From the UHGV virus genome UHGV-0203854: a DNA stretch of 54,414 bases; one strand, written 5' to 3'. This DNA comes from a virus. Made by a program: the position numbers and the translations under genes. Below are positions 1-54,414 of this stretch, piece after piece; the first letter of the stretch is position 1; the number at the start of each line of letters is the position of its first letter. The notes beneath the pieces were generated by a model. It searched no databases. It saw nothing but the letters and a program-made list of their open reading frames with translations, and was not told the DNA's origin.

Positions 1-18
1 ATCTTGACACGTATAAGC

Positions 19-345
19 ATGAACATTTTACAATCACTGAAAGCAATATCTCTTTATCCAATACCAGCAGTGGTAATAGAAAATTATCTCGACGAGGTAG
101 GACTTACTTCATCAGAAGATATTACTGTTACTATTCGCAAAAGTGTTGAATACAGAACAGTTGTTGCAAACTTGTATCGTTGGTTAGCTCTTGCGCCAAA
201 TGTTACAGAGGGTGATGTAAATTATACACTGACAGACGCACAACGTGCAGACTTGCAAAGCAAAGCGGACGAGATAACCGCAAACATAAAAGCAGAAGAT
301 ACTACATATTTCTATGGTCGTGGTTACATGGGTGAGGACTTATGA
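19..345 (+). CDS. Head-tail connector/adaptor protein
   Basis: Follows the capsid gene across the circular junction; PNVTEGDVNYTL motif; ATG at 19. Confidence 0.65.
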   Translation: MNILQSLKAISLYPIPAVVIENYLDEVGLTSSEDITVTIRKSVEYRTVVANLYRWLALAPNVTEGDVNYTLTDAQRADLQSKADEITANIKAEDTTYFYGRGYMGEDL

Positions 346-656
346 TATACGGTGAGCAGACATTACAGAGAGCTATACGCACAGCAGGATTTGAAGACGC
401 ACAGGGCGATTTTCATCAAGAGCGTACAGAATGGGGAGACCTTATTCCGTGCGACATCAAACCGCTTGGCAAGGCATCTTCGACTGAGTACGGCAACGGA
501 AAGGTTATAGCATATTCATACGAAATTATGCTTGATTGCGATTGCGGAAATTTCCTTGAAGGAGATTTGGTTTGTCTGCATTTTCAAGACCGCAAAGAAG
601 TCTTATCTGTAATAGGTGTTGCAAGGCGCAAAACATACGTCAAGTTATGGGTATAG
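342..656 (+). CDS. Head closure (stopper) protein
   Basis: Position, size and GFEDAQGDF...W motif. Confidence 0.55.
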   Translation: MIYGEQTLQRAIRTAGFEDAQGDFHQERTEWGDLIPCDIKPLGKASSTEYGNGKVIAYSYEIMLDCDCGNFLEGDLVCLHFQDRKEVLSVIGVARRKTYVKLWV

Positions 657-1108
657 AAATGGCTACTTCGCAACAAGAGATAAACAACTACTTACAGCAT
701 GCACAAGAATTAATCTACAAAGCTGTTTTGAAAACGTTGTCATATCTTGGAGAAGAATGTATCAGGCGCATACGTCAGCGCAAAGACAACTGGATAGACC
801 GAACTGGTAATCTGAGAAGTTCAATAGGTTATGCTGTTCTGGAGCAGGGTAAGCAGAAAATTGCATCAACGTTTGAACAAGTAAAAGACGGAACGCAAGG
901 ACCGAAAGCAGGTAAGGAAGCTATCAATTATCTTGCTACACAATATGCAACAACATTCGCTCTCTGTGTAGTAGCAGGTATGGATTATGCGGAATACGTG
1001 GAAAAGATGGAAAATAAAGACGTGCTCGAAAGTACAAGATTATGGGCAGAAGAATTAATTGACGAATATATAAACAAAGCGATACAGAGTGCTTTAAATG
1101 CGTTGTAA
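647..1108 (+). CDS. HK97 gp10-like neck/tail-completion protein
   Basis: WIDRTGNLRSSIGY and AGMDYAEYVE motifs; ATG at 647. Confidence 0.8.
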   Translation: MGIEMATSQQEINNYLQHAQELIYKAVLKTLSYLGEECIRRIRQRKDNWIDRTGNLRSSIGYAVLEQGKQKIASTFEQVKDGTQGPKAGKEAINYLATQYATTFALCVVAGMDYAEYVEKMENKDVLESTRLWAEELIDEYINKAIQSALNAL

Positions 1109-1114
1109 GTTGAA

Positions 1115-1588
1115 ATGAAGACAGAGATAGACATACGTAACGATATCTACAATTATCTTAAAGATAGTGCGCTTGACCGTGCTATTACAGGTAAGTTATG
1201 TAAAGGCGTGCGCCCTACTCTATCAGACAGAGGAAAAGCGTACAAGCCTACAGGTGTTCGTTCACGTGCTGTTGGTATTGCTTCACCACTTGCAACAAAA
1301 ACAGGGGCAGAAGACATTACAATTCAGATACTTGCAAATCAATGCGCACAGATGCAGACCGCCACAATAAACGTGAACATCTATGTGTCAGACCTTTTTA
1401 GAGAGACATGGTACGAAGAAGACACGAAGCGGTTAGGTGAGTTAAGTCGCATTGCAGCTGAATTACTTTCTGTACACCAAGGTGCAGGGTTTCGGTTTGT
1501 TTTAGATAGTCAAACAATTTTTGCCGTATCAAGTACTAACGAGCATTGTATTAACAATCAATTAATCTACAAACAAATAAACAATTAA
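1115..1588 (+). CDS. Tail terminator-like protein
   Basis: Lies just before the tail tube gene; INVNIYV motif. Confidence 0.6.
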   Translation: MKTEIDIRNDIYNYLKDSALDRAITGKLCKGVRPTLSDRGKAYKPTGVRSRAVGIASPLATKTGAEDITIQILANQCAQMQTATINVNIYVSDLFRETWYEEDTKRLGELSRIAAELLSVHQGAGFRFVLDSQTIFAVSSTNEHCINNQLIYKQINN

Positions 1589-1592
1589 GATT

Positions 1593-2099
1593 ATGGCAGT
1601 CGTTTTATCGTGGGGTGAACCCACTATATATACAAAGAAAAAAGGCGAAGAAACGTGGGTTAAAATAGAATATCCACCAGTAGAAGGTTCTACAACGCTT
1701 GAAACTACCGAAGGTGATAAGACAGAAGCAAAAGTTGAAGGAGGTGAGAATGAGGCTGTACGTTACGCAAAGAACACGTATGCACTTAACACCCAATTCC
1801 GTTATGCACAAGGGCGTAAAAAGCCTATTAAGACATCAGACGGTCTTTCAACTGACCAATATGCTGTAATGGTTGTGCCAGAGAATGTAAATGCACCAGC
1901 ATTGTATATTGAAGACAGCAACGTACACTCAACAGACAGCTATACTTCTGCTGACGGTGGCATGATACAATACAAGTTTGATGCACTGAGGGCAAGTACG
2001 GGTGACCAAATTAAATGGGGTACAGCAACCATTGATGGTTCAACCCATTTGCCAACATCGTTTGTTGAGCTTGACGGAACTTCAAATTTGCTTGAATAA
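1593..2099 (+). CDS. Major tail (tube) protein
   Basis: LSWGEP...STTLETTEGDKTEAKVEGGE motif typical of Bacteroidota siphovirus tail tubes; synteny. Confidence 0.75.
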   Translation: MAVVLSWGEPTIYTKKKGEETWVKIEYPPVEGSTTLETTEGDKTEAKVEGGENEAVRYAKNTYALNTQFRYAQGRKKPIKTSDGLSTDQYAVMVVPENVNAPALYIEDSNVHSTDSYTSADGGMIQYKFDALRASTGDQIKWGTATIDGSTHLPTSFVELDGTSNLLE

Positions 2100-2181
2100 C
2101 CTGTGTACATCTACAAGTTTTTAAAGTGTGACGTGTGGAAAGACACCCCTTTGCAGTTCGGTAGGTTAGAATTGTATTTCT

Positions 2182-2254
2182 CGCAGAATGGAGCAGTTGG
2201 TAGCTCGCTACCCTCATACGGTAGAGGTCGCAGGTTCAAGTCCTGCTTCTGCAA
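2182..2254 (+). tRNA. tRNA-Met(CAT), initiator-like (C1xA72 mismatch) with an atypical anticodon stem; CCA not encoded
   Basis: Cloverleaf: acceptor CGCAGAA/TTCTGCA, D-arm GAGC-AGTTGGTA-GCTC, anticodon arm CTACC-CTCATAC-GGTAG, T-arm GCAGG-TTCAAGT-CCTGC. Confidence 0.92.
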
Positions 2255-2279
2255 CAAAAGACACGCATAACGCTAACTT

Positions 2280-2999
2280 ATGACGGATAATACTGCACAC
2301 ATAACAGAAGAAATGCTTTCTAATGCAATGTTAGAACGTCCTACTGTGTTCACTTTACACAAGCGAACATTCTACATTTACCCTATTACATTAGGGAAAA
2401 TGCAGTTAATTAGTCGTACATTAAAGGCTTTGAACATCAACAAAGAACTATTACACGTCAATTCACAACTTGCAACACTGCTCTTAACAAAGCAAAACAA
2501 GCGTAATGTGTGCCGCTTGATAGCAATTTTGACCGCAAAAAGCAAAAAAAATGTGTTTAACGAAACTTTTATACAAGAAACAGCAAAATATATAATGCGT
2601 CATGCGTCAAACGAAGATATTGCATCTGTGCTAACTGTTGTGCTTACAAGTGATGATTTGTCTACATATATCAAGCATATTGGATTAGACAAAGAAACAG
2701 AACGTATGCAAAGCGTGTTACGTGCAAAAAACGAAAACAACACATATTCCTTTGGCTGTAAGAGTCTGTACGGACAACTTATAGACAGAGCGTGTGAACG
2801 GTACGGTTGGACTTATGATTATGTTGTGTGGGGCATAAGCTACATCAATTTGCAATTAATGTTAGCAGACCAAAACCAAACCGTATATCTTACAGACGAA
2901 GAACGAAAGAAAGTTTGTTTTGCACCAAGCGGAACTGAAACATTGAGAGCAGACGACCCTAAAAACATAGAACGCATTAAGGCAATGAATTGGAAATAA
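2280..2999 (+). CDS. Tail assembly chaperone
   Basis: Between tail tube and tape measure genes; YPITLGK and YGWTYDYVVWGISYINLQLMLAD motifs. Confidence 0.75.
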   Translation: MTDNTAHITEEMLSNAMLERPTVFTLHKRTFYIYPITLGKMQLISRTLKALNINKELLHVNSQLATLLLTKQNKRNVCRLIAILTAKSKKNVFNETFIQETAKYIMRHASNEDIASVLTVVLTSDDLSTYIKHIGLDKETERMQSVLRAKNENNTYSFGCKSLYGQLIDRACERYGWTYDYVVWGISYINLQLMLADQNQTVYLTDEERKKVCFAPSGTETLRADDPKNIERIKAMNWK

Positions 3000-3006
3000 C
3001 AGCACA

Positions 3007-6000
3007 ATGGCAAAAAAAGGCATAAACTTTGTAATATCTGTAGACAACAAGCAAGCAGACACTGCAATTAGGTCTACACAGCAATCTTTTCGGAACATGG
3101 CTTCTCAAATGAAAGGACTGGGAAGTAATGTTGATAATGCTGTAAACAATTCATTTAGCAACATTGGCAAATCGGTCAAAAAAACAGCTACAGAAATAAC
3201 AGCAAGCATGGCTTCCATTGGCAAGTCAATGTTAGGTTTTACAGCTTTTCAGCAAGGTGCGCAATATGTACGTGAGTTTGTTGGCGAAATCGGAAGCTTC
3301 AAAAAGGCTATGACAGAAGTGTCAACAATATCGTCACAAGTTGCTGGTGACATGGAAGGCTTCTCTAACAAGGTTCTACAAATGACGAGCCAAATTCCAG
3401 TTGGAGCGACTGAAAGCGCAAAAGCGTTATATCAAATAGAGAGTGCATCGCATCATGGCGCAGACGCTCTAAATATTCTTGAACAATCGGCAAAGGCTGC
3501 TATTGGTGGCGTTACGGATACAGCAACAGCTGCAGACGCTATTACAACAATTCTAAATGCGTATCACATGAGCGCAGACCAAGCTCAAGCGGTAAGCGAT
3601 AAATTGTTCATGACTGTGCGAAACGGTAAAACAACATGGAATGAACTTGCACACAGCATTGCTAATGTAGCACCAGCAGCTGCATCTTACGGAGTCAGCC
3701 TTGATGAAATGTTGGCTGCTATTGCAACAATGACAAAGCAGGGCGTACAGACAGCAAATGCAGTAACCCAACTTAATGCAGTAATAACAGCAGGAACAAG
3801 CGCATTAGGTGATGGTGCGTTTCGCTCTCGCTCATTTGCAGATGCTATTGCAATGATAGAACATGCAGCAAACGGCAGTGATTTGGCGTTAAAAGCAGAA
3901 TTAGGTAATGTACGTGCTATGCGTGCAGTCTTTACTCTTGGCGGTGATAGTGCGAAGCTTTTTGCAGGCGACCTTAACGATATTAGTAATTCTGCTGGTT
4001 CTGCATCAAGCGCATACGAGAAGATGAGCAACACTCTTGGCGCACAACAGAAACTTCTAAAAAACAACATCACAAACTTGCTGACAGATTTAGTGGGCGG
4101 TGTGAACGCCTCATTGAAAGATGTTGTAAAGTTTATTAACAAGGCGTTTGAAACAGGTGAAGCACAGAAGTTTGTTAATGCTATCAAAGAACTTGTTATA
4201 GTGTATGGTTCGTATCGTGCGACAATTATTGCGACAAATGCAGTAATGAAGATACACAAAACAATTATGGAAGCTACACGAGTTGAAATGGCGTTAGCAA
4301 AATTAGCTTCTATTGAATGCACTACTGCACAAGCAATGCAAGCTGCAAGCCTTAAAGTGTTATCGCGTGCGTGGAAAACTCTTACAACGTCAATGCTTGC
4401 TAATCCTGTAATGTGGGTTGTTGGTGCTATTACAGCTCTTGTATATGCGACCTACAAACTTGTTACAGCTAACAACGATGCAGAAGTAGCACAGAACTCT
4501 TTGAACAGACAGATAGACAATTACAACAATAAAACATCGGAAGCACGTAACAAGACAAATGAATTTATAGACGCATTGCGTGACCAAAACAAAACGTTGT
4601 ACCAACAAGAAAAGGCGTATAAAGACCTCATAAAACAACGTGGAATTTTTGCCAAATACAGCATAGAGCAATTAAAAGCCATGTCGCAAGACGACATTGA
4701 AAAGTTGATTAACCAGTCTGACCAAGAACAAGAGTTACAACAACGTGCCAACCAGATTAAAGCCATTCAAGACCTTTTGCTACAACTTAAACCTGTAGAA
4801 GAATTAAATGACCGTGTTACTGTTTGGGGAGCTAATGCTACATACGCAAAAAAATACGACAAACAATATGGTTTGCAAGGGTCAGCTTTTTCTTTGCAAG
4901 ATATATACAATAAAGACATGAGCATTTGGACTGGAAATTGGAGCAGTCAGTGGGAAGCCGTGTTATCTCGAAACAAACAATATCTTGCGCAAATGAAGCA
5001 GGATATTACAGACGCTAATCTACACGAAGCACTTATACCTCAATCCAAAGAGCTTGAAGAATATTACATAGATGCTGAAAAAGCAGTTGATGTGTATCTT
5101 AATGCAATAAAAAAAATACCAGAAACCAGCCGTGAAGGAAGTGCGTCAGTTGCAAAGTTAAGCTCAACTGCAACAACAGCAATGAATGCAGTACGTAACA
5201 CGATATTGCGCAAAAAGGCAGAACTGCAAACAGAGCTAACGAAAAATCCAACAGATGTAAAAATACAGGCTCAAATTGAAAATTACAATAAAGTACTTTC
5301 TGACATAGAAACACTTGCAACATTGATACAGAACGGTGGCAAGCCGTGGGCTATTGATGTGCTTGTTAATTATCGCAAAGGTAAGATGCAGTTTGATGCG
5401 TCACAATTCAGCGGGCTTGATTTTACAAACAAACCGTTGACTGCATCTGCATTCCAAGGTAGAGCGAATAAAGGAATACAACAATTTCCTTTAATGGGCA
5501 TCAACTTTAGCAATCGCCAACAAGTGGCACAAGCAAGCGCATCAAGCGAGACGAAGCAAACAACACCCGAAGACACGTATAAACAACAGCAAGAAGCAGA
5601 AAAAGCGAAACAAAAGGCAGAGCAAGCACGACAAAGAGCAGAAGCAAAGCGTGAGCAGGAAACGCGAAAAAAACAACAAACAGAATTACGCAAGTTTGAG
5701 CGCACAATTAAGCAACAGCGTGAAAAAATCGATGCACAAATGCAGATTGAAGACGCTAATACAGCACTGCTACCTGAAAGCAAGACTAAGGCATCACGGA
5801 AAGCTCTTGATGATTATAACAAAACTGTTGAGAGCTTGCGCAGGGAATACGAAGACATACGCAAACAACGTTTCAACGATGCTCTTGCAGAATGGCAGGA
5901 AGATAATCCAGAATGGGCAAAGAAAGGTAAAACGTTTGGCAAAACTCTGAACGATTTTCAGCTTACTTCACAAGAGCAAGAAGCGTGGGATAAGCGCAAT

Positions 6001-8175
6001 GAAGTAGCACGTCAAGCATACGAGAAGCAGATTAAAGAGGCTAACGAAGCAGATTTGCAATATATGCTCAACTACCTTAAAGAATACGGCAACATGCAAG
6101 AACAACGTGTTGCACTTGCACAATTGTACGATGCAAAGATAGCGAAAAGCAATAACGAGTACGAAAAGAAATCATTACAACGTGAAAAACAAAAGGCGTT
6201 ATCAGACAAAGATAATGCCTATATGCTTAAAAACATAGACTTTGCAAGTGTATTCGACCAATTGGGGGGCATGATTAAAGAACCGCTTGAAAATGCGTTA
6301 AAAGAATTACGTGCATACACTCGCACAGGCGATTTTAAAAATAAAAGCACAGAAGAAAAAAAAGCTATATATGACGCAATTAATAGCGCAGAAAGCAAAC
6401 TAAATTGGCAGTTAAGAGAATTGAACTTCAAAAAAGTTGGAGTTGATTTAGACGCATACAACAATGCTGTAATTAAGGCTAAGAACGCAGAAGAACAAGT
6501 TGCAACAACATTTGCACGTTTGCAAGATGCACAAGAACAATATAACAAGGCGTTGAAAACAGGTAACTCAACAGTTATTTTGTCGGCAAAGCAAAACTTT
6601 GACAACGCAAAGACAGATAACGACAATGCAAACCAAAATAAAGCAAATGCAGACAACGAGCAGGCTGAAGCAAACGAAAACTTGAAAACATCTGCAACAG
6701 GTCTTGCAAAAAGCCTTGAAGGTGTGCAAAACGTTGCACAAGCTATTGCAAGTGGCAGTGCTTCGCAAGTGTGGAAATCATTGCCTAACGAAGCGCAGAA
6801 AAGCGTTACAGATGCACTTGCTAAGGTTTTTGGCGGCAAGTCTGATTTTATTTCACAGATAATAGGTGCAATATTGTCTATATTAGACATTTTGAAAGAC
6901 GGTATCGGCACATTGATTAGCGGTTTAATAGACAGTATTTTTAGTGCCGTTTCTGGTTTGCTGAAAAACATTTTGTCAGGTGAATTTCTTGAACAAATAG
7001 TGTCTTCTGTAAGAAAAGGATGGGATAGTATTCTTAACTCGATAACGCTTGGCGGATTTCACAGCTGGATTGGTAGTGGAGGAAACGCAAGCAAAGTAGA
7101 AAAAGAAGAAAAACGGCTCAATAAACAATTAGAACGAGTTGCAACGGCTCTTGATAAATTACGTGAACAACTTGACGACAGCAAAGGCGGTTACAAAACT
7201 ATCGAGGCAGGGCAAAAAGCACTCGAAGCAGCGCAAAAAAAAGAAGAACTTAATCAGAAGAAGCTTGCAAATCGCATGGGCTACACAAAGTCACATCGCT
7301 CAAATACATATCGCTTGCGGCGAGCATTAAAAGACGAAGATTACGATGCTATTTCAGAAGTGGTAGGCAGAGACATACGTAGCGTTGATGATATATACAA
7401 AATGTCTTCAGAAGAAATGTCTACACTGCGTGCGAATGACGCTCTTACATGGGATAAGCTCGTTTCTACAGGCGCATACGATTGGGAAAAATATTGGAAC
7501 GCTGTAGCAGACGCAGGTGACGATGTGAAAGAAATTACGGAACAAATAAAAGAAAAGCTTACTTCAATATCTTTTGATAGTGTCTATGATGGTTTCCGTG
7601 ACATGCTGTCAGATATGGATAGTAGCGTGCAAGATTTCTCGGATAATGCAAGCGAAATGATATACAAAGCCCTTATGGGTAATTTTGTAGCAGACAAGTA
7701 TCAGGAGCAACTGAAAGCATGGTACGACAAAATGGCAGGTTATCTTAAAGACCAAAACGGAGATTTGACGCAAACACAAATAAAAGACCTAACGAACGAA
7801 TATACCGAAATGGCAAAATCTGCACAAAAACAACGTGATTACATTGCGCAGATAACTGGTTATGCAGAGTCTTCTCAACAAGGCACGACAAAAGGGTTTA
7901 GTGCAATGGACCAAGACACAGCAAGTGAGTTAAACGGTCGCTTCACAGCTTTGCAAGTATCTAACGAGAACATATCAACAGCTATGCAGAACTGCTTAAC
8001 ACAACTCGTAGACATGAATGTTACAATATTTAACGGTGTTGGAATACTTGACGATATACGCACACTTCATGCACTTGCGAACAACATGTTAAGTGATGTT
8101 GTTACAAATACGAAGCCTTTGCGAGAACTGAACGAAAAAATAGACAGACTAATACAAAACACTAACAATTTGTAA
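3007..8175 (+). CDS. Tape measure protein
   Basis: 1722 aa, Ala-rich and helical, TP901-type core, C-terminal MDQDTASELNGRFTALQ motif. Confidence 0.95.
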   Translation: MAKKGINFVISVDNKQADTAIRSTQQSFRNMASQMKGLGSNVDNAVNNSFSNIGKSVKKTATEITASMASIGKSMLGFTAFQQGAQYVREFVGEIGSFKKAMTEVSTISSQVAGDMEGFSNKVLQMTSQIPVGATESAKALYQIESASHHGADALNILEQSAKAAIGGVTDTATAADAITTILNAYHMSADQAQAVSDKLFMTVRNGKTTWNELAHSIANVAPAAASYGVSLDEMLAAIATMTKQGVQTANAVTQLNAVITAGTSALGDGAFRSRSFADAIAMIEHAANGSDLALKAELGNVRAMRAVFTLGGDSAKLFAGDLNDISNSAGSASSAYEKMSNTLGAQQKLLKNNITNLLTDLVGGVNASLKDVVKFINKAFETGEAQKFVNAIKELVIVYGSYRATIIATNAVMKIHKTIMEATRVEMALAKLASIECTTAQAMQAASLKVLSRAWKTLTTSMLANPVMWVVGAITALVYATYKLVTANNDAEVAQNSLNRQIDNYNNKTSEARNKTNEFIDALRDQNKTLYQQEKAYKDLIKQRGIFAKYSIEQLKAMSQDDIEKLINQSDQEQELQQRANQIKAIQDLLLQLKPVEELNDRVTVWGANATYAKKYDKQYGLQGSAFSLQDIYNKDMSIWTGNWSSQWEAVLSRNKQYLAQMKQDITDANLHEALIPQSKELEEYYIDAEKAVDVYLNAIKKIPETSREGSASVAKLSSTATTAMNAVRNTILRKKAELQTELTKNPTDVKIQAQIENYNKVLSDIETLATLIQNGGKPWAIDVLVNYRKGKMQFDASQFSGLDFTNKPLTASAFQGRANKGIQQFPLMGINFSNRQQVAQASASSETKQTTPEDTYKQQQEAEKAKQKAEQARQRAEAKREQETRKKQQTELRKFERTIKQQREKIDAQMQIEDANTALLPESKTKASRKALDDYNKTVESLRREYEDIRKQRFNDALAEWQEDNPEWAKKGKTFGKTLNDFQLTSQEQEAWDKRNEVARQAYEKQIKEANEADLQYMLNYLKEYGNMQEQRVALAQLYDAKIAKSNNEYEKKSLQREKQKALSDKDNAYMLKNIDFASVFDQLGGMIKEPLENALKELRAYTRTGDFKNKSTEEKKAIYDAINSAESKLNWQLRELNFKKVGVDLDAYNNAVIKAKNAEEQVATTFARLQDAQEQYNKALKTGNSTVILSAKQNFDNAKTDNDNANQNKANADNEQAEANENLKTSATGLAKSLEGVQNVAQAIASGSASQVWKSLPNEAQKSVTDALAKVFGGKSDFISQIIGAILSILDILKDGIGTLISGLIDSIFSAVSGLLKNILSGEFLEQIVSSVRKGWDSILNSITLGGFHSWIGSGGNASKVEKEEKRLNKQLERVATALDKLREQLDDSKGGYKTIEAGQKALEAAQKKEELNQKKLANRMGYTKSHRSNTYRLRRALKDEDYDAISEVVGRDIRSVDDIYKMSSEEMSTLRANDALTWDKLVSTGAYDWEKYWNAVADAGDDVKEITEQIKEKLTSISFDSVYDGFRDMLSDMDSSVQDFSDNASEMIYKALMGNFVADKYQEQLKAWYDKMAGYLKDQNGDLTQTQIKDLTNEYTEMAKSAQKQRDYIAQITGYAESSQQGTTKGFSAMDQDTASELNGRFTALQVSNENISTAMQNCLTQLVDMNVTIFNGVGILDDIRTLHALANNMLSDVVTNTKPLRELNEKIDRLIQNTNNL

Positions 8176-8179
8176 AACT

Positions 8180-8599
8180 ATGCCTGTAGGACAATTATTT
8201 ATTAACAATAGAGACGCTTATACAGAGTGGGGAATATCACTTTCTACAGACGGATTGAGTGCGTTAATGACCCCAACGAGCATAAAAACATTTGTGTCAG
8301 ATGATTGTAGATTGAAAAACGGCACAGATTACATAGTAGACAACATTAGAGTAACAGAACGTTCTATTACTTTGCCGTTAGTAATGTCTGCACCAACAGA
8401 AAAAGCTTTTTTTAATCAGCACAGCATGTTTTGTCAAGAATTGAAGAAAGTACAACTGAATGTTAAAACGTCATTCCAAAGCGGTGTAGTGTATAAATGC
8501 TTGTACCAATCATGCACTCAATACGCTCAATACATGCGAGGTATTGCAAAATTTACGCTAAAACTTATAGAACCTAACCCAACAGATAGAAATGAGTAA
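8180..8599 (+). CDS. Distal tail (Dit)-like protein
   Basis: Follows the tape measure gene; INNRDAYTEWG and EPNPTDR motifs. Confidence 0.7.
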   Translation: MPVGQLFINNRDAYTEWGISLSTDGLSALMTPTSIKTFVSDDCRLKNGTDYIVDNIRVTERSITLPLVMSAPTEKAFFNQHSMFCQELKKVQLNVKTSFQSGVVYKCLYQSCTQYAQYMRGIAKFTLKLIEPNPTDRNE

Positions 8600-11500
8600 T
8601 TACATAACAATATACACTGCACAAGGAAAACCAAAAATAGATGTAACATTAAGCGCATCTTCTGTTTGTTGCAGACAAATAGGCACAACTGACTACATTA
8701 AGTTAGTTTTCTCTTTGTCTACTCCTTTGTTGTTTGTGCTGGGTGACTATGCAGAATGGAATGGTAAACGCTATATCTGTAATACGCACACAAAACCTAC
8801 ATACAATACAGAAACAGCATCGTACAAATATGAATTACAGCTTGATGCGTGGTATCTTTCATGGTCTAAACGCATATTCAGATTTGCGCCACAGGTCGGC
8901 TCGCACGAGGCATCATGGTCTTATACTGCAACGCTTGACAAACATTTGGATATTATTCTAAAAAACCTCACTGCAAACAGTTTTTATTACAACGGACTTG
9001 CAGGAACAGGTGACACTGATATATCTTATTACATACACACGAACGACATTAAAGACGTAGCAGAAGCAAAAGTACTTACTTACTCTAACACTAACATCAT
9101 TGAGGCGTTGAACATGATGTGCAACAGCGACATGTGGGATTGCGAGTGGTGGATTAACAACAACGTTATACACGTTGGAAAATTATATAAAAAAACCGCA
9201 CTCGTAAACATGTCAATAGGCAACAACTTAAAAACAATTACATCATCAGCGAGTGCAACAGATTATGCTACACGTATATATGCGTTTGGTTCTACACGTA
9301 ACATACCCTCTTATTACCGCAAAACCTTAACATTTGTTGCTGGAGGTGAAGTTGACATTACTGATGACAGCAAACCACTTGATTACGATTACTTACAAGA
9401 CAATGCATTTACAGGTGGTCAACGCTACAAAGAGACAACATTAGAGCTGGCAGACAAAACGGTAATTGGCGAAGTAGGTAAAACAGCTTCAATAGACGAT
9501 ATTACATTAGTAGAAAATGTAACATCAGGACAATATTTTGACTTTGTTCCAAACGAAAATTGGCTCTCGTGGTCTGTTATCGGAAAAAGTGGACTTTCAA
9601 GTGTACAGATGTCAATATCTCTTGTAGCTACATTTAGCGATAATACAGAACAAGAAATAAACATTTCATCTGCATTACATTCAGATATTGTCTATTCAAA
9701 AGAATTATCTAGTGCAGTGTTTGATACTGTATTTGTGTCTGAATACTCTTTGTATGTTCCATCTGGCAAATATCTTAAAAAAATGCGTCTTAAAGCTGCA
9801 TTAACGCCAAAAAACAAGGAAAATACAACTGTTGATTATCAGCTTGCATTCAAAGTGCGTGGTAACGTGCTTATGCGTGTTCTAAAGCCAACGGCACAAG
9901 AAGTACAAATTACCCTATCTGACGGAACAAGCGGAACAGCAACATTTGTACCTACAACAAAAAGGCTTACACTTAACAACGGTCTAAAAACAAAGAAAGG
10001 TAGTACGTACACAGTCAACAACCTTTATAAAAGTGAAGTTCCATCTGTTTGGTGGAAAAGCGAATATGACAGCTTACTTGTTACGAGCGTTGTAGAAGAA
10101 CACCTTATGCTACCAGCTGAAACAGGTGGTTACATTGACGCAGAACAAGACCTAAAAGAACACCCAGAAAACATTGTTGAAGCAGTTGTTGTTTTTGATG
10201 ATGTATATCCAAAGCGTGAGAGTGTTATTACTAACATTAAGACACGTACATTGTACGACAAAATAGAACAAAAAGATGGTAGTTATATACGAGAAGCACA
10301 TTACGCTTATCGTGTGTATAGCGTAGAACAAGATTTTAAACGGCAGTACATTATTAAGGGAGAGACGCTAAGAATACGTTTTATCTCTGGTTCGTTGTCC
10401 GGTATGGAATTTGATGCAACGTTTATTTCGAGCGATGAAGATGGAAAGCAATGTTTTGAAGTTGTGCGTAACGACACATACGGCAGAACTTTGCCTGATG
10501 AGATCTTAAAACCTAATGTAGGTGACGAATATGTGTTACTTAACTTCGACATAGAATATGTAGGCAACAGCTATGTTCCAGAAGCAGAAAAGGAGCTACA
10601 GAAATACGCAGAAGAATATGTACAAAACAGCAAAATAGACCCTAACACATACGAATGTACAATGTTAAGTCGTGCTGCCTACAACCTATACAAAAAAAGC
10701 AACCGTAAAGTTGAATACGATTTAGGACAAAGAGTAATCCTTGCCAATAGCGCATTCTTTAACGATGGAAGCCGTGAGAGTCGTGTATTAGGGTACGAAT
10801 ACAAAATGGACATTCCATATGACGCACCAAAATACATTATTGGCGAAAAACCAACATACTCACGCCTTAGCGACCTGAGTAAACAAATTGACAATGTAAC
10901 ATATAAAGGACAGACGTTTACAGGAATTAGCGGTAACGGTTGTAATTGTCCAAAATTGTACGTTATTGGAGCGAATGACAACACAGAATGGACTGACAGT
11001 AACGTATTATCAGCACGCAGAGTTTGGAACGACTTCATAAGCAAATTGCGTGACGAAGTGACACCGTACGGACTAAGCATTGGAAAAGATTTGTCTGTGA
11101 ATGGCCAAGCGACAATTGCAGGCAAACTAACTGTACTTGCCACAACTTATCTACAGGCAATTAAAGCGTTATCGTTAGTTGATTACAGCTACAAGAGCGG
11201 TGATGCCTATTCTGGCGGTAAAGGCTTCGCATTGTATAACAACAACGGCAAAAGCACACTTGAAGTTGATAATCTTACAGTAAGACTTAAAGCCGTCTTT
11301 TCTGAATTAGAAATACGCAAATTATCGTCTGTGGGTGGCAACATTGTGCTGTCTGCTGCGTCAAGCACAATTGAGCATGTGACAGGCGAAAATGGCATGT
11401 ATTGTTGTTATCTTAACGCAGATGATGGAACAATGTCTACAACTAATGCATGGGTTGTTGGCGATATTGTACGTTGCCAGACATTTAACGTTGAAGAAGG

Positions 11501-13583
11501 GGTAAATTATAATGCACACAACAAAAACTATTACGGGCGTGTAGTTTCTGTTGGAGAAGATGAGAAAGGAAAATATATCAATGTTACACAAGTTCTTGTA
11601 GACGGTTCTGTTGGTGAGCCTGAAAGCGGTGATGTTGTTGTGCAAATGGGCAACCTTATAGACACATCAAGGGGTAATATAATTATACTTACAACATCAG
11701 GTGAAAACAGCCCTGCAATATTACAATACAACGGTATCAACGATTACAATATAACACCGTTCTTGGCAACACAAATTTCACCAGACGGGAATGTTTTTCG
11801 TGCGAAATCGTTTGAATTTGTTACAGATAGCGAAACATCACGCATACCAAACAACCGTGGCAAGTATGACAACACGAAGAGTTACAACTATTATGACGAA
11901 GTAACTTACAACGGCTCATTGTGGTTGTGTGTCAACACGTCAGGAGCGAACACAAATTCTGTTCCAAGCAAAACTAATACCGATTGGCAAATTCTTGTTG
12001 AAAAAGGCAAAGACGGTGCAGATGGTGGCGCATATACATGTTACTTCGAGAACCCTTCTATTGTTATACCTGCAAATGACAACGGACAAATTGAAGATGG
12101 ATATATAACATCAAGCAGATATCACGTCTATTACGGAGGTACAGACGTATCAGACAATTTTAAGGCATCTGTTGCGGAAATTACAGGAGCTTCTGCAATG
12201 TTAAGCAATGGAGAATTGGTACTAAGCAACATTATAAACGATGGCTATTGTACTGTTGAGTTCAGAAGCACAACGAACAACCAAATACTTAAAGCGACTG
12301 TAAGCTTTGTAATTATTAAAGGTGGCGTTGATGGTGCAAGCCTGTTTACTTGGATTGCATACGCAGACAATGGAACAGGCAACGGATTTAGTCTAAATCC
12401 ACAAGGCAAAGCGTATATTGGCATTGCGTACAACAAGACAACAAGCACGCCAAGTAACGACCCAAAAGATTATTCATGGTCTAAAATTAAAGGTGAAAAA
12501 GGCAAAGACGGAACTAATGGAGTTGACGGAACAAACGGTGCTGACGGTAAGCCTGCATATTCTGCAAGTCTATCACGTTCAAGCGCATTTGTTGGCGTTA
12601 CATACAACAATGCCGATTATGAAAAAATCGCAATACAGCCGATATTATATCACGGTGAGGAGCAAATCCCTGCAAAGAACATTGCAATCTCGCATAACGC
12701 AGACATAAATCATTGTACCGTGTCTGTTAATAACGGAACACTGACTATTGCATCTATTGCAAACCTTAAAGAAGGTTATTCGTTTGACATCACTATAAGT
12801 TACAAAACATACAAGGCTACACTCCAATTTAGGTACGAAGTTGTAAATGTTGGCTTTGGCACGTCATTAGACGGAAAAGGCGTTAGCATGTATGCGAGCT
12901 ATGTTGACGAGAACAACGAGGTGCATAACGCAACGTTAGGCGTGCTTGCAGAAGACGCAACAGGAAAAACTATTGTTAAGCTCAGTGGCGAACAGATTAC
13001 GTTAGAGGGTTACACAACTATTAATGGTGACACTCACATTACAGAAGATGGAACGCTTATTGCGAATCATGCAAAAATAAAAGGAACAGTTGAAGAAGGT
13101 AGTAATGTAATCGAAAACAGTTTGCGTACACCATTCAAGCGTCTGTACCTTGATGTTGATGAAGGTATAATCAACGAAACAAGTAACACTATAATATCGT
13201 CTACATACGATAATTATTCTGGTATTTGGAACGTGCGTATGAATGTAACAAAAGATTTCTTCTTGTCGTTCCCGTCTGAATATGTAGCAGAAGAATTAAT
13301 GTTGCCTACAGACGCTTCGCAAATTGGTAGACACGTATTATTGTGCAACAACAAGCCTAAGACTACTGATAGTCAAGTAACGGTTGTTTATGCTCCTTAT
13401 GAAGTAATTGAAGGGAAAACTCCAAGCAACACTTCTTTTGTTGGTGGTGTTGTGTCGTTTCAGTTCCGTTATGGCGTTGTTGAATTATTGGCAATACCTA
13501 ACGCGGAAAGTGAAAAGCACTGCCAATGGCTTATACGTAATGCACAAGCAAAGATTGATTACAATATAGATAACCCTGATTAA
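8592..13583 (+). CDS. Tail tip/hub protein with fibre extension
   Basis: YATRIYAFGSTRNIP and VFDDVYPKR hub motifs; collagen-like GxxG stretch; WIAYAD...YIG...YSWSKIKG repeat. Confidence 0.85.
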   Translation: MSNYITIYTAQGKPKIDVTLSASSVCCRQIGTTDYIKLVFSLSTPLLFVLGDYAEWNGKRYICNTHTKPTYNTETASYKYELQLDAWYLSWSKRIFRFAPQVGSHEASWSYTATLDKHLDIILKNLTANSFYYNGLAGTGDTDISYYIHTNDIKDVAEAKVLTYSNTNIIEALNMMCNSDMWDCEWWINNNVIHVGKLYKKTALVNMSIGNNLKTITSSASATDYATRIYAFGSTRNIPSYYRKTLTFVAGGEVDITDDSKPLDYDYLQDNAFTGGQRYKETTLELADKTVIGEVGKTASIDDITLVENVTSGQYFDFVPNENWLSWSVIGKSGLSSVQMSISLVATFSDNTEQEINISSALHSDIVYSKELSSAVFDTVFVSEYSLYVPSGKYLKKMRLKAALTPKNKENTTVDYQLAFKVRGNVLMRVLKPTAQEVQITLSDGTSGTATFVPTTKRLTLNNGLKTKKGSTYTVNNLYKSEVPSVWWKSEYDSLLVTSVVEEHLMLPAETGGYIDAEQDLKEHPENIVEAVVVFDDVYPKRESVITNIKTRTLYDKIEQKDGSYIREAHYAYRVYSVEQDFKRQYIIKGETLRIRFISGSLSGMEFDATFISSDEDGKQCFEVVRNDTYGRTLPDEILKPNVGDEYVLLNFDIEYVGNSYVPEAEKELQKYAEEYVQNSKIDPNTYECTMLSRAAYNLYKKSNRKVEYDLGQRVILANSAFFNDGSRESRVLGYEYKMDIPYDAPKYIIGEKPTYSRLSDLSKQIDNVTYKGQTFTGISGNGCNCPKLYVIGANDNTEWTDSNVLSARRVWNDFISKLRDEVTPYGLSIGKDLSVNGQATIAGKLTVLATTYLQAIKALSLVDYSYKSGDAYSGGKGFALYNNNGKSTLEVDNLTVRLKAVFSELEIRKLSSVGGNIVLSAASSTIEHVTGENGMYCCYLNADDGTMSTTNAWVVGDIVRCQTFNVEEGVNYNAHNKNYYGRVVSVGEDEKGKYINVTQVLVDGSVGEPESGDVVVQMGNLIDTSRGNIIILTTSGENSPAILQYNGINDYNITPFLATQISPDGNVFRAKSFEFVTDSETSRIPNNRGKYDNTKSYNYYDEVTYNGSLWLCVNTSGANTNSVPSKTNTDWQILVEKGKDGADGGAYTCYFENPSIVIPANDNGQIEDGYITSSRYHVYYGGTDVSDNFKASVAEITGASAMLSNGELVLSNIINDGYCTVEFRSTTNNQILKATVSFVIIKGGVDGASLFTWIAYADNGTGNGFSLNPQGKAYIGIAYNKTTSTPSNDPKDYSWSKIKGEKGKDGTNGVDGTNGADGKPAYSASLSRSSAFVGVTYNNADYEKIAIQPILYHGEEQIPAKNIAISHNADINHCTVSVNNGTLTIASIANLKEGYSFDITISYKTYKATLQFRYEVVNVGFGTSLDGKGVSMYASYVDENNEVHNATLGVLAEDATGKTIVKLSGEQITLEGYTTINGDTHITEDGTLIANHAKIKGTVEEGSNVIENSLRTPFKRLYLDVDEGIINETSNTIISSTYDNYSGIWNVRMNVTKDFFLSFPSEYVAEELMLPTDASQIGRHVLLCNNKPKTTDSQVTVVYAPYEVIEGKTPSNTSFVGGVVSFQFRYGVVELLAIPNAESEKHCQWLIRNAQAKIDYNIDNPD

Positions 13584-13594
13584 AACATACTGAT

Positions 13595-14107
13595 ATGGAA
13601 AAGGAAATACATACCATTTATGACATTATAAAAAAATATGATAAAATAGAATTAACAGACCGAGAAACCCAGCTTGGTTGTGACGAAATTAACATTATTG
13701 TAGACACGTTAAAAGACGCAATTAGTACGCTGAAAACGTGCGTTACAGAGGACAAGTTAAACGACATAACATCAAGATTAAACACTGTAGAGGGTAAGAC
13801 TTATGTAGATAGTATTAGTGGTAAAAAGGGTGTAATAACTCTTAATAGTGGTTCTACTGCTGATGGTGCAGTAAACTTTGCTATTGATGCAGATGGTAAG
13901 ATTACTGCTATTACAGTATTGACTGGTTATGCAAAGACTTCAGCTCTGAACTCTTACCTTACTAAAACTGATGCAGACACTACTTATACTACTAAGAAAG
14001 AATTGCAGAATGCACAGAAAACATTTGGGGAAACTTATCTAACTGCCACTGTTGCATCAGAGACAGAGTATGATGAGTGGGACGCTATTGTTGCTGCTGC
14101 TAACTAA
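13595..14107 (+). CDS. Putative tail fibre-associated protein
   Basis: Position; VDSISGKKGVITL and YLTKTDADTTYTTK fibre-like motifs. Confidence 0.5.
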   Translation: MEKEIHTIYDIIKKYDKIELTDRETQLGCDEINIIVDTLKDAISTLKTCVTEDKLNDITSRLNTVEGKTYVDSISGKKGVITLNSGSTADGAVNFAIDADGKITAITVLTGYAKTSALNSYLTKTDADTTYTTKKELQNAQKTFGETYLTATVASETEYDEWDAIVAAAN

Positions 14108-14118
14108 AACTAATAACC

Positions 14119-14160
14119 GAGGGTGTGGGGGGAGATTGTTTCCCCACCCTCTATAATTTT
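14119..14160 (+). terminator. Rho-independent terminator-like hairpin
   Basis: GAGGGTG...CACCCTC stem followed by a T-rich tail. Confidence 0.55.
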
Positions 14161-14168
14161 TAAATAAT

Positions 14169-14438
14169 ATGGAGAAGTACATTAAATTACTTGCACAATA
14201 CATTAACAGAGGTTATGAGCTGTTGTGTGGAGCGCCTAAAGACAAGCTGCTGCATGTTGTCGTATCTGCTACTGTGACTGCATTGTTGTCACACATTATG
14301 CCTTTTGTAGGATTGTTGCTTGTGATGACTCTTATTTTTATTGGTAAAGAGACTTATGACAAGTTGTCTGGCAAAGGCAGTGCAGAGTGGAAAGACATTG
14401 TTGCAGATTATGTAGGATTTATAATTGGTATAATTTGA
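14169..14438 (+). CDS. Small membrane protein
   Basis: DKLLH...KE..D...D..AD..G pattern with 2-3 hydrophobic segments. Confidence 0.6.
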   Translation: MEKYIKLLAQYINRGYELLCGAPKDKLLHVVVSATVTALLSHIMPFVGLLLVMTLIFIGKETYDKLSGKGSAEWKDIVADYVGFIIGII

Positions 14439-14439
14439 T

Positions 14440-15189
14440 ATGGCAAAGATATATACTGCCAAGAAAAATGGCGAGACTGTATATCCTCGCACAATATCTG
14501 ATGCTGTTGCAGTGACAGGCAGTACACTGACTGATGCACTTGATAATATAAAGGAAATAGCTAATCTTGCTTATGGCGAAGCAGCTGCAAAACAACCTAT
14601 GCTGGAGAGCGGCGAAAACATCAAGACCGTGGGCGGCGAGAGCGTATTGGGCAAGGGTAATATGGCTGTAGCTAAAGGCTTAATGAGTGCTGTAGGTAAG
14701 TTTAAATATTTGCCAAATAGTGAGGGATATATAGATGTAACTTATGCTCCATTAGGGGGTGTAATAGTTGATGGTAACTTTCTAGAGCCTAATGAAAGTG
14801 GTGCTGTAACAATTCCGAAAAGTACGGGTGAAGTATCTTCTATTACTATTAATGATAATGCCTTTACCCCCAATGATAGTGGTAATGTTGATTTAGGAGG
14901 TTTTGTAGCACAGATAATGACAGAAGGAGGAGAAGCCTTTGTACCACAAGGAGGAACTATTATGCTACCTATATATGCTAAAAGTGTAACTCTGAATGGT
15001 GCTGTAGCATCACCAGACCAGTACGGCTCATTAGTAATTAATGCTGTAACTGATGTTAAGGTAAATGGTGCTTCTGTAGTGAATAGTGGTGTAGCCGACT
15101 TGTCTGTACCTAAAGAGTGGGTTGGCACTCAAGCAGAGTTTGACAAATTGACTACTTTTGACGAAAAAACGACATATTATATAGTATGA
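14440..15189 (+). CDS. Tail fibre-like protein
   Basis: ENIKTVGGESVLG motif, beta-hairpin repeats (V.VNG...P..SG.V.L) and C-terminal WVGTQAEFDKL...TTYYI. Confidence 0.65.
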   Translation: MAKIYTAKKNGETVYPRTISDAVAVTGSTLTDALDNIKEIANLAYGEAAAKQPMLESGENIKTVGGESVLGKGNMAVAKGLMSAVGKFKYLPNSEGYIDVTYAPLGGVIVDGNFLEPNESGAVTIPKSTGEVSSITINDNAFTPNDSGNVDLGGFVAQIMTEGGEAFVPQGGTIMLPIYAKSVTLNGAVASPDQYGSLVINAVTDVKVNGASVVNSGVADLSVPKEWVGTQAEFDKLTTFDEKTTYYIV

Positions 15190-16187
15190 TTAAGAAGGTT
15201 GTTAATGGTGAGGCTAAGGCGGTGAGTCGCATCTATAAAGGTGTGAAAAGTGAGTGTCGGCTGGAATTAGATGGGAGCGAAAATTGGATTTTGTACACTT
15301 CTGGTACGGGTTGGGCTGGAGTTTGTTTGGCAGATTTTCTATCAAGTGGACTAACTCGTGCTGCTCATTATAGTAACTATTTTGGATTTACACAGAAAGG
15401 CTTATCCAGTAGGTTTATTTGGGTCGGAGTTAATAACAAATATTTCTTTATTGTTTGGGCAAAAGGTAAACCACCCGTTGGCTACGAGCACTGGGAGAAG
15501 AATGGTGATGCGGATATTGATGCTATTAAGGCTGATTTGGCCAAAGAGCATTTGATAATTTGGTATGATAATACTAATTCATCGGTTGCGAGTATGTCGG
15601 CTCTGATACCTCTTATTGCAGGGGACACGGAAAAAGTCAAAAAGGTGGTCGATGTGACTGACCAGATGACGAACAGCGTGAAAAATTATTATTGGAATGC
15701 AGAGAATAAGGAGTGGACGGGAGCACATATGGAGCAAAAGGAGTATTGTCACGTTGGTAACGCAAAGCCTATCATCGAGAAATATGGTTTGCAGCGGTAT
15801 GTGATAGAATTTGACGGTCGGTCTGATGTTGCTGGGAGAATAGACCTCTACTCACTGTCTGGTGGAAATTATGGATATAGCATTGGCAATTACAATTATC
15901 AGTTTACAACAGATTGGCAGCATTATGAGATTGGATTCATTCCGACAATTCTAAATAACAGTACAGAGGGTAATTGTACTATCTCTTTTTATGGTAATTA
16001 TGGTTCCGGACGAGTTCCCCATATCAAAAACTTCAAAATTAGGACTTCCGTGGACGTGTTTACGCATGTGACGAGCGAGGTTGCCGATGGTGTTATGAAG
16101 ATGAGTCCTGCCGAGGTGGCCGATGGTGTGCTGACGATAAAGGGAGATAATGTAAAAGTGGAAAATAATAAATTGATAATACAATAA
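15186..16187 (+). CDS. Putative receptor-binding/carbohydrate-binding protein
   Basis: Translationally coupled to the fibre gene; CBM-like FTTDWQHYEIGF...IKNFKI region. Confidence 0.5.
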   Translation: MIKKVVNGEAKAVSRIYKGVKSECRLELDGSENWILYTSGTGWAGVCLADFLSSGLTRAAHYSNYFGFTQKGLSSRFIWVGVNNKYFFIVWAKGKPPVGYEHWEKNGDADIDAIKADLAKEHLIIWYDNTNSSVASMSALIPLIAGDTEKVKKVVDVTDQMTNSVKNYYWNAENKEWTGAHMEQKEYCHVGNAKPIIEKYGLQRYVIEFDGRSDVAGRIDLYSLSGGNYGYSIGNYNYQFTTDWQHYEIGFIPTILNNSTEGNCTISFYGNYGSGRVPHIKNFKIRTSVDVFTHVTSEVADGVMKMSPAEVADGVLTIKGDNVKVENNKLIIQ

Positions 16188-16191
16188 ATAT

Positions 16192-16530
16192 ATGGCGAAT
16201 ATAAATAAGATTAGTGTCAACGGGGAGGTGTATGACATCAATCCCGCTTGGGTGAGTGTGACGGACGAGGGTCTTGTGCTTAACGCTGACAAAGTGAGGG
16301 GGATGGCAGTGCGTGGCAAGGTGACTGACCCCGTGGATAATATCGAGTGCCCAGGGCTGGAGGTTAGCGACGGGGCGAACAAGATAACATTAGCTTATAA
16401 TAAGTACGCGCACAAGCTCAACATTTTTGACGGTGAGGGCTGGAGGGTGTCGATACCTCTTACCAAGGGCGGTGTGACAGATACGAGTGGTACGAGTGGT
16501 ACTACTTCGGGGACAACTCCTGCACCATGA
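16192..16530 (+). CDS. Small fibre-associated protein with Thr/Ser/Gly-rich C-terminal tail
   Basis: INKISVNGEVYDI start; ends TDTSGTSGTTSGTTPAP. Confidence 0.6.
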   Translation: MANINKISVNGEVYDINPAWVSVTDEGLVLNADKVRGMAVRGKVTDPVDNIECPGLEVSDGANKITLAYNKYAHKLNIFDGEGWRVSIPLTKGGVTDTSGTSGTTSGTTPAP

Positions 16531-17468
16531 TGGGTCGTGATATTTTGACCGCTTGCATTTGTTTTCGGAATGAGGGCGAAGAGGTAGCGGAGACGGTGAG
16601 GTCTGTGCTGGAGACTGCACGGCACACGAGGGTGCTGCTTGTGGACGATTGCAGCGACGATGGTTATGACTACAGGGCAGTCGCTGATGAGTGGGGCTGT
16701 GACTACAAGCGCATGGATAAGCGTGTGGGCAGTGTGGGTGCCAAGGATTGGGCAGGGCGGAATGCTGGCACGGAGTGTTTTGTGCTGCTTGACGGCCATA
16801 TGAGGTTTTACGATATGGATTGGGATTTGCGATTGGTAAGATTGTTGGACAAGAATCCGCAAAGTATTGTATCGTCAAGGACGGTGTACAGGAGCATCAA
16901 GGACGGCAAGGTGGTGGACGATGGCGTGCCAAGGAGTTTTTGCGCTTTTGTGCGTTTTGACGACGGTTTTGATTTTGACCCGAAATGGACGGACGGGCTG
17001 CTGAATTATAATGCGGAGGACAGGACTTCGGACGTGGCTTGTGTGCTTGGTGCTTGTTACGCGACGAGCAAGAGTTGGTGGTCTTTTATTGGCGGTCTTA
17101 GTGGGCTGACGACTTACGGACTGGAGGAGAGTCTGATGAGTATCAAGACGTGGCTGTTGGGCGGTTGTTGTAAGGTTACGCATGATTGGGGCGTGGGCCA
17201 TCTGTATAGGGACAATAACCCGAATTATATAGATACGTCTGTGATTGATGCGAACCGCTTATTTCTTGCTTACCTCTTTGACGCTAATCCGACTTTGACG
17301 AGTTGCAATCTTTACAAGAGGTTGGGTATATTTATTTATGGCAATGCGATGAATACTTTTGCCAACAAGTTCGGAGAGTTGCAAGAGATAAAAAGAGAGT
17401 TTGAAAATAAGAAGATTAGAGATATTGATTGGTATAAAACGATAATTAATAAGCATGTGATGCAATGA
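16527..17468 (+). CDS. GT-A fold glycosyltransferase (GT2/GT27, ppGalNAc-T-like)
   Basis: CFRNEG, LLVDDCSDD, LLDGH (DxH), YGLEE..MSIKTWLLGG and VGHLYR motifs. Confidence 0.88.
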   Translation: MMGRDILTACICFRNEGEEVAETVRSVLETARHTRVLLVDDCSDDGYDYRAVADEWGCDYKRMDKRVGSVGAKDWAGRNAGTECFVLLDGHMRFYDMDWDLRLVRLLDKNPQSIVSSRTVYRSIKDGKVVDDGVPRSFCAFVRFDDGFDFDPKWTDGLLNYNAEDRTSDVACVLGACYATSKSWWSFIGGLSGLTTYGLEESLMSIKTWLLGGCCKVTHDWGVGHLYRDNNPNYIDTSVIDANRLFLAYLFDANPTLTSCNLYKRLGIFIYGNAMNTFANKFGELQEIKREFENKKIRDIDWYKTIINKHVMQ

Positions 17469-17947
17469 GGTATTTTTGGTTTTTGTTACTTTTTTTAGCT
17501 GTTTTCGTTGTGGGTGTTGGTGTGGGGTATGTTGGCTTCAGGAGAGGCAATGAGGTTGTTGCAGCAGATACTGTCTATAGGAGGGACACCGTGAGGTGGC
17601 CGATTGTGAGGGACAGCGTTGTGACTCGTTATGTTACTCGGAGGTTGGCTGTGATGAGAGTGGACACGGTGAGACAGAGCGACACGGTGAGGGCTGTCGA
17701 TACTATTGAGGTGAGTTTGCCGATTGTGCAAAAAGTGTATAAAGATACAAATTACACAGCTTGGGTAAGTGGTTATGAGCCGAAGTTGGATAGTATTACA
17801 ATTGCTAACAAGATTGTCACAAGGACTAATACAGTATCAAAAAATAAAAACAAAAGATTTAGTTTAGGAGTACAGACTGGATTTAATGTAATTAATAAAA
17901 AACCTTATTTTGGTGTTGGAATAACATACAATATAATCAATTTTTAA
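17465..17947 (+). CDS. Spanin-like membrane-anchored protein
   Basis: N-terminal TM helix, DTV repeats, YTAWVSGYEPKLDSI and C-terminal PYFGVGITYN beta-strand. Confidence 0.6.
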   Translation: MRYFWFLLLFLAVFVVGVGVGYVGFRRGNEVVAADTVYRRDTVRWPIVRDSVVTRYVTRRLAVMRVDTVRQSDTVRAVDTIEVSLPIVQKVYKDTNYTAWVSGYEPKLDSITIANKIVTRTNTVSKNKNKRFSLGVQTGFNVINKKPYFGVGITYNIINF

Positions 17948-17955
17948 AACAAAAA

Positions 17956-18276
17956 ATGAACAAGAAAGAGGAAGAATTAAATCGAATTATTGATATAGTT
18001 ATTAGCTGTTGCAACATGGAAAATCATAATGTTATCACTAAAGACTTGTTGCTAAGCGGGTGTAAGCGTGAAAACATTGTTATGACACGCTGCATACTGG
18101 TCTATGAAGTTGTAAGGGCAGGATACACAATTACCACTTGTGCAGAACTCTTGGGCTGTACCACACAGACTGCACGTATGCTCATGAGTCGAGATGGTGA
18201 ATACCATCGCACCTCAAGGGCTTATAGGCTTGCAAAAGCAGAAGCAACTGAATTATGTAGCGCAATGATTGAATAG
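17956..18276 (+). CDS. DnaA C-terminal/TrpR-like HTH protein (putative regulator)
   Basis: LLSGCKRENIVMTRCILVY...GYTITTCAELLG resembles the DnaA domain IV pattern. Confidence 0.5.
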   Translation: MNKKEEELNRIIDIVISCCNMENHNVITKDLLLSGCKRENIVMTRCILVYEVVRAGYTITTCAELLGCTTQTARMLMSRDGEYHRTSRAYRLAKAEATELCSAMIE

Positions 18277-18337
18277 TATTAGTGTGGTAGGCAACAAACT
18301 TTTTAAACGATATGCAGATGTGTATGCACATTTGCTT

Positions 18338-18373
18338 CAAGACCCGACTGGCCTTGGTGCTTGTCGGGTCTTG
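18338..18373. terminator. Hairpin between convergent genes
   Basis: CAAGACCCGAC / GTCGGGTCTTG 11-bp inverted repeat. Confidence 0.7.
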
Positions 18374-18397
18374 CGTGTTAATTTGGGTATGGTTATA

Positions 18398-19387
18398 TTA
18401 TAATGCAGATAAAGAGAATGCTTCTTCGTAGGGTATTCGCTCCTTGCGTGAGACGTGTTTTTTCCATGCGTTTTCACAATGACTCAAATCTGAAATGTTT
18501 GAAGCCGTGATATGTTTGAACTTGTTGCACACCTGGTTAATAATAGTGCGTTCGTCTGGGCTGAACATGTCGTTGTTGGCGGTTGCGTTAGTTGTCAGAA
18601 TGTCGCCTTCGTGATTACCAATAGACCGTGGCTGTTGTTGTATGCTGTCAAATTCGGAAAAAGCTCTCTGGTAACGTTCTGCAACCGGTCCATAGTCGAT
18701 GGCTCTATAAGTTAAGCCAGATATGGCCATACCTCTTTCCCTATACGAAAGGAAGTCAACATAAAACAATAGTTTGTTCATCTTTGTCTGCCACACCTCT
18801 CCACATTGTGCAATAATAGTTACAAGAAGTGCTTCAAGGCGTTTAAGAGAAATCGGGGCATATCCGTTTTCTTTGCCACGCCTTGTGGCGAAAATCCGAT
18901 TGGTGTCGTAGAGTGCAAATTTATATTTAGGTTCATTGTCAATGATAGACTGCAATTTTTGTTTTATTTTATCATAGTCATTCAGCTTTAACAAGTGTTT
19001 TGTCCGCTCTACATTATCAAGCATAACTTTTGGGTTTGTTGCATTACTTATAAGCCGTGCGTTTGATATGCTTGGTACTTCTCCATGCTCATATAAACGA
19101 TATTGGTTTGTTCCCAAGCCTAAAAGTAAAGCCATTTTAGCTGCACTTATGCCGTAACGTTGACGTAAGGCAATTATCTCGTCAGTGTATGGCACGCCAT
19201 GCTTTTCGCAGAATTGGTTAGTAACTTGCCTATATCCTGCCGTGTCGCTTTCGGTTGTGGTAAAACGTTCTTTGGTTTCTTCATCTTCCCAACAAGTGCG
19301 GATATAGCTAAATGTCTCTCCACGAAAATTCCATGTGTCTTGTTCGTAGACTTGCTTTAAGTTGTTGCCTGTGATTGGATTTTTCAT
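18398..19387 (-). CDS. Antitoxin: MqsA-like N-terminus + XRE HTH + Panacea/SocA (DUF4065) domain
   Basis: HTH (LRQRYGISAAKMALLLGLG..QYRLYEHGEVP); TKMNKLLFYVDF, YGPV and SH.E.AW Panacea motifs. Confidence 0.88.
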   Translation of the reverse strand: MKNPITGNNLKQVYEQDTWNFRGETFSYIRTCWEDEETKERFTTTESDTAGYRQVTNQFCEKHGVPYTDEIIALRQRYGISAAKMALLLGLGTNQYRLYEHGEVPSISNARLISNATNPKVMLDNVERTKHLLKLNDYDKIKQKLQSIIDNEPKYKFALYDTNRIFATRRGKENGYAPISLKRLEALLVTIIAQCGEVWQTKMNKLLFYVDFLSYRERGMAISGLTYRAIDYGPVAERYQRAFSEFDSIQQQPRSIGNHEGDILTTNATANNDMFSPDERTIINQVCNKFKHITASNISDLSHCENAWKKHVSRKERIPYEEAFSLSAL

Positions 19388-19400
19388 TTTTGCCTCATCT

Positions 19401-19748
19401 CTATTTGAATGGGTATTGAAGTGGGTATTCTGCTATATGAAAAGAAATGCAAATGGTTTGGCAATTATAACGGCCCAGCATTATCTTAATATAAATCTCT
19501 CGTTGTTTATAATCTTTTCCAAAGACCCACATTTCGCCAACCTTGTTTAAGGTGTCTACAACAGGGCCGTCTACGTAATCTTCTACTTTCAGTGTCTTTA
19601 TGATAATTTCTCTGTAAGCAGGAACGAGGTCTAACTGCTGTAACGTTTCTTTGTTCTTTCCTCTATCGTCACGAAACAACAGGCCACAGATTTTTGTTTT
19701 TATCTTAAAGTCTTTTAGGAATTTTTCAACTTGTGTTTTCGTTGCCAT
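19401..19748 (-). CDS. MqsR/RelE-fold toxin
   Basis: DYVDGP...MWVFGK...EIYIKI...CISFH motif; upstream of the antitoxin. Confidence 0.85.
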   Translation of the reverse strand: MATKTQVEKFLKDFKIKTKICGLLFRDDRGKNKETLQQLDLVPAYREIIIKTLKVEDYVDGPVVDTLNKVGEMWVFGKDYKQREIYIKIMLGRYNCQTICISFHIAEYPLQYPFK

Positions 19749-19772
19749 GTTGTTTGCTCGTTGATTACGCTG

Positions 19773-19780
19773 CAAAGTTA
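19773..19780 (-). promoter_or_regulatory. Bacteroidota -7 promoter element for the TA operon
   Basis: TAACTTTG on the minus strand (consensus TAnnTTTG). Confidence 0.7.
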
Positions 19781-20296
19781 CGAAAAATTTTCCTAACCCT
19801 ACGCTTTTTCAACTTTAAAGTTGGAAAATATGCGTGTTTGTAACGCTTGACGGTTATGCTAAGAGCAAGGAATATCATTAAAGGGTTTTGCAAGACAATG
19901 TTGTAAAAACGGTGTAATCTTATTTGTTGTAAAAATTCGATAGGCGCATAACTAACTGTGTATCAAGACGTTTTTATTTGCAAAGTAAATTCACATTACT
20001 TTCTGCATCGGAATAGTTTCGCTCTTTTACCGCCCAACTCTTTAACGCATTTCGTTCGCCTGATGCTAATTTCGCTAACTTCTTATTTTAGAAATGTATC
20101 TCCACTCTTCTTTTGTTTTGCAATGCAAATTTAAAATATTTCCAAAGAAGATGTAAGTGACACAAAAAACAAACTTAATACAAACATATTCCAACGATAT
20201 GTGTTGCATAACTTTTTGTACGCACGGTATTAATTTATGACCTTTGCCTATGTACGTACAACCAATTAAATCGTTTAACCAATTAAATTTTTCGTT

Positions 20297-20809
20297 ATGC
20301 AAATTAAAACAAATGACGGTACTTATTCTGTAGGCTCTAACGGCAAGACTAACACAGCTCTTGGGCTTGGTATTGCAGGGCTGGCAACGGCTTTGCTTGG
20401 TGGCAATGTCTTTGGCGGTGTAGCTCCGAACGTGGGGCAGACCACTCCAGACGGTCGCTTTGTGACTAAGGCCGAGCTTGACATGTCGATGCAGTTGCAG
20501 AACAAGGACTTGGAACTGGCTAAGTGCAGTTCGACCTTGGCTCTGAAAGAGAGCGAGAACTACACCGACAAGAAGTTGGTGGAGGTGTATGCCAACATGG
20601 AGAACCAGATTAACCGTGTAAGGGACAAGATGGAAGCTGACCGCAGGGCGCAGGAACAGATTAACGCTCAGCAGATGGCCTACAATGCAGCAGCCAACGC
20701 CAACATTGACGTGCTGAAATCGCAAGTGGCTTCATTGGCGAGTGTGACTAAGGTTTACATACCTTCTTCTAACATCTGTCAGAGTAACTGTTGCGGTTGC
20801 AACTCATAG
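20297..20809 (+). CDS. Gly-rich hydrophobic segment + coiled-coil protein with Cys-rich tail
   Basis: TALGLGIAGLATALLGG, then a coiled coil, ending CQSNCCGCNS. Confidence 0.8.
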   Translation: MQIKTNDGTYSVGSNGKTNTALGLGIAGLATALLGGNVFGGVAPNVGQTTPDGRFVTKAELDMSMQLQNKDLELAKCSSTLALKESENYTDKKLVEVYANMENQINRVRDKMEADRRAQEQINAQQMAYNAAANANIDVLKSQVASLASVTKVYIPSSNICQSNCCGCNS

Positions 20810-20824
20810 CAGAAAGGAGGGCTT

Positions 20825-21244
20825 ATGTACAGCAATGCAGAAAAGTTGGCAACGGTAGTTGCCTATTGGGCACGTCCAGCGATTAGTCAGGTGGCTACAA
20901 CGAAGTTGTTGCAGTTGCCAGTGATGCAGTCTGCTCAAGCAAGCCTGATGGCTTCGGGCATGGTTGGCAGTGGTTACAGTCTTGCTTCGGACATTCAGCC
21001 TTTTGTAGAGCCAATTATCAATAGTCTTGTTACCCCGATGTTGAACCGATATTTTGAGGGTATTCCAGACGAGGCGATACCTAAGACTGCCCGTGCCATA
21101 GTTGACAAGATGAAGCAGCAGCGGACGTTTTCGATTTTAGATGGGCTGATAACGTTTGAGGAGGCCGATATTTTGGAACTTGATGCGTTGCTGTCTAAGA
21201 ACCTGCCTGTAGAGACTGATACTAATTATCAACTTGTTAAATGA
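20825..21244 (+). CDS. Hypothetical protein (Cys-rich operon)
   Basis: Clean ORF preceded by AGAAAGGAGG. Confidence 0.8.
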   Translation: MYSNAEKLATVVAYWARPAISQVATTKLLQLPVMQSAQASLMASGMVGSGYSLASDIQPFVEPIINSLVTPMLNRYFEGIPDEAIPKTARAIVDKMKQQRTFSILDGLITFEEADILELDALLSKNLPVETDTNYQLVK

Positions 21245-21672
21245 CAGAAGCTATGAGAAGTAATCCTGCAATAATACATGCCACGTTAGCGGTGGGAGCT
21301 TCGGCAACTGCCCCTTATTATGACGTGAACATCACGCAACAGCTGTGTAGTGCAGCTTGTTGTGATGAGACCCCTGTCTTTGCGCCTAAGTTTTCGGTGA
21401 AAAGCATTGAGAATGTGGGAGCGAGTCAGTATTTGATTAACATACATGTGGAGGGTACTATCAGTTACATGCCTTGTGGTTGCGGTTGTTGTGCAACGAG
21501 AACGCAGATGATTTCGCAAGATTTTGCTGTTCCTGCTTTTAGTGCCACTGCCATTACGGGTGCGACACTGACGGTAGGTGCGTCAAGCAATGCTGTGCCG
21601 AAACCACCTTGTCAGTCATGCTCTCGCACGTTTGTGAGTGACACGCCTGTAACTATAACGCTGACCACGTGA
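21241..21672 (+). CDS. Cys-rich beta-strand protein
   Basis: LCSAACC, PCGCGCC and PCQSC clusters. Confidence 0.8.
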   Translation: MTEAMRSNPAIIHATLAVGASATAPYYDVNITQQLCSAACCDETPVFAPKFSVKSIENVGASQYLINIHVEGTISYMPCGCGCCATRTQMISQDFAVPAFSATAITGATLTVGASSNAVPKPPCQSCSRTFVSDTPVTITLTT

Positions 21673-21962
21673 TGAGTATATTAGCGACAGCAACGGCATC
21701 AATGATAATAGCTACCTTGTCGGTGCATTTGGGTTTGTTTGACGCAGTATTGTCTGTGTCTAAGAAGATTGCGAGCTGTTCGCAGTGTGCTACGTTCTGG
21801 GGTACTTTGACGGCATTGTCGGTGCTGTGTGACGGTGGCATTGTTGTTGATGTCGTGTTGTCGATAATTGCTGCATACGCGAGTAACTGGTTTGTGTTGT
21901 TGCTCATGTGTGCGCAGTACAAATATGAGAAGTTATGGCAAAAAATAAAGAGATTAAAATAA
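21669..21962 (+). CDS. Small membrane protein with CxxC..FW motif (DUF1360-like)
   Basis: Three hydrophobic segments; SCSQCATFW. Confidence 0.65.
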   Translation: MMSILATATASMIIATLSVHLGLFDAVLSVSKKIASCSQCATFWGTLTALSVLCDGGIVVDVVLSIIAAYASNWFVLLLMCAQYKYEKLWQKIKRLK

Positions 21963-22060
21963 AGAAAGAGGTGCAGGGTGTGCCGTTTACGTTCAGACGG
22001 ATAGTCTGGAGGGGTACGTTTACGCCTGTGCCAAGAATGAAATGTCCTAATTGTAAGTGA
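21935..22060 (+). CDS. 41-aa basic peptide ending CPNCK (not in the ORF track)
   Basis: MAKNKEIKIKKEVQGVPFTFRRIVWRGTFTPVPRMKCPNCK; fills the gap exactly, its stop abuts the next ATG. Confidence 0.6.
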   Translation: MAKNKEIKIKKEVQGVPFTFRRIVWRGTFTPVPRMKCPNCK

Positions 22061-22061
22061 T

Positions 22062-22556
22062 ATGGATTACAAAGAGATGATAAAGGCAGCGCAGGCAAAA
22101 GGTCTTGCGAGCGAAAAGAAGATGTGGGAAAGTGTTGCCCTGATGGGCAAGGAAATGGAATGCTTGAAGCGTGACAACCCGAAGATGTTTTGGCGCATTA
22201 TGCGCAAGCAGCACGGCATTATGTATGACAGACACTATCAGGCGGAGTTTGCCGACTATGATGTTGGGCAACTATGTTACACGGACGCAAAAGGCGTGAA
22301 GCGTGAGGGTCCACATTGGACGAGAGAGCAGATTAAGGCGGCTACGGCATCGCAAGCGTTCCCCGTGGGCGTAACGGACTATGACAAGTATGTGGCGTAT
22401 AATGCCACCTATGCAGACTTTTGTAAAGAGTTTTGCGAATGCGATATTTTAAAGATGGCGCATCTGTTTTGGTTTGCTGATGAGGACTGGAATAATGATA
22501 CTGCATGTACCAAAATTTGGGACTACATGTGTACACATGCAACTTTATTACAATGA
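22062..22556 (+). CDS. Conserved phage hypothetical protein (Cys-rich operon)
   Basis: GPHWTREQI, YDKYVAYNATYADF and WFADED...KIWDY motifs. Confidence 0.75.
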   Translation: MDYKEMIKAAQAKGLASEKKMWESVALMGKEMECLKRDNPKMFWRIMRKQHGIMYDRHYQAEFADYDVGQLCYTDAKGVKREGPHWTREQIKAATASQAFPVGVTDYDKYVAYNATYADFCKEFCECDILKMAHLFWFADEDWNNDTACTKIWDYMCTHATLLQ

Positions 22557-22717
22557 ACGAAAAAAGCACATTTGAGACCTTTATGACTGTTTTTTGCATT
22601 AAAACGAACGAATTAAATGTGCAAACAAGGAAAATAGTCTGTACAAAGAAAAAACTCAACTAAAAAGTATAGCATAGTTTTTTGCATAGATTATGCTTTT
22701 TATTAATTTAATTGTTG

Positions 22718-22725
22718 TATCTTTG
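22718..22725 (+). promoter_or_regulatory. -7 promoter element for lysis genes
   Basis: TATCTTTG about 30 nt before the ATG. Confidence 0.6.
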
Positions 22726-22756
22726 TGACAATTATTAACTTAAATATCATAAAGAT

Positions 22757-23146
22757 ATGACAAACACAATCGTAACGATTATTAGCTCTTTAGGAGGATA
22801 TGAGTTTGTTAAATGGCTGTATCGTATATTGACCAATCGGTTAAACGAAAAGCGAATTAACAAAGCAGAAGCTGACCTTAAAGAGTTTGACGCATTGCGT
22901 CAGCAAGTAGAAGCACTTGAGAAGCACAACCAAGAGAAAGAAGAACGGTTTGAAGCACAAATCAAGAAAGTGCGAAAGATGCAAGAAGAATACCTTGCTC
23001 TTAGAGACGAGCTGCACAAGCAAAAAACAGAGAATAACGATTTAAAAAACCAGCTCGCAGACATTAATGCGAAGTATGAAGACATTAAGGCTAAGTATGA
23101 AGACATTAAAGCGAAGTATGAACAATTAAAGAGTATTCTGCAATAA
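22757..23146 (+). CDS. Holin-like protein (N-terminal hydrophobic helix + coiled coil)
   Basis: IISSLGGYEFVKWL start; directly upstream of the endolysin. Confidence 0.55.
   Translation: MTNTIVTIISSLGGYEFVKWLYRILTNRLNEKRINKAEADLKEFDALRQQVEALEKHNQEKEERFEAQIKKVRKMQEEYLALRDELHKQKTENNDLKNQLADINAKYEDIKAKYEDIKAKYEQLKSILQ
23060..23122 (+). repeat. Three 21-bp tandem repeats (heptad DIxAKYE)
   Basis: GACATTAAnGCnAAGTATGAA x3. Confidence 0.9.
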
Positions 23147-23161
23147 ACAAGACAAGAAAAA

Positions 23162-23599
23162 ATGATACTAACAAAGAACTTTGCGTTAGAAGAACTTACC
23201 GCAAGCGAAACAGCGAACAGGTTAAAGATAAATAACACGCCACCAGCAGAAGTGCAAGCGAAGTTGAGATTACTGTGTGAGTACATTCTACAGCCGTTGC
23301 GTGAAGCATACGGAAAGCCAATTATTGTGAGTAGTGCCTATCGTTGTGATGCGCTCAATCGGGCCGTTGGCGGTGCGTCTAATTCTGACCATAAATTTGG
23401 CTGTGCAGCAGACATACACACATTGTCTAACGTGCCTGCATGTAACAAAGAACTATTTGACATTGCCGTTAATCTGATGCGCAACGGTAAGCTAAAGCAC
23501 GTTAAACAGATAATTGACGAATACAATTATAAGTGGATACACATCTCTTATCAAGATGGGCGAACAATAAAGCGTAATCAAGTTTTGCACCTTGGGTAA
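23162..23599 (+). CDS. Endolysin, peptidase M15 family
   Basis: SAYRC..LNRAVGG...SDH..G.AAD and WIHISY zinc motifs. Confidence 0.92.
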   Translation: MILTKNFALEELTASETANRLKINNTPPAEVQAKLRLLCEYILQPLREAYGKPIIVSSAYRCDALNRAVGGASNSDHKFGCAADIHTLSNVPACNKELFDIAVNLMRNGKLKHVKQIIDEYNYKWIHISYQDGRTIKRNQVLHLG

Positions 23600-23663
23600 T
23601 CCAAAAATCCTTAACAATAAGAAAATTTTCGTGTTTTTTCTTGGCTATTAATAGTAATTTTAC

Positions 23664-23671
23664 TACTTTTG
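23664..23671 (+). promoter_or_regulatory. -7 promoter element for hicAB
   Basis: TACTTTTG with TTG about 20 nt upstream. Confidence 0.65.
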
Positions 23672-23693
23672 CAAAGGGTTTAAGATGCAGTTC

Positions 23694-23891
23694 ATGAACA
23701 ATAAAAAAGTATCGCAAATCTTAGATGCGTTAGAAAAAGACGGCTGGCGCATTGTGGCACAAAAAGGCAGCCACCGACAGTTGAAACACCCTACCAAAAA
23801 AGGAAAAGTAACTGTAAACGGAAAAAAGAGTGATGTTATTTGTGCGTTTTTACTCAAGTCAATTGAGTCTCAATCAGGGTTGAAGTTTTAA
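23694..23891 (+). CDS. hicA: HicA toxin (mRNA interferase)
   Basis: LEKDGW....KGSHRQLKHP.KKGKVTV motif. Confidence 0.92.
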   Translation: MNNKKVSQILDALEKDGWRIVAQKGSHRQLKHPTKKGKVTVNGKKSDVICAFLLKSIESQSGLKF

Positions 23892-23928
23892 ACTTCGCCC
23901 TTTTGAGGCTTCGCAAATTTATATAATT

Positions 23929-24336
23929 ATGAATAAAGTTATTATGCACACAGGTATTACTAAGACAGGATACTGTTGCACTTGTGATTTATTGCCTGGC
24001 TGGATTGTTACAGGGTCTAAAAGTTTTGACGAATTTAAAAACGAGGTGCAAGAAAGTATTGAGTTTTACGTTCAGTGCGCTAAAGAACAGCATGACACCT
24101 ATCCCCATATACTTGACAGCAACTTTGTGATTATTTATAAATTTAACGTTCAGTCACTTTTAGAATACTATCGTGGAATTTTTTCTTTTGCTGCTTTACA
24201 AACAATTACAGGTATTAACCAGAAACAGCTTGCACATTATGCGTCAGGTGTTTCAAAACCTCGCCCAAAACAAGTTGAAAAAATTGCAAAAGGTCTTCAC
24301 GCTCTTGCAAACGAGCTTATGACTATTACGGTATAA
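23929..24336 (+). CDS. hicB: HicB-like antitoxin with C-terminal HTH
   Basis: Downstream of hicA; RNase H-like N-terminus; TGINQKQLAHYASGVSKPR HTH. Confidence 0.85.
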   Translation: MNKVIMHTGITKTGYCCTCDLLPGWIVTGSKSFDEFKNEVQESIEFYVQCAKEQHDTYPHILDSNFVIIYKFNVQSLLEYYRGIFSFAALQTITGINQKQLAHYASGVSKPRPKQVEKIAKGLHALANELMTITV

Positions 24337-24349
24337 CAGCATAATTTAT

Positions 24350-24373
24350 GAGGGCGTTTTATATTACGCCCTC
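24350..24373. terminator. Hairpin between convergent hicB and integrase
   Basis: GAGGGCGT / ACGCCCTC inverted repeat. Confidence 0.6.
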
Positions 24374-25552
24374 CCCCTTGCCATACAGTACAAAATCTAT
24401 TACTTTGCGATTTGCAGCATCTACTTTTCGCAAATCAAAATCAATATAAATATCTGTAACAGTATTTTGACCATGCCCAAGAGCATGTGCAATCGTTTCT
24501 TTCGGAATGTCAAGTTGTGCAGCTATAGTTGCCCAGCTGTGTCTTGCCCAATACAAAGAAATGTCTTTTTTGTGAGTAATGCGTTTTATTTCACGATTAA
24601 TACTCATTCCTGCACGATGTGCATTAATAAACCTGCGGTACAACCACAATAAACGACTCCTACCTTTGTATTTGTCAATAATCACTTGCGCTTCTGGCTC
24701 TACTTTGATAGAATAATGTCTACCAGTCTTTGCTCTATCATATTCTATTCGACCGTATTCAACTTCTTTAAGATTGTACAAATCTGCAATGTTGATACCA
24801 ATAAGCAAAAAAGACAGACGGAAAGCGTCAATTAATTCCTGTTCGTTAAAATTATCCGCATCTTCCGTCATGAGCTTGCGCAATATTGCAATCGGCAACG
24901 CTCGTTTACGTGTTGTTTCTGACTTAATTTTAAATTGTCTAAAAGGATAATATGTAGTTAATTCGTCTGTGATTGCGGAATTAAATACTGCACGTATGTT
25001 GCGAAAGTGAATGCTTCTTCCATTAACAGAATGAGAGTTCTTTTGTAGGTATTTATCGAAGTTTGTAAGGTATATTGCATTAACATCTGTGTATAGACGG
25101 TTTTCAAAGTCTTTGTCGAACTGTTTAAGCCTGTTCAGTGTAACTTGATAAATCTCTTTTGTACGTTGTTTTCTACATTGTTCGATATAGCGCAAGTATT
25201 GTGGATATATCAAGTTTTTCTCACGCTCTCTAACAGGGTCAAGTCGTTCGGCTAACTTATTCTTAATATATGTTGCACTGTGCAACAATAGATGTTCGTC
25301 TTCGTCTATCATTGTTCGCAGCGTAAGTTCTGCTTTCATTTTCGCTTTTAGTATAATACTGTTATATATTGTCCGCTCAGGGTGATTAATTAACACACAC
25401 CGCTTTTTATCCCAAAATTCAGGACGGAAACGGAAGCCAAGGCTAAGCAATGCCGTTTGGTGACTAAAATTAATAGCAAGCTTTAACGGAGCTTCTTGCC
25501 AATCTTCAAGCCCTCTTGTATCAAGATACAGTTTTGTTTTAATTAAGTTCAT
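24359..25552 (-). CDS. int: Tyrosine integrase (Bacteroidota type)
   Basis: Arm-binding YLDTR start, SAM-like domain, R.KT, YWARHSWATIA and LGH...VTDIY catalytic motifs. Confidence 0.95.
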   Translation of the reverse strand: MNLIKTKLYLDTRGLEDWQEAPLKLAINFSHQTALLSLGFRFRPEFWDKKRCVLINHPERTIYNSIILKAKMKAELTLRTMIDEDEHLLLHSATYIKNKLAERLDPVREREKNLIYPQYLRYIEQCRKQRTKEIYQVTLNRLKQFDKDFENRLYTDVNAIYLTNFDKYLQKNSHSVNGRSIHFRNIRAVFNSAITDELTTYYPFRQFKIKSETTRKRALPIAILRKLMTEDADNFNEQELIDAFRLSFLLIGINIADLYNLKEVEYGRIEYDRAKTGRHYSIKVEPEAQVIIDKYKGRSRLLWLYRRFINAHRAGMSINREIKRITHKKDISLYWARHSWATIAAQLDIPKETIAHALGHGQNTVTDIYIDFDLRKVDAANRKVIDFVLYGKGEGVI

Positions 25553-25642
25553 GATTTTTGCAATTTTAGTGCAGGCTGTTGACGGTATTAGTGCATATTG
25601 AAATACACTAAAATACATTTACAGTCTTTTTTTTTATTGTTG

Positions 25643-25650
25643 CAAAAGTA
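25643..25650 (-). promoter_or_regulatory. -7 promoter element for the integrase
   Basis: TACTTTTG on the minus strand. Confidence 0.55.
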
Positions 25651-25700
25651 TATTTTTCCACGCTTTCATTTTGCGCAATTCCCTTTAAATCTGTTAGTTA

Positions 25701-25760
25701 TGCGGAAAGAGGGGGATTCGAACCCCCGTTACGCTTTTTACGTAAACACGCTTTCCAGAC
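25701..25760 (-). other. attP core: 3' half of tRNA-Ser(GGA)
   Basis: Minus strand reads CTGGAAAGCGTG, long variable arm, GGGGGTTCGAATCCCCC, TCTTTCCGCA; the 5' half is absent; lies next to the integrase. Confidence 0.88.
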
Positions 25761-25846
25761 GCAAAAGAAAGAAAACAATTAACGAACAGATTATTAGACA
25801 TTTGCGCAATGCTTTGAAACACACCTTTTGCATGCGGATTGTAGAT

Positions 25847-26275
25847 TTATTTTCGGCTTCGAGCCATTGCACTTGCAAACAAATCGTTTAATTCTTTTTC
25901 GGCTTTTTGCCATTTTGCATCTAAATCCGCAATTTCGTCTTTTGTAAATTGTTCGGGGTGATACGCATATTTTTCTACCTGTTGCGGTGTCATGACTTTA
26001 AGATACTTTTCGTAGCTAAGCATTAGTTCAAGTCGTGACTTTTGCTTCTGCAACAAGTCTGGCAGAGGTGCGCCCTCGCCTAACAGCAACCATCGTGCAT
26101 TGACTTGTGGGAACTGCCGTAAAACTTCAGTTACAGGCGTAATACCAACGCTTTTATCAGTTAATACCTTGTAGGCGTATTGATAACTCCAACCCATAAT
26201 GCGTGCAAACTCGGCAGGTTTTCCGTATGCGTACACATCACAAATAAATTTCATTCGTTCGTTAATTGTCTTCAT
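25847..26275 (-). CDS. HTH transcriptional regulator (repressor-like)
   Basis: TINERM...AEFARIMG...FPQVNARWLLLGEG motif. Confidence 0.8.
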   Translation of the reverse strand: MKTINERMKFICDVYAYGKPAEFARIMGWSYQYAYKVLTDKSVGITPVTEVLRQFPQVNARWLLLGEGAPLPDLLQKQKSRLELMLSYEKYLKVMTPQQVEKYAYHPEQFTKDEIADLDAKWQKAEKELNDLFASAMARSRK

Positions 26276-26285
26276 TTAGTTTGTG

Positions 26286-26666
26286 TTATATAAGCTCTAC
26301 TGTTACGCCACCACCGTTATTGGTGTACACATCATTAACAATAGTGGCGTGCTTGTATTTTCTTTGAAGTTTTTTAAGTAAAGTAGATTTCGTTATTTTT
26401 GTGTTTATTGTTGTTATGTATATTGCAATTCTGCGACCGACAGCAGAAATCTCGTAATATCCGTAACATATTCTTTCTCTTGCGTGCAATACTGACCCTG
26501 TTGTTCTGTATGTTGTTATATCCTTGTCTATCTCAACACACAATTTTTCAAAATAAGCGGTTTCTGCACCATCTTTATCACCGTCCTTATCGTCGTCGCT
26601 ACAAGATGTTAAAGTACATGCACAACACATCAGCAATGTAATAAACAGATATTTTGTCGCTCTCAT
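26286..26666 (-). CDS. Lipoprotein (candidate superinfection exclusion)
   Basis: Signal peptide II LTSC followed by acidic SDDDKD export signal. Confidence 0.8.
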   Translation of the reverse strand: MRATKYLFITLLMCCACTLTSCSDDDKDGDKDGAETAYFEKLCVEIDKDITTYRTTGSVLHARERICYGYYEISAVGRRIAIYITTINTKITKSTLLKKLQRKYKHATIVNDVYTNNGGGVTVELI

Positions 26667-26670
26667 AATG

Positions 26671-27074
26671 TTATCTTTTAGTAAATGTTGATGTTGTTGT
26701 ATAACCGTTCATTTGTTCTTTCCAGGTCATTCTTCTGCCATCTTCTGAAATTGTTACGGTATAATGGTCTGTATAAGTTTTACCATCTTCTTTGCCTGTT
26801 ACAGTCAACTGGCCGTTGATGTATGTAAAGCTGTAGCCAAACGAATAGTTTTCACCGTTATTGTTGACTGCACAACTTCCTTTTCCGCTTGCTTTGAAAG
26901 TCCAACGCCAAATACCATCTGTCATGTCATCTTCCTGCCATGTACCTACAATGGATTTGTCTACTTGGTCACTTTCTTTGTCATCATCACTGCACGACAT
27001 TAACGACAGCGTGAGCAAGCTAAATAGCGCAATAAATAAAATTCGGGGGGGGGGGTAATTTTTAACTTTTCCAT
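26671..27074 (-). pseudogene. Lipocalin-like lipoprotein frameshifted by a C11 tract (candidate phase-variable gene, OFF)
   Basis: ATG at 27074 is out of frame. Adding one C gives MEKLKITPPPRILFIALFSLLTLSLMSCSDDDK...IVGTW. Confidence 0.82.
27045..27055 (+). repeat. G11 (C11 on the coding strand) homopolymer
   Basis: ATTC-G11-TAATT. Confidence 0.95.
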
Positions 27075-27077
27075 GTT

Positions 27078-27455
27078 TTAACTTTTTGATTGTTGTAAAC
27101 TTATATTTGGTTTGCTTGCAAGTTCAATGAACTTATTTAAAAGTGCTTCATGTTTGTTTTCAACCGTCTGCAATGCCTCTGAAAGTCTTGCATTTGTCTT
27201 TTCAAGCCGTTCACGGCTTTCTGTAACTCGTCTTATGTGCGTCTCGTATATATGCTCTAAGTCCGTACACAGATGCTGAAAACCATTACTCATCTTTGCA
27301 AGATGTTGCATCATTACATTTACATTCCCAATTCGTCTTTCCGAACGAGATAACAACTCTTGATAATTGCGATTGGTCTCCATTAGTAATTTGTTTTGCT
27401 CGCTAATAATCTGTGCTTGCTTGTCAAGGCACTCTTGCATCTGTTCATTTGTCAT
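27078..27455 (-). CDS. Coiled-coil hypothetical protein
   Basis: ORF with heptad character in the immunity operon. Confidence 0.7.
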   Translation of the reverse strand: MTNEQMQECLDKQAQIISEQNKLLMETNRNYQELLSRSERRIGNVNVMMQHLAKMSNGFQHLCTDLEHIYETHIRRVTESRERLEKTNARLSEALQTVENKHEALLNKFIELASKPNISLQQSKS

Positions 27456-27504
27456 AAGATTTAAAATTTAATGGTTAGATATGTTATATACATAATGTAA
27501 AAAG

Positions 27505-27915
27505 CTACTTGTTCTTCAGCAACTCTATCATTTCTTGTTTATCTTCAAGTCGTTGTTTCAATAATGCGTTTTCCGTTTCTAACGCTCTTATACGTTCTTT
27601 GAGCACAGCATCAGAACAACCAACGGTTACTTTACTGCCCGCAATATTACTTCCGCTTACGCCATTGTTATCTCCTTGCATGATTTGCGCAATATGTACC
27701 GAATTATTTTGCAACAATGTCGGTAGCTGAGGGAAGGTATCGTAAATACGCTTGATAAAATTATCTGTAAGATACATTTCGTTCCCATTGAGTGCTGCGG
27801 AAATCGTAGACGCATTTGCCCCAAGTTTTTGTGCGAAGTCACTTTTATTTTCTATTAATCCAGCTCCGATTAACGCTCTATATATATCTTGTACCAATAT
27901 TTTTTTGCTTTTCAT
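27505..27915 (-). CDS. CI-like repressor (HTH + C-terminal coiled coil)
   Basis: KSDFAQKLGANASTISAALNGNEMYLTDNF HTH; divergent from the early genes. Confidence 0.8.
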   Translation of the reverse strand: MKSKKILVQDIYRALIGAGLIENKSDFAQKLGANASTISAALNGNEMYLTDNFIKRIYDTFPQLPTLLQNNSVHIAQIMQGDNNGVSGSNIAGSKVTVGCSDAVLKERIRALETENALLKQRLEDKQEMIELLKNK

Positions 27916-27968
27916 TGCCTCTGTAAGTGTTTGATATTCAATTAGTTTTGTTTTGTTAATAATTTTTA

Positions 27969-28073
27969 ACACAGAAAATATGCAGATTTTCGCACATTTT
28001 CTGTGTGTTTACACAGTTTTTGTGTAATTTTGCAATGTAATTAAAAAGCAATTACAAATTAGTTGCAAATATA
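27969..28073. promoter_or_regulatory. Genetic switch: operator-like inverted repeats and face-to-face promoters
   Basis: ACACAGAAAAT/ATTTTCTGTGT (27969-28006); ACACA/TGTGT (28011-28025); TAATTTTG on + (28025-28032); TATATTTG on - (28066-28073). Confidence 0.65.
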
Positions 28074-28099
28074 ATAAATAATAAATTAAAAACAAAACA

Positions 28100-28477
28100 A
28101 TGAGAACGGAAATTACAATTTTTAATCTGAACGGAAACAAAAAAGCAATTCGCCAGTACGCAGAAGATATAGCGTGCCTTACTTCACGCTCATCAAACGC
28201 ATACGTAATGGCAATTGACAAGAACAACGAACCTTTATGGGTGGTACAAGCTGGTGACCAACGTGCAGCAATGACAATCAGCTGGAAAGGTGTTTGCAGG
28301 GTTGAAATATACGACCATTCAATCGATAATAAAAACAAATACGAACAGGCATATCTGACTTCTCAAAAGCAAATGGACGAATACATGCTCGAATGGGAAA
28401 AAGCAAAGAGAAACGGAGCTGAATACACTATCGCAGAGAACAACACACAATATCACGTATTAGGCGGAAGAATATAA
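28100..28477 (+). CDS. Early hypothetical protein
   Basis: First gene of the rightward operon; A-rich start. Confidence 0.75.
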   Translation: MRTEITIFNLNGNKKAIRQYAEDIACLTSRSSNAYVMAIDKNNEPLWVVQAGDQRAAMTISWKGVCRVEIYDHSIDNKNKYEQAYLTSQKQMDEYMLEWEKAKRNGAEYTIAENNTQYHVLGGRI

Positions 28478-28504
28478 ACATAAACAACTTAAAACAACAA
28501 AACA

Positions 28505-28741
28505 ATGAAGACCGCAGAAATCAAAAAACTCAACGAACAAGCAGAAAACACTTACCAGACAATCAATCACATGATGAGCCAGAAAGGCCTCGAATTATTA
28601 GACCTCGCCTATCCCAATCATGATGGCGAACAAGACGGTGAAGCCGTTGCGGAAATGATGACGTTGAGGCAGACACTCTCCTCCCTTGCTACAGCATGTA
28701 AAATTTTACAGGAAAAACTAACAGATGCAATAAACGATTAA
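28505..28741 (+). CDS. Early hypothetical protein
   Basis: Clean ORF with A-rich start. Confidence 0.75.
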   Translation: MKTAEIKKLNEQAENTYQTINHMMSQKGLELLDLAYPNHDGEQDGEAVAEMMTLRQTLSSLATACKILQEKLTDAIND

Positions 28742-28810
28742 CACAACCATTCAGCCCTCGACATCACGGTTAAGTCAATTATTACACTACACAAATAAAA
28801 GCAAACAACC

Positions 28811-29128
28811 ATGACATTCACACAATTTGCAAAAGAAGAATTAGGTTACGACACAATAACAACATTTTGGGACGATTTTTCGATTGCAGACAGCTTCGGT
28901 CTTGCAGCAGTAAAAGACACGTTTAACTGTGCTTTTGCGGAATGGAAAACGAACTACAAATACCTTACCGAGTTAGTTCTTGTTCTTAACCACAAGATTT
29001 GGCAGCACTACAAGGAAAACCCAAAACTTGCAGAACTCTACGACGAGCTACGGAATAGAGCTGGCGAGTACGCATGTAAGCACCTTAAAGACGAAGAATT
29101 TGAATACTTCTACACAGTGACAGACTAA
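28811..29128 (+). CDS. Conserved phage hypothetical protein
   Basis: TTFWDDFSIAD...YLTELVLVLNHKIW motif. Confidence 0.8.
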   Translation: MTFTQFAKEELGYDTITTFWDDFSIADSFGLAAVKDTFNCAFAEWKTNYKYLTELVLVLNHKIWQHYKENPKLAELYDELRNRAGEYACKHLKDEEFEYFYTVTD

Positions 29129-29139
29129 AACAAACAGCT

Positions 29140-29409
29140 ATGGCAACAGAATTAGAAGCATTCCGCACTTACAACAGAGTTAAGAAAAGACACCCAGAAG
29201 TTGTAATACTCGTTCGCAATGGCAGCTTATACGCCACCTACAAGGCCGATGCAAAAATAGTCGCTGATGCGTGCGGCTTACACCTATCACACCGACACAA
29301 CAACAAACACTCAGCATTGTGTACTGCTTTTGGCATGTACAGCCTTTATGAATATCTTAACAAGATAATCTCCACAGGGCACAAGTTAGGAATTACAGAA
29401 TTAGACTAA
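29140..29409 (+). CDS. Stand-alone MutS domain I-like protein
   Basis: Y..VKKRHPEVVILVRNGSLY..Y.ADA..VA...GL.L resembles MutS_I. Confidence 0.7.
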   Translation: MATELEAFRTYNRVKKRHPEVVILVRNGSLYATYKADAKIVADACGLHLSHRHNNKHSALCTAFGMYSLYEYLNKIISTGHKLGITELD

Positions 29410-29493
29410 AAATATCGAAGGTTTAGGAACCCACGGCGGTGCGTCTGCACTGGATAGTCATTCGTGCCGCCATTTGTAAAAAGAAAAAAAACA

Positions 29494-29853
29494 ATGACAA
29501 AAGAAGAAACAAAAGAACGCATTAAAGTAATGCAAGCATATATTGATGGTAAAGAAATAGAAGTTCAAAGTTTAAGTGGTGCGTGGTTTTTAACTACTAA
29601 TCCTGCTTGGTCTCCCGACAATAAATATCGTATAAAGACCGAGTATCGTCCTTTTAAAAATGATGAAGAATGTTGGAATGAAATGCAAAAGCATCTGCCT
29701 TTTGGCTGGATAAAAGATAAGGATGAGCGCTTTTATTCTATAACAAAAATTGACAGAGATGGTTGTTGTTCTGGAGATGACGATGATGCGTATGGTTTCC
29801 TTTTTAAATTTAGAAAATTCCTTGATGGAACACCATTTGGTATAAAAGAGTAA
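29494..29853 (+). CDS. Phage hypothetical protein
   Basis: YRPF...ECWNEM.KH.PFGWIK...DGTPFG motif. Confidence 0.75.
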   Translation: MTKEETKERIKVMQAYIDGKEIEVQSLSGAWFLTTNPAWSPDNKYRIKTEYRPFKNDEECWNEMQKHLPFGWIKDKDERFYSITKIDRDGCCSGDDDDAYGFLFKFRKFLDGTPFGIKE

Positions 29854-29873
29854 AATAAAATAAACTAAGAATT

Positions 29874-30293
29874 ATGACACTACAAGAACAATTTAAAACG
29901 TGCTTTAACGAGCTTACACCAGAATACACGAGAATAGGACTAAACCAAGAACGAATTTGGAATTGTAGGCAAGAGCGTGCTAAAATAGAAGAAAAATTAA
30001 AAGTTGAGGAATGCACACCTTTATATGTTAATCGCAGAACAACAATTGACAAACTTAGCATCGAAATAGAAGTTTACTCTTTACAAATAAACGCCTGTAT
30101 TGGAGTAATAGTCAGCAATATCAGAAGGCTGCTTGTAGCAAACGGCTATAACGTTACCAGCAACACACCTGTTGCATGGAATATGGCACAAGACATAAAA
30201 ACGCTTGTTGACCGTGAAGACATCTCAGAAAAGAAATTTCAAGACGGACTAAAATATATCACCTCTAAGTGGGAACAAGTGGGAACAGTCTGA
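29874..30293 (+). CDS. Hypothetical protein
   Basis: Clean ORF in the early operon. Confidence 0.7.
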   Translation: MTLQEQFKTCFNELTPEYTRIGLNQERIWNCRQERAKIEEKLKVEECTPLYVNRRTTIDKLSIEIEVYSLQINACIGVIVSNIRRLLVANGYNVTSNTPVAWNMAQDIKTLVDREDISEKKFQDGLKYITSKWEQVGTV

Positions 30294-30349
30294 TTAAAAA
30301 CTGTGAACTTTTTCTGCCAGCGATGGCCGAGGGGGCGTGAGCAACCGCA

Positions 30350-30437
30350 GTGGCGGTGGGCGACTTGTTTGAGTTATTATTATTCTCTATCCATTCATTG
30401 TTTTGTTTCGGAGGGTTCGAGTCCCTCCCACGCCACA
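30350..30437 (+). ncRNA. tRNA-like RNA (acceptor helix + T-arm) with a U-rich antisense insert
   Basis: GTGGCG(G)TGG pairs with CCACGCCAC; T-arm GAGGG-TTCGAGT-CCCTC; no D or anticodon arm. Confidence 0.65.
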
Positions 30438-30460
30438 CACAACATATAAACGACAACATA

Positions 30461-31225
30461 ATGAACGAGATTAAAATTATTAAGCAAACAGAGCTATGCG
30501 GACAAACATTTTCCGTCTATGGCACTCCAGAAGACCCGCTGTTTCTTGCAAAAGAAGTAGCAGAAGCAATAGGACATTCAGATGTATCTATGATGGTTTC
30601 AAAAATTGATGAAACGGAACACCTGAGACAAACAATATTTGTATCAGGTCAGAAGCGAGAAGTTATAATGCTCACAGAGGACGGATTGTATGAAGTATTA
30701 ATGCAGTCACGCAAGCCAGCTGCCAAGCAATTTAAGAAAGGAGTAAAACTCATTCTGAAAGAAATTAGGACTAAGGGCGGTTACATGACTGTCAAAGACG
30801 AAACTCCAGAAGAAACTATTGCAAGAGCGTTGCTTATGGCCCAGCACACCATTGAACTTCGGGACAAACGTATTGCCCTGCAAGCAGAACAGCTCAAACT
30901 GCAAGCCCCTAAGGTAGCGTATGTTGACGAAGTATTAGCAAGCGACCGCACCTATACCACCACTCAGATTGCGAAAGAACTTGACATGACAAGCGCACAG
31001 GCACTACAGAAGATGCTATGCGACAACGGCATCATGTTTCGCCAGAGTGGGCAATGGTTGCTCACTGCGAAATATTCAGCCAAAGGCTACACCAAAACAC
31101 GCACACATACCTATATATGCTCCAGTGGCGAACAGGGAACGAATACTATAACCGTCTGGACAGAGACAGGCAGAGCCTTCCTGCACGCAATCACGAAGAA
31201 AATCACGGAATTAAAAACAAAATAA
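30461..31225 (+). CDS. Antirepressor (Bro-N + KilAC/ANT)
   Basis: PLFLAKEVAE, LTEDGLYEVLMQSRKP.AK.FK; APKV.Y.D, TTTQIAKEL and WTETGR motifs. Confidence 0.93.
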   Translation: MNEIKIIKQTELCGQTFSVYGTPEDPLFLAKEVAEAIGHSDVSMMVSKIDETEHLRQTIFVSGQKREVIMLTEDGLYEVLMQSRKPAAKQFKKGVKLILKEIRTKGGYMTVKDETPEETIARALLMAQHTIELRDKRIALQAEQLKLQAPKVAYVDEVLASDRTYTTTQIAKELDMTSAQALQKMLCDNGIMFRQSGQWLLTAKYSAKGYTKTRTHTYICSSGEQGTNTITVWTETGRAFLHAITKKITELKTK

Positions 31226-31236
31226 AAGCACAAAAA

Positions 31237-31503
31237 ATGGAAGATACAAGAAACGACAGACTTAAACGCTTAGATGAGGCATACAAAGAAATCTGTATGC
31301 ACTACAAACAGTTGATTAACTATGTAATCCGAACCAACCAGAAAACAACATGCGGAAGATTGTTAGAGATTGTACAGGAGAGAATGGAAAAGAGTGGTTA
31401 TCACTACACAACTGCTGGAATACGTAGAGTGTTAGTGCAGAACAGATTGTACATGTCTAAAGAAGAACTCAATGAAAGACAAAACAGACAAAACGCTCGC
31501 TAA
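31237..31503 (+). CDS. Hypothetical protein (possible DNA-binding)
   Basis: ATG at 31237 after an A-rich leader. Confidence 0.6.
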   Translation: MEDTRNDRLKRLDEAYKEICMHYKQLINYVIRTNQKTTCGRLLEIVQERMEKSGYHYTTAGIRRVLVQNRLYMSKEELNERQNRQNAR

Positions 31504-31657
31504 AATAGAACGAGTACTGTGCTTATTAACAGCAATATTGTTCGGAATAACGGCATTTGCGCAAATATTCATATCACATACAGACATTACAGTGACATTG
31601 ATTTTCTGTTTTATGCTTGCCGTTGGTTTTTGGGCATTTAAAAACAAAAACAAATGA
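31472..31657 (+). CDS. Small two-TM membrane protein
   Basis: Two hydrophobic helices. Confidence 0.6.
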   Translation: MKDKTDKTLAKIERVLCLLTAILFGITAFAQIFISHTDITVTLIFCFMLAVGFWAFKNKNK

Positions 31658-31863
31658 TAACAAGAGACCCACGTAACATAGACGAAGAACGATACTACAA
31701 CAGGAACGAAGTTGCAAAGCTGTTGGAAGTGTGTCGTAATTACACGTACACGCTACAGAAAATGGGCTTATTGAAGCCCTCAGCGAAAGCAGGAAGAAAC
31801 GTATTCTTTCATGGCAGAGACGTGAAAAAATGTTGGAAAACAATAGTAACGACTTTTGATTAA
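31654..31863 (+). CDS. Excisionase-like HTH (MerR/HTH_17)
   Basis: YYNRNEVAKLLEV.R...Y...K.GLL...F.G.DV motif. Confidence 0.7.
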   Translation: MITRDPRNIDEERYYNRNEVAKLLEVCRNYTYTLQKMGLLKPSAKAGRNVFFHGRDVKKCWKTIVTTFD

Positions 31864-31885
31864 CAATTTAAAACACTTTATCACT

Positions 31886-32686
31886 ATGAACGAAATTATT
31901 ACAGTTGAGCAACCGCAAATGCTCGAAGCTATCAACCGAAGCGAAATTGACGTACAAATCGCAACCGCAAAGCGTTACCCACGTGAAGTAGACACCGTTT
32001 TGAAACGAGTTAAGACTCTTGCACTGACTGACGCAGAAAGCGCACAGGGCTGTTTCTATGCCCTAAAAAGGCAAGGAAAAGTTATTGAGGGACTATCCGT
32101 CCGCATGGCCGAAATACTCGCTGACTGTTGGGGCAATATCCGCACAGCAGCACGCATTATCGGCAACGATGGAAAGACCATTACCGCACAGGGCGTATGC
32201 CACGACCTCGAAACAAACACGGCCGTATCTGTAGAAGTAAAGAGACGCATCACTGACAAAGACGGACGTACCTACAGCGAGGATATGCAAGTCACAACAG
32301 GCAACGCAGCTTGTGCCATCGCTTACCGCAACGCAGTCTTGAAAATAATCCCCAAAGCTGTGACAGCCAAAACTATCAAGCAAATCAAGGAAGTAGCATT
32401 CCAAGGCGGTTTCAACCCTGTTGACAGCTACAACAAGTGGGCAGAATACTTCCGCTCCATTAAGGTAACAGAACCAATGCTCCTTTACTATCTCGGCATA
32501 AACGACAAAGCCGAATACGGCAAAGAGCAACACCAATCGCTTGTAGGTGTCTACAACGCTATTACTGAGGGCCAGACAACAGCAAAAGAGTGCTTCATTG
32601 ACCCTTACAACGCACTGCAAGCCAAAAATGAAGCAAACAAGGCTGCTGAAGCCGTAACACAAGCAATGGCGAAATCAAAGAAATAA
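31886..32686 (+). CDS. Putative single-strand annealing recombinase
   Basis: EIDVQIATAKRYPR, IEGLSVRMAE and CHDLETN motifs; paired with the YqaJ exonuclease. Confidence 0.65.
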   Translation: MNEIITVEQPQMLEAINRSEIDVQIATAKRYPREVDTVLKRVKTLALTDAESAQGCFYALKRQGKVIEGLSVRMAEILADCWGNIRTAARIIGNDGKTITAQGVCHDLETNTAVSVEVKRRITDKDGRTYSEDMQVTTGNAACAIAYRNAVLKIIPKAVTAKTIKQIKEVAFQGGFNPVDSYNKWAEYFRSIKVTEPMLLYYLGINDKAEYGKEQHQSLVGVYNAITEGQTTAKECFIDPYNALQAKNEANKAAEAVTQAMAKSKK

Positions 32687-32690
32687 TATC

Positions 32691-33641
32691 ATGGTAACAT
32701 ACGAAATAATCAAAGGACTGTCACACGACCGATGGCTATCACAACGGTCACAGGGCATAGGCTCATCTGAAGTCGGCACGCTCATGGGCGTAAACCCTTA
32801 CGAAAGCCCCTATCAACTGTGGCTTCGCAAGACAGGCCGAGACAACACACCCAAAGCGGAAACGTTCGCCATGACAGCAGGCCATTATCTCGAAGATGCA
32901 GTGTCACGCTTCTACTCTGACAAGACAGGAAACCGCATCATTAAATCAAGTGCAGGAGACTGGCTTGCCGTTGACAAAAAACGACCATACCTCCGTGTGT
33001 CACCTGACCGCACATTCTGGCTCGCAGGCATGCCACAACAGAAGCAATTTAAAGGTATCGTGGAGTGCAAAACAACACAACGCAAGATAGAGCAAGACAA
33101 CATACCGCTCTATTGGTACTGTCAACTGCAATACCAAATGGGCGTAATGCAACTCTGTCATGGTGCGCTCGCATGGCTCACGGCAGGACGAGAGTTCGGC
33201 CATCAAGATTACGAACTCAACACCGACTTCTACAACGAAATGACAGCACGCATAGAGGAGTTTTGGTGCAAGAACGTAAAAGAGAACATTGAACCCGACA
33301 TTACTACAGCAGAAGATGTTTGTGCAAAATACATGCACTCCTCACTCGGAAAGGTTGTTATTGCAAACAACGAGATATGCACAGTAGTAAACGAGTTAAA
33401 AGGAATTAAGACAGAGCTTACGACATTGAAATTACAGCAAACAGAACTCGAAAACCAAATCAAAATGGCTATGCAAGACGGTGAAAGCCTTCTTGACCAA
33501 TACGGCACAGTTCTTTGCACCTGGAAAACCGCCAAGGACAGCACCAAGTTTGATGAGAAAGCATTCCAGAAAGAACACCCAGAAGAATACGAAAAATTTT
33601 TACAAACAAAACAAGGAAGTAGACGCTTCTTGCTTAAATAA
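32691..33641 (+). CDS. YqaJ-like viral recombinase exonuclease
   Basis: WL..R..GIGSSE, SPDR, ECKT and YCQLQYQM motifs. Confidence 0.92.
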   Translation: MVTYEIIKGLSHDRWLSQRSQGIGSSEVGTLMGVNPYESPYQLWLRKTGRDNTPKAETFAMTAGHYLEDAVSRFYSDKTGNRIIKSSAGDWLAVDKKRPYLRVSPDRTFWLAGMPQQKQFKGIVECKTTQRKIEQDNIPLYWYCQLQYQMGVMQLCHGALAWLTAGREFGHQDYELNTDFYNEMTARIEEFWCKNVKENIEPDITTAEDVCAKYMHSSLGKVVIANNEICTVVNELKGIKTELTTLKLQQTELENQIKMAMQDGESLLDQYGTVLCTWKTAKDSTKFDEKAFQKEHPEEYEKFLQTKQGSRRFLLK

Positions 33642-33649
33642 TTAACTCA

Positions 33650-33904
33650 ATGAAAACAGTAACAGGATTTATCAAGGCAACCACCCTGCAAAACATTCCC
33701 GATGAATGGTGGAGACTCACACGTGACGGACAAACACGCTACCTTAAAGTAGCCATTGACGAAAACGAAATACCCGACAAATACGGCCATACACACACCC
33801 TCCGTATAGTGCTTCCAAAAAACGTCCAAAGAGGCGAAAAAAGCACCTATTTAAGCAACTTCAAGCCATACACGCCAGACGACCACAACGAAAACTATAA
33901 GTAA
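33650..33904 (+). CDS. Putative ssDNA-binding protein
   Basis: YLKVAI...PDKYGHTH motif; position in the recombination module. Confidence 0.5.
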   Translation: MKTVTGFIKATTLQNIPDEWWRLTRDGQTRYLKVAIDENEIPDKYGHTHTLRIVLPKNVQRGEKSTYLSNFKPYTPDDHNENYK

Positions 33905-33906
33905 CT

Positions 33907-34062
33907 ATGTATCAGATAACAAACGCAGAGAGACGGCTCATTCTGGAGCTGCTTACACAAGTAGGAGAAGAACTCAAAACCGCCAACAGCACACGGTCAC
34001 AGAACAGAGGCCGCCTCGCTCGTTTGTTGGTCAGAAAACTATCAAACCAAAAGCCCCTATGA
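33907..34062 (+). CDS. 51-aa hypothetical protein (not in the ORF track)
   Basis: MYQITNAERRLILELL...KPL; stop overlaps the next ATG. Confidence 0.6.
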   Translation: MYQITNAERRLILELLTQVGEELKTANSTRSQNRGRLARLLVRKLSNQKPL

Positions 34063-34883
34063 TACGAGACAGCTTCGTTTTTTATAAATCTTTCTTAGAC
34101 GCAATAGAATGTTTTCCTGACGAGGTGCAAATTGTGCTGTATAAAGCTGTCACGAACTATGCACTTAACGGAATTGAACCACAACTCAACGGTGCAGAAA
34201 AAGGTGTCTGGGCGTTAATTAAACCTCAATTAGACGCAAGTATTAATCGCAGAGAATTGACAACAAACGGTAAAAAAAGAGGTGCGCCAATGGGCAACCA
34301 AAACGCCCGAAAAAAAACAAATCAAAACAATTCAAAAAACAATTCCGAAAACAATTCAAAATCAATTCAAAACAATTCCGAAAACAATTCAAACCGATTT
34401 GTTTTGCAAAATCCAACCGACAACTTTCACAGTATCAACGAGTTAGGTAAAACAAAAAACAAAAAAAACAAACTTAATGTAAATGTAAATGTAAATGTAA
34501 ATGATAATGCTAATAGTGTGTGTAAAAAAGAAACAATTCACACACACACTCAACCAGATATTTTTCCAGATTCTGATAACCACGAACAACAACTCATTCG
34601 GTTGATGCAAAATGCTCCAATGTGGCAAGAGGACGTTTGCCGATGCTACAAGATAACGCAAACACAACTCAAAGAACACATAGAGCAATTCAGTGCAGAG
34701 TGCAGAGCAAAACAGACCACGCATCAAAACGACCGTGACATACGCTCACACTTCGTTGACTGGCTGAGATACCAACTTAACAAAAATCAAAATGGCAGAA
34801 AAACTACAGAAACTAATCCAAGAGCCGATTATCAAGATACGCTCGCAAACGCTATTGCGAACTTTGCCCACGGAGACACATGA
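34059..34883 (+). CDS. Replication initiator/replisome organiser (DUF6291-like)
   Basis: RDSFVFYKSF..AI, GAPMGNQNARK and C-terminal HFVDWL motifs; internal iterons. Confidence 0.85.
   Translation: MIRDSFVFYKSFLDAIECFPDEVQIVLYKAVTNYALNGIEPQLNGAEKGVWALIKPQLDASINRRELTTNGKKRGAPMGNQNARKKTNQNNSKNNSENNSKSIQNNSENNSNRFVLQNPTDNFHSINELGKTKNKKNKLNVNVNVNVNDNANSVCKKETIHTHTQPDIFPDSDNHEQQLIRLMQNAPMWQEDVCRCYKITQTQLKEHIEQFSAECRAKQTTHQNDRDIRSHFVDWLRYQLNKNQNGRKTTETNPRADYQDTLANAIANFAHGDT
34324..34390 (+). repeat. Six iteron-like AAAACAATTC repeats (probable replication origin)
   Basis: Copies at 34324, 34336, 34348, 34359 (1 mismatch), 34369 and 34381; A-rich tract and (AATGTA)4 at 34476-34499 follow. Confidence 0.8.
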
Positions 34884-35388
34884 ACGCTGGAAAGCCAAAT
34901 GGCACAGCCCTAAAGCATTCCTTGCCTACTGGCATCCCTCCAACACCATACAGGCACTGACGAAACCCATTCAGGCATGGACAGAAGAATACCCCACGCT
35001 CAACCAAGCTACAGCCCTGTTCGGTGCGCCAACGGTCAGAATGTTCATCGGTACACAACTCGGAGCTTACCTCAACCTCAACACCACGGCCAGCGCACGA
35101 CTCACCGAAGAACAACTCCAGACTATGTGTCGGGAAATTCTCTCCGTTATGCGCAACTACACCGTGTCCGAAGTGACACTCTTCTTTGCACAGCTCCGCA
35201 CTGGCATGTGGCGAATGTACGGCAACACTTCTCGCGAAATATGCGACAAGTTCCGACATGAGTTCATGGACTACCGCAACGCCTGCATTGACGAAGCTGA
35301 AAGCCTGAAGCGACAACAGAAACGCCAAGAACGAGAACCACGGTGCGTAACCTACGAAGAATACAAAAAATCAAAAACTAATCACTAA
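34792..35388 (+). CDS. Putative helicase loader/replication partner
   Basis: Follows the initiator; PTL..., SEVTLFF..LR.G...MYG motif. Confidence 0.6.
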   Translation: MAEKLQKLIQEPIIKIRSQTLLRTLPTETHERWKAKWHSPKAFLAYWHPSNTIQALTKPIQAWTEEYPTLNQATALFGAPTVRMFIGTQLGAYLNLNTTASARLTEEQLQTMCREILSVMRNYTVSEVTLFFAQLRTGMWRMYGNTSREICDKFRHEFMDYRNACIDEAESLKRQQKRQEREPRCVTYEEYKKSKTNH

Positions 35389-35401
35389 AAATCTCAAAAT
35401 C

Positions 35402-35794
35402 ATGTTTTACGAAATTACAGCCAAACTGAAAGAAATTACCCCACAAGGCAGAGAAATTTGCAGCACACACAAGTACCTGACCGAACAACAGCTCTATGCC
35501 GAAGCCGAACACGTCATACTGCAACAACACCCCGACAATGAGACATACGCCATCAAGAAGTCTAAGCTCATGGAAGTGCTCAACAGCCCCACCGATGACA
35601 GCCGTGCCTTTGTTGCAACACTCCAGCAGCAATACGACATTGACGGTAAAAAATCTGCCATGAAGTATGCTATTCTGCTCTTTGCCGAAGACTTCGACAA
35701 GGCACGGCAAATCGTCCGTGAACACCTCCGACAGGGATATGACGACATGGAGTTGGTTAAACTTTCTGAGTCCAAAATCGAAGCCGTGCTATGA
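35402..35794 (+). CDS. DUF4494-like protein
   Basis: FYEITAK...EAE...ILLFAEDFD.A...LSESKI..V pattern. Confidence 0.7.
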   Translation: MFYEITAKLKEITPQGREICSTHKYLTEQQLYAEAEHVILQQHPDNETYAIKKSKLMEVLNSPTDDSRAFVATLQQQYDIDGKKSAMKYAILLFAEDFDKARQIVREHLRQGYDDMELVKLSESKIEAVL

Positions 35795-36273
35795 AACTTA
35801 CACTCAAATCTCACAGCAACACTCGTCAGGTAGCCACCGACATCTACACCGTCAAGTATCAGACCTACCTCCTGCAAGTCCTTTGCGACAACCTCGACTC
35901 GGCAGTACTCGACTACCTCGCACCCATTGACCGCTTGCGCATGACGGCAACCTACGAAACACGCCTTAAACTCGGAAACATTCTCCGACTCGCCAAATCC
36001 CTGCGGGCAGCACTCTCCGAAGTGTGCCACCAGCTCACCATCAGCGAAGAACTGACAGGACTGTCTGACGGACTAAACGACATGTTGATGTTGTTCCGAA
36101 TAAATGCCGATGTGTCAGACGAAGCGGTCAAGGTCATGACCGAACGGCTGGCAGCCACCGTCAAGACAGTCCGTGAGGGGCAAGCTCTCGAAGAAAAGTG
36201 CATCTCACTTATCGAAGAACAGATTGTTAAACCAGCTACCAACAGTACAAAACAAACACAAAATTCAAAATAA
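35791..36273 (+). CDS. Hypothetical protein
   Basis: Translationally coupled ORF. Confidence 0.7.
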   Translation: MKLTLKSHSNTRQVATDIYTVKYQTYLLQVLCDNLDSAVLDYLAPIDRLRMTATYETRLKLGNILRLAKSLRAALSEVCHQLTISEELTGLSDGLNDMLMLFRINADVSDEAVKVMTERLAATVKTVREGQALEEKCISLIEEQIVKPATNSTKQTQNSK

Positions 36274-36361
36274 GCACGATTTGGGGCATTCTAACGAACT
36301 TTCTCCTTAAAGACGCACAATTACACGTTAGCACACAAAATAATCGATTAGAAACAAAATT

Positions 36362-36643
36362 ATGGCACTAAAGATTTTCTCCAACAGAGGACTTGTTGAA
36401 CTACCTCAACGACCCAACAGATACACAGAAGCCGAAATCGCACAGATAATCCACCTTCCAAAAGGCTCATCACTCACCTATGTTCAGATGCAAGGGGGTG
36501 GCAGAATGTATCATGCCGAACGAATCAACAAATACTCGCTTCCGTACAACCACACAGCTACAATGTACTCATTCCCTGAAGCTGAAAGAAAACTTATTTA
36601 TGGCGATGCGCTGTTCCTTACCGAAGAAGAATGCCCAGAATGA
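36362..36643 (+). CDS. Hypothetical protein (DUF3846-like)
   Basis: LPYN..AT...IYGDAL motif. Confidence 0.55.
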   Translation: MALKIFSNRGLVELPQRPNRYTEAEIAQIIHLPKGSSLTYVQMQGGGRMYHAERINKYSLPYNHTATMYSFPEAERKLIYGDALFLTEEECPE

Positions 36644-36689
36644 CAACAGATACACTGCGAAAGATTTTGACACAACTCACTAAAAATTA

Positions 36690-36935
36690 ATGACTATGTT
36701 TAACGGAAACGGATACCCTCTTGGGTCTACTTACGACCCGAACGCACCTTGGAACAGAGACGAACACACATGCACAAAAAAAGTAGACGTATTCATAAAA
36801 CTGTTCGCTACAATCGAAGTGGAAGTAGACGAAGACGGAGACATCTTGTCTGACCTCAAAGATGAAGCCGAAGAACAACTCGAAGACATCATACAACGTG
36901 GAGCATACCAACTCGAAGAAGTGGAGGTTGACTAA
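36690..36935 (+). CDS. Acidic hypothetical protein
   Basis: YPLG...DPNAPWN motif common in phages. Confidence 0.7.
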   Translation: MTMFNGNGYPLGSTYDPNAPWNRDEHTCTKKVDVFIKLFATIEVEVDEDGDILSDLKDEAEEQLEDIIQRGAYQLEEVEVD

Positions 36936-37016
36936 TAAAGCTTAAACAAACTTACTTTTAAAATTTTACAAAATATGGAAATAATCGGTAATATTAACAA
37001 TTTAAAATAAGAGAAA

Positions 37017-37193
37017 TGACACAGAAAAACGTATATCGAATAATTTATCTTAACGCCACATGGCATACTGCCATGGATTATATTGTTGCACACACACTCA
37101 CCGATGCGACAGAGCGTGCTAAAGACTTCTTGAAAGAGGTTAAGGGTCACAAGGTACTAGGTATTAACTTTTACGAAAAAATATGGATATAAT
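37017..37193 (+). CDS. 58-aa hypothetical protein (not in the ORF track)
   Basis: MTQKNVYRIIYL...EKIWI; co-oriented with neighbours. Confidence 0.5.
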
Positions 37194-37214
37194 AATTAAA
37201 AAGAACAAAAATCA

Positions 37215-37787
37215 ATGAACGAAAAAGAATTAAAAATAAGTGCTAAAAATGCACGTAGAGCTTACAAGTATACTGATGGTAAAGGTAAGAAACTATTGGA
37301 AAGTCTTTTCGGAAAGGAAGTATTAATTTCAAATGATATTAGAGATGATATTCAAACTTTTGAAGATGCAATCGAAGTTCTTGGAGACCATAATCAGGCA
37401 GTTATAGACTATTATGCTATAACTGATGTAATAAGCGCAGAAAATCTTATCGCTTTATACCAACTTAGGGTAATTGCTGAAGCTCTCAACGAGGGATGGC
37501 GACCGAAGTTTAATAGTCAAGAGAGTCGTTTTCATTCTTGGTTTCGTATATATACCAAAAACGAATATGAGGCTCTCAGCGAAAATACAAAAAAATTGTG
37601 TCGTATTGTTAATCATTCACGTATTCATAGATTTCCATCTGACTGTTTTGCTTTTGCAAGTGAACAGGGCGCGGCAACACATTCATGCGTATACAGTGAG
37701 GCTGGCCTTGTCTTTAGAACAATAGACCTTGCTAACTATTGTGGAACACAGTTTATTGATATTTGGGAAAAATATCTCTTTGCTTAA
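37215..37787 (+). CDS. TFEDA/ALNEGW-family protein with VR-like C-terminal segment
   Basis: IQTFEDA..VLG, LRVIAEALNEGWRP and LA.YCGTQFIDIW motifs. Confidence 0.75.
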   Translation: MNEKELKISAKNARRAYKYTDGKGKKLLESLFGKEVLISNDIRDDIQTFEDAIEVLGDHNQAVIDYYAITDVISAENLIALYQLRVIAEALNEGWRPKFNSQESRFHSWFRIYTKNEYEALSENTKKLCRIVNHSRIHRFPSDCFAFASEQGAATHSCVYSEAGLVFRTIDLANYCGTQFIDIWEKYLFA

Positions 37788-37814
37788 AATAAAATAACAC
37801 AGAAGAATATAATT

Positions 37815-38426
37815 ATGGGAGTATTTCATTTTTCAGTATCAGGAGAGTTTATAACAAGATTTGCTCGTGAGAGGTTCTGTGAAACAGGCGATGTTCAAAC
37901 AGGGATAGATATTCTCATTAAAGCTTTCAGTGGATTTCCTAATGATTTGGCGAGGGAAGTCGTAAAAGGCAAGAAAAAGCTCGTAGGCATCAATGAGGTA
38001 ACTGTCGAAGATGATGATAAAGAAATCGAGCCTTACAGATGGATTAAGCCGAATGATATAAAAGAATGCTTATGCGGATGGATTTCCCCTGACGGCAAGG
38101 TATATGGATGTGAAGACTATACGGAGACTACAGAGCACACCACGATTGCAGAAGAACTCATCCTAAGTGAGAGAGTCCCAGATACAGAGATGAGTAATGA
38201 TAGGTCTGTCGAAGTGGCAGGGTATATCAAGTTTCAACCTCTCTTGATTGTAGCAGGGTGCAAACCTGCCTTAATTACTGAGGCTCAAAGAGAAAAGGTA
38301 ATCCTTTTCATGAAAAGCCACGCTCTCAGCTCTATTCAGATAGGTTGGAGTCTTAATAGATTTATCAAACTCGGAGAAATCAAAGCAATGGATTTATTGC
38401 AATTTGCTAATCATGTAACACATTAA
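37815..38426 (+). CDS. Hypothetical protein
   Basis: GWISPDGK.Y.C...H motif. Confidence 0.7.
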   Translation: MGVFHFSVSGEFITRFARERFCETGDVQTGIDILIKAFSGFPNDLAREVVKGKKKLVGINEVTVEDDDKEIEPYRWIKPNDIKECLCGWISPDGKVYGCEDYTETTEHTTIAEELILSERVPDTEMSNDRSVEVAGYIKFQPLLIVAGCKPALITEAQREKVILFMKSHALSSIQIGWSLNRFIKLGEIKAMDLLQFANHVTH

Positions 38427-38446
38427 TTAATAAACAAGTAAAGAAT

Positions 38447-38881
38447 ATGATTAAAAAAGGAGACGCATTTGTATGTATAGAAACTGTTGTAATGAATGAA
38501 AATCCGAATGATATAGGCTATGACAAAGGTCGCATATATTATAGCGAGAAAGATGGATGTATCACAGATAATCAGAAATTTGTAAAACATGTGTGGAATG
38601 AGAGTTTTCGTAGCTATTTTGTAAAATTGGAAGATAGAGAAATTGTACATAATGAAAGAGTTGAGCACCCCTCGCATTACACTTGGTTGCGGGAATTGTG
38701 CGGCATCGAGGTTATTGATATTACCCGCCATCTTAATTTTAATCTTGGCAATGTTATAAAGTATGTTTTGCGGTCAGGGCGCAAAGAGGAACAGGGCATC
38801 AGCGTAGACGATAAGGCTGTTGAGGATTTGAAAAAAGCGAGATTTTATTTAAATGATGAAATAAAAAAATTAGAAAAGTAA
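38447..38881 (+). CDS. DUF3310 (SaV-like) domain protein
   Basis: VEHPSHY, FNLGNVIKY..R.G.K and EDLKKARFYL motifs. Confidence 0.88.
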   Translation: MIKKGDAFVCIETVVMNENPNDIGYDKGRIYYSEKDGCITDNQKFVKHVWNESFRSYFVKLEDREIVHNERVEHPSHYTWLRELCGIEVIDITRHLNFNLGNVIKYVLRSGRKEEQGISVDDKAVEDLKKARFYLNDEIKKLEK

Positions 38882-38886
38882 ATAAC

Positions 38887-39297
38887 ATGGAAAATTTAGT
38901 ATCATTAAATGTTGATAAAAACATGCTGACAGCTGTCATTGAAAATCAAGTAAAGCTATTAATGGCAGAAGTATTGGGAGGAAAGGATAAAATCATTGAT
39001 AAAGTTATTTTAGAAACTTTAAAAACTAAAGTTAATAAAGATGGAGAACCAAGTGCGTATGGTAGCACAACTTTTTTAGAATACTTATTTGAAAATCAAA
39101 TAAGAGACACTATTAAAGAGGTAATTAAGGAAGAAATAAAAGAGCGTTCACTTTATATTAAAAAAGCAATAAAAAAGGCCCTACAACAAGAAAAAAATAC
39201 AAACAAGTTAGCAGATGCATTACTTGAAGGTTTTGGAAGTACCTTAGAAGATGCCTGGACTTCAACAATAAAAATTGATTTACAAAAAGTCCGATAG
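38887..39297 (+). CDS. Hypothetical protein
   Basis: Clean ORF. Confidence 0.7.
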   Translation: MENLVSLNVDKNMLTAVIENQVKLLMAEVLGGKDKIIDKVILETLKTKVNKDGEPSAYGSTTFLEYLFENQIRDTIKEVIKEEIKERSLYIKKAIKKALQQEKNTNKLADALLEGFGSTLEDAWTSTIKIDLQKVR

Positions 39298-39301
39298 AAC
39301 A

Positions 39302-39466
39302 ATGAAGAACACGTGCAGAATTTGCAAATACCGAGAAAGGTGGGAATGTGGGAGCAAGGTAATCTCGTATTGTAGTAAGAGACACAGCAATCGCACAGAC
39401 AACGGGTTGCTGAAAGTAAAATGCAATTTGCCTGCCTGTATGCTGTTTGAACAAGAAACAAAGTAA
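39302..39466 (+). CDS. Small Cys-rich (possible Zn-binding) protein
   Basis: CxxC...C...AC..F pattern. Confidence 0.6.
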   Translation: MKNTCRICKYRERWECGSKVISYCSKRHSNRTDNGLLKVKCNLPACMLFEQETK

Positions 39467-39469
39467 AAA

Positions 39470-40171
39470 ATGAACACTATGAAGAAGTATGAATTAACTG
39501 ACGAGACAAAACTCTATAATGGCAGGACTCTGCACCGCATTATCGCACTTCGTGATTTCGGCAATGTTAAAAAAGGTGACAAAGGCGGGTGGATTGAAAA
39601 AGAAAAAAACCTGTCGCATGATGGTTCTTGTTGGGTCTATGACAACGCACAAGTCTATGACAACGCATGGGTCTTTGACAACGCAAAAGTCTTTGACAAT
39701 GCGCAAGTCTATGGCAACGCATGGGCCTTTGGCAGCGCAAAAGTCTTGGGCAACGCATGGGCCTTTGGCAGCGCAAAGGTCTTTGACAAAGTGCAAATCT
39801 TTGACAAAGCACAAGTCTTTGACAAAGCACAAGTTAGTGGCAATTCAACAGTTTCTGGCAATTCGTATGTCGGTGGCAATGCACAAATCTGTGACAATTC
39901 AAAAGTTTATGACAATTCGCATGTCGGTGGCAATGCACAAATCTGTTACGACACAAAAATATTTAATAACGCAGACTACATAGTTTTCAAAAACTGGTGG
40001 TCAAGTGGACGTTATTTTACATGGACTCGTAGTAATAACATGTGGGCTGTGGGCTGTTTTTATGGCACTGGTGATGAGTTAATAAAAAAGGCTTATGCTG
40101 ACAGCGAGGACAAAGGTAAGCACTATGAGGAGATTGTGGAGTATGTTAATAAGTGTGTTTTAAAAAAATAA
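39470..40171 (+). CDS. Hexapeptide-repeat (left-handed beta-helix) protein
   Basis: KYELT...LHRI.ALRDFG.VK.GD.GGWIE.E.NL start, V.DNA.V repeats, W.VGCFYG end. Confidence 0.88.
   Translation: MNTMKKYELTDETKLYNGRTLHRIIALRDFGNVKKGDKGGWIEKEKNLSHDGSCWVYDNAQVYDNAWVFDNAKVFDNAQVYGNAWAFGSAKVLGNAWAFGSAKVFDKVQIFDKAQVFDKAQVSGNSTVSGNSYVGGNAQICDNSKVYDNSHVGGNAQICYDTKIFNNADYIVFKNWWSSGRYFTWTRSNNMWAVGCFYGTGDELIKKAYADSEDKGKHYEEIVEYVNKCVLKK
39635..39945 (+). repeat. 18-bp degenerate tandem repeats encoding hexapeptides
   Basis: GTCT(A/T)TG(A/G)CAACGCAnnn units. Confidence 0.85.
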
Positions 40172-40177
40172 AAAGTC

Positions 40178-40411
40178 ATGACAAAAGAACAGTATGATAA
40201 GGCAGCAGAAATATTAGTAAAGATAAGTCTTGTCAATGAGCAAATCTCAGTATTAGACATTATAGAAAATAATCCTGGTACTTATATTTCAGATGGGAAA
40301 GGACATATTTGTAATATTCCACCTGGAGTTTCAACTGAAATATTCAACCTCGTAAGAAAAGAATGTCAGAAGAAAAACAAAGCGTTAAAAAAAGAACTTG
40401 AAGAACTATGA
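40178..40411 (+). CDS. Hypothetical protein
   Basis: MT.EQY.KA...L.KELEEL pattern. Confidence 0.65.
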   Translation: MTKEQYDKAAEILVKISLVNEQISVLDIIENNPGTYISDGKGHICNIPPGVSTEIFNLVRKECQKKNKALKKELEEL

Positions 40412-40415
40412 GAAA

Positions 40416-41822
40416 ATGAAAAAAATAATTATGAGTATCAAAAAATTTATTGAGGGTCTTTTTAGCAAAGACAAGAGAACTCATGTGCTGACTTATGACG
40501 AGTTGGTCAAGGCTCTTAATGAGGGCAAGAAAGATATTGTGCTTGACAAGGACATCAGTTGTGCCGCCCCCTTGCAGATTGACAGCGAGGTCACTATCGA
40601 CGGTGACGGGCATAGAATCTTTTGCAGGCAGGAGCGTCATGTGTTTGCGCTTAACGAAGATACGTTTTGCTCTTCGTTGCGTCTTGCAGAGTCGAGGGTG
40701 GAGCATGAGGACGGGACAGAGGTAAAGATGTCGGAAAAAGGAGCTGGTGTGTTCAGGATAGCAACACTTCTCTCAAAAAAAGAGGTGGAAAGACATCAGT
40801 ATATCAATTTTTCGTGCGGTTGGACCGCATACACGTTGCCAATTGTAAAATACGACAATGGGTATATTTATTTTTGGTCTTACGGCACGGACTATTGCGT
40901 GGATTTTGATTGGTATCAGGGCAACAGTAAAAAATTTAGTGAATATCGGTTAATTTATTGTGGCGAAAGACAATACAGCAAGTACATTCTGTCTTTGGCG
41001 TCGAGGGCGAATGTTGAGATGAAAAATGTTGGTTTGCGTGGTGGTATAACTGTTTGTTCTATGGCAAATCTCCGACTTGATGAATGTAACGTGTTGTACT
41101 GCACGGAGTCTGGCATAAATGCACATTATAAATCTAATGTGGTTGTTATAGGCTGCTATTTTTATAAAACGTGGAAATCTGCAATAAAATCTAAGGGTAG
41201 TATCTATGTGCGTGACACTGATTTTTTCGACGTTAATCAAGGGAGGCAGAATACGGGGGCTATTGATTGCGAGGGTGATACCGTTGTAATTGATACTAAG
41301 TTGTGCAATTATGGCAGTTTTGGCATCAGGGTTGGCAAGGTTAAGGCTTTGTTTAAAGAGGAATGTCCGAGTGTGCAGGTTATAAGTAACACTTTAGTTA
41401 CATCATCCATTAATCAGGGTGCTGTGACAGATACGGGTGCGATATATCTTGCCGCTAATAGCAGCTTCGCAACAATAAAAAATAACTTTATTGGTGGGTA
41501 CGAGGGTAGAGGTAATAATCATGCGATTTATTGCGATGACGGTGCTTATAACTTCGAGATATCTGGCAACAGGGTTAAAGACTGCCTGACAGGTTATGCT
41601 ATTTCGAGCAGATGCGCCGACCCGTCAAAGACTCTGAGAGGTTACGCGGGAGGAGTGCCAAACACCAACCGACTGATTGCCGATAATTATTGTGAGAGTG
41701 GCGTGTGGTTCGGTGGCAATGCCGAGGTTGCAGATAATAAGTGCGTGTATAAAAACAACAAAGTACTCGAAAACACAAAGTATAAAACGAAGTTATCTGA
41801 TGTAAAAATTATAAACGATTGA
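40416..41822 (+). CDS. Right-handed beta-helix (pectin lyase-like) protein
   Basis: IVLDKDI...VTIDGDGHRI cap; DTGAIY and AIYCDDGAYNFEISGN repeats. Confidence 0.75.
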   Translation: MKKIIMSIKKFIEGLFSKDKRTHVLTYDELVKALNEGKKDIVLDKDISCAAPLQIDSEVTIDGDGHRIFCRQERHVFALNEDTFCSSLRLAESRVEHEDGTEVKMSEKGAGVFRIATLLSKKEVERHQYINFSCGWTAYTLPIVKYDNGYIYFWSYGTDYCVDFDWYQGNSKKFSEYRLIYCGERQYSKYILSLASRANVEMKNVGLRGGITVCSMANLRLDECNVLYCTESGINAHYKSNVVVIGCYFYKTWKSAIKSKGSIYVRDTDFFDVNQGRQNTGAIDCEGDTVVIDTKLCNYGSFGIRVGKVKALFKEECPSVQVISNTLVTSSINQGAVTDTGAIYLAANSSFATIKNNFIGGYEGRGNNHAIYCDDGAYNFEISGNRVKDCLTGYAISSRCADPSKTLRGYAGGVPNTNRLIADNYCESGVWFGGNAEVADNKCVYKNNKVLENTKYKTKLSDVKIIND

Positions 41823-41825
41823 AAA

Positions 41826-42476
41826 ATGGAAACAAGAAATATTAAAATTGATATTCAGACCGCAAAAGATTGGTATTATAGTAAATATGAAATTCTTAAA
41901 GAATTGGCTCTTAAAGTCTTTTCTGCCAAAGAACTTGAATATAATTTTTGGTCAATAAGAACATTTGAAGACGCATGTAAAGTACTTAAACTTGATTGTG
42001 GCTCACTGAAAATCTATATGGAGACTCTATCTAGGGGATATAGTAAGGCTTCTGTTGCAATGTTTAAGCTCAATATCATCAGGAAAGCACTTAATTTAGG
42101 GCAGGATTTGCATCTTGCAAGAGACCCAAAGGATTCTTACACTTGTTATCCTTATAATCCATTCGTTACAATGACATCTACCCATTACAGGCAGGAGCTT
42201 AATTCCGGTAAAATAGAGGTGATAGGTAAAATTAGAAGTGAAGGAAAAGAATATCAGGTTCTTGGTGGCAGCTTTGTTTATGGTGGTAATGATGGCTTAG
42301 GTAACTTTTCCTCCTTTCTTGGTGTGGGTGCTGCTTCTGCTAATATTGGTTTTTTAGGTTGTGCAAGCAAAGAAATTGCGCAACATTTTGGGAAATATTT
42401 CGGGATGCTCATTACTGAAGCTAAGTATGGAGACATGGTAGATTTTGAAGTTATAGACAGTAAATATCCTAACTAA
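41826..42476 (+). CDS. TFEDAC-family protein with C-type-lectin/VR-like C-terminus
   Basis: IRTFEDACKVL, KLNIIRKALN and GG...GG..GLG.F.S..GVG.A.ANIGF motifs. Confidence 0.75.
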   Translation: METRNIKIDIQTAKDWYYSKYEILKELALKVFSAKELEYNFWSIRTFEDACKVLKLDCGSLKIYMETLSRGYSKASVAMFKLNIIRKALNLGQDLHLARDPKDSYTCYPYNPFVTMTSTHYRQELNSGKIEVIGKIRSEGKEYQVLGGSFVYGGNDGLGNFSSFLGVGAASANIGFLGCASKEIAQHFGKYFGMLITEAKYGDMVDFEVIDSKYPN

Positions 42477-42484
42477 AAAATAAT

Positions 42485-42679
42485 ATGAAAACAAGAGAAA
42501 TCGCAGAGCTAATTTTTTTAACGAATGTACTAAACGCAGCGAAATACACTGAACGCACACAAGATGGCCCGACAATCTTAGCTGCAAGGGATGGAAATAA
42601 TTATGATTTAGAAAAAATTGGACAACGAGCAAAAGAACTTCTTGCAAAGTTTATGAAACCTTATAAAATAAAAAACTAA
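42485..42679 (+). CDS. Hypothetical protein
   Basis: Short co-oriented ORF. Confidence 0.55.
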   Translation: MKTREIAELIFLTNVLNAAKYTERTQDGPTILAARDGNNYDLEKIGQRAKELLAKFMKPYKIKN

Positions 42680-42684
42680 CCATC

Positions 42685-43125
42685 ATGGCACAACTCACAC
42701 TCAAACAACAATACGAAGCCATTTGCCACAAATACGAATGTCAATTTTGCAAGCTTACTGGCAAGCAAGGCGAATGGACTGCCGATTACTCCGTCTGGAT
42801 AACCGAATATGAAGCCTATTCCTTTGACGAAGTCCGCTATGTTGTTGACCACGCAACGGAACTCACAACAAAATACAAAAACCTATCCGAAGAACTCTAC
42901 AAATGGGTAGAGTACAACATCTTCGCCTATGAACACAAATTTAACTGTATCAACCTGAAATCATGGCTCAGTGGCGCACCACGAATGTCAGAAGAAGACA
43001 TGCAGAAAATAAAAAACCTGCGAGCCAAAATGCAAAAGGAAGCAGACGATTTAGTTGAAAAATATGGCGAACTTATCGAAACACCCTCGTGGGTAACTAA
43101 CAATCTCAACACTAAACAAAAATGA
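42685..43125 (+). CDS. Phage hypothetical protein
   Basis: YE.IC..Y...FC and INLKSWL.GAPR motifs. Confidence 0.7.
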   Translation: MAQLTLKQQYEAICHKYECQFCKLTGKQGEWTADYSVWITEYEAYSFDEVRYVVDHATELTTKYKNLSEELYKWVEYNIFAYEHKFNCINLKSWLSGAPRMSEEDMQKIKNLRAKMQKEADDLVEKYGELIETPSWVTNNLNTKQK

Positions 43126-43316
43126 AAATATTAATACAAGGCGCACAGCCCATCGCCACATGCAAAGTCTGCGATACTAAATTCCAATACAACCGAACCG
43201 ATACACACAACTTCTGCCGCAAACGCTTTCACGGACTCATCAGCCAACAAGTGACATTTGTCTACTGCCCGTGTTGCGAATACCCCGTAGAAGTCAAACA
43301 CCAGAAATACCTATAA
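43122..43316 (+). CDS. Zinc-ribbon protein
   Basis: CKVCDTKFQY...D...V.CPCC. Confidence 0.7.
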   Translation: MKILIQGAQPIATCKVCDTKFQYNRTDTHNFCRKRFHGLISQQVTFVYCPCCEYPVEVKHQKYL

Positions 43317-43792
43317 TGGCAGATGTTATTATTGCAATAGACCCTGACGTTGACAAGAACGGAGTAGCATTGCTTAATGTTAAAACTAAGCAGCTTGTAG
43401 TTAAGACGCTGACATTCGCTCCAACACTTGATTATGTTGAAGTTGCGCACGCAAAAGCGAAAATGCAAAAACAAAATTTTCTTGTAGTTGTTGAAGGTGG
43501 TTGGCTAAATCATAGCCATTGGCACATTAACAGAGACCGTTCACGGTTTCATGCGGCTGCTATAGGTAATGCAGTTGGCCGTAATCACGAAACAGGCATA
43601 CACTTATGCGAAGTATTTAAATACAAAGGTATTCCGCTTGTTATAAGACCGCCATTGCGCAAGTGTTGGAAAGGTCATGACCGTAAGATAACAGCAGAAG
43701 AATTAAACAGCATAACAAAACAGAACATTAGAACAAACCAAGAAGGGCGTGATGCTGTTTTACTTGCATGGACTGAGGCGTATTCACGTTAA
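43316..43792 (+). CDS. RuvC-like Holliday junction resolvase
   Basis: IIAIDPD...GVA, VVVE and E.RDA.LL catalytic pattern. Confidence 0.75.
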   Translation: MADVIIAIDPDVDKNGVALLNVKTKQLVVKTLTFAPTLDYVEVAHAKAKMQKQNFLVVVEGGWLNHSHWHINRDRSRFHAAAIGNAVGRNHETGIHLCEVFKYKGIPLVIRPPLRKCWKGHDRKITAEELNSITKQNIRTNQEGRDAVLLAWTEAYSR

Positions 43793-43906
43793 ATTAACAG
43801 ACGAGTGTTATATTATAGCATTCGTATTTTTTGCAGAACATCAACTAAAATAGCGTATTTAGGTAACTTTTCGGCCTGTTTTTCTTGTTTTTATGTATTA
43901 TTTAGT

Positions 43907-43914
43907 TACTTTTG
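43907..43914 (+). promoter_or_regulatory. -7 promoter element for the packaging operon
   Basis: TACTTTTG with TTG 19 nt upstream. Confidence 0.65.
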
Positions 43915-43939
43915 TAGAAGTTTAAAAATATAAAAGATT

Positions 43940-44596
43940 ATGAAGACAGCACAAGTTAAATTATCACAGCTTGCAGTTAATGCTGAAAATCCTCGAACTA
44001 TTTCGGGTGAAAAATTCCAATTACTAACTAAGTCGATTTTGGTATTCCCGAAAATGCTTGAATTGCGCCCTGTTGTAGTAAGTAAGACAATGATGGTTTT
44101 AGGCGGAAACATGCGCACAAACGCATTAAACGAGATTGCGAAAATGAGCAAGGAAGCATTGATTGCAATGTTGGAAGACACCCGAGACTATCAGAAATTG
44201 ACCGACACAGCAAAGCAAGGCCTTGTAGACTATTGGTGCAAATGGCAAAAAAATCCTGTTGCGACAATCGTTAATGCAGACGATTTAACTAAAGACGAGG
44301 TTAAACAATTTGTTATCAAAGATAATGCTTCGTTTGGTACGTGGAATTATGATAAATTGACAGAAAAGTGGGACAGCTCAGACCTTAACGATTGGGGTAT
44401 AGATATGCTAAATGATGAAACGACAAGCGAAGGAGAACGTGAGCAAGCAGAAAATCCGAGACAAGACAAAGATTTATCTGACAGCATAGAAGATGCCTTT
44501 AGAATTGAAGTCGTTATGAATAACGAAACAGAGCAGGAAGAATTATATAACCGATTAACAGAGGAGGGATTTGCATGCCGAATTTTGACATTATAA
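43940..44596 (+). CDS. ParB/Srx-like N-terminal domain protein
   Basis: N.ENPRTI, FPKMLELRPVVV, LGGNMR and IKDN..FG.W motifs. Confidence 0.85.
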   Translation: MKTAQVKLSQLAVNAENPRTISGEKFQLLTKSILVFPKMLELRPVVVSKTMMVLGGNMRTNALNEIAKMSKEALIAMLEDTRDYQKLTDTAKQGLVDYWCKWQKNPVATIVNADDLTKDEVKQFVIKDNASFGTWNYDKLTEKWDSSDLNDWGIDMLNDETTSEGEREQAENPRQDKDLSDSIEDAFRIEVVMNNETEQEELYNRLTEEGFACRILTL

Positions 44597-45270
44597 GGAA
44601 GTCCGAGCCAAAAGAAACGTTTCGTGTTAAATCTGTCATGGGTACATACGACTTGCAAAGCAATTCTGTTGAGGAGCATTTTGTCGGGAGCATTGATTTG
44701 CCCGAGACGTGGAACGTTGGATTAATTGTCGGCAGAAGTGGAAGCGGAAAAACAACGATAGCAAAAGAATTGTTTTCTGATGCGCTGATTGAGAAATACG
44801 ATTATACGCACGAGTCAATTTTGGACGATATGCCAAAAGATGCGAGTGTAAAGGAAATCACGTTGGCGTTGACAAGCGTGGGGTTTGCGTCACCGCCAAG
44901 CTGGCTGAAACCATACAGCGTATTATCTAATGGCGAGAAAATGCGTTGTGATATTGCAAGAGGTATTTTAGAAAAACATGAAGTTTTTGCTTTTGACGAG
45001 TTTACATCTGTTGTTGACCGCACAGTGGCAAAGGTTTCTTCTTTCGCTATACAGAAAGCTTTGCGCAAGCAAAATCGTAAGTTCATTGCTATCACGTGCC
45101 ATTATGACGTTGAAGATTGGTTAATGCCCGATTGGGTCTTTAACACGGACGATTTCACCTTCAAAACTTACGATATTTCAAAAAAAAAAGACCAGACATC
45201 AAGCTCGCCATATACAACACTAAAGAAAAGCAATATTATTGGCGAATATTCAGGAAGTATCATTATTTAA
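44575..45270 (+). CDS. ABC-type ATPase (N-terminal part of an ATPase-GNAT fusion)
   Basis: Walker A GRSGSGKTT, signature LSNGEKMR, Walker B AFDEFTSVVDR, H-loop TCH. Confidence 0.9.
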   Translation: MPNFDIIRKSEPKETFRVKSVMGTYDLQSNSVEEHFVGSIDLPETWNVGLIVGRSGSGKTTIAKELFSDALIEKYDYTHESILDDMPKDASVKEITLALTSVGFASPPSWLKPYSVLSNGEKMRCDIARGILEKHEVFAFDEFTSVVDRTVAKVSSFAIQKALRKQNRKFIAITCHYDVEDWLMPDWVFNTDDFTFKTYDISKKKDQTSSSPYTTLKKSNIIGEYSGSIII

Positions 45271-45674
45271 GTCACAATTTCAACAATGCGGCGAAATGCT
45301 TTGTCTGCACGTGCAATGGGGAATTGGCGGCTTTTAGTGCATCGTTGCCTTTCGCACACCCAAAGAAGAAAAACACATGGAAAGAACATAGGCTTGTTGT
45401 TTTGCCCGATTTCCAAGGAATAGGCATTGGGACAACGCTAAGTAATTGGGTTGCTGAATATTTCTCCAAGCAAGGCAAATCGTATATAACAACAACATCT
45501 AATCCTGCAAGAATACATGGATTAAAGAACAGCAAATTATGGAGATGCACACACATCGGCAGATGTTCTAAAGGAAGCCGTACAGGCATAATACAGAACA
45601 GGTTCGCAGGAGTGCATAATTCTTCATCGTACAACAGAATTACAGCGAGTTTTGAATATATAAAGAATAAATAA
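45186..45674 (+). CDS. GNAT acetyltransferase domain in the -1 frame, reached via the A10 run
   Basis: The -1 frame is open from the A-run: KRPDIKL...WRIFRKYHYL...RLVVLPDFQGIGIG...TSNP; no ATG start of its own. Confidence 0.85.
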   Translation, partial: KRPDIKLAIYNTKEKQYYWRIFRKYHYLSHNFNNAAKCFVCTCNGELAAFSASLPFAHPKKKNTWKEHRLVVLPDFQGIGIGTTLSNWVAEYFSKQGKSYITTTSNPARIHGLKNSKLWRCTHIGRCSKGSRTGIIQNRFAGVHNSSSYNRITASFEYIKNK

Positions 45675-45676
45675 TT

Positions 45677-46243
45677 ATGGCAAAAGAAAAAAACACATAC
45701 AGAAAAAAACGAGGACGAGCAGAAATAAGGCGTACTATTGTAGCTGAACTTAAAATGAAAGATTACACCTACAGAGAAATACAAGCAGAAGTTATGAAAC
45801 GCCTTGACTTGAAGACATACGGTTTAAAAACAGTACATACAGATGTGCAAGCTTTGTTGGAAGAATGGCGCAAAGAACGAATTGAAAACACAAATGATGC
45901 TGTTGAGCTTATGCTAAAACGTAATAGTTGCATACGACAAGAAGCGCAAGAAATGTGGGAAAAGTCCAAAGAGGATTACGTAAAGCGCAAGAACAAAAAA
46001 GCAGGTCGGTTTCTTGGCAAAAATGGCAATGGACAAAATGCGATTGACACAGACAAAATAGAAGAAAGCAAAGAAGAAATTAGGGCTAAAGGTGACCCAC
46101 GCTATTTGGAGATAATGCAAAAAGCCAACCAAGAGGAAGCAAAGCTGCTTGGTTTGTACGCTCCAGAGAAGATTGAACATGATGGGGAAATAACATTTGC
46201 AAGCCTTCTAAAAGAGTCAAGCTGGATTGGTAGAGAAGAATAA
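45677..46243 (+). CDS. terS: Terminase small subunit (putative)
   Basis: N-terminal HTH, GDPRYL and KLLGLYAPEK motifs; directly upstream of TerL. Confidence 0.7.
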   Translation: MAKEKNTYRKKRGRAEIRRTIVAELKMKDYTYREIQAEVMKRLDLKTYGLKTVHTDVQALLEEWRKERIENTNDAVELMLKRNSCIRQEAQEMWEKSKEDYVKRKNKKAGRFLGKNGNGQNAIDTDKIEESKEEIRAKGDPRYLEIMQKANQEEAKLLGLYAPEKIEHDGEITFASLLKESSWIGREE

Positions 46244-47834
46244 CATAAGGCAAAGAGGGCTGACTTTAATGCAAGAATGGCGATGCGATTGGAACAAGTT
46301 TATCTGTGAGGCATTAGGAGCGGAACTTGACAGCGAGCAGAAAGCGATAGTTGACGCAGCGCAGAATAACAAGTTGGTCAGTGTGCGAAGCGGTACGGCA
46401 AGAGGAAAAGACTATGTTTCAGCTTGTATCGCTTTAGCGTTTCTGTACCTTACGCCTAAATGGAAGCCTACAGGTGAACTTGTCGAGAACACAAAGGTTG
46501 CATTAACTGCCCCAACGGAGCGACAAGTAAAAAACATTATGATGCCTGAAATTGCACGTTTGTTCAATCGTGCAAAAAGAACTGGATATAATTTAATCGG
46601 CGATTTGCAATCGCAACACATACGCACAGACAGCGAAGAATGGTTCTTAACAGGTTTTAAAGCAGATGAACACAATCATGAAGCATGGTCAGGTTTTCAC
46701 GCTGCTAACACAATGTTTGTTGTAACAGAAGCAACAGGTATAACAGATGATACTTTTGAAGCAATTGAGGGTAATTTGCAAGGTAATTCTCGTTTATTGT
46801 TAGTATTTAACCCTAATACAACATTAGGTTATGCTGCACGTTCACAGAGTTCTCCAAGGTGGAAGAAATTCCGCTTAAGTTCCTTGAGTGCGCCTAACGT
46901 TGCAGCGAAAAAGATTATACATTCGGGTCAAGTAGATTATGAATGGGTACAAGATAAGGTAGAAGCGTGGTGTACACCTATTCAACAAAATGAATTTAGT
47001 GAAGCAGAAAACGATTTCATGTGGGAGGGACACGCATACAGGCCAAGTGACCTTTTTCGCAGGAAAGTCTTAGGTGAATTTCCTAAGGTAGATGAAGATA
47101 TTCTTGTTCCACAATCGTGGGTTGAGTTGGCACAAGAACGATGGAAGCAGTATAACCACACTGACAGCAACAACGGCATAATAGGTCTTGACGTTGCAGG
47201 TATGGGGCGTGATGCGTCTGTATTCTGCACACGTTATAATAACTATGTAGCAGGGTTTGACAAGATAAACAGCGGTGGACGTGCTGACCACATGGCAATA
47301 GCAGGAAAGGCTTACAATCAACTATCAACTCATTCTGGCATGAGTGTTTCAATAGATACCATTGGTGAGGGTGCTGGTGTGTATTCTCGTTTAGTAGAAT
47401 TAAGTCAAGAAACTGACAGCTGTGTTGACGAAATGCAAATACAGTCATGTAAGTATTCCGCAAGCGCAAAAGACGGAATGACAGAACTAACCGACATTAC
47501 AGGGCAGTATAAATTTGCTAACATGCGTGCTTACTTACATTGGGCAGTGCGTGATTGGCTTAACCCAGACAATAATACAAATGCTATGTTGCCACCAGAC
47601 GGCTCACTTATGGAAGAAATAACATCTGTTAAATGGTCATTTCTAAGCAACGGTAAAGTTATTATAGAGCCAAAAGATGACATTAAAGCACGTCTTGGAC
47701 ATTCGCCTGATGAACTTGACGCATTATGTAACACGTTCTTTCCTGACGCAATACGTGCAACAGGAATTTATCAGCAATCTATACAACACACTGACGAAGA
47801 TTTAGATGATTACGAAACAGATATATATGATTAA
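46227..47834 (+). CDS. terL: Terminase large subunit
   Basis: VRSGTARGKD Walker A, TAPT.RQ, VVTEA Walker B, FNP, GLDVAGMGRD and SPDELDAL nuclease motifs; exact start uncertain. Confidence 0.95.
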   Translation: MVEKNNIRQRGLTLMQEWRCDWNKFICEALGAELDSEQKAIVDAAQNNKLVSVRSGTARGKDYVSACIALAFLYLTPKWKPTGELVENTKVALTAPTERQVKNIMMPEIARLFNRAKRTGYNLIGDLQSQHIRTDSEEWFLTGFKADEHNHEAWSGFHAANTMFVVTEATGITDDTFEAIEGNLQGNSRLLLVFNPNTTLGYAARSQSSPRWKKFRLSSLSAPNVAAKKIIHSGQVDYEWVQDKVEAWCTPIQQNEFSEAENDFMWEGHAYRPSDLFRRKVLGEFPKVDEDILVPQSWVELAQERWKQYNHTDSNNGIIGLDVAGMGRDASVFCTRYNNYVAGFDKINSGGRADHMAIAGKAYNQLSTHSGMSVSIDTIGEGAGVYSRLVELSQETDSCVDEMQIQSCKYSASAKDGMTELTDITGQYKFANMRAYLHWAVRDWLNPDNNTNAMLPPDGSLMEEITSVKWSFLSNGKVIIEPKDDIKARLGHSPDELDALCNTFFPDAIRATGIYQQSIQHTDEDLDDYETDIYD

Positions 47835-47854
47835 TCACTATAACAACTCACACT

Positions 47855-49237
47855 ATGACACCGGAAGAAATTACAAAACAAACAAACGCGGTTGATGTAA
47901 TCGCAGAATTGAAAAAGAAAGCTATTACTGTGCCTTCGTGGGATAAATTAGAGAAAGAATACAATCCACGCAAGCACCCTGTAATGTATGAGCCAGAGTT
48001 TGCCGACAAAGTTAAGCGAGGACGTATCATTACACGCACACGCATTACATACGCTTGGCAACGGCTTGCTACAAAGCGCATGAGCGAATTGTTATTTGCT
48101 CTGCCTGTTAAGTATATTACTAAACCAATCAACGATGCAGAAAGAACAGCTTCCTTGATATTAAAAGACGTGCTGAAACGCAACCGCATTAACACGCTAA
48201 ACCTTGACAGAGCAAGGAAACTATATGCAAGCTGTGAAGTTATGACAATATGGTTTTCGCAAGACGTGGAAACAGAATACGGCAATGAACGCACAAACAA
48301 GAAATTACGTTGCAGAACGTTTAGCCCTATGGATAACGATTTTCTATATCCTTTGTTTGATGAATACGATGACCTTGTTGCGTTAAGCGTTGCCTACACA
48401 CGCAACGAGGGACTACAGCGTATATCTTACTTTGACACTTACACAGACACGGAACACGTCCGCTGGCGTTCTGACGGAGGGCAATACGTTGAGGAAATAC
48501 GAGAACAAATAACCATTGGCAAGATATGTGGCGTATATGGCTATCGTTCAACCCCGATTTGGGAAGACAAGAGCGAGAATATATACGACCTTGAGCGCAC
48601 GATGTCACGTAACGGAAATTACTTGCGCAAGAACAGCCGCCCTACATGGGTAGAGTTTACCGAGAAACCACGCAAATACGGCAAAGAAGCCAAAGAAGAA
48701 GGCGACAGAAACATCATTAATCTCGGTGCGAATGACAAAGCAGGTTATCAAACATGGGAACAGTCTGTTGACAGCTTGAAATTTCAAGTTAGCGAAATAA
48801 AGCAAAATTATTTCATGGACTTACAATTGCCAGACATGAGCACGGAGAACATGAAGGCTACTCCTATGTCAGGGGAGGCACGCAAAATGATGTTCATTGA
48901 CGCACAACTTAAAGCAGGAGACGAAAGCGGTATGTGGTCTGAATACCTTGACAGAGAGGTGAATGTGTTACGTGCAATGCTGAAAGAATTATACCCAAGT
49001 CTTGCGTCTGCATTTGAGAGCCTTGATGTAGAAGTGAAGATAACACCGTATCAAATACGAGACCTTGCAGAACGTGTTCAGTGTCTTGGAAGCGGCACTG
49101 GCGGAAAGCCTATTATCTCACAACGTACCGCTGTACGTGAGCTTGACCTTGCAGATAATGAAGATGCAGAAATAGAACAAATTGCGACAGAAGAAGAAAA
49201 CGCATATTCAGACCTTACACAACTACCAACGGAATAA
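47855..49237 (+). CDS. Portal protein (SPP1-like)
   Basis: 460 aa after TerL; LYPLFDEY, YQTW and SGEARK motifs. Confidence 0.9.
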   Translation: MTPEEITKQTNAVDVIAELKKKAITVPSWDKLEKEYNPRKHPVMYEPEFADKVKRGRIITRTRITYAWQRLATKRMSELLFALPVKYITKPINDAERTASLILKDVLKRNRINTLNLDRARKLYASCEVMTIWFSQDVETEYGNERTNKKLRCRTFSPMDNDFLYPLFDEYDDLVALSVAYTRNEGLQRISYFDTYTDTEHVRWRSDGGQYVEEIREQITIGKICGVYGYRSTPIWEDKSENIYDLERTMSRNGNYLRKNSRPTWVEFTEKPRKYGKEAKEEGDRNIINLGANDKAGYQTWEQSVDSLKFQVSEIKQNYFMDLQLPDMSTENMKATPMSGEARKMMFIDAQLKAGDESGMWSEYLDREVNVLRAMLKELYPSLASAFESLDVEVKITPYQIRDLAERVQCLGSGTGGKPIISQRTAVRELDLADNEDAEIEQIATEEENAYSDLTQLPTE

Positions 49238-49248
49238 CATAACACGGC

Positions 49249-51519
49249 ATGGCTAAACAAGACAAGCACGACAAAAAGCAAAGCTGCATTATTGCAGGGT
49301 CAATAAAGAATGTAAGTGCAGTGTTTAATGCCACTGTATGGAAAGCTGTACACATTGCAACAAAATCAAGCTATAACCCTGACAATGGGCAACCGTTTTC
49401 GTTTAGTCGTGCCGACACAAAGAAACAAGCTGGCAAATTACTAAAACAGTTTGCAAGCAAAATACAGTCTGTTGTGTTGACTGGAAACAATGTATCATGG
49501 GCAAACGCTAACGACAAGAACGATGTTATTATAACAACGCTTGCAAACGGAAAGAAAATACCGAAAGGGCTGTTGGCACGATGGCAACAACACAATCTTG
49601 AAGCTTTGCAAGAGTTTAACACTCGTACCGAGAACGGCATGAATTTAAGTAACCGTATATGGGACGTAAGTAAACAATTCCGTAACGAACTTGAGTTAGC
49701 AATTACCGTTGGCATGGGTGAAGGTAATAGCGCAGACGTTTTAAGCCGTGATGTACGCCAATACTTGATACACCCTAACAACTTGTTTCGCAGGGTGCGT
49801 GACGCAAAAAACAATCTGCACCTAAGCAAAGCTGCAAAAGCGTACCACCCTGGCAGGGGTGTCTACAGAAGCAGTTACAAAAATGCACTTCGCATGACCG
49901 CAACAGAAAACAATATGGCGTACCGCACAGCAGATTACACACGGTGGCAGCAGATGGATTTTGTTTTGGGTATAATGATTAAAACAAGCCCAAACAATCA
50001 CCCAGTGTCAGACATTTGCGACACATTGCAGGGACGTTATCCGAAAGACTTCAAATTTCGTGGTTGGCATCCGTGGTGCAGATGTTTTGCAACGCCAATT
50101 TTACCGAATGAGAACGCATTCTTTAAAGGGCTTACAGCAGACCTTAAAGGCAGTGTAAATCCATACGGCACGCCTGTAACAACAATGCCAAGCCGTTTCG
50201 CAAAGTGGGTCACAGATAACACAGAACGAGTTAAAAACGGTTCAACTGTACCGTATTGGATAAAAGACAACTTTAAAAACGGAAACATTGAAAATGGGTT
50301 GAAGTTTGGAGCAATTAGCACTGACGCAAATACAAATATTAGTGATATTGAGAAACTTGCAAAAACAGTGGGCGTAAACATCGAAAAGCCCATGGAGCAT
50401 GAACAAGCGAACACTAACCAACCAAATCCACATTATGCAGAAGATAAACAATATCAAATAAATTGTCAAAGTACTGTCGTAACGTATGAATTGCGTAGAC
50501 GTGGTATGCCTGTCGAAGCGTATGGCAACACTGCTAAAAACAACACCATGAGCATCTGCATGGGTGAAGTTCTTGCCACAAATACTCGTGCTGCATGGGT
50601 AACAGAAGATGGCAACATGCCAACAGCTATTAACAGTAAAAAACAAGTTACGGGGCGTACTGTTGACAAGCGAGGGTATGTGCGCAATACTTATTCGACA
50701 GACAAAGAGATAATGCAAGACTTCTACAACAAGACGAGTGAAGCAGGGCGTTATCATGTTTATTGGACTTGGGACAAAAGAAAAAGCGGACACATTATTA
50801 CAATGGAAGTATTTAAAGACGGTACAAGACGTTTCTATGACCCACAGACAGGTATTAATTCGACAGACTTCAAGAAGTTTTCAACAAAGAGGGGAAGAAA
50901 TTGTGTTGACCTTGAACGTGGACTATCTGCCTATCGTGTAGACAATCTGCAACCAAATCCAATTGTATGCCGTGGCGTTGTTAAGAAAGCAGGAAGTAAT
51001 TTGCAGACACCTGCTGTAGACAAAGAACAGCGCGAATGGTGGAAGAAGAATGTTTTAGGGAAAGAAATAACGAATGTTGGAATAGCAGGATTTGAACCAC
51101 TAAAGAAGAAAGACGTTGAATATGTATCAGAAACAAAAGGGCGTGTGGACGTGCATTCTTCCCGACTTGAAAACGCAAACAAGAACAAACAAGAAAGAGC
51201 GAAATTTGAGAAAGAACATAGAATGTGTTGTGTTCTTGCAGACAACGGCTATAAGATAGAAATGTTGCAAGAAGTGGCAGGAGTGCCATCTTCAGACATT
51301 TTGATTAACGGAAAGAAAGCCGATTTAAAAGCAACAAAGAGCGCAAATAACATTGTAAAATACGGGAAATCTGCAATTAGGAAGCAAGGCGCAGATATAG
51401 TTATTTTTGAATTTGAAAAAGAAACGGCAGAGATTTATAAACAGTTACAGATATTAAAGAAAGAACAGATTAAATGTAAATATTATTTTAAGAATGGGAA
51501 AAAAGTACACGACCTGTAA
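49249..51519 (+). CDS. MuF-like minor head protein fused to a papain-like domain and a C-terminal PD-(D/E)xK (CdiA-CT-like) nuclease
   Basis: MuF motifs NALR...TE.N.AYR and CD.L.G.YPKDF.F.GWHPWCRC; NCQS...YELRRRG/GH/YDPQ; D..ING..ADLK. Confidence 0.85.
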   Translation: MAKQDKHDKKQSCIIAGSIKNVSAVFNATVWKAVHIATKSSYNPDNGQPFSFSRADTKKQAGKLLKQFASKIQSVVLTGNNVSWANANDKNDVIITTLANGKKIPKGLLARWQQHNLEALQEFNTRTENGMNLSNRIWDVSKQFRNELELAITVGMGEGNSADVLSRDVRQYLIHPNNLFRRVRDAKNNLHLSKAAKAYHPGRGVYRSSYKNALRMTATENNMAYRTADYTRWQQMDFVLGIMIKTSPNNHPVSDICDTLQGRYPKDFKFRGWHPWCRCFATPILPNENAFFKGLTADLKGSVNPYGTPVTTMPSRFAKWVTDNTERVKNGSTVPYWIKDNFKNGNIENGLKFGAISTDANTNISDIEKLAKTVGVNIEKPMEHEQANTNQPNPHYAEDKQYQINCQSTVVTYELRRRGMPVEAYGNTAKNNTMSICMGEVLATNTRAAWVTEDGNMPTAINSKKQVTGRTVDKRGYVRNTYSTDKEIMQDFYNKTSEAGRYHVYWTWDKRKSGHIITMEVFKDGTRRFYDPQTGINSTDFKKFSTKRGRNCVDLERGLSAYRVDNLQPNPIVCRGVVKKAGSNLQTPAVDKEQREWWKKNVLGKEITNVGIAGFEPLKKKDVEYVSETKGRVDVHSSRLENANKNKQERAKFEKEHRMCCVLADNGYKIEMLQEVAGVPSSDILINGKKADLKATKSANNIVKYGKSAIRKQGADIVIFEFEKETAEIYKQLQILKKEQIKCKYYFKNGKKVHDL

Positions 51520-51527
51520 AAATGGGA

Positions 51528-51553
51528 CAACCCTGCACATTTGCGCAGGGTTG
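51528..51553. terminator. Hairpin after MuF (T-tract on the minus strand)
   Basis: CAACCCTGC / GCAGGGTTG. Confidence 0.65.
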
Positions 51554-51666
51554 AACATTTGGTACGAGCCGCCCGAAGCGTAACACATCCCTGTCTGATA
51601 ATTTATCGTCTATCAGCATCAAGACATGACAAAATTAAAAACAAAATTTTAATTACAAAAGAAAAC

Positions 51667-51882
51667 ATGAAAAAAATATTAGAATTAGCACGAAAAAATG
51701 GTTTCCACAGTGTGAAACGCCTTGGAATGTGGCAAAACCACAACGTTTATGAGCCTATCTTTACAGACAACGAAATTCATTATATAGGCTTTCCGCAATT
51801 CATTCTTGTTAAAGACGGAAAAATACGTTGGACTAAAGATTACAACGAAAGCATGGACATACTCGATTACTTTAACAGATAG
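51667..51882 (+). CDS. Small protein, candidate immunity protein
   Basis: Follows the MuF toxin; A...GF..V..LG.W..Y.P...GFPQFILV motif. Confidence 0.55.
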   Translation: MKKILELARKNGFHSVKRLGMWQNHNVYEPIFTDNEIHYIGFPQFILVKDGKIRWTKDYNESMDILDYFNR

Positions 51883-51953
51883 ACTTTTTAGTACTGTCTA
51901 CTTTATTGCATGTCTTTTTTTTTGGCTACTGTCAAAACTTTTCGCTCATTTCG

Positions 51954-51985
51954 TTTGGCCAAATTAACTAATTAGTCTATATTTG
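51954..51985 (+). promoter_or_regulatory. Promoter for head genes
   Basis: TTTG (-33), 20-nt spacer, TATATTTG (-7). Confidence 0.75.
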
Positions 51986-52017
51986 CAACATCTAATATAT
52001 AACAATAATACAAACCG

Positions 52018-52713
52018 ATGAAAAAAAAGATTATTGAAGCCTTGGCAACCAAATTTGAGGGGGTTGAAGCTAACATTTTAGACAGGGTTGCAGAAAAACT
52101 TAGCAAGACTGTGAAATCAGAAGACGAAATCCAAACCATTGTAGATGGGGTGACATTTCAGTCAGTGTTAGAAAGCTATGCGGACAGTCGCACGAACGAA
52201 GCGGTTACATCTGCTGTTGCTAACTATGAGAAGAAGTATAATCTGAAAGACGGAAAGCCTATACAGGGAACACCGCCACCTTCACCGAAACCTGAACCAC
52301 CAAAGCCAACAGGAGAAGAAATTCCACCTTACATTAAGGCACTTATGGAGCAGAACAAACGGTTGGAGGAACAGATTAGTGCTATCAATTCAGAACGGCA
52401 AACAACATCACGCAAAAAAACATTGCAAGGTGTGTTGAAAGATGCGCCACAAAAGTTGAGGGAACGTTATGAAAAGGACTTTAATCGGTTAAGTTTTAAA
52501 GACGATGACGATTTTCAATCTTGGATAGACGAAGTAACTCCTGAGGTTCAAGCATTGAGTGAGGACTACAACAGACGAACTCCAACAATTACACCACCAA
52601 AGAGCGGACGAACTGTACCTTCAAAGCCAATTAACCCCTATTTGGCCGAAAAGCTAAAAGAAGAAACAATATCGGCAACAAGTGCTATCAAGGGTCTTGC
52701 TTCATCAGAGTAA
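52018..52713 (+). CDS. Capsid scaffolding protein
   Basis: Upstream of the head genes; Pro-rich linker and coiled coil. Confidence 0.7.
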   Translation: MKKKIIEALATKFEGVEANILDRVAEKLSKTVKSEDEIQTIVDGVTFQSVLESYADSRTNEAVTSAVANYEKKYNLKDGKPIQGTPPPSPKPEPPKPTGEEIPPYIKALMEQNKRLEEQISAINSERQTTSRKKTLQGVLKDAPQKLRERYEKDFNRLSFKDDDDFQSWIDEVTPEVQALSEDYNRRTPTITPPKSGRTVPSKPINPYLAEKLKEETISATSAIKGLASSE

Positions 52714-52733
52714 ACAACTAAAAGAAAGTAGAG

Positions 52734-53288
52734 ATGAAAGTTAATTTTAAATTCAACAAAACTGCACCAACAGACCCTATTGTTATCGAACAGGTGTTTG
52801 CAGAAAAGCCGAGCGGAGGTATGATAAAAGCTCCTGCTTATGATGCTCCTGCAGGCACAGCAGTTAGCGAAAACACAGACGGCTCTTTTTCATTGATTAA
52901 GGCGTTTCGTCTTGTTGAAGCTGTTGCAACAGGTGATACTACCATTAAGATTGCAAAGGGTTCTGGTATTGCAGTAGGTGACGTATTAGGTCACGGCAAC
53001 TTGGCTGTAGCATGTACAGCTGTAGACACTACTAACGAGGATTACGACAAAGTAACCGTAACGCTCGGGGTAAATATAGTAGCAGGTACAGTTCTTTACG
53101 AAGCAAAGAGCGCAAGCGCAGACAGTGCAGAAATAAAGGCTAAACCTGTATATGTGATTGGTAACAGTGTTAAAGGTAACGAAGGAGACAAGAGTGTGCG
53201 TCTAATTAACGGTGCTAATCTTCGTAGAGAGACTGCAAACATTGCTCCTGAAATCGTTGCGTTGATGCCAACTATTAAACTTGTTTAA
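52734..53288 (+). CDS. Head decoration/head fibre protein
   Basis: Between scaffold and capsid genes; IKIAKGSG..VGD motif. Confidence 0.65.
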   Translation: MKVNFKFNKTAPTDPIVIEQVFAEKPSGGMIKAPAYDAPAGTAVSENTDGSFSLIKAFRLVEAVATGDTTIKIAKGSGIAVGDVLGHGNLAVACTAVDTTNEDYDKVTVTLGVNIVAGTVLYEAKSASADSAEIKAKPVYVIGNSVKGNEGDKSVRLINGANLRRETANIAPEIVALMPTIKLV

Positions 53289-53302
53289 AAAGGAAATGTA
53301 TT

Positions 53303-54409
53303 ATGGCAGACATGAATAAACCATTCTTTAACTTAGAGATTAAAGATTTAGAGGTTACAGTAAACACATACAAGCCAGGCCTTGGTCTTGCTTGGGGGCA
53401 GCTGTTTCCGCTTAAATACACACCGCGCTTTGACATTAAAGGTCTTGAAGGTGATGAAGGTATTCCTGTTTCAGCAGACCGTGTTGCGTTTAATGCTAAA
53501 GCACCAAAGAAAACACGTAAGAACATTGGCTCATGGAGTGGCAAGCTCGGCAAAATTGCAGTAAGTCGTGAGAAAGACGAAATCGAAATCAACGAATATA
53601 ACGACTTGACTGTACTTGCCGCACAGTCTGGAGACCCTGCGACAGCACGTTATCTTGTAGACATGGTGTATGACGATGTGAAGTTCTGCAACGATGCAAT
53701 GAACTATCGTGTGGAAGCAGACGCATTGCGTGTCGGTTGCACTGGTAAGCAGACCTACAAGAAAGAGTATGACGGTGACATGGTTACCGCTGACGAGATT
53801 AACTTTAACGTGCCCGAAGAAAACTTTGGTGGTGTTTCTGTTAAATGGGACGATGCGAAGAAAGCTGACGGTCTGAAAGACTTGGCCAATTGGCAAAAAA
53901 AGATTGCAAAGAAAGGTGGTGCAAAGCCTTTGTATGCTATTATGGAGCAAGCAAAGTTTGACCAACTTTTGTTGCAAGAGAGCGTTGCAAAGAGAATGTA
54001 CCCGAGATATAACCAAACTTTGGTTACCGCTGACATGATTTCGTTGCAGAGCATTAATACTTACATGAGTGGGAAAGGTTGGCCGCAAATCTTGGTTATT
54101 GACAGCTATACCACTATCGAAGCTAAAGACGGTACAAAGACCACCCTCAAACCGTGGAATGAGAATGTAGTTGTAATGTCACCTGTGCCACGCCTTGGTT
54201 ACACTTATTACAAGTCTGTGCCAATGGTGCCAAACACAGACGCATCACAAGCGCAGAGTTCGTTCTACAAGCTGACCGTGTACAGCCAGATAAACCCAAT
54301 GTTGGAGGTAACAATGGCAGAAGCATACGTGCAACCTGCATTGTCAAACCGTAATTCTTTGGTGTTCATAAACACAACGAATACTACAGGCTGGAATAAC
54401 GGAGAGTAA
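53303..54409 (+). CDS. Major capsid protein (phage E/HK97 fold)
   Basis: 368 aa; LFPLKYT, ADRVAFNAKAP.K.R and PW.EN motifs; synteny. Confidence 0.9.
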   Translation: MADMNKPFFNLEIKDLEVTVNTYKPGLGLAWGQLFPLKYTPRFDIKGLEGDEGIPVSADRVAFNAKAPKKTRKNIGSWSGKLGKIAVSREKDEIEINEYNDLTVLAAQSGDPATARYLVDMVYDDVKFCNDAMNYRVEADALRVGCTGKQTYKKEYDGDMVTADEINFNVPEENFGGVSVKWDDAKKADGLKDLANWQKKIAKKGGAKPLYAIMEQAKFDQLLLQESVAKRMYPRYNQTLVTADMISLQSINTYMSGKGWPQILVIDSYTTIEAKDGTKTTLKPWNENVVVMSPVPRLGYTYYKSVPMVPNTDASQAQSSFYKLTVYSQINPMLEVTMAEAYVQPALSNRNSLVFINTTNTTGWNNGE

Positions 54410-54414
54410 AACAA

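Follow-up and report, generated by a model that had tools for sequence, protein, structure and literature searches.

The stretch of DNA analyzed here (hereafter the window, 54,414 nt at its full length) is the genome of a temperate phage, taken to be one of gut Prevotella, and directly ahead of its antirepressor gene (ant) it carries a tRNA-scaffolded element that is real and apparently undescribed. Our best reading is that the element encodes an antisense RNA that resembles C4 and is built on a tRNA scaffold, and that this RNA would have been retargeted to host mRNAs. We regard it as reasonably probable that a tRNA-shaped scaffold with a variable insert antisense to start regions is cut from the early transcript and blocks a host mRNA as well as the first two early genes of the phage. 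This function, predicted from sequence, is backed by a host target with strong statistics and by a good second case. The literature that we searched yielded no description of the element.

A tRNA-like scaffold inside the early operon

The integrase lies at 24359-25618, with an att-like 3' half of a tRNA-Ser beside it near 25700, apart from the element. The early operon runs from 28100, the Bro-N/ANT antirepressor lies at 30461, and the genome also has recombination and replication genes, a portal, and a capsid; a divergent repressor-like gene in the window is without a family match, and early gene 1 gave no Pfam or PHROG family and no usable fold match. Upstream of the operon is a TAnnTTTG sequence that we take to be a Bacteroidota-type -7 promoter. 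No second motif of this type occurs between it and the element, which sits inside the early operon, 2.3 kb past the only promoter motif found, and ant begins 25 nt past the element. The features are collected in Table 1.

Table 1. Positions in the window of the early-operon features and of the parts of the RNA element
Feature	Position	Strand	Details
Bacteroidota-type -7 promoter motif, presumed (TAnnTTTG)	28025..28032	+	
Early gene 1	28100-28477	+	start region 28090-28103 is a 14-nt seed complement; duplex -22.3
Early gene 2	28505-28741	+	start region 28496-28509 is a 14-nt seed complement; duplex -27.9
GNRA-tetraloop hairpin, predicted 5' leader	30316..30327	+	4-bp stem, loop GCGA
Acceptor-like stem, 5' strand GGCGTG	30334..30339	+	MFE fold
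D-like hairpin	30344..30357	+	5 bp, loop AGTG
5' part of U-rich insert	30358..30393	+	alignments, duplex
Conserved seed, pairing with start regions of AACAAAACAAUGAA type	30394..30408	+	complements 28090-28103, 28496-28509, and the host regulator start perfectly
T-arm	30410..30428	+	6 bp, loop TTCGAGT
Acceptor-like stem, 3' strand CACGCC, and discriminator A	30429..30435	+	no encoded CCA
Antirepressor (Bro-N + ANT/KilAC)	30461..31225	+	PF02498, PF03374; phrog_130

Some other features of the genome are recorded here for their own sake. Compared with L109, L277, and L311, the N-terminal part of ant (30484-30773) is swapped, although both the C-terminal domain of ant and the RNA element have been retained. 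A HicA-family gene and its likely HicB partner, the latter without a Pfam match, lie at 23685-24336 between the lysin and the integrase, a tRNA-Met(CAT) gene lies in the tail gene region (2182-2255), the minor head protein (49249-51519) contains a region matching a PHROG annotated as ADP-ribosyltransferase, and the early operon encodes a stand-alone 89-aa MutS domain I protein (29140-29409).

The better-supported fold of the element spans 30334-30435 (102 nt) and consists of a GGCGTG/CACGCC acceptor, the T-arm, the D-like hairpin, and a 52-nt U-rich insert. Pairing of 30334-30339 with 30429-30434 together with the D-like hairpin gives -33.7 kcal/mol and an ensemble probability of 0.61. A sequence-only reading of this DNA had proposed a tRNA-type scaffold with a different acceptor register, 30350-30359 with 30428-30436, which can form but is weaker (-23.9 kcal/mol, ensemble probability 0.39). 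Because the GGCGTG/CACGCC layout alone recurs in the distant relatives and has the lower energy, we favor a molecule of about 102 nt in which a D arm is present. Thus, the T-arm of that reading stands, now at 6 bp, and the sequence strings that it quoted are all found where it placed them, but its replaced D arm gives way to the hairpin at 30344-30357, and its species of ~88 nt to the longer one. The helix between 30350-30359 and 30428-30436 excludes the tRNA fold and makes up 39% of the ensemble; it is possible that a folding switch between the two registers controls processing.

The acceptor and T-arm stack to 12 bp, divided 6 + 6 in the window and 7 + 5 in L103. Twelve base pairs is the stack length that RNase P measures in tRNA, and from this stack a cut before 30334 is predicted. 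Folding energy alone lies within chance, with z values of 0.20 for 30316-30465 and -1.95 for 30350-30440. Across seven sequences, 98% of cells in the scaffold are paired and 8/17 pairs are compensated, a result reached by 0/500 shuffles; in the acceptor-like stem, four of the six pairs show a compensatory change. This covariation is supportive rather than final, since four of the seven sequences hardly differ from one another and the model served to fit the alignment. The D-like hairpin is unchanged in the five close variants and compensated in L103 and L482. The loop of the leader hairpin reads GCGA in the window and L109/L316 and GTGA in L277, L311, and L319, both of which fit GNRA. The opening part of the seed is mostly unpaired in the predicted RNA. 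Neither ARAGORN nor Rfam at its gathering scores calls the element. A peptide encoded on the minus strand of the insert was considered and rejected, as its frame is not conserved, with a stop after three codons in the window and other lengths elsewhere.

Relatives and distribution

Five close variants of the element (the window, L109, which is the same as L001 and L316, L311, L319, and L277) score 113-132 bits with our RNA model R2, and all of them stand directly before ant. Four distant elements score 49 bits (L103), 26 bits (L482), 25 bits (L193), and 19 bits (L179, weak), two of the four being rated weak; they have the same layout as the window with compensatory changes, and L103, L179, and L193 precede genes other than ant. 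Among the close variants, the scaffold is fixed save for one change, as is the 14-15-nt seed, 14 nt of which are identical in 5/5, while the adjoining 18-26 nt differ. The five phages are ~80-95% identical nearby, and yet the stretch adjoining the seed is not shared; in the alignments, the hypervariable stretch is 30374-30393. The broader proposal of the sequence-only reading, a conserved tRNA-like scaffold displaying a variable, single-stranded insert antisense to starts without Shine-Dalgarno (SD) sequences, is backed by the model searches and the covariation. The inserts are 39-58% U and contain one to three CAT trinucleotides each (at least two in 8/9), a count to be read in the light of the CAT pattern by which L179 and L193 had been detected.

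The element is rare, occurring at 1/80 ant loci. Model searches gave one new member in 151 genus genomes, where two further matches were a tRNA and a coding sequence, and none in 151 order genomes or 151 family genomes; 100 viral loci held no new member. One model match, at G704:C35, has an E value of 0.016. Pattern scans returned mostly tRNA and tmRNA ends, with members making up 2/45, 2/120, 1/16, 1/17, and 3/22 of the matches and no new one among 13. A pattern search of 401 family genomes had no matches, and the pattern also missed the known copy in the Prevotella genome G002. BLAST against annotated phages produced short chance matches only.

Related structures were seen in other non-coding phage DNA. 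A related prophage (L486:14215-14836, in G485:C40) has four tRNA-like acceptor/T-arm elements in a row, only the last with a U-rich insert. T-arm hairpins that do not match model R2 are present at L193:4880 and at L097:35-114, the latter following a U-rich stretch.

Predicted targets in the host and in the phage

Because a 9.6-kb sister prophage contig in the Prevotella MAG G002 (L277) is 92-93% identical to the window over ~5.6 kb, we treated G002 as a near host, a link that rests on MAG binning. The host scan covered 1810 genes in 2.55 of its ~3.1 Mb. Besides the element itself, a search with the seed found one site with a single mismatch, and this site is the start of a gene for a 219-aa NarL/LuxR-type regulator with a GerE domain, followed by genes for a LytTR regulator and an AMP-binding enzyme. 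The main duplex covers the AUG with 14 + 3 + 16 bp (-39.9 kcal/mol), in which insert positions 30373-30388 pair with codons 5-10, and it ranks first of 3987 start windows, the next standing at -31.2 kcal/mol. Shuffles of the variable stretch reached the score in 0/1500 cases on the regulator gene; 0/300 did so genome-wide by ungapped score, and 0/60 by energy on 100 seed-selected starts. Both 14-mers are single-copy in the 2.55 Mb of G002 and lie 5 nt apart across the regulator AUG, and the second match of the RNA model in G002 is this same start on the opposite strand. A point against the match is that its extension includes a low-complexity AAT repeat.

The match is specific to one host lineage: of 17 loci obtained in the relatives search, none but the G002 gene pairs so well, the others ranging from -9.7 to -23.6. 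The 90%-identical allele in the sibling genome G788 reaches -25.4. The host shows no enrichment of short seed matches, with 14 sites at up to two mismatches and 14 for the reversed control. The sequence-only reading had suggested that a second segment of the insert may target host or other phage mRNAs as a separate guide. The direction toward host mRNA was right, but the two segments join into one guide, and what they form on the host gene start is a single 33-bp match that includes the seed.

The second case is a MATE transporter. The insert of L277 matches G788:C25:15377-15403 over 27 nt (93%, E 0.004), and the start of the MATE gene lies at 15387. Searches of G788 turned up neither the scaffold nor ant, so that this site is no further copy of the element. 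The G788 gene is 92% identical to a MATE gene in G002, where L277 itself resides, yet this allele ranks only 344th for the L277 insert.

Other results argue against host targeting. By energy in G002, shuffles did as well as the insert for L109 in 29/60 cases, for L319 in 21/60, and for L277 in 10/38, leaving one of four close inserts above its shuffles. By ungapped score, L109 (1/80) and L277 (0/80) seemed to do better, but the match of L277 is inside a coding sequence. The regulator ranks 7th, 41st, and 136th with the L109, L319, and L277 inserts, respectively. For the L103 insert, neither its own complete genome nor G002 contains an outlier, save a 12-nt match to its own integrase start, and the L482 insert has no target with two patterns in the host MAG G485. 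With the L109, L319, and L277 inserts, high ranks also went to the starts of carB, a sodium-dependent transporter, and a SusD-like protein; these did not exceed shuffles, and we set them aside.

The start of an HK97-type capsid gene was likewise rejected as a target of the L109 insert (-39.1 kcal/mol). The sites, L510:1501-1526 and L512:792-817, came from a viral scan with a pattern drawn from the L109 and L319 inserts. Relatives of the capsid gene include Tara-source proteins, and none occur in G002 or G788; the match, in an apparently marine virus, is probably a chance event among an estimated ~10^11 positions. It follows that accidents of equal strength can arise in very large searches and that A-rich starts are prone to them. 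The regulator match was found among ~5 x 10^6 positions, a search space four orders of magnitude smaller than that of the viral scan.

Within the phage, 30395-30408 and 30394-30407 are perfect 14-nt complements of 28090-28103 and 28496-28509, respectively, as the sequence-only reading had claimed. These are the only insert complements of at least 13 nt in the 54.4-kb window, and both cover a start codon. Complements of this length touch 2/81 window genes and 2/1810 host genes (binomial P ~0.004), and the start of early gene 2 is the best of 142 start windows in the window. The pairing with the ant start can be counted by hand at 13 of 14 positions (two G-U), as had also been claimed, but its energy (-18.8 kcal/mol) is background, differing from the mean for the window (-15.1, SD 4.5) by less than one SD. 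Both early-gene sites are found in three of the five close variants (the window, L311, and L319). L109/L316 and L277 have another immunity module and keep the seed, with no such sites in the assembled early region, and the complete phage G003 has both early sites with a different insert. The seed and the phage's own sites thus do not covary, which argues that feedback on early genes 1 and 2, although plausible from the complementarity, is not the whole story.

Known RNAs, other readings, and significance

The closest parallel is C4. C4 is described as a three-stem RNA of ~77 nt that is cut by RNase P and pairs with phage targets through loops a' and b', and C4-like RNAs of Acinetobacter with variable loops are proposed to act on host transcripts (PMC5320573). 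C4 and mRNAs appear among the RNase P substrates in PMC11143913, C4 is listed for Proteobacteria and phages in PMC2864571, and PMC5737381 describes c4-2 as probably a distant homolog of an RNA known earlier. Like C4 of P1/P7 (RF01695) and c4-2 (RF02944), the element is a phage RNA ahead of an antirepressor (in the five close variants, though not in L103, L179, or L193), it has conserved stems with variable single-stranded targeting parts, and it is predicted to share the RNase P cut from a longer transcript that is known for C4 (PMC5320573). Unlike C4, it has a true T-loop, a D-like arm, and one long linear guide in place of loops a' and b', it finds no good target at the ant start, and its best target is a host gene. 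Of the C4-type pair of target sites, the upstream one is perfect in three of the five close variants, and the one at the ant start is at background energy. The C4 clan (CL00128) has no match at gathering, nor at E <=10 within 29800-30800, and as a positive control c4-2 was found before ant in five of seven other ant loci scanned. As judged from sequence, the element is partly C4-like in its working, is not a member of the family, and fills the slot of c4-2. Separately, we observed that Bacteroides-type ant leaders (L012, L026, L047, L054, and L070, at ~4895-4985) belong to Rfam c4-2 and have their parts in the order a / anti-a / a, the end of which falls on the ant start codon, and that similar-looking ant leaders in L044 and L069 fall below the gathering score.

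The P4 CI RNA is matured by RNase P from the early operon that it regulates and acts by premature termination through sites in its own transcript. The element resembles it in its predicted RNase P maturation from such an operon and differs in that complementarity is centered on start codons, host genes included, and that a separate divergent repressor-like gene is present. An acceptor stem stacked on a T-arm is shared with tRNA, the tRNA-like domain of tmRNA, and top-half mimics of the mascRNA/menRNA type, but the element has no anticodon arm, G3-U70, tag ORF, or encoded CCA. Rfam likeness is weak (tRNA-Sec 17.4 bits, mascRNA 17.0 bits, all far below gathering scores), and 25/35 nt are shared with the 3' end of the G002 tmRNA. 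Set against tRNA (RF00005), an acceptor stacked on a T-arm with a TTCRANY loop was found, and a cloverleaf with an anticodon arm and 7-nt loop was not. A tmRNA or att-site tRNA remnant was rejected: there is no tmRNA call, the att-like tRNA-Ser half is elsewhere, and the element has its own paired 5' strand.

Other readings explain part of these results. The RNA could serve a C4-like circuit confined to the phage, damping early genes 1 and 2 and the antirepressor, with the host matches accidental. The two perfect sites at the operon's first two genes (P ~0.004), present also in L311 and L319, and the place before ant that c4-2 takes in Bacteroides prophages fit such a circuit, but the background-level ant pairing, the seed kept without sites in L109/L316 and L277, the sites with another insert in G003, and the three elements that precede other genes do not, and the 16-bp extension on the host gene would be left unexplained; we consider it unlikely. 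Alternatively, the element may be a processing signal at which RNase P and RNase Z split the early message before ant, the insert being a spacer and perhaps a captured, inverted, and inactive piece of host DNA. The elements closely precede a start codon in the loci read, three of the four tRNA-like elements in L486 are without a U-rich insert, and capture of host DNA could yield a long match without selection. A spacer, on the other hand, need not keep a 14-nt anti-start seed in 5/5 variants or be antisense over the AUG of two different host genes, and we think this reading quite improbable; processing and antisense action are mutually compatible.

We give little credence to a guide against competing phages, in which the seed would silence heteroimmune early genes and the variable part other phage genes. 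G003 has two early starts complementary to the seed, a G002 prophage gene is the fifth match of the window insert (-30.2), and the L109 and L319 inserts match a viral capsid start; against this, Tara-source members occur in the capsid family, for which neither G002 nor G788 has a match, the bipartite site of the window has 0 matches in viral contigs, and the element is seemingly transcribed from the lytic-side promoter and so would not be made in the lysogen. Least convincing is a tRNA decoy or decayed tRNA gene with a tRNA-Glu-like acceptor that titrates host proteins that bind or cut tRNA, which we judge very improbable: the first six acceptor bases are those of a G002 tRNA-Glu, but the missing anticodon arm and CCA and the lack of an ARAGORN or Rfam call speak against it, and such a role does not predict antisense matches.

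We therefore return to the tRNA-scaffolded antisense RNA. Transcription of the early operon from the promoter motif at 28025 would carry the element, and host RNase P and 3' tRNA-trimming enzymes would take the stack for a pre-tRNA and release an RNA of ~102 nt, leaving the ant message with a new 5' end. By its complementarity, the seed would cover the A-rich start region and the AUG, and the variable stretch would carry the pairing on into the opening codons of a single host gene, that of the NarL/LuxR-type regulator (33 bp). Bacteroidetes are described as lacking SD sequences and as tuning initiation through adenines upstream, A-3 in particular, and through mRNA structure (PMC6847099). As Bacteroidota ribosomes do without SD pairing and need an open A-rich start region, initiation should be stopped by a duplex that spans -11 to about +28. 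Movement of the phage lineage among sibling Prevotella hosts may be accompanied by rewriting of the variable stretch. More tentatively, and with considerable doubt, we suggest a programmable antisense family in Bacteroidales phages, in which a fixed tRNA chassis, processed by host enzymes, would carry a guide rewritten or captured from host starts and regulators or transporters chosen by each lineage would be silenced.

To our knowledge, silencing of chosen host genes has been described for few phage RNAs. The analysis names a concrete, testable target, an uncharacterized Prevotella response regulator, which would point to a host pathway of importance for the phage, and it hints at the workings of antisense control in bacteria whose ribosomes take no account of SD sequences. 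With its swappable guide of 45-55 nt, a natural tRNA chassis would also be a compact knock-down tool for gut Bacteroidales.
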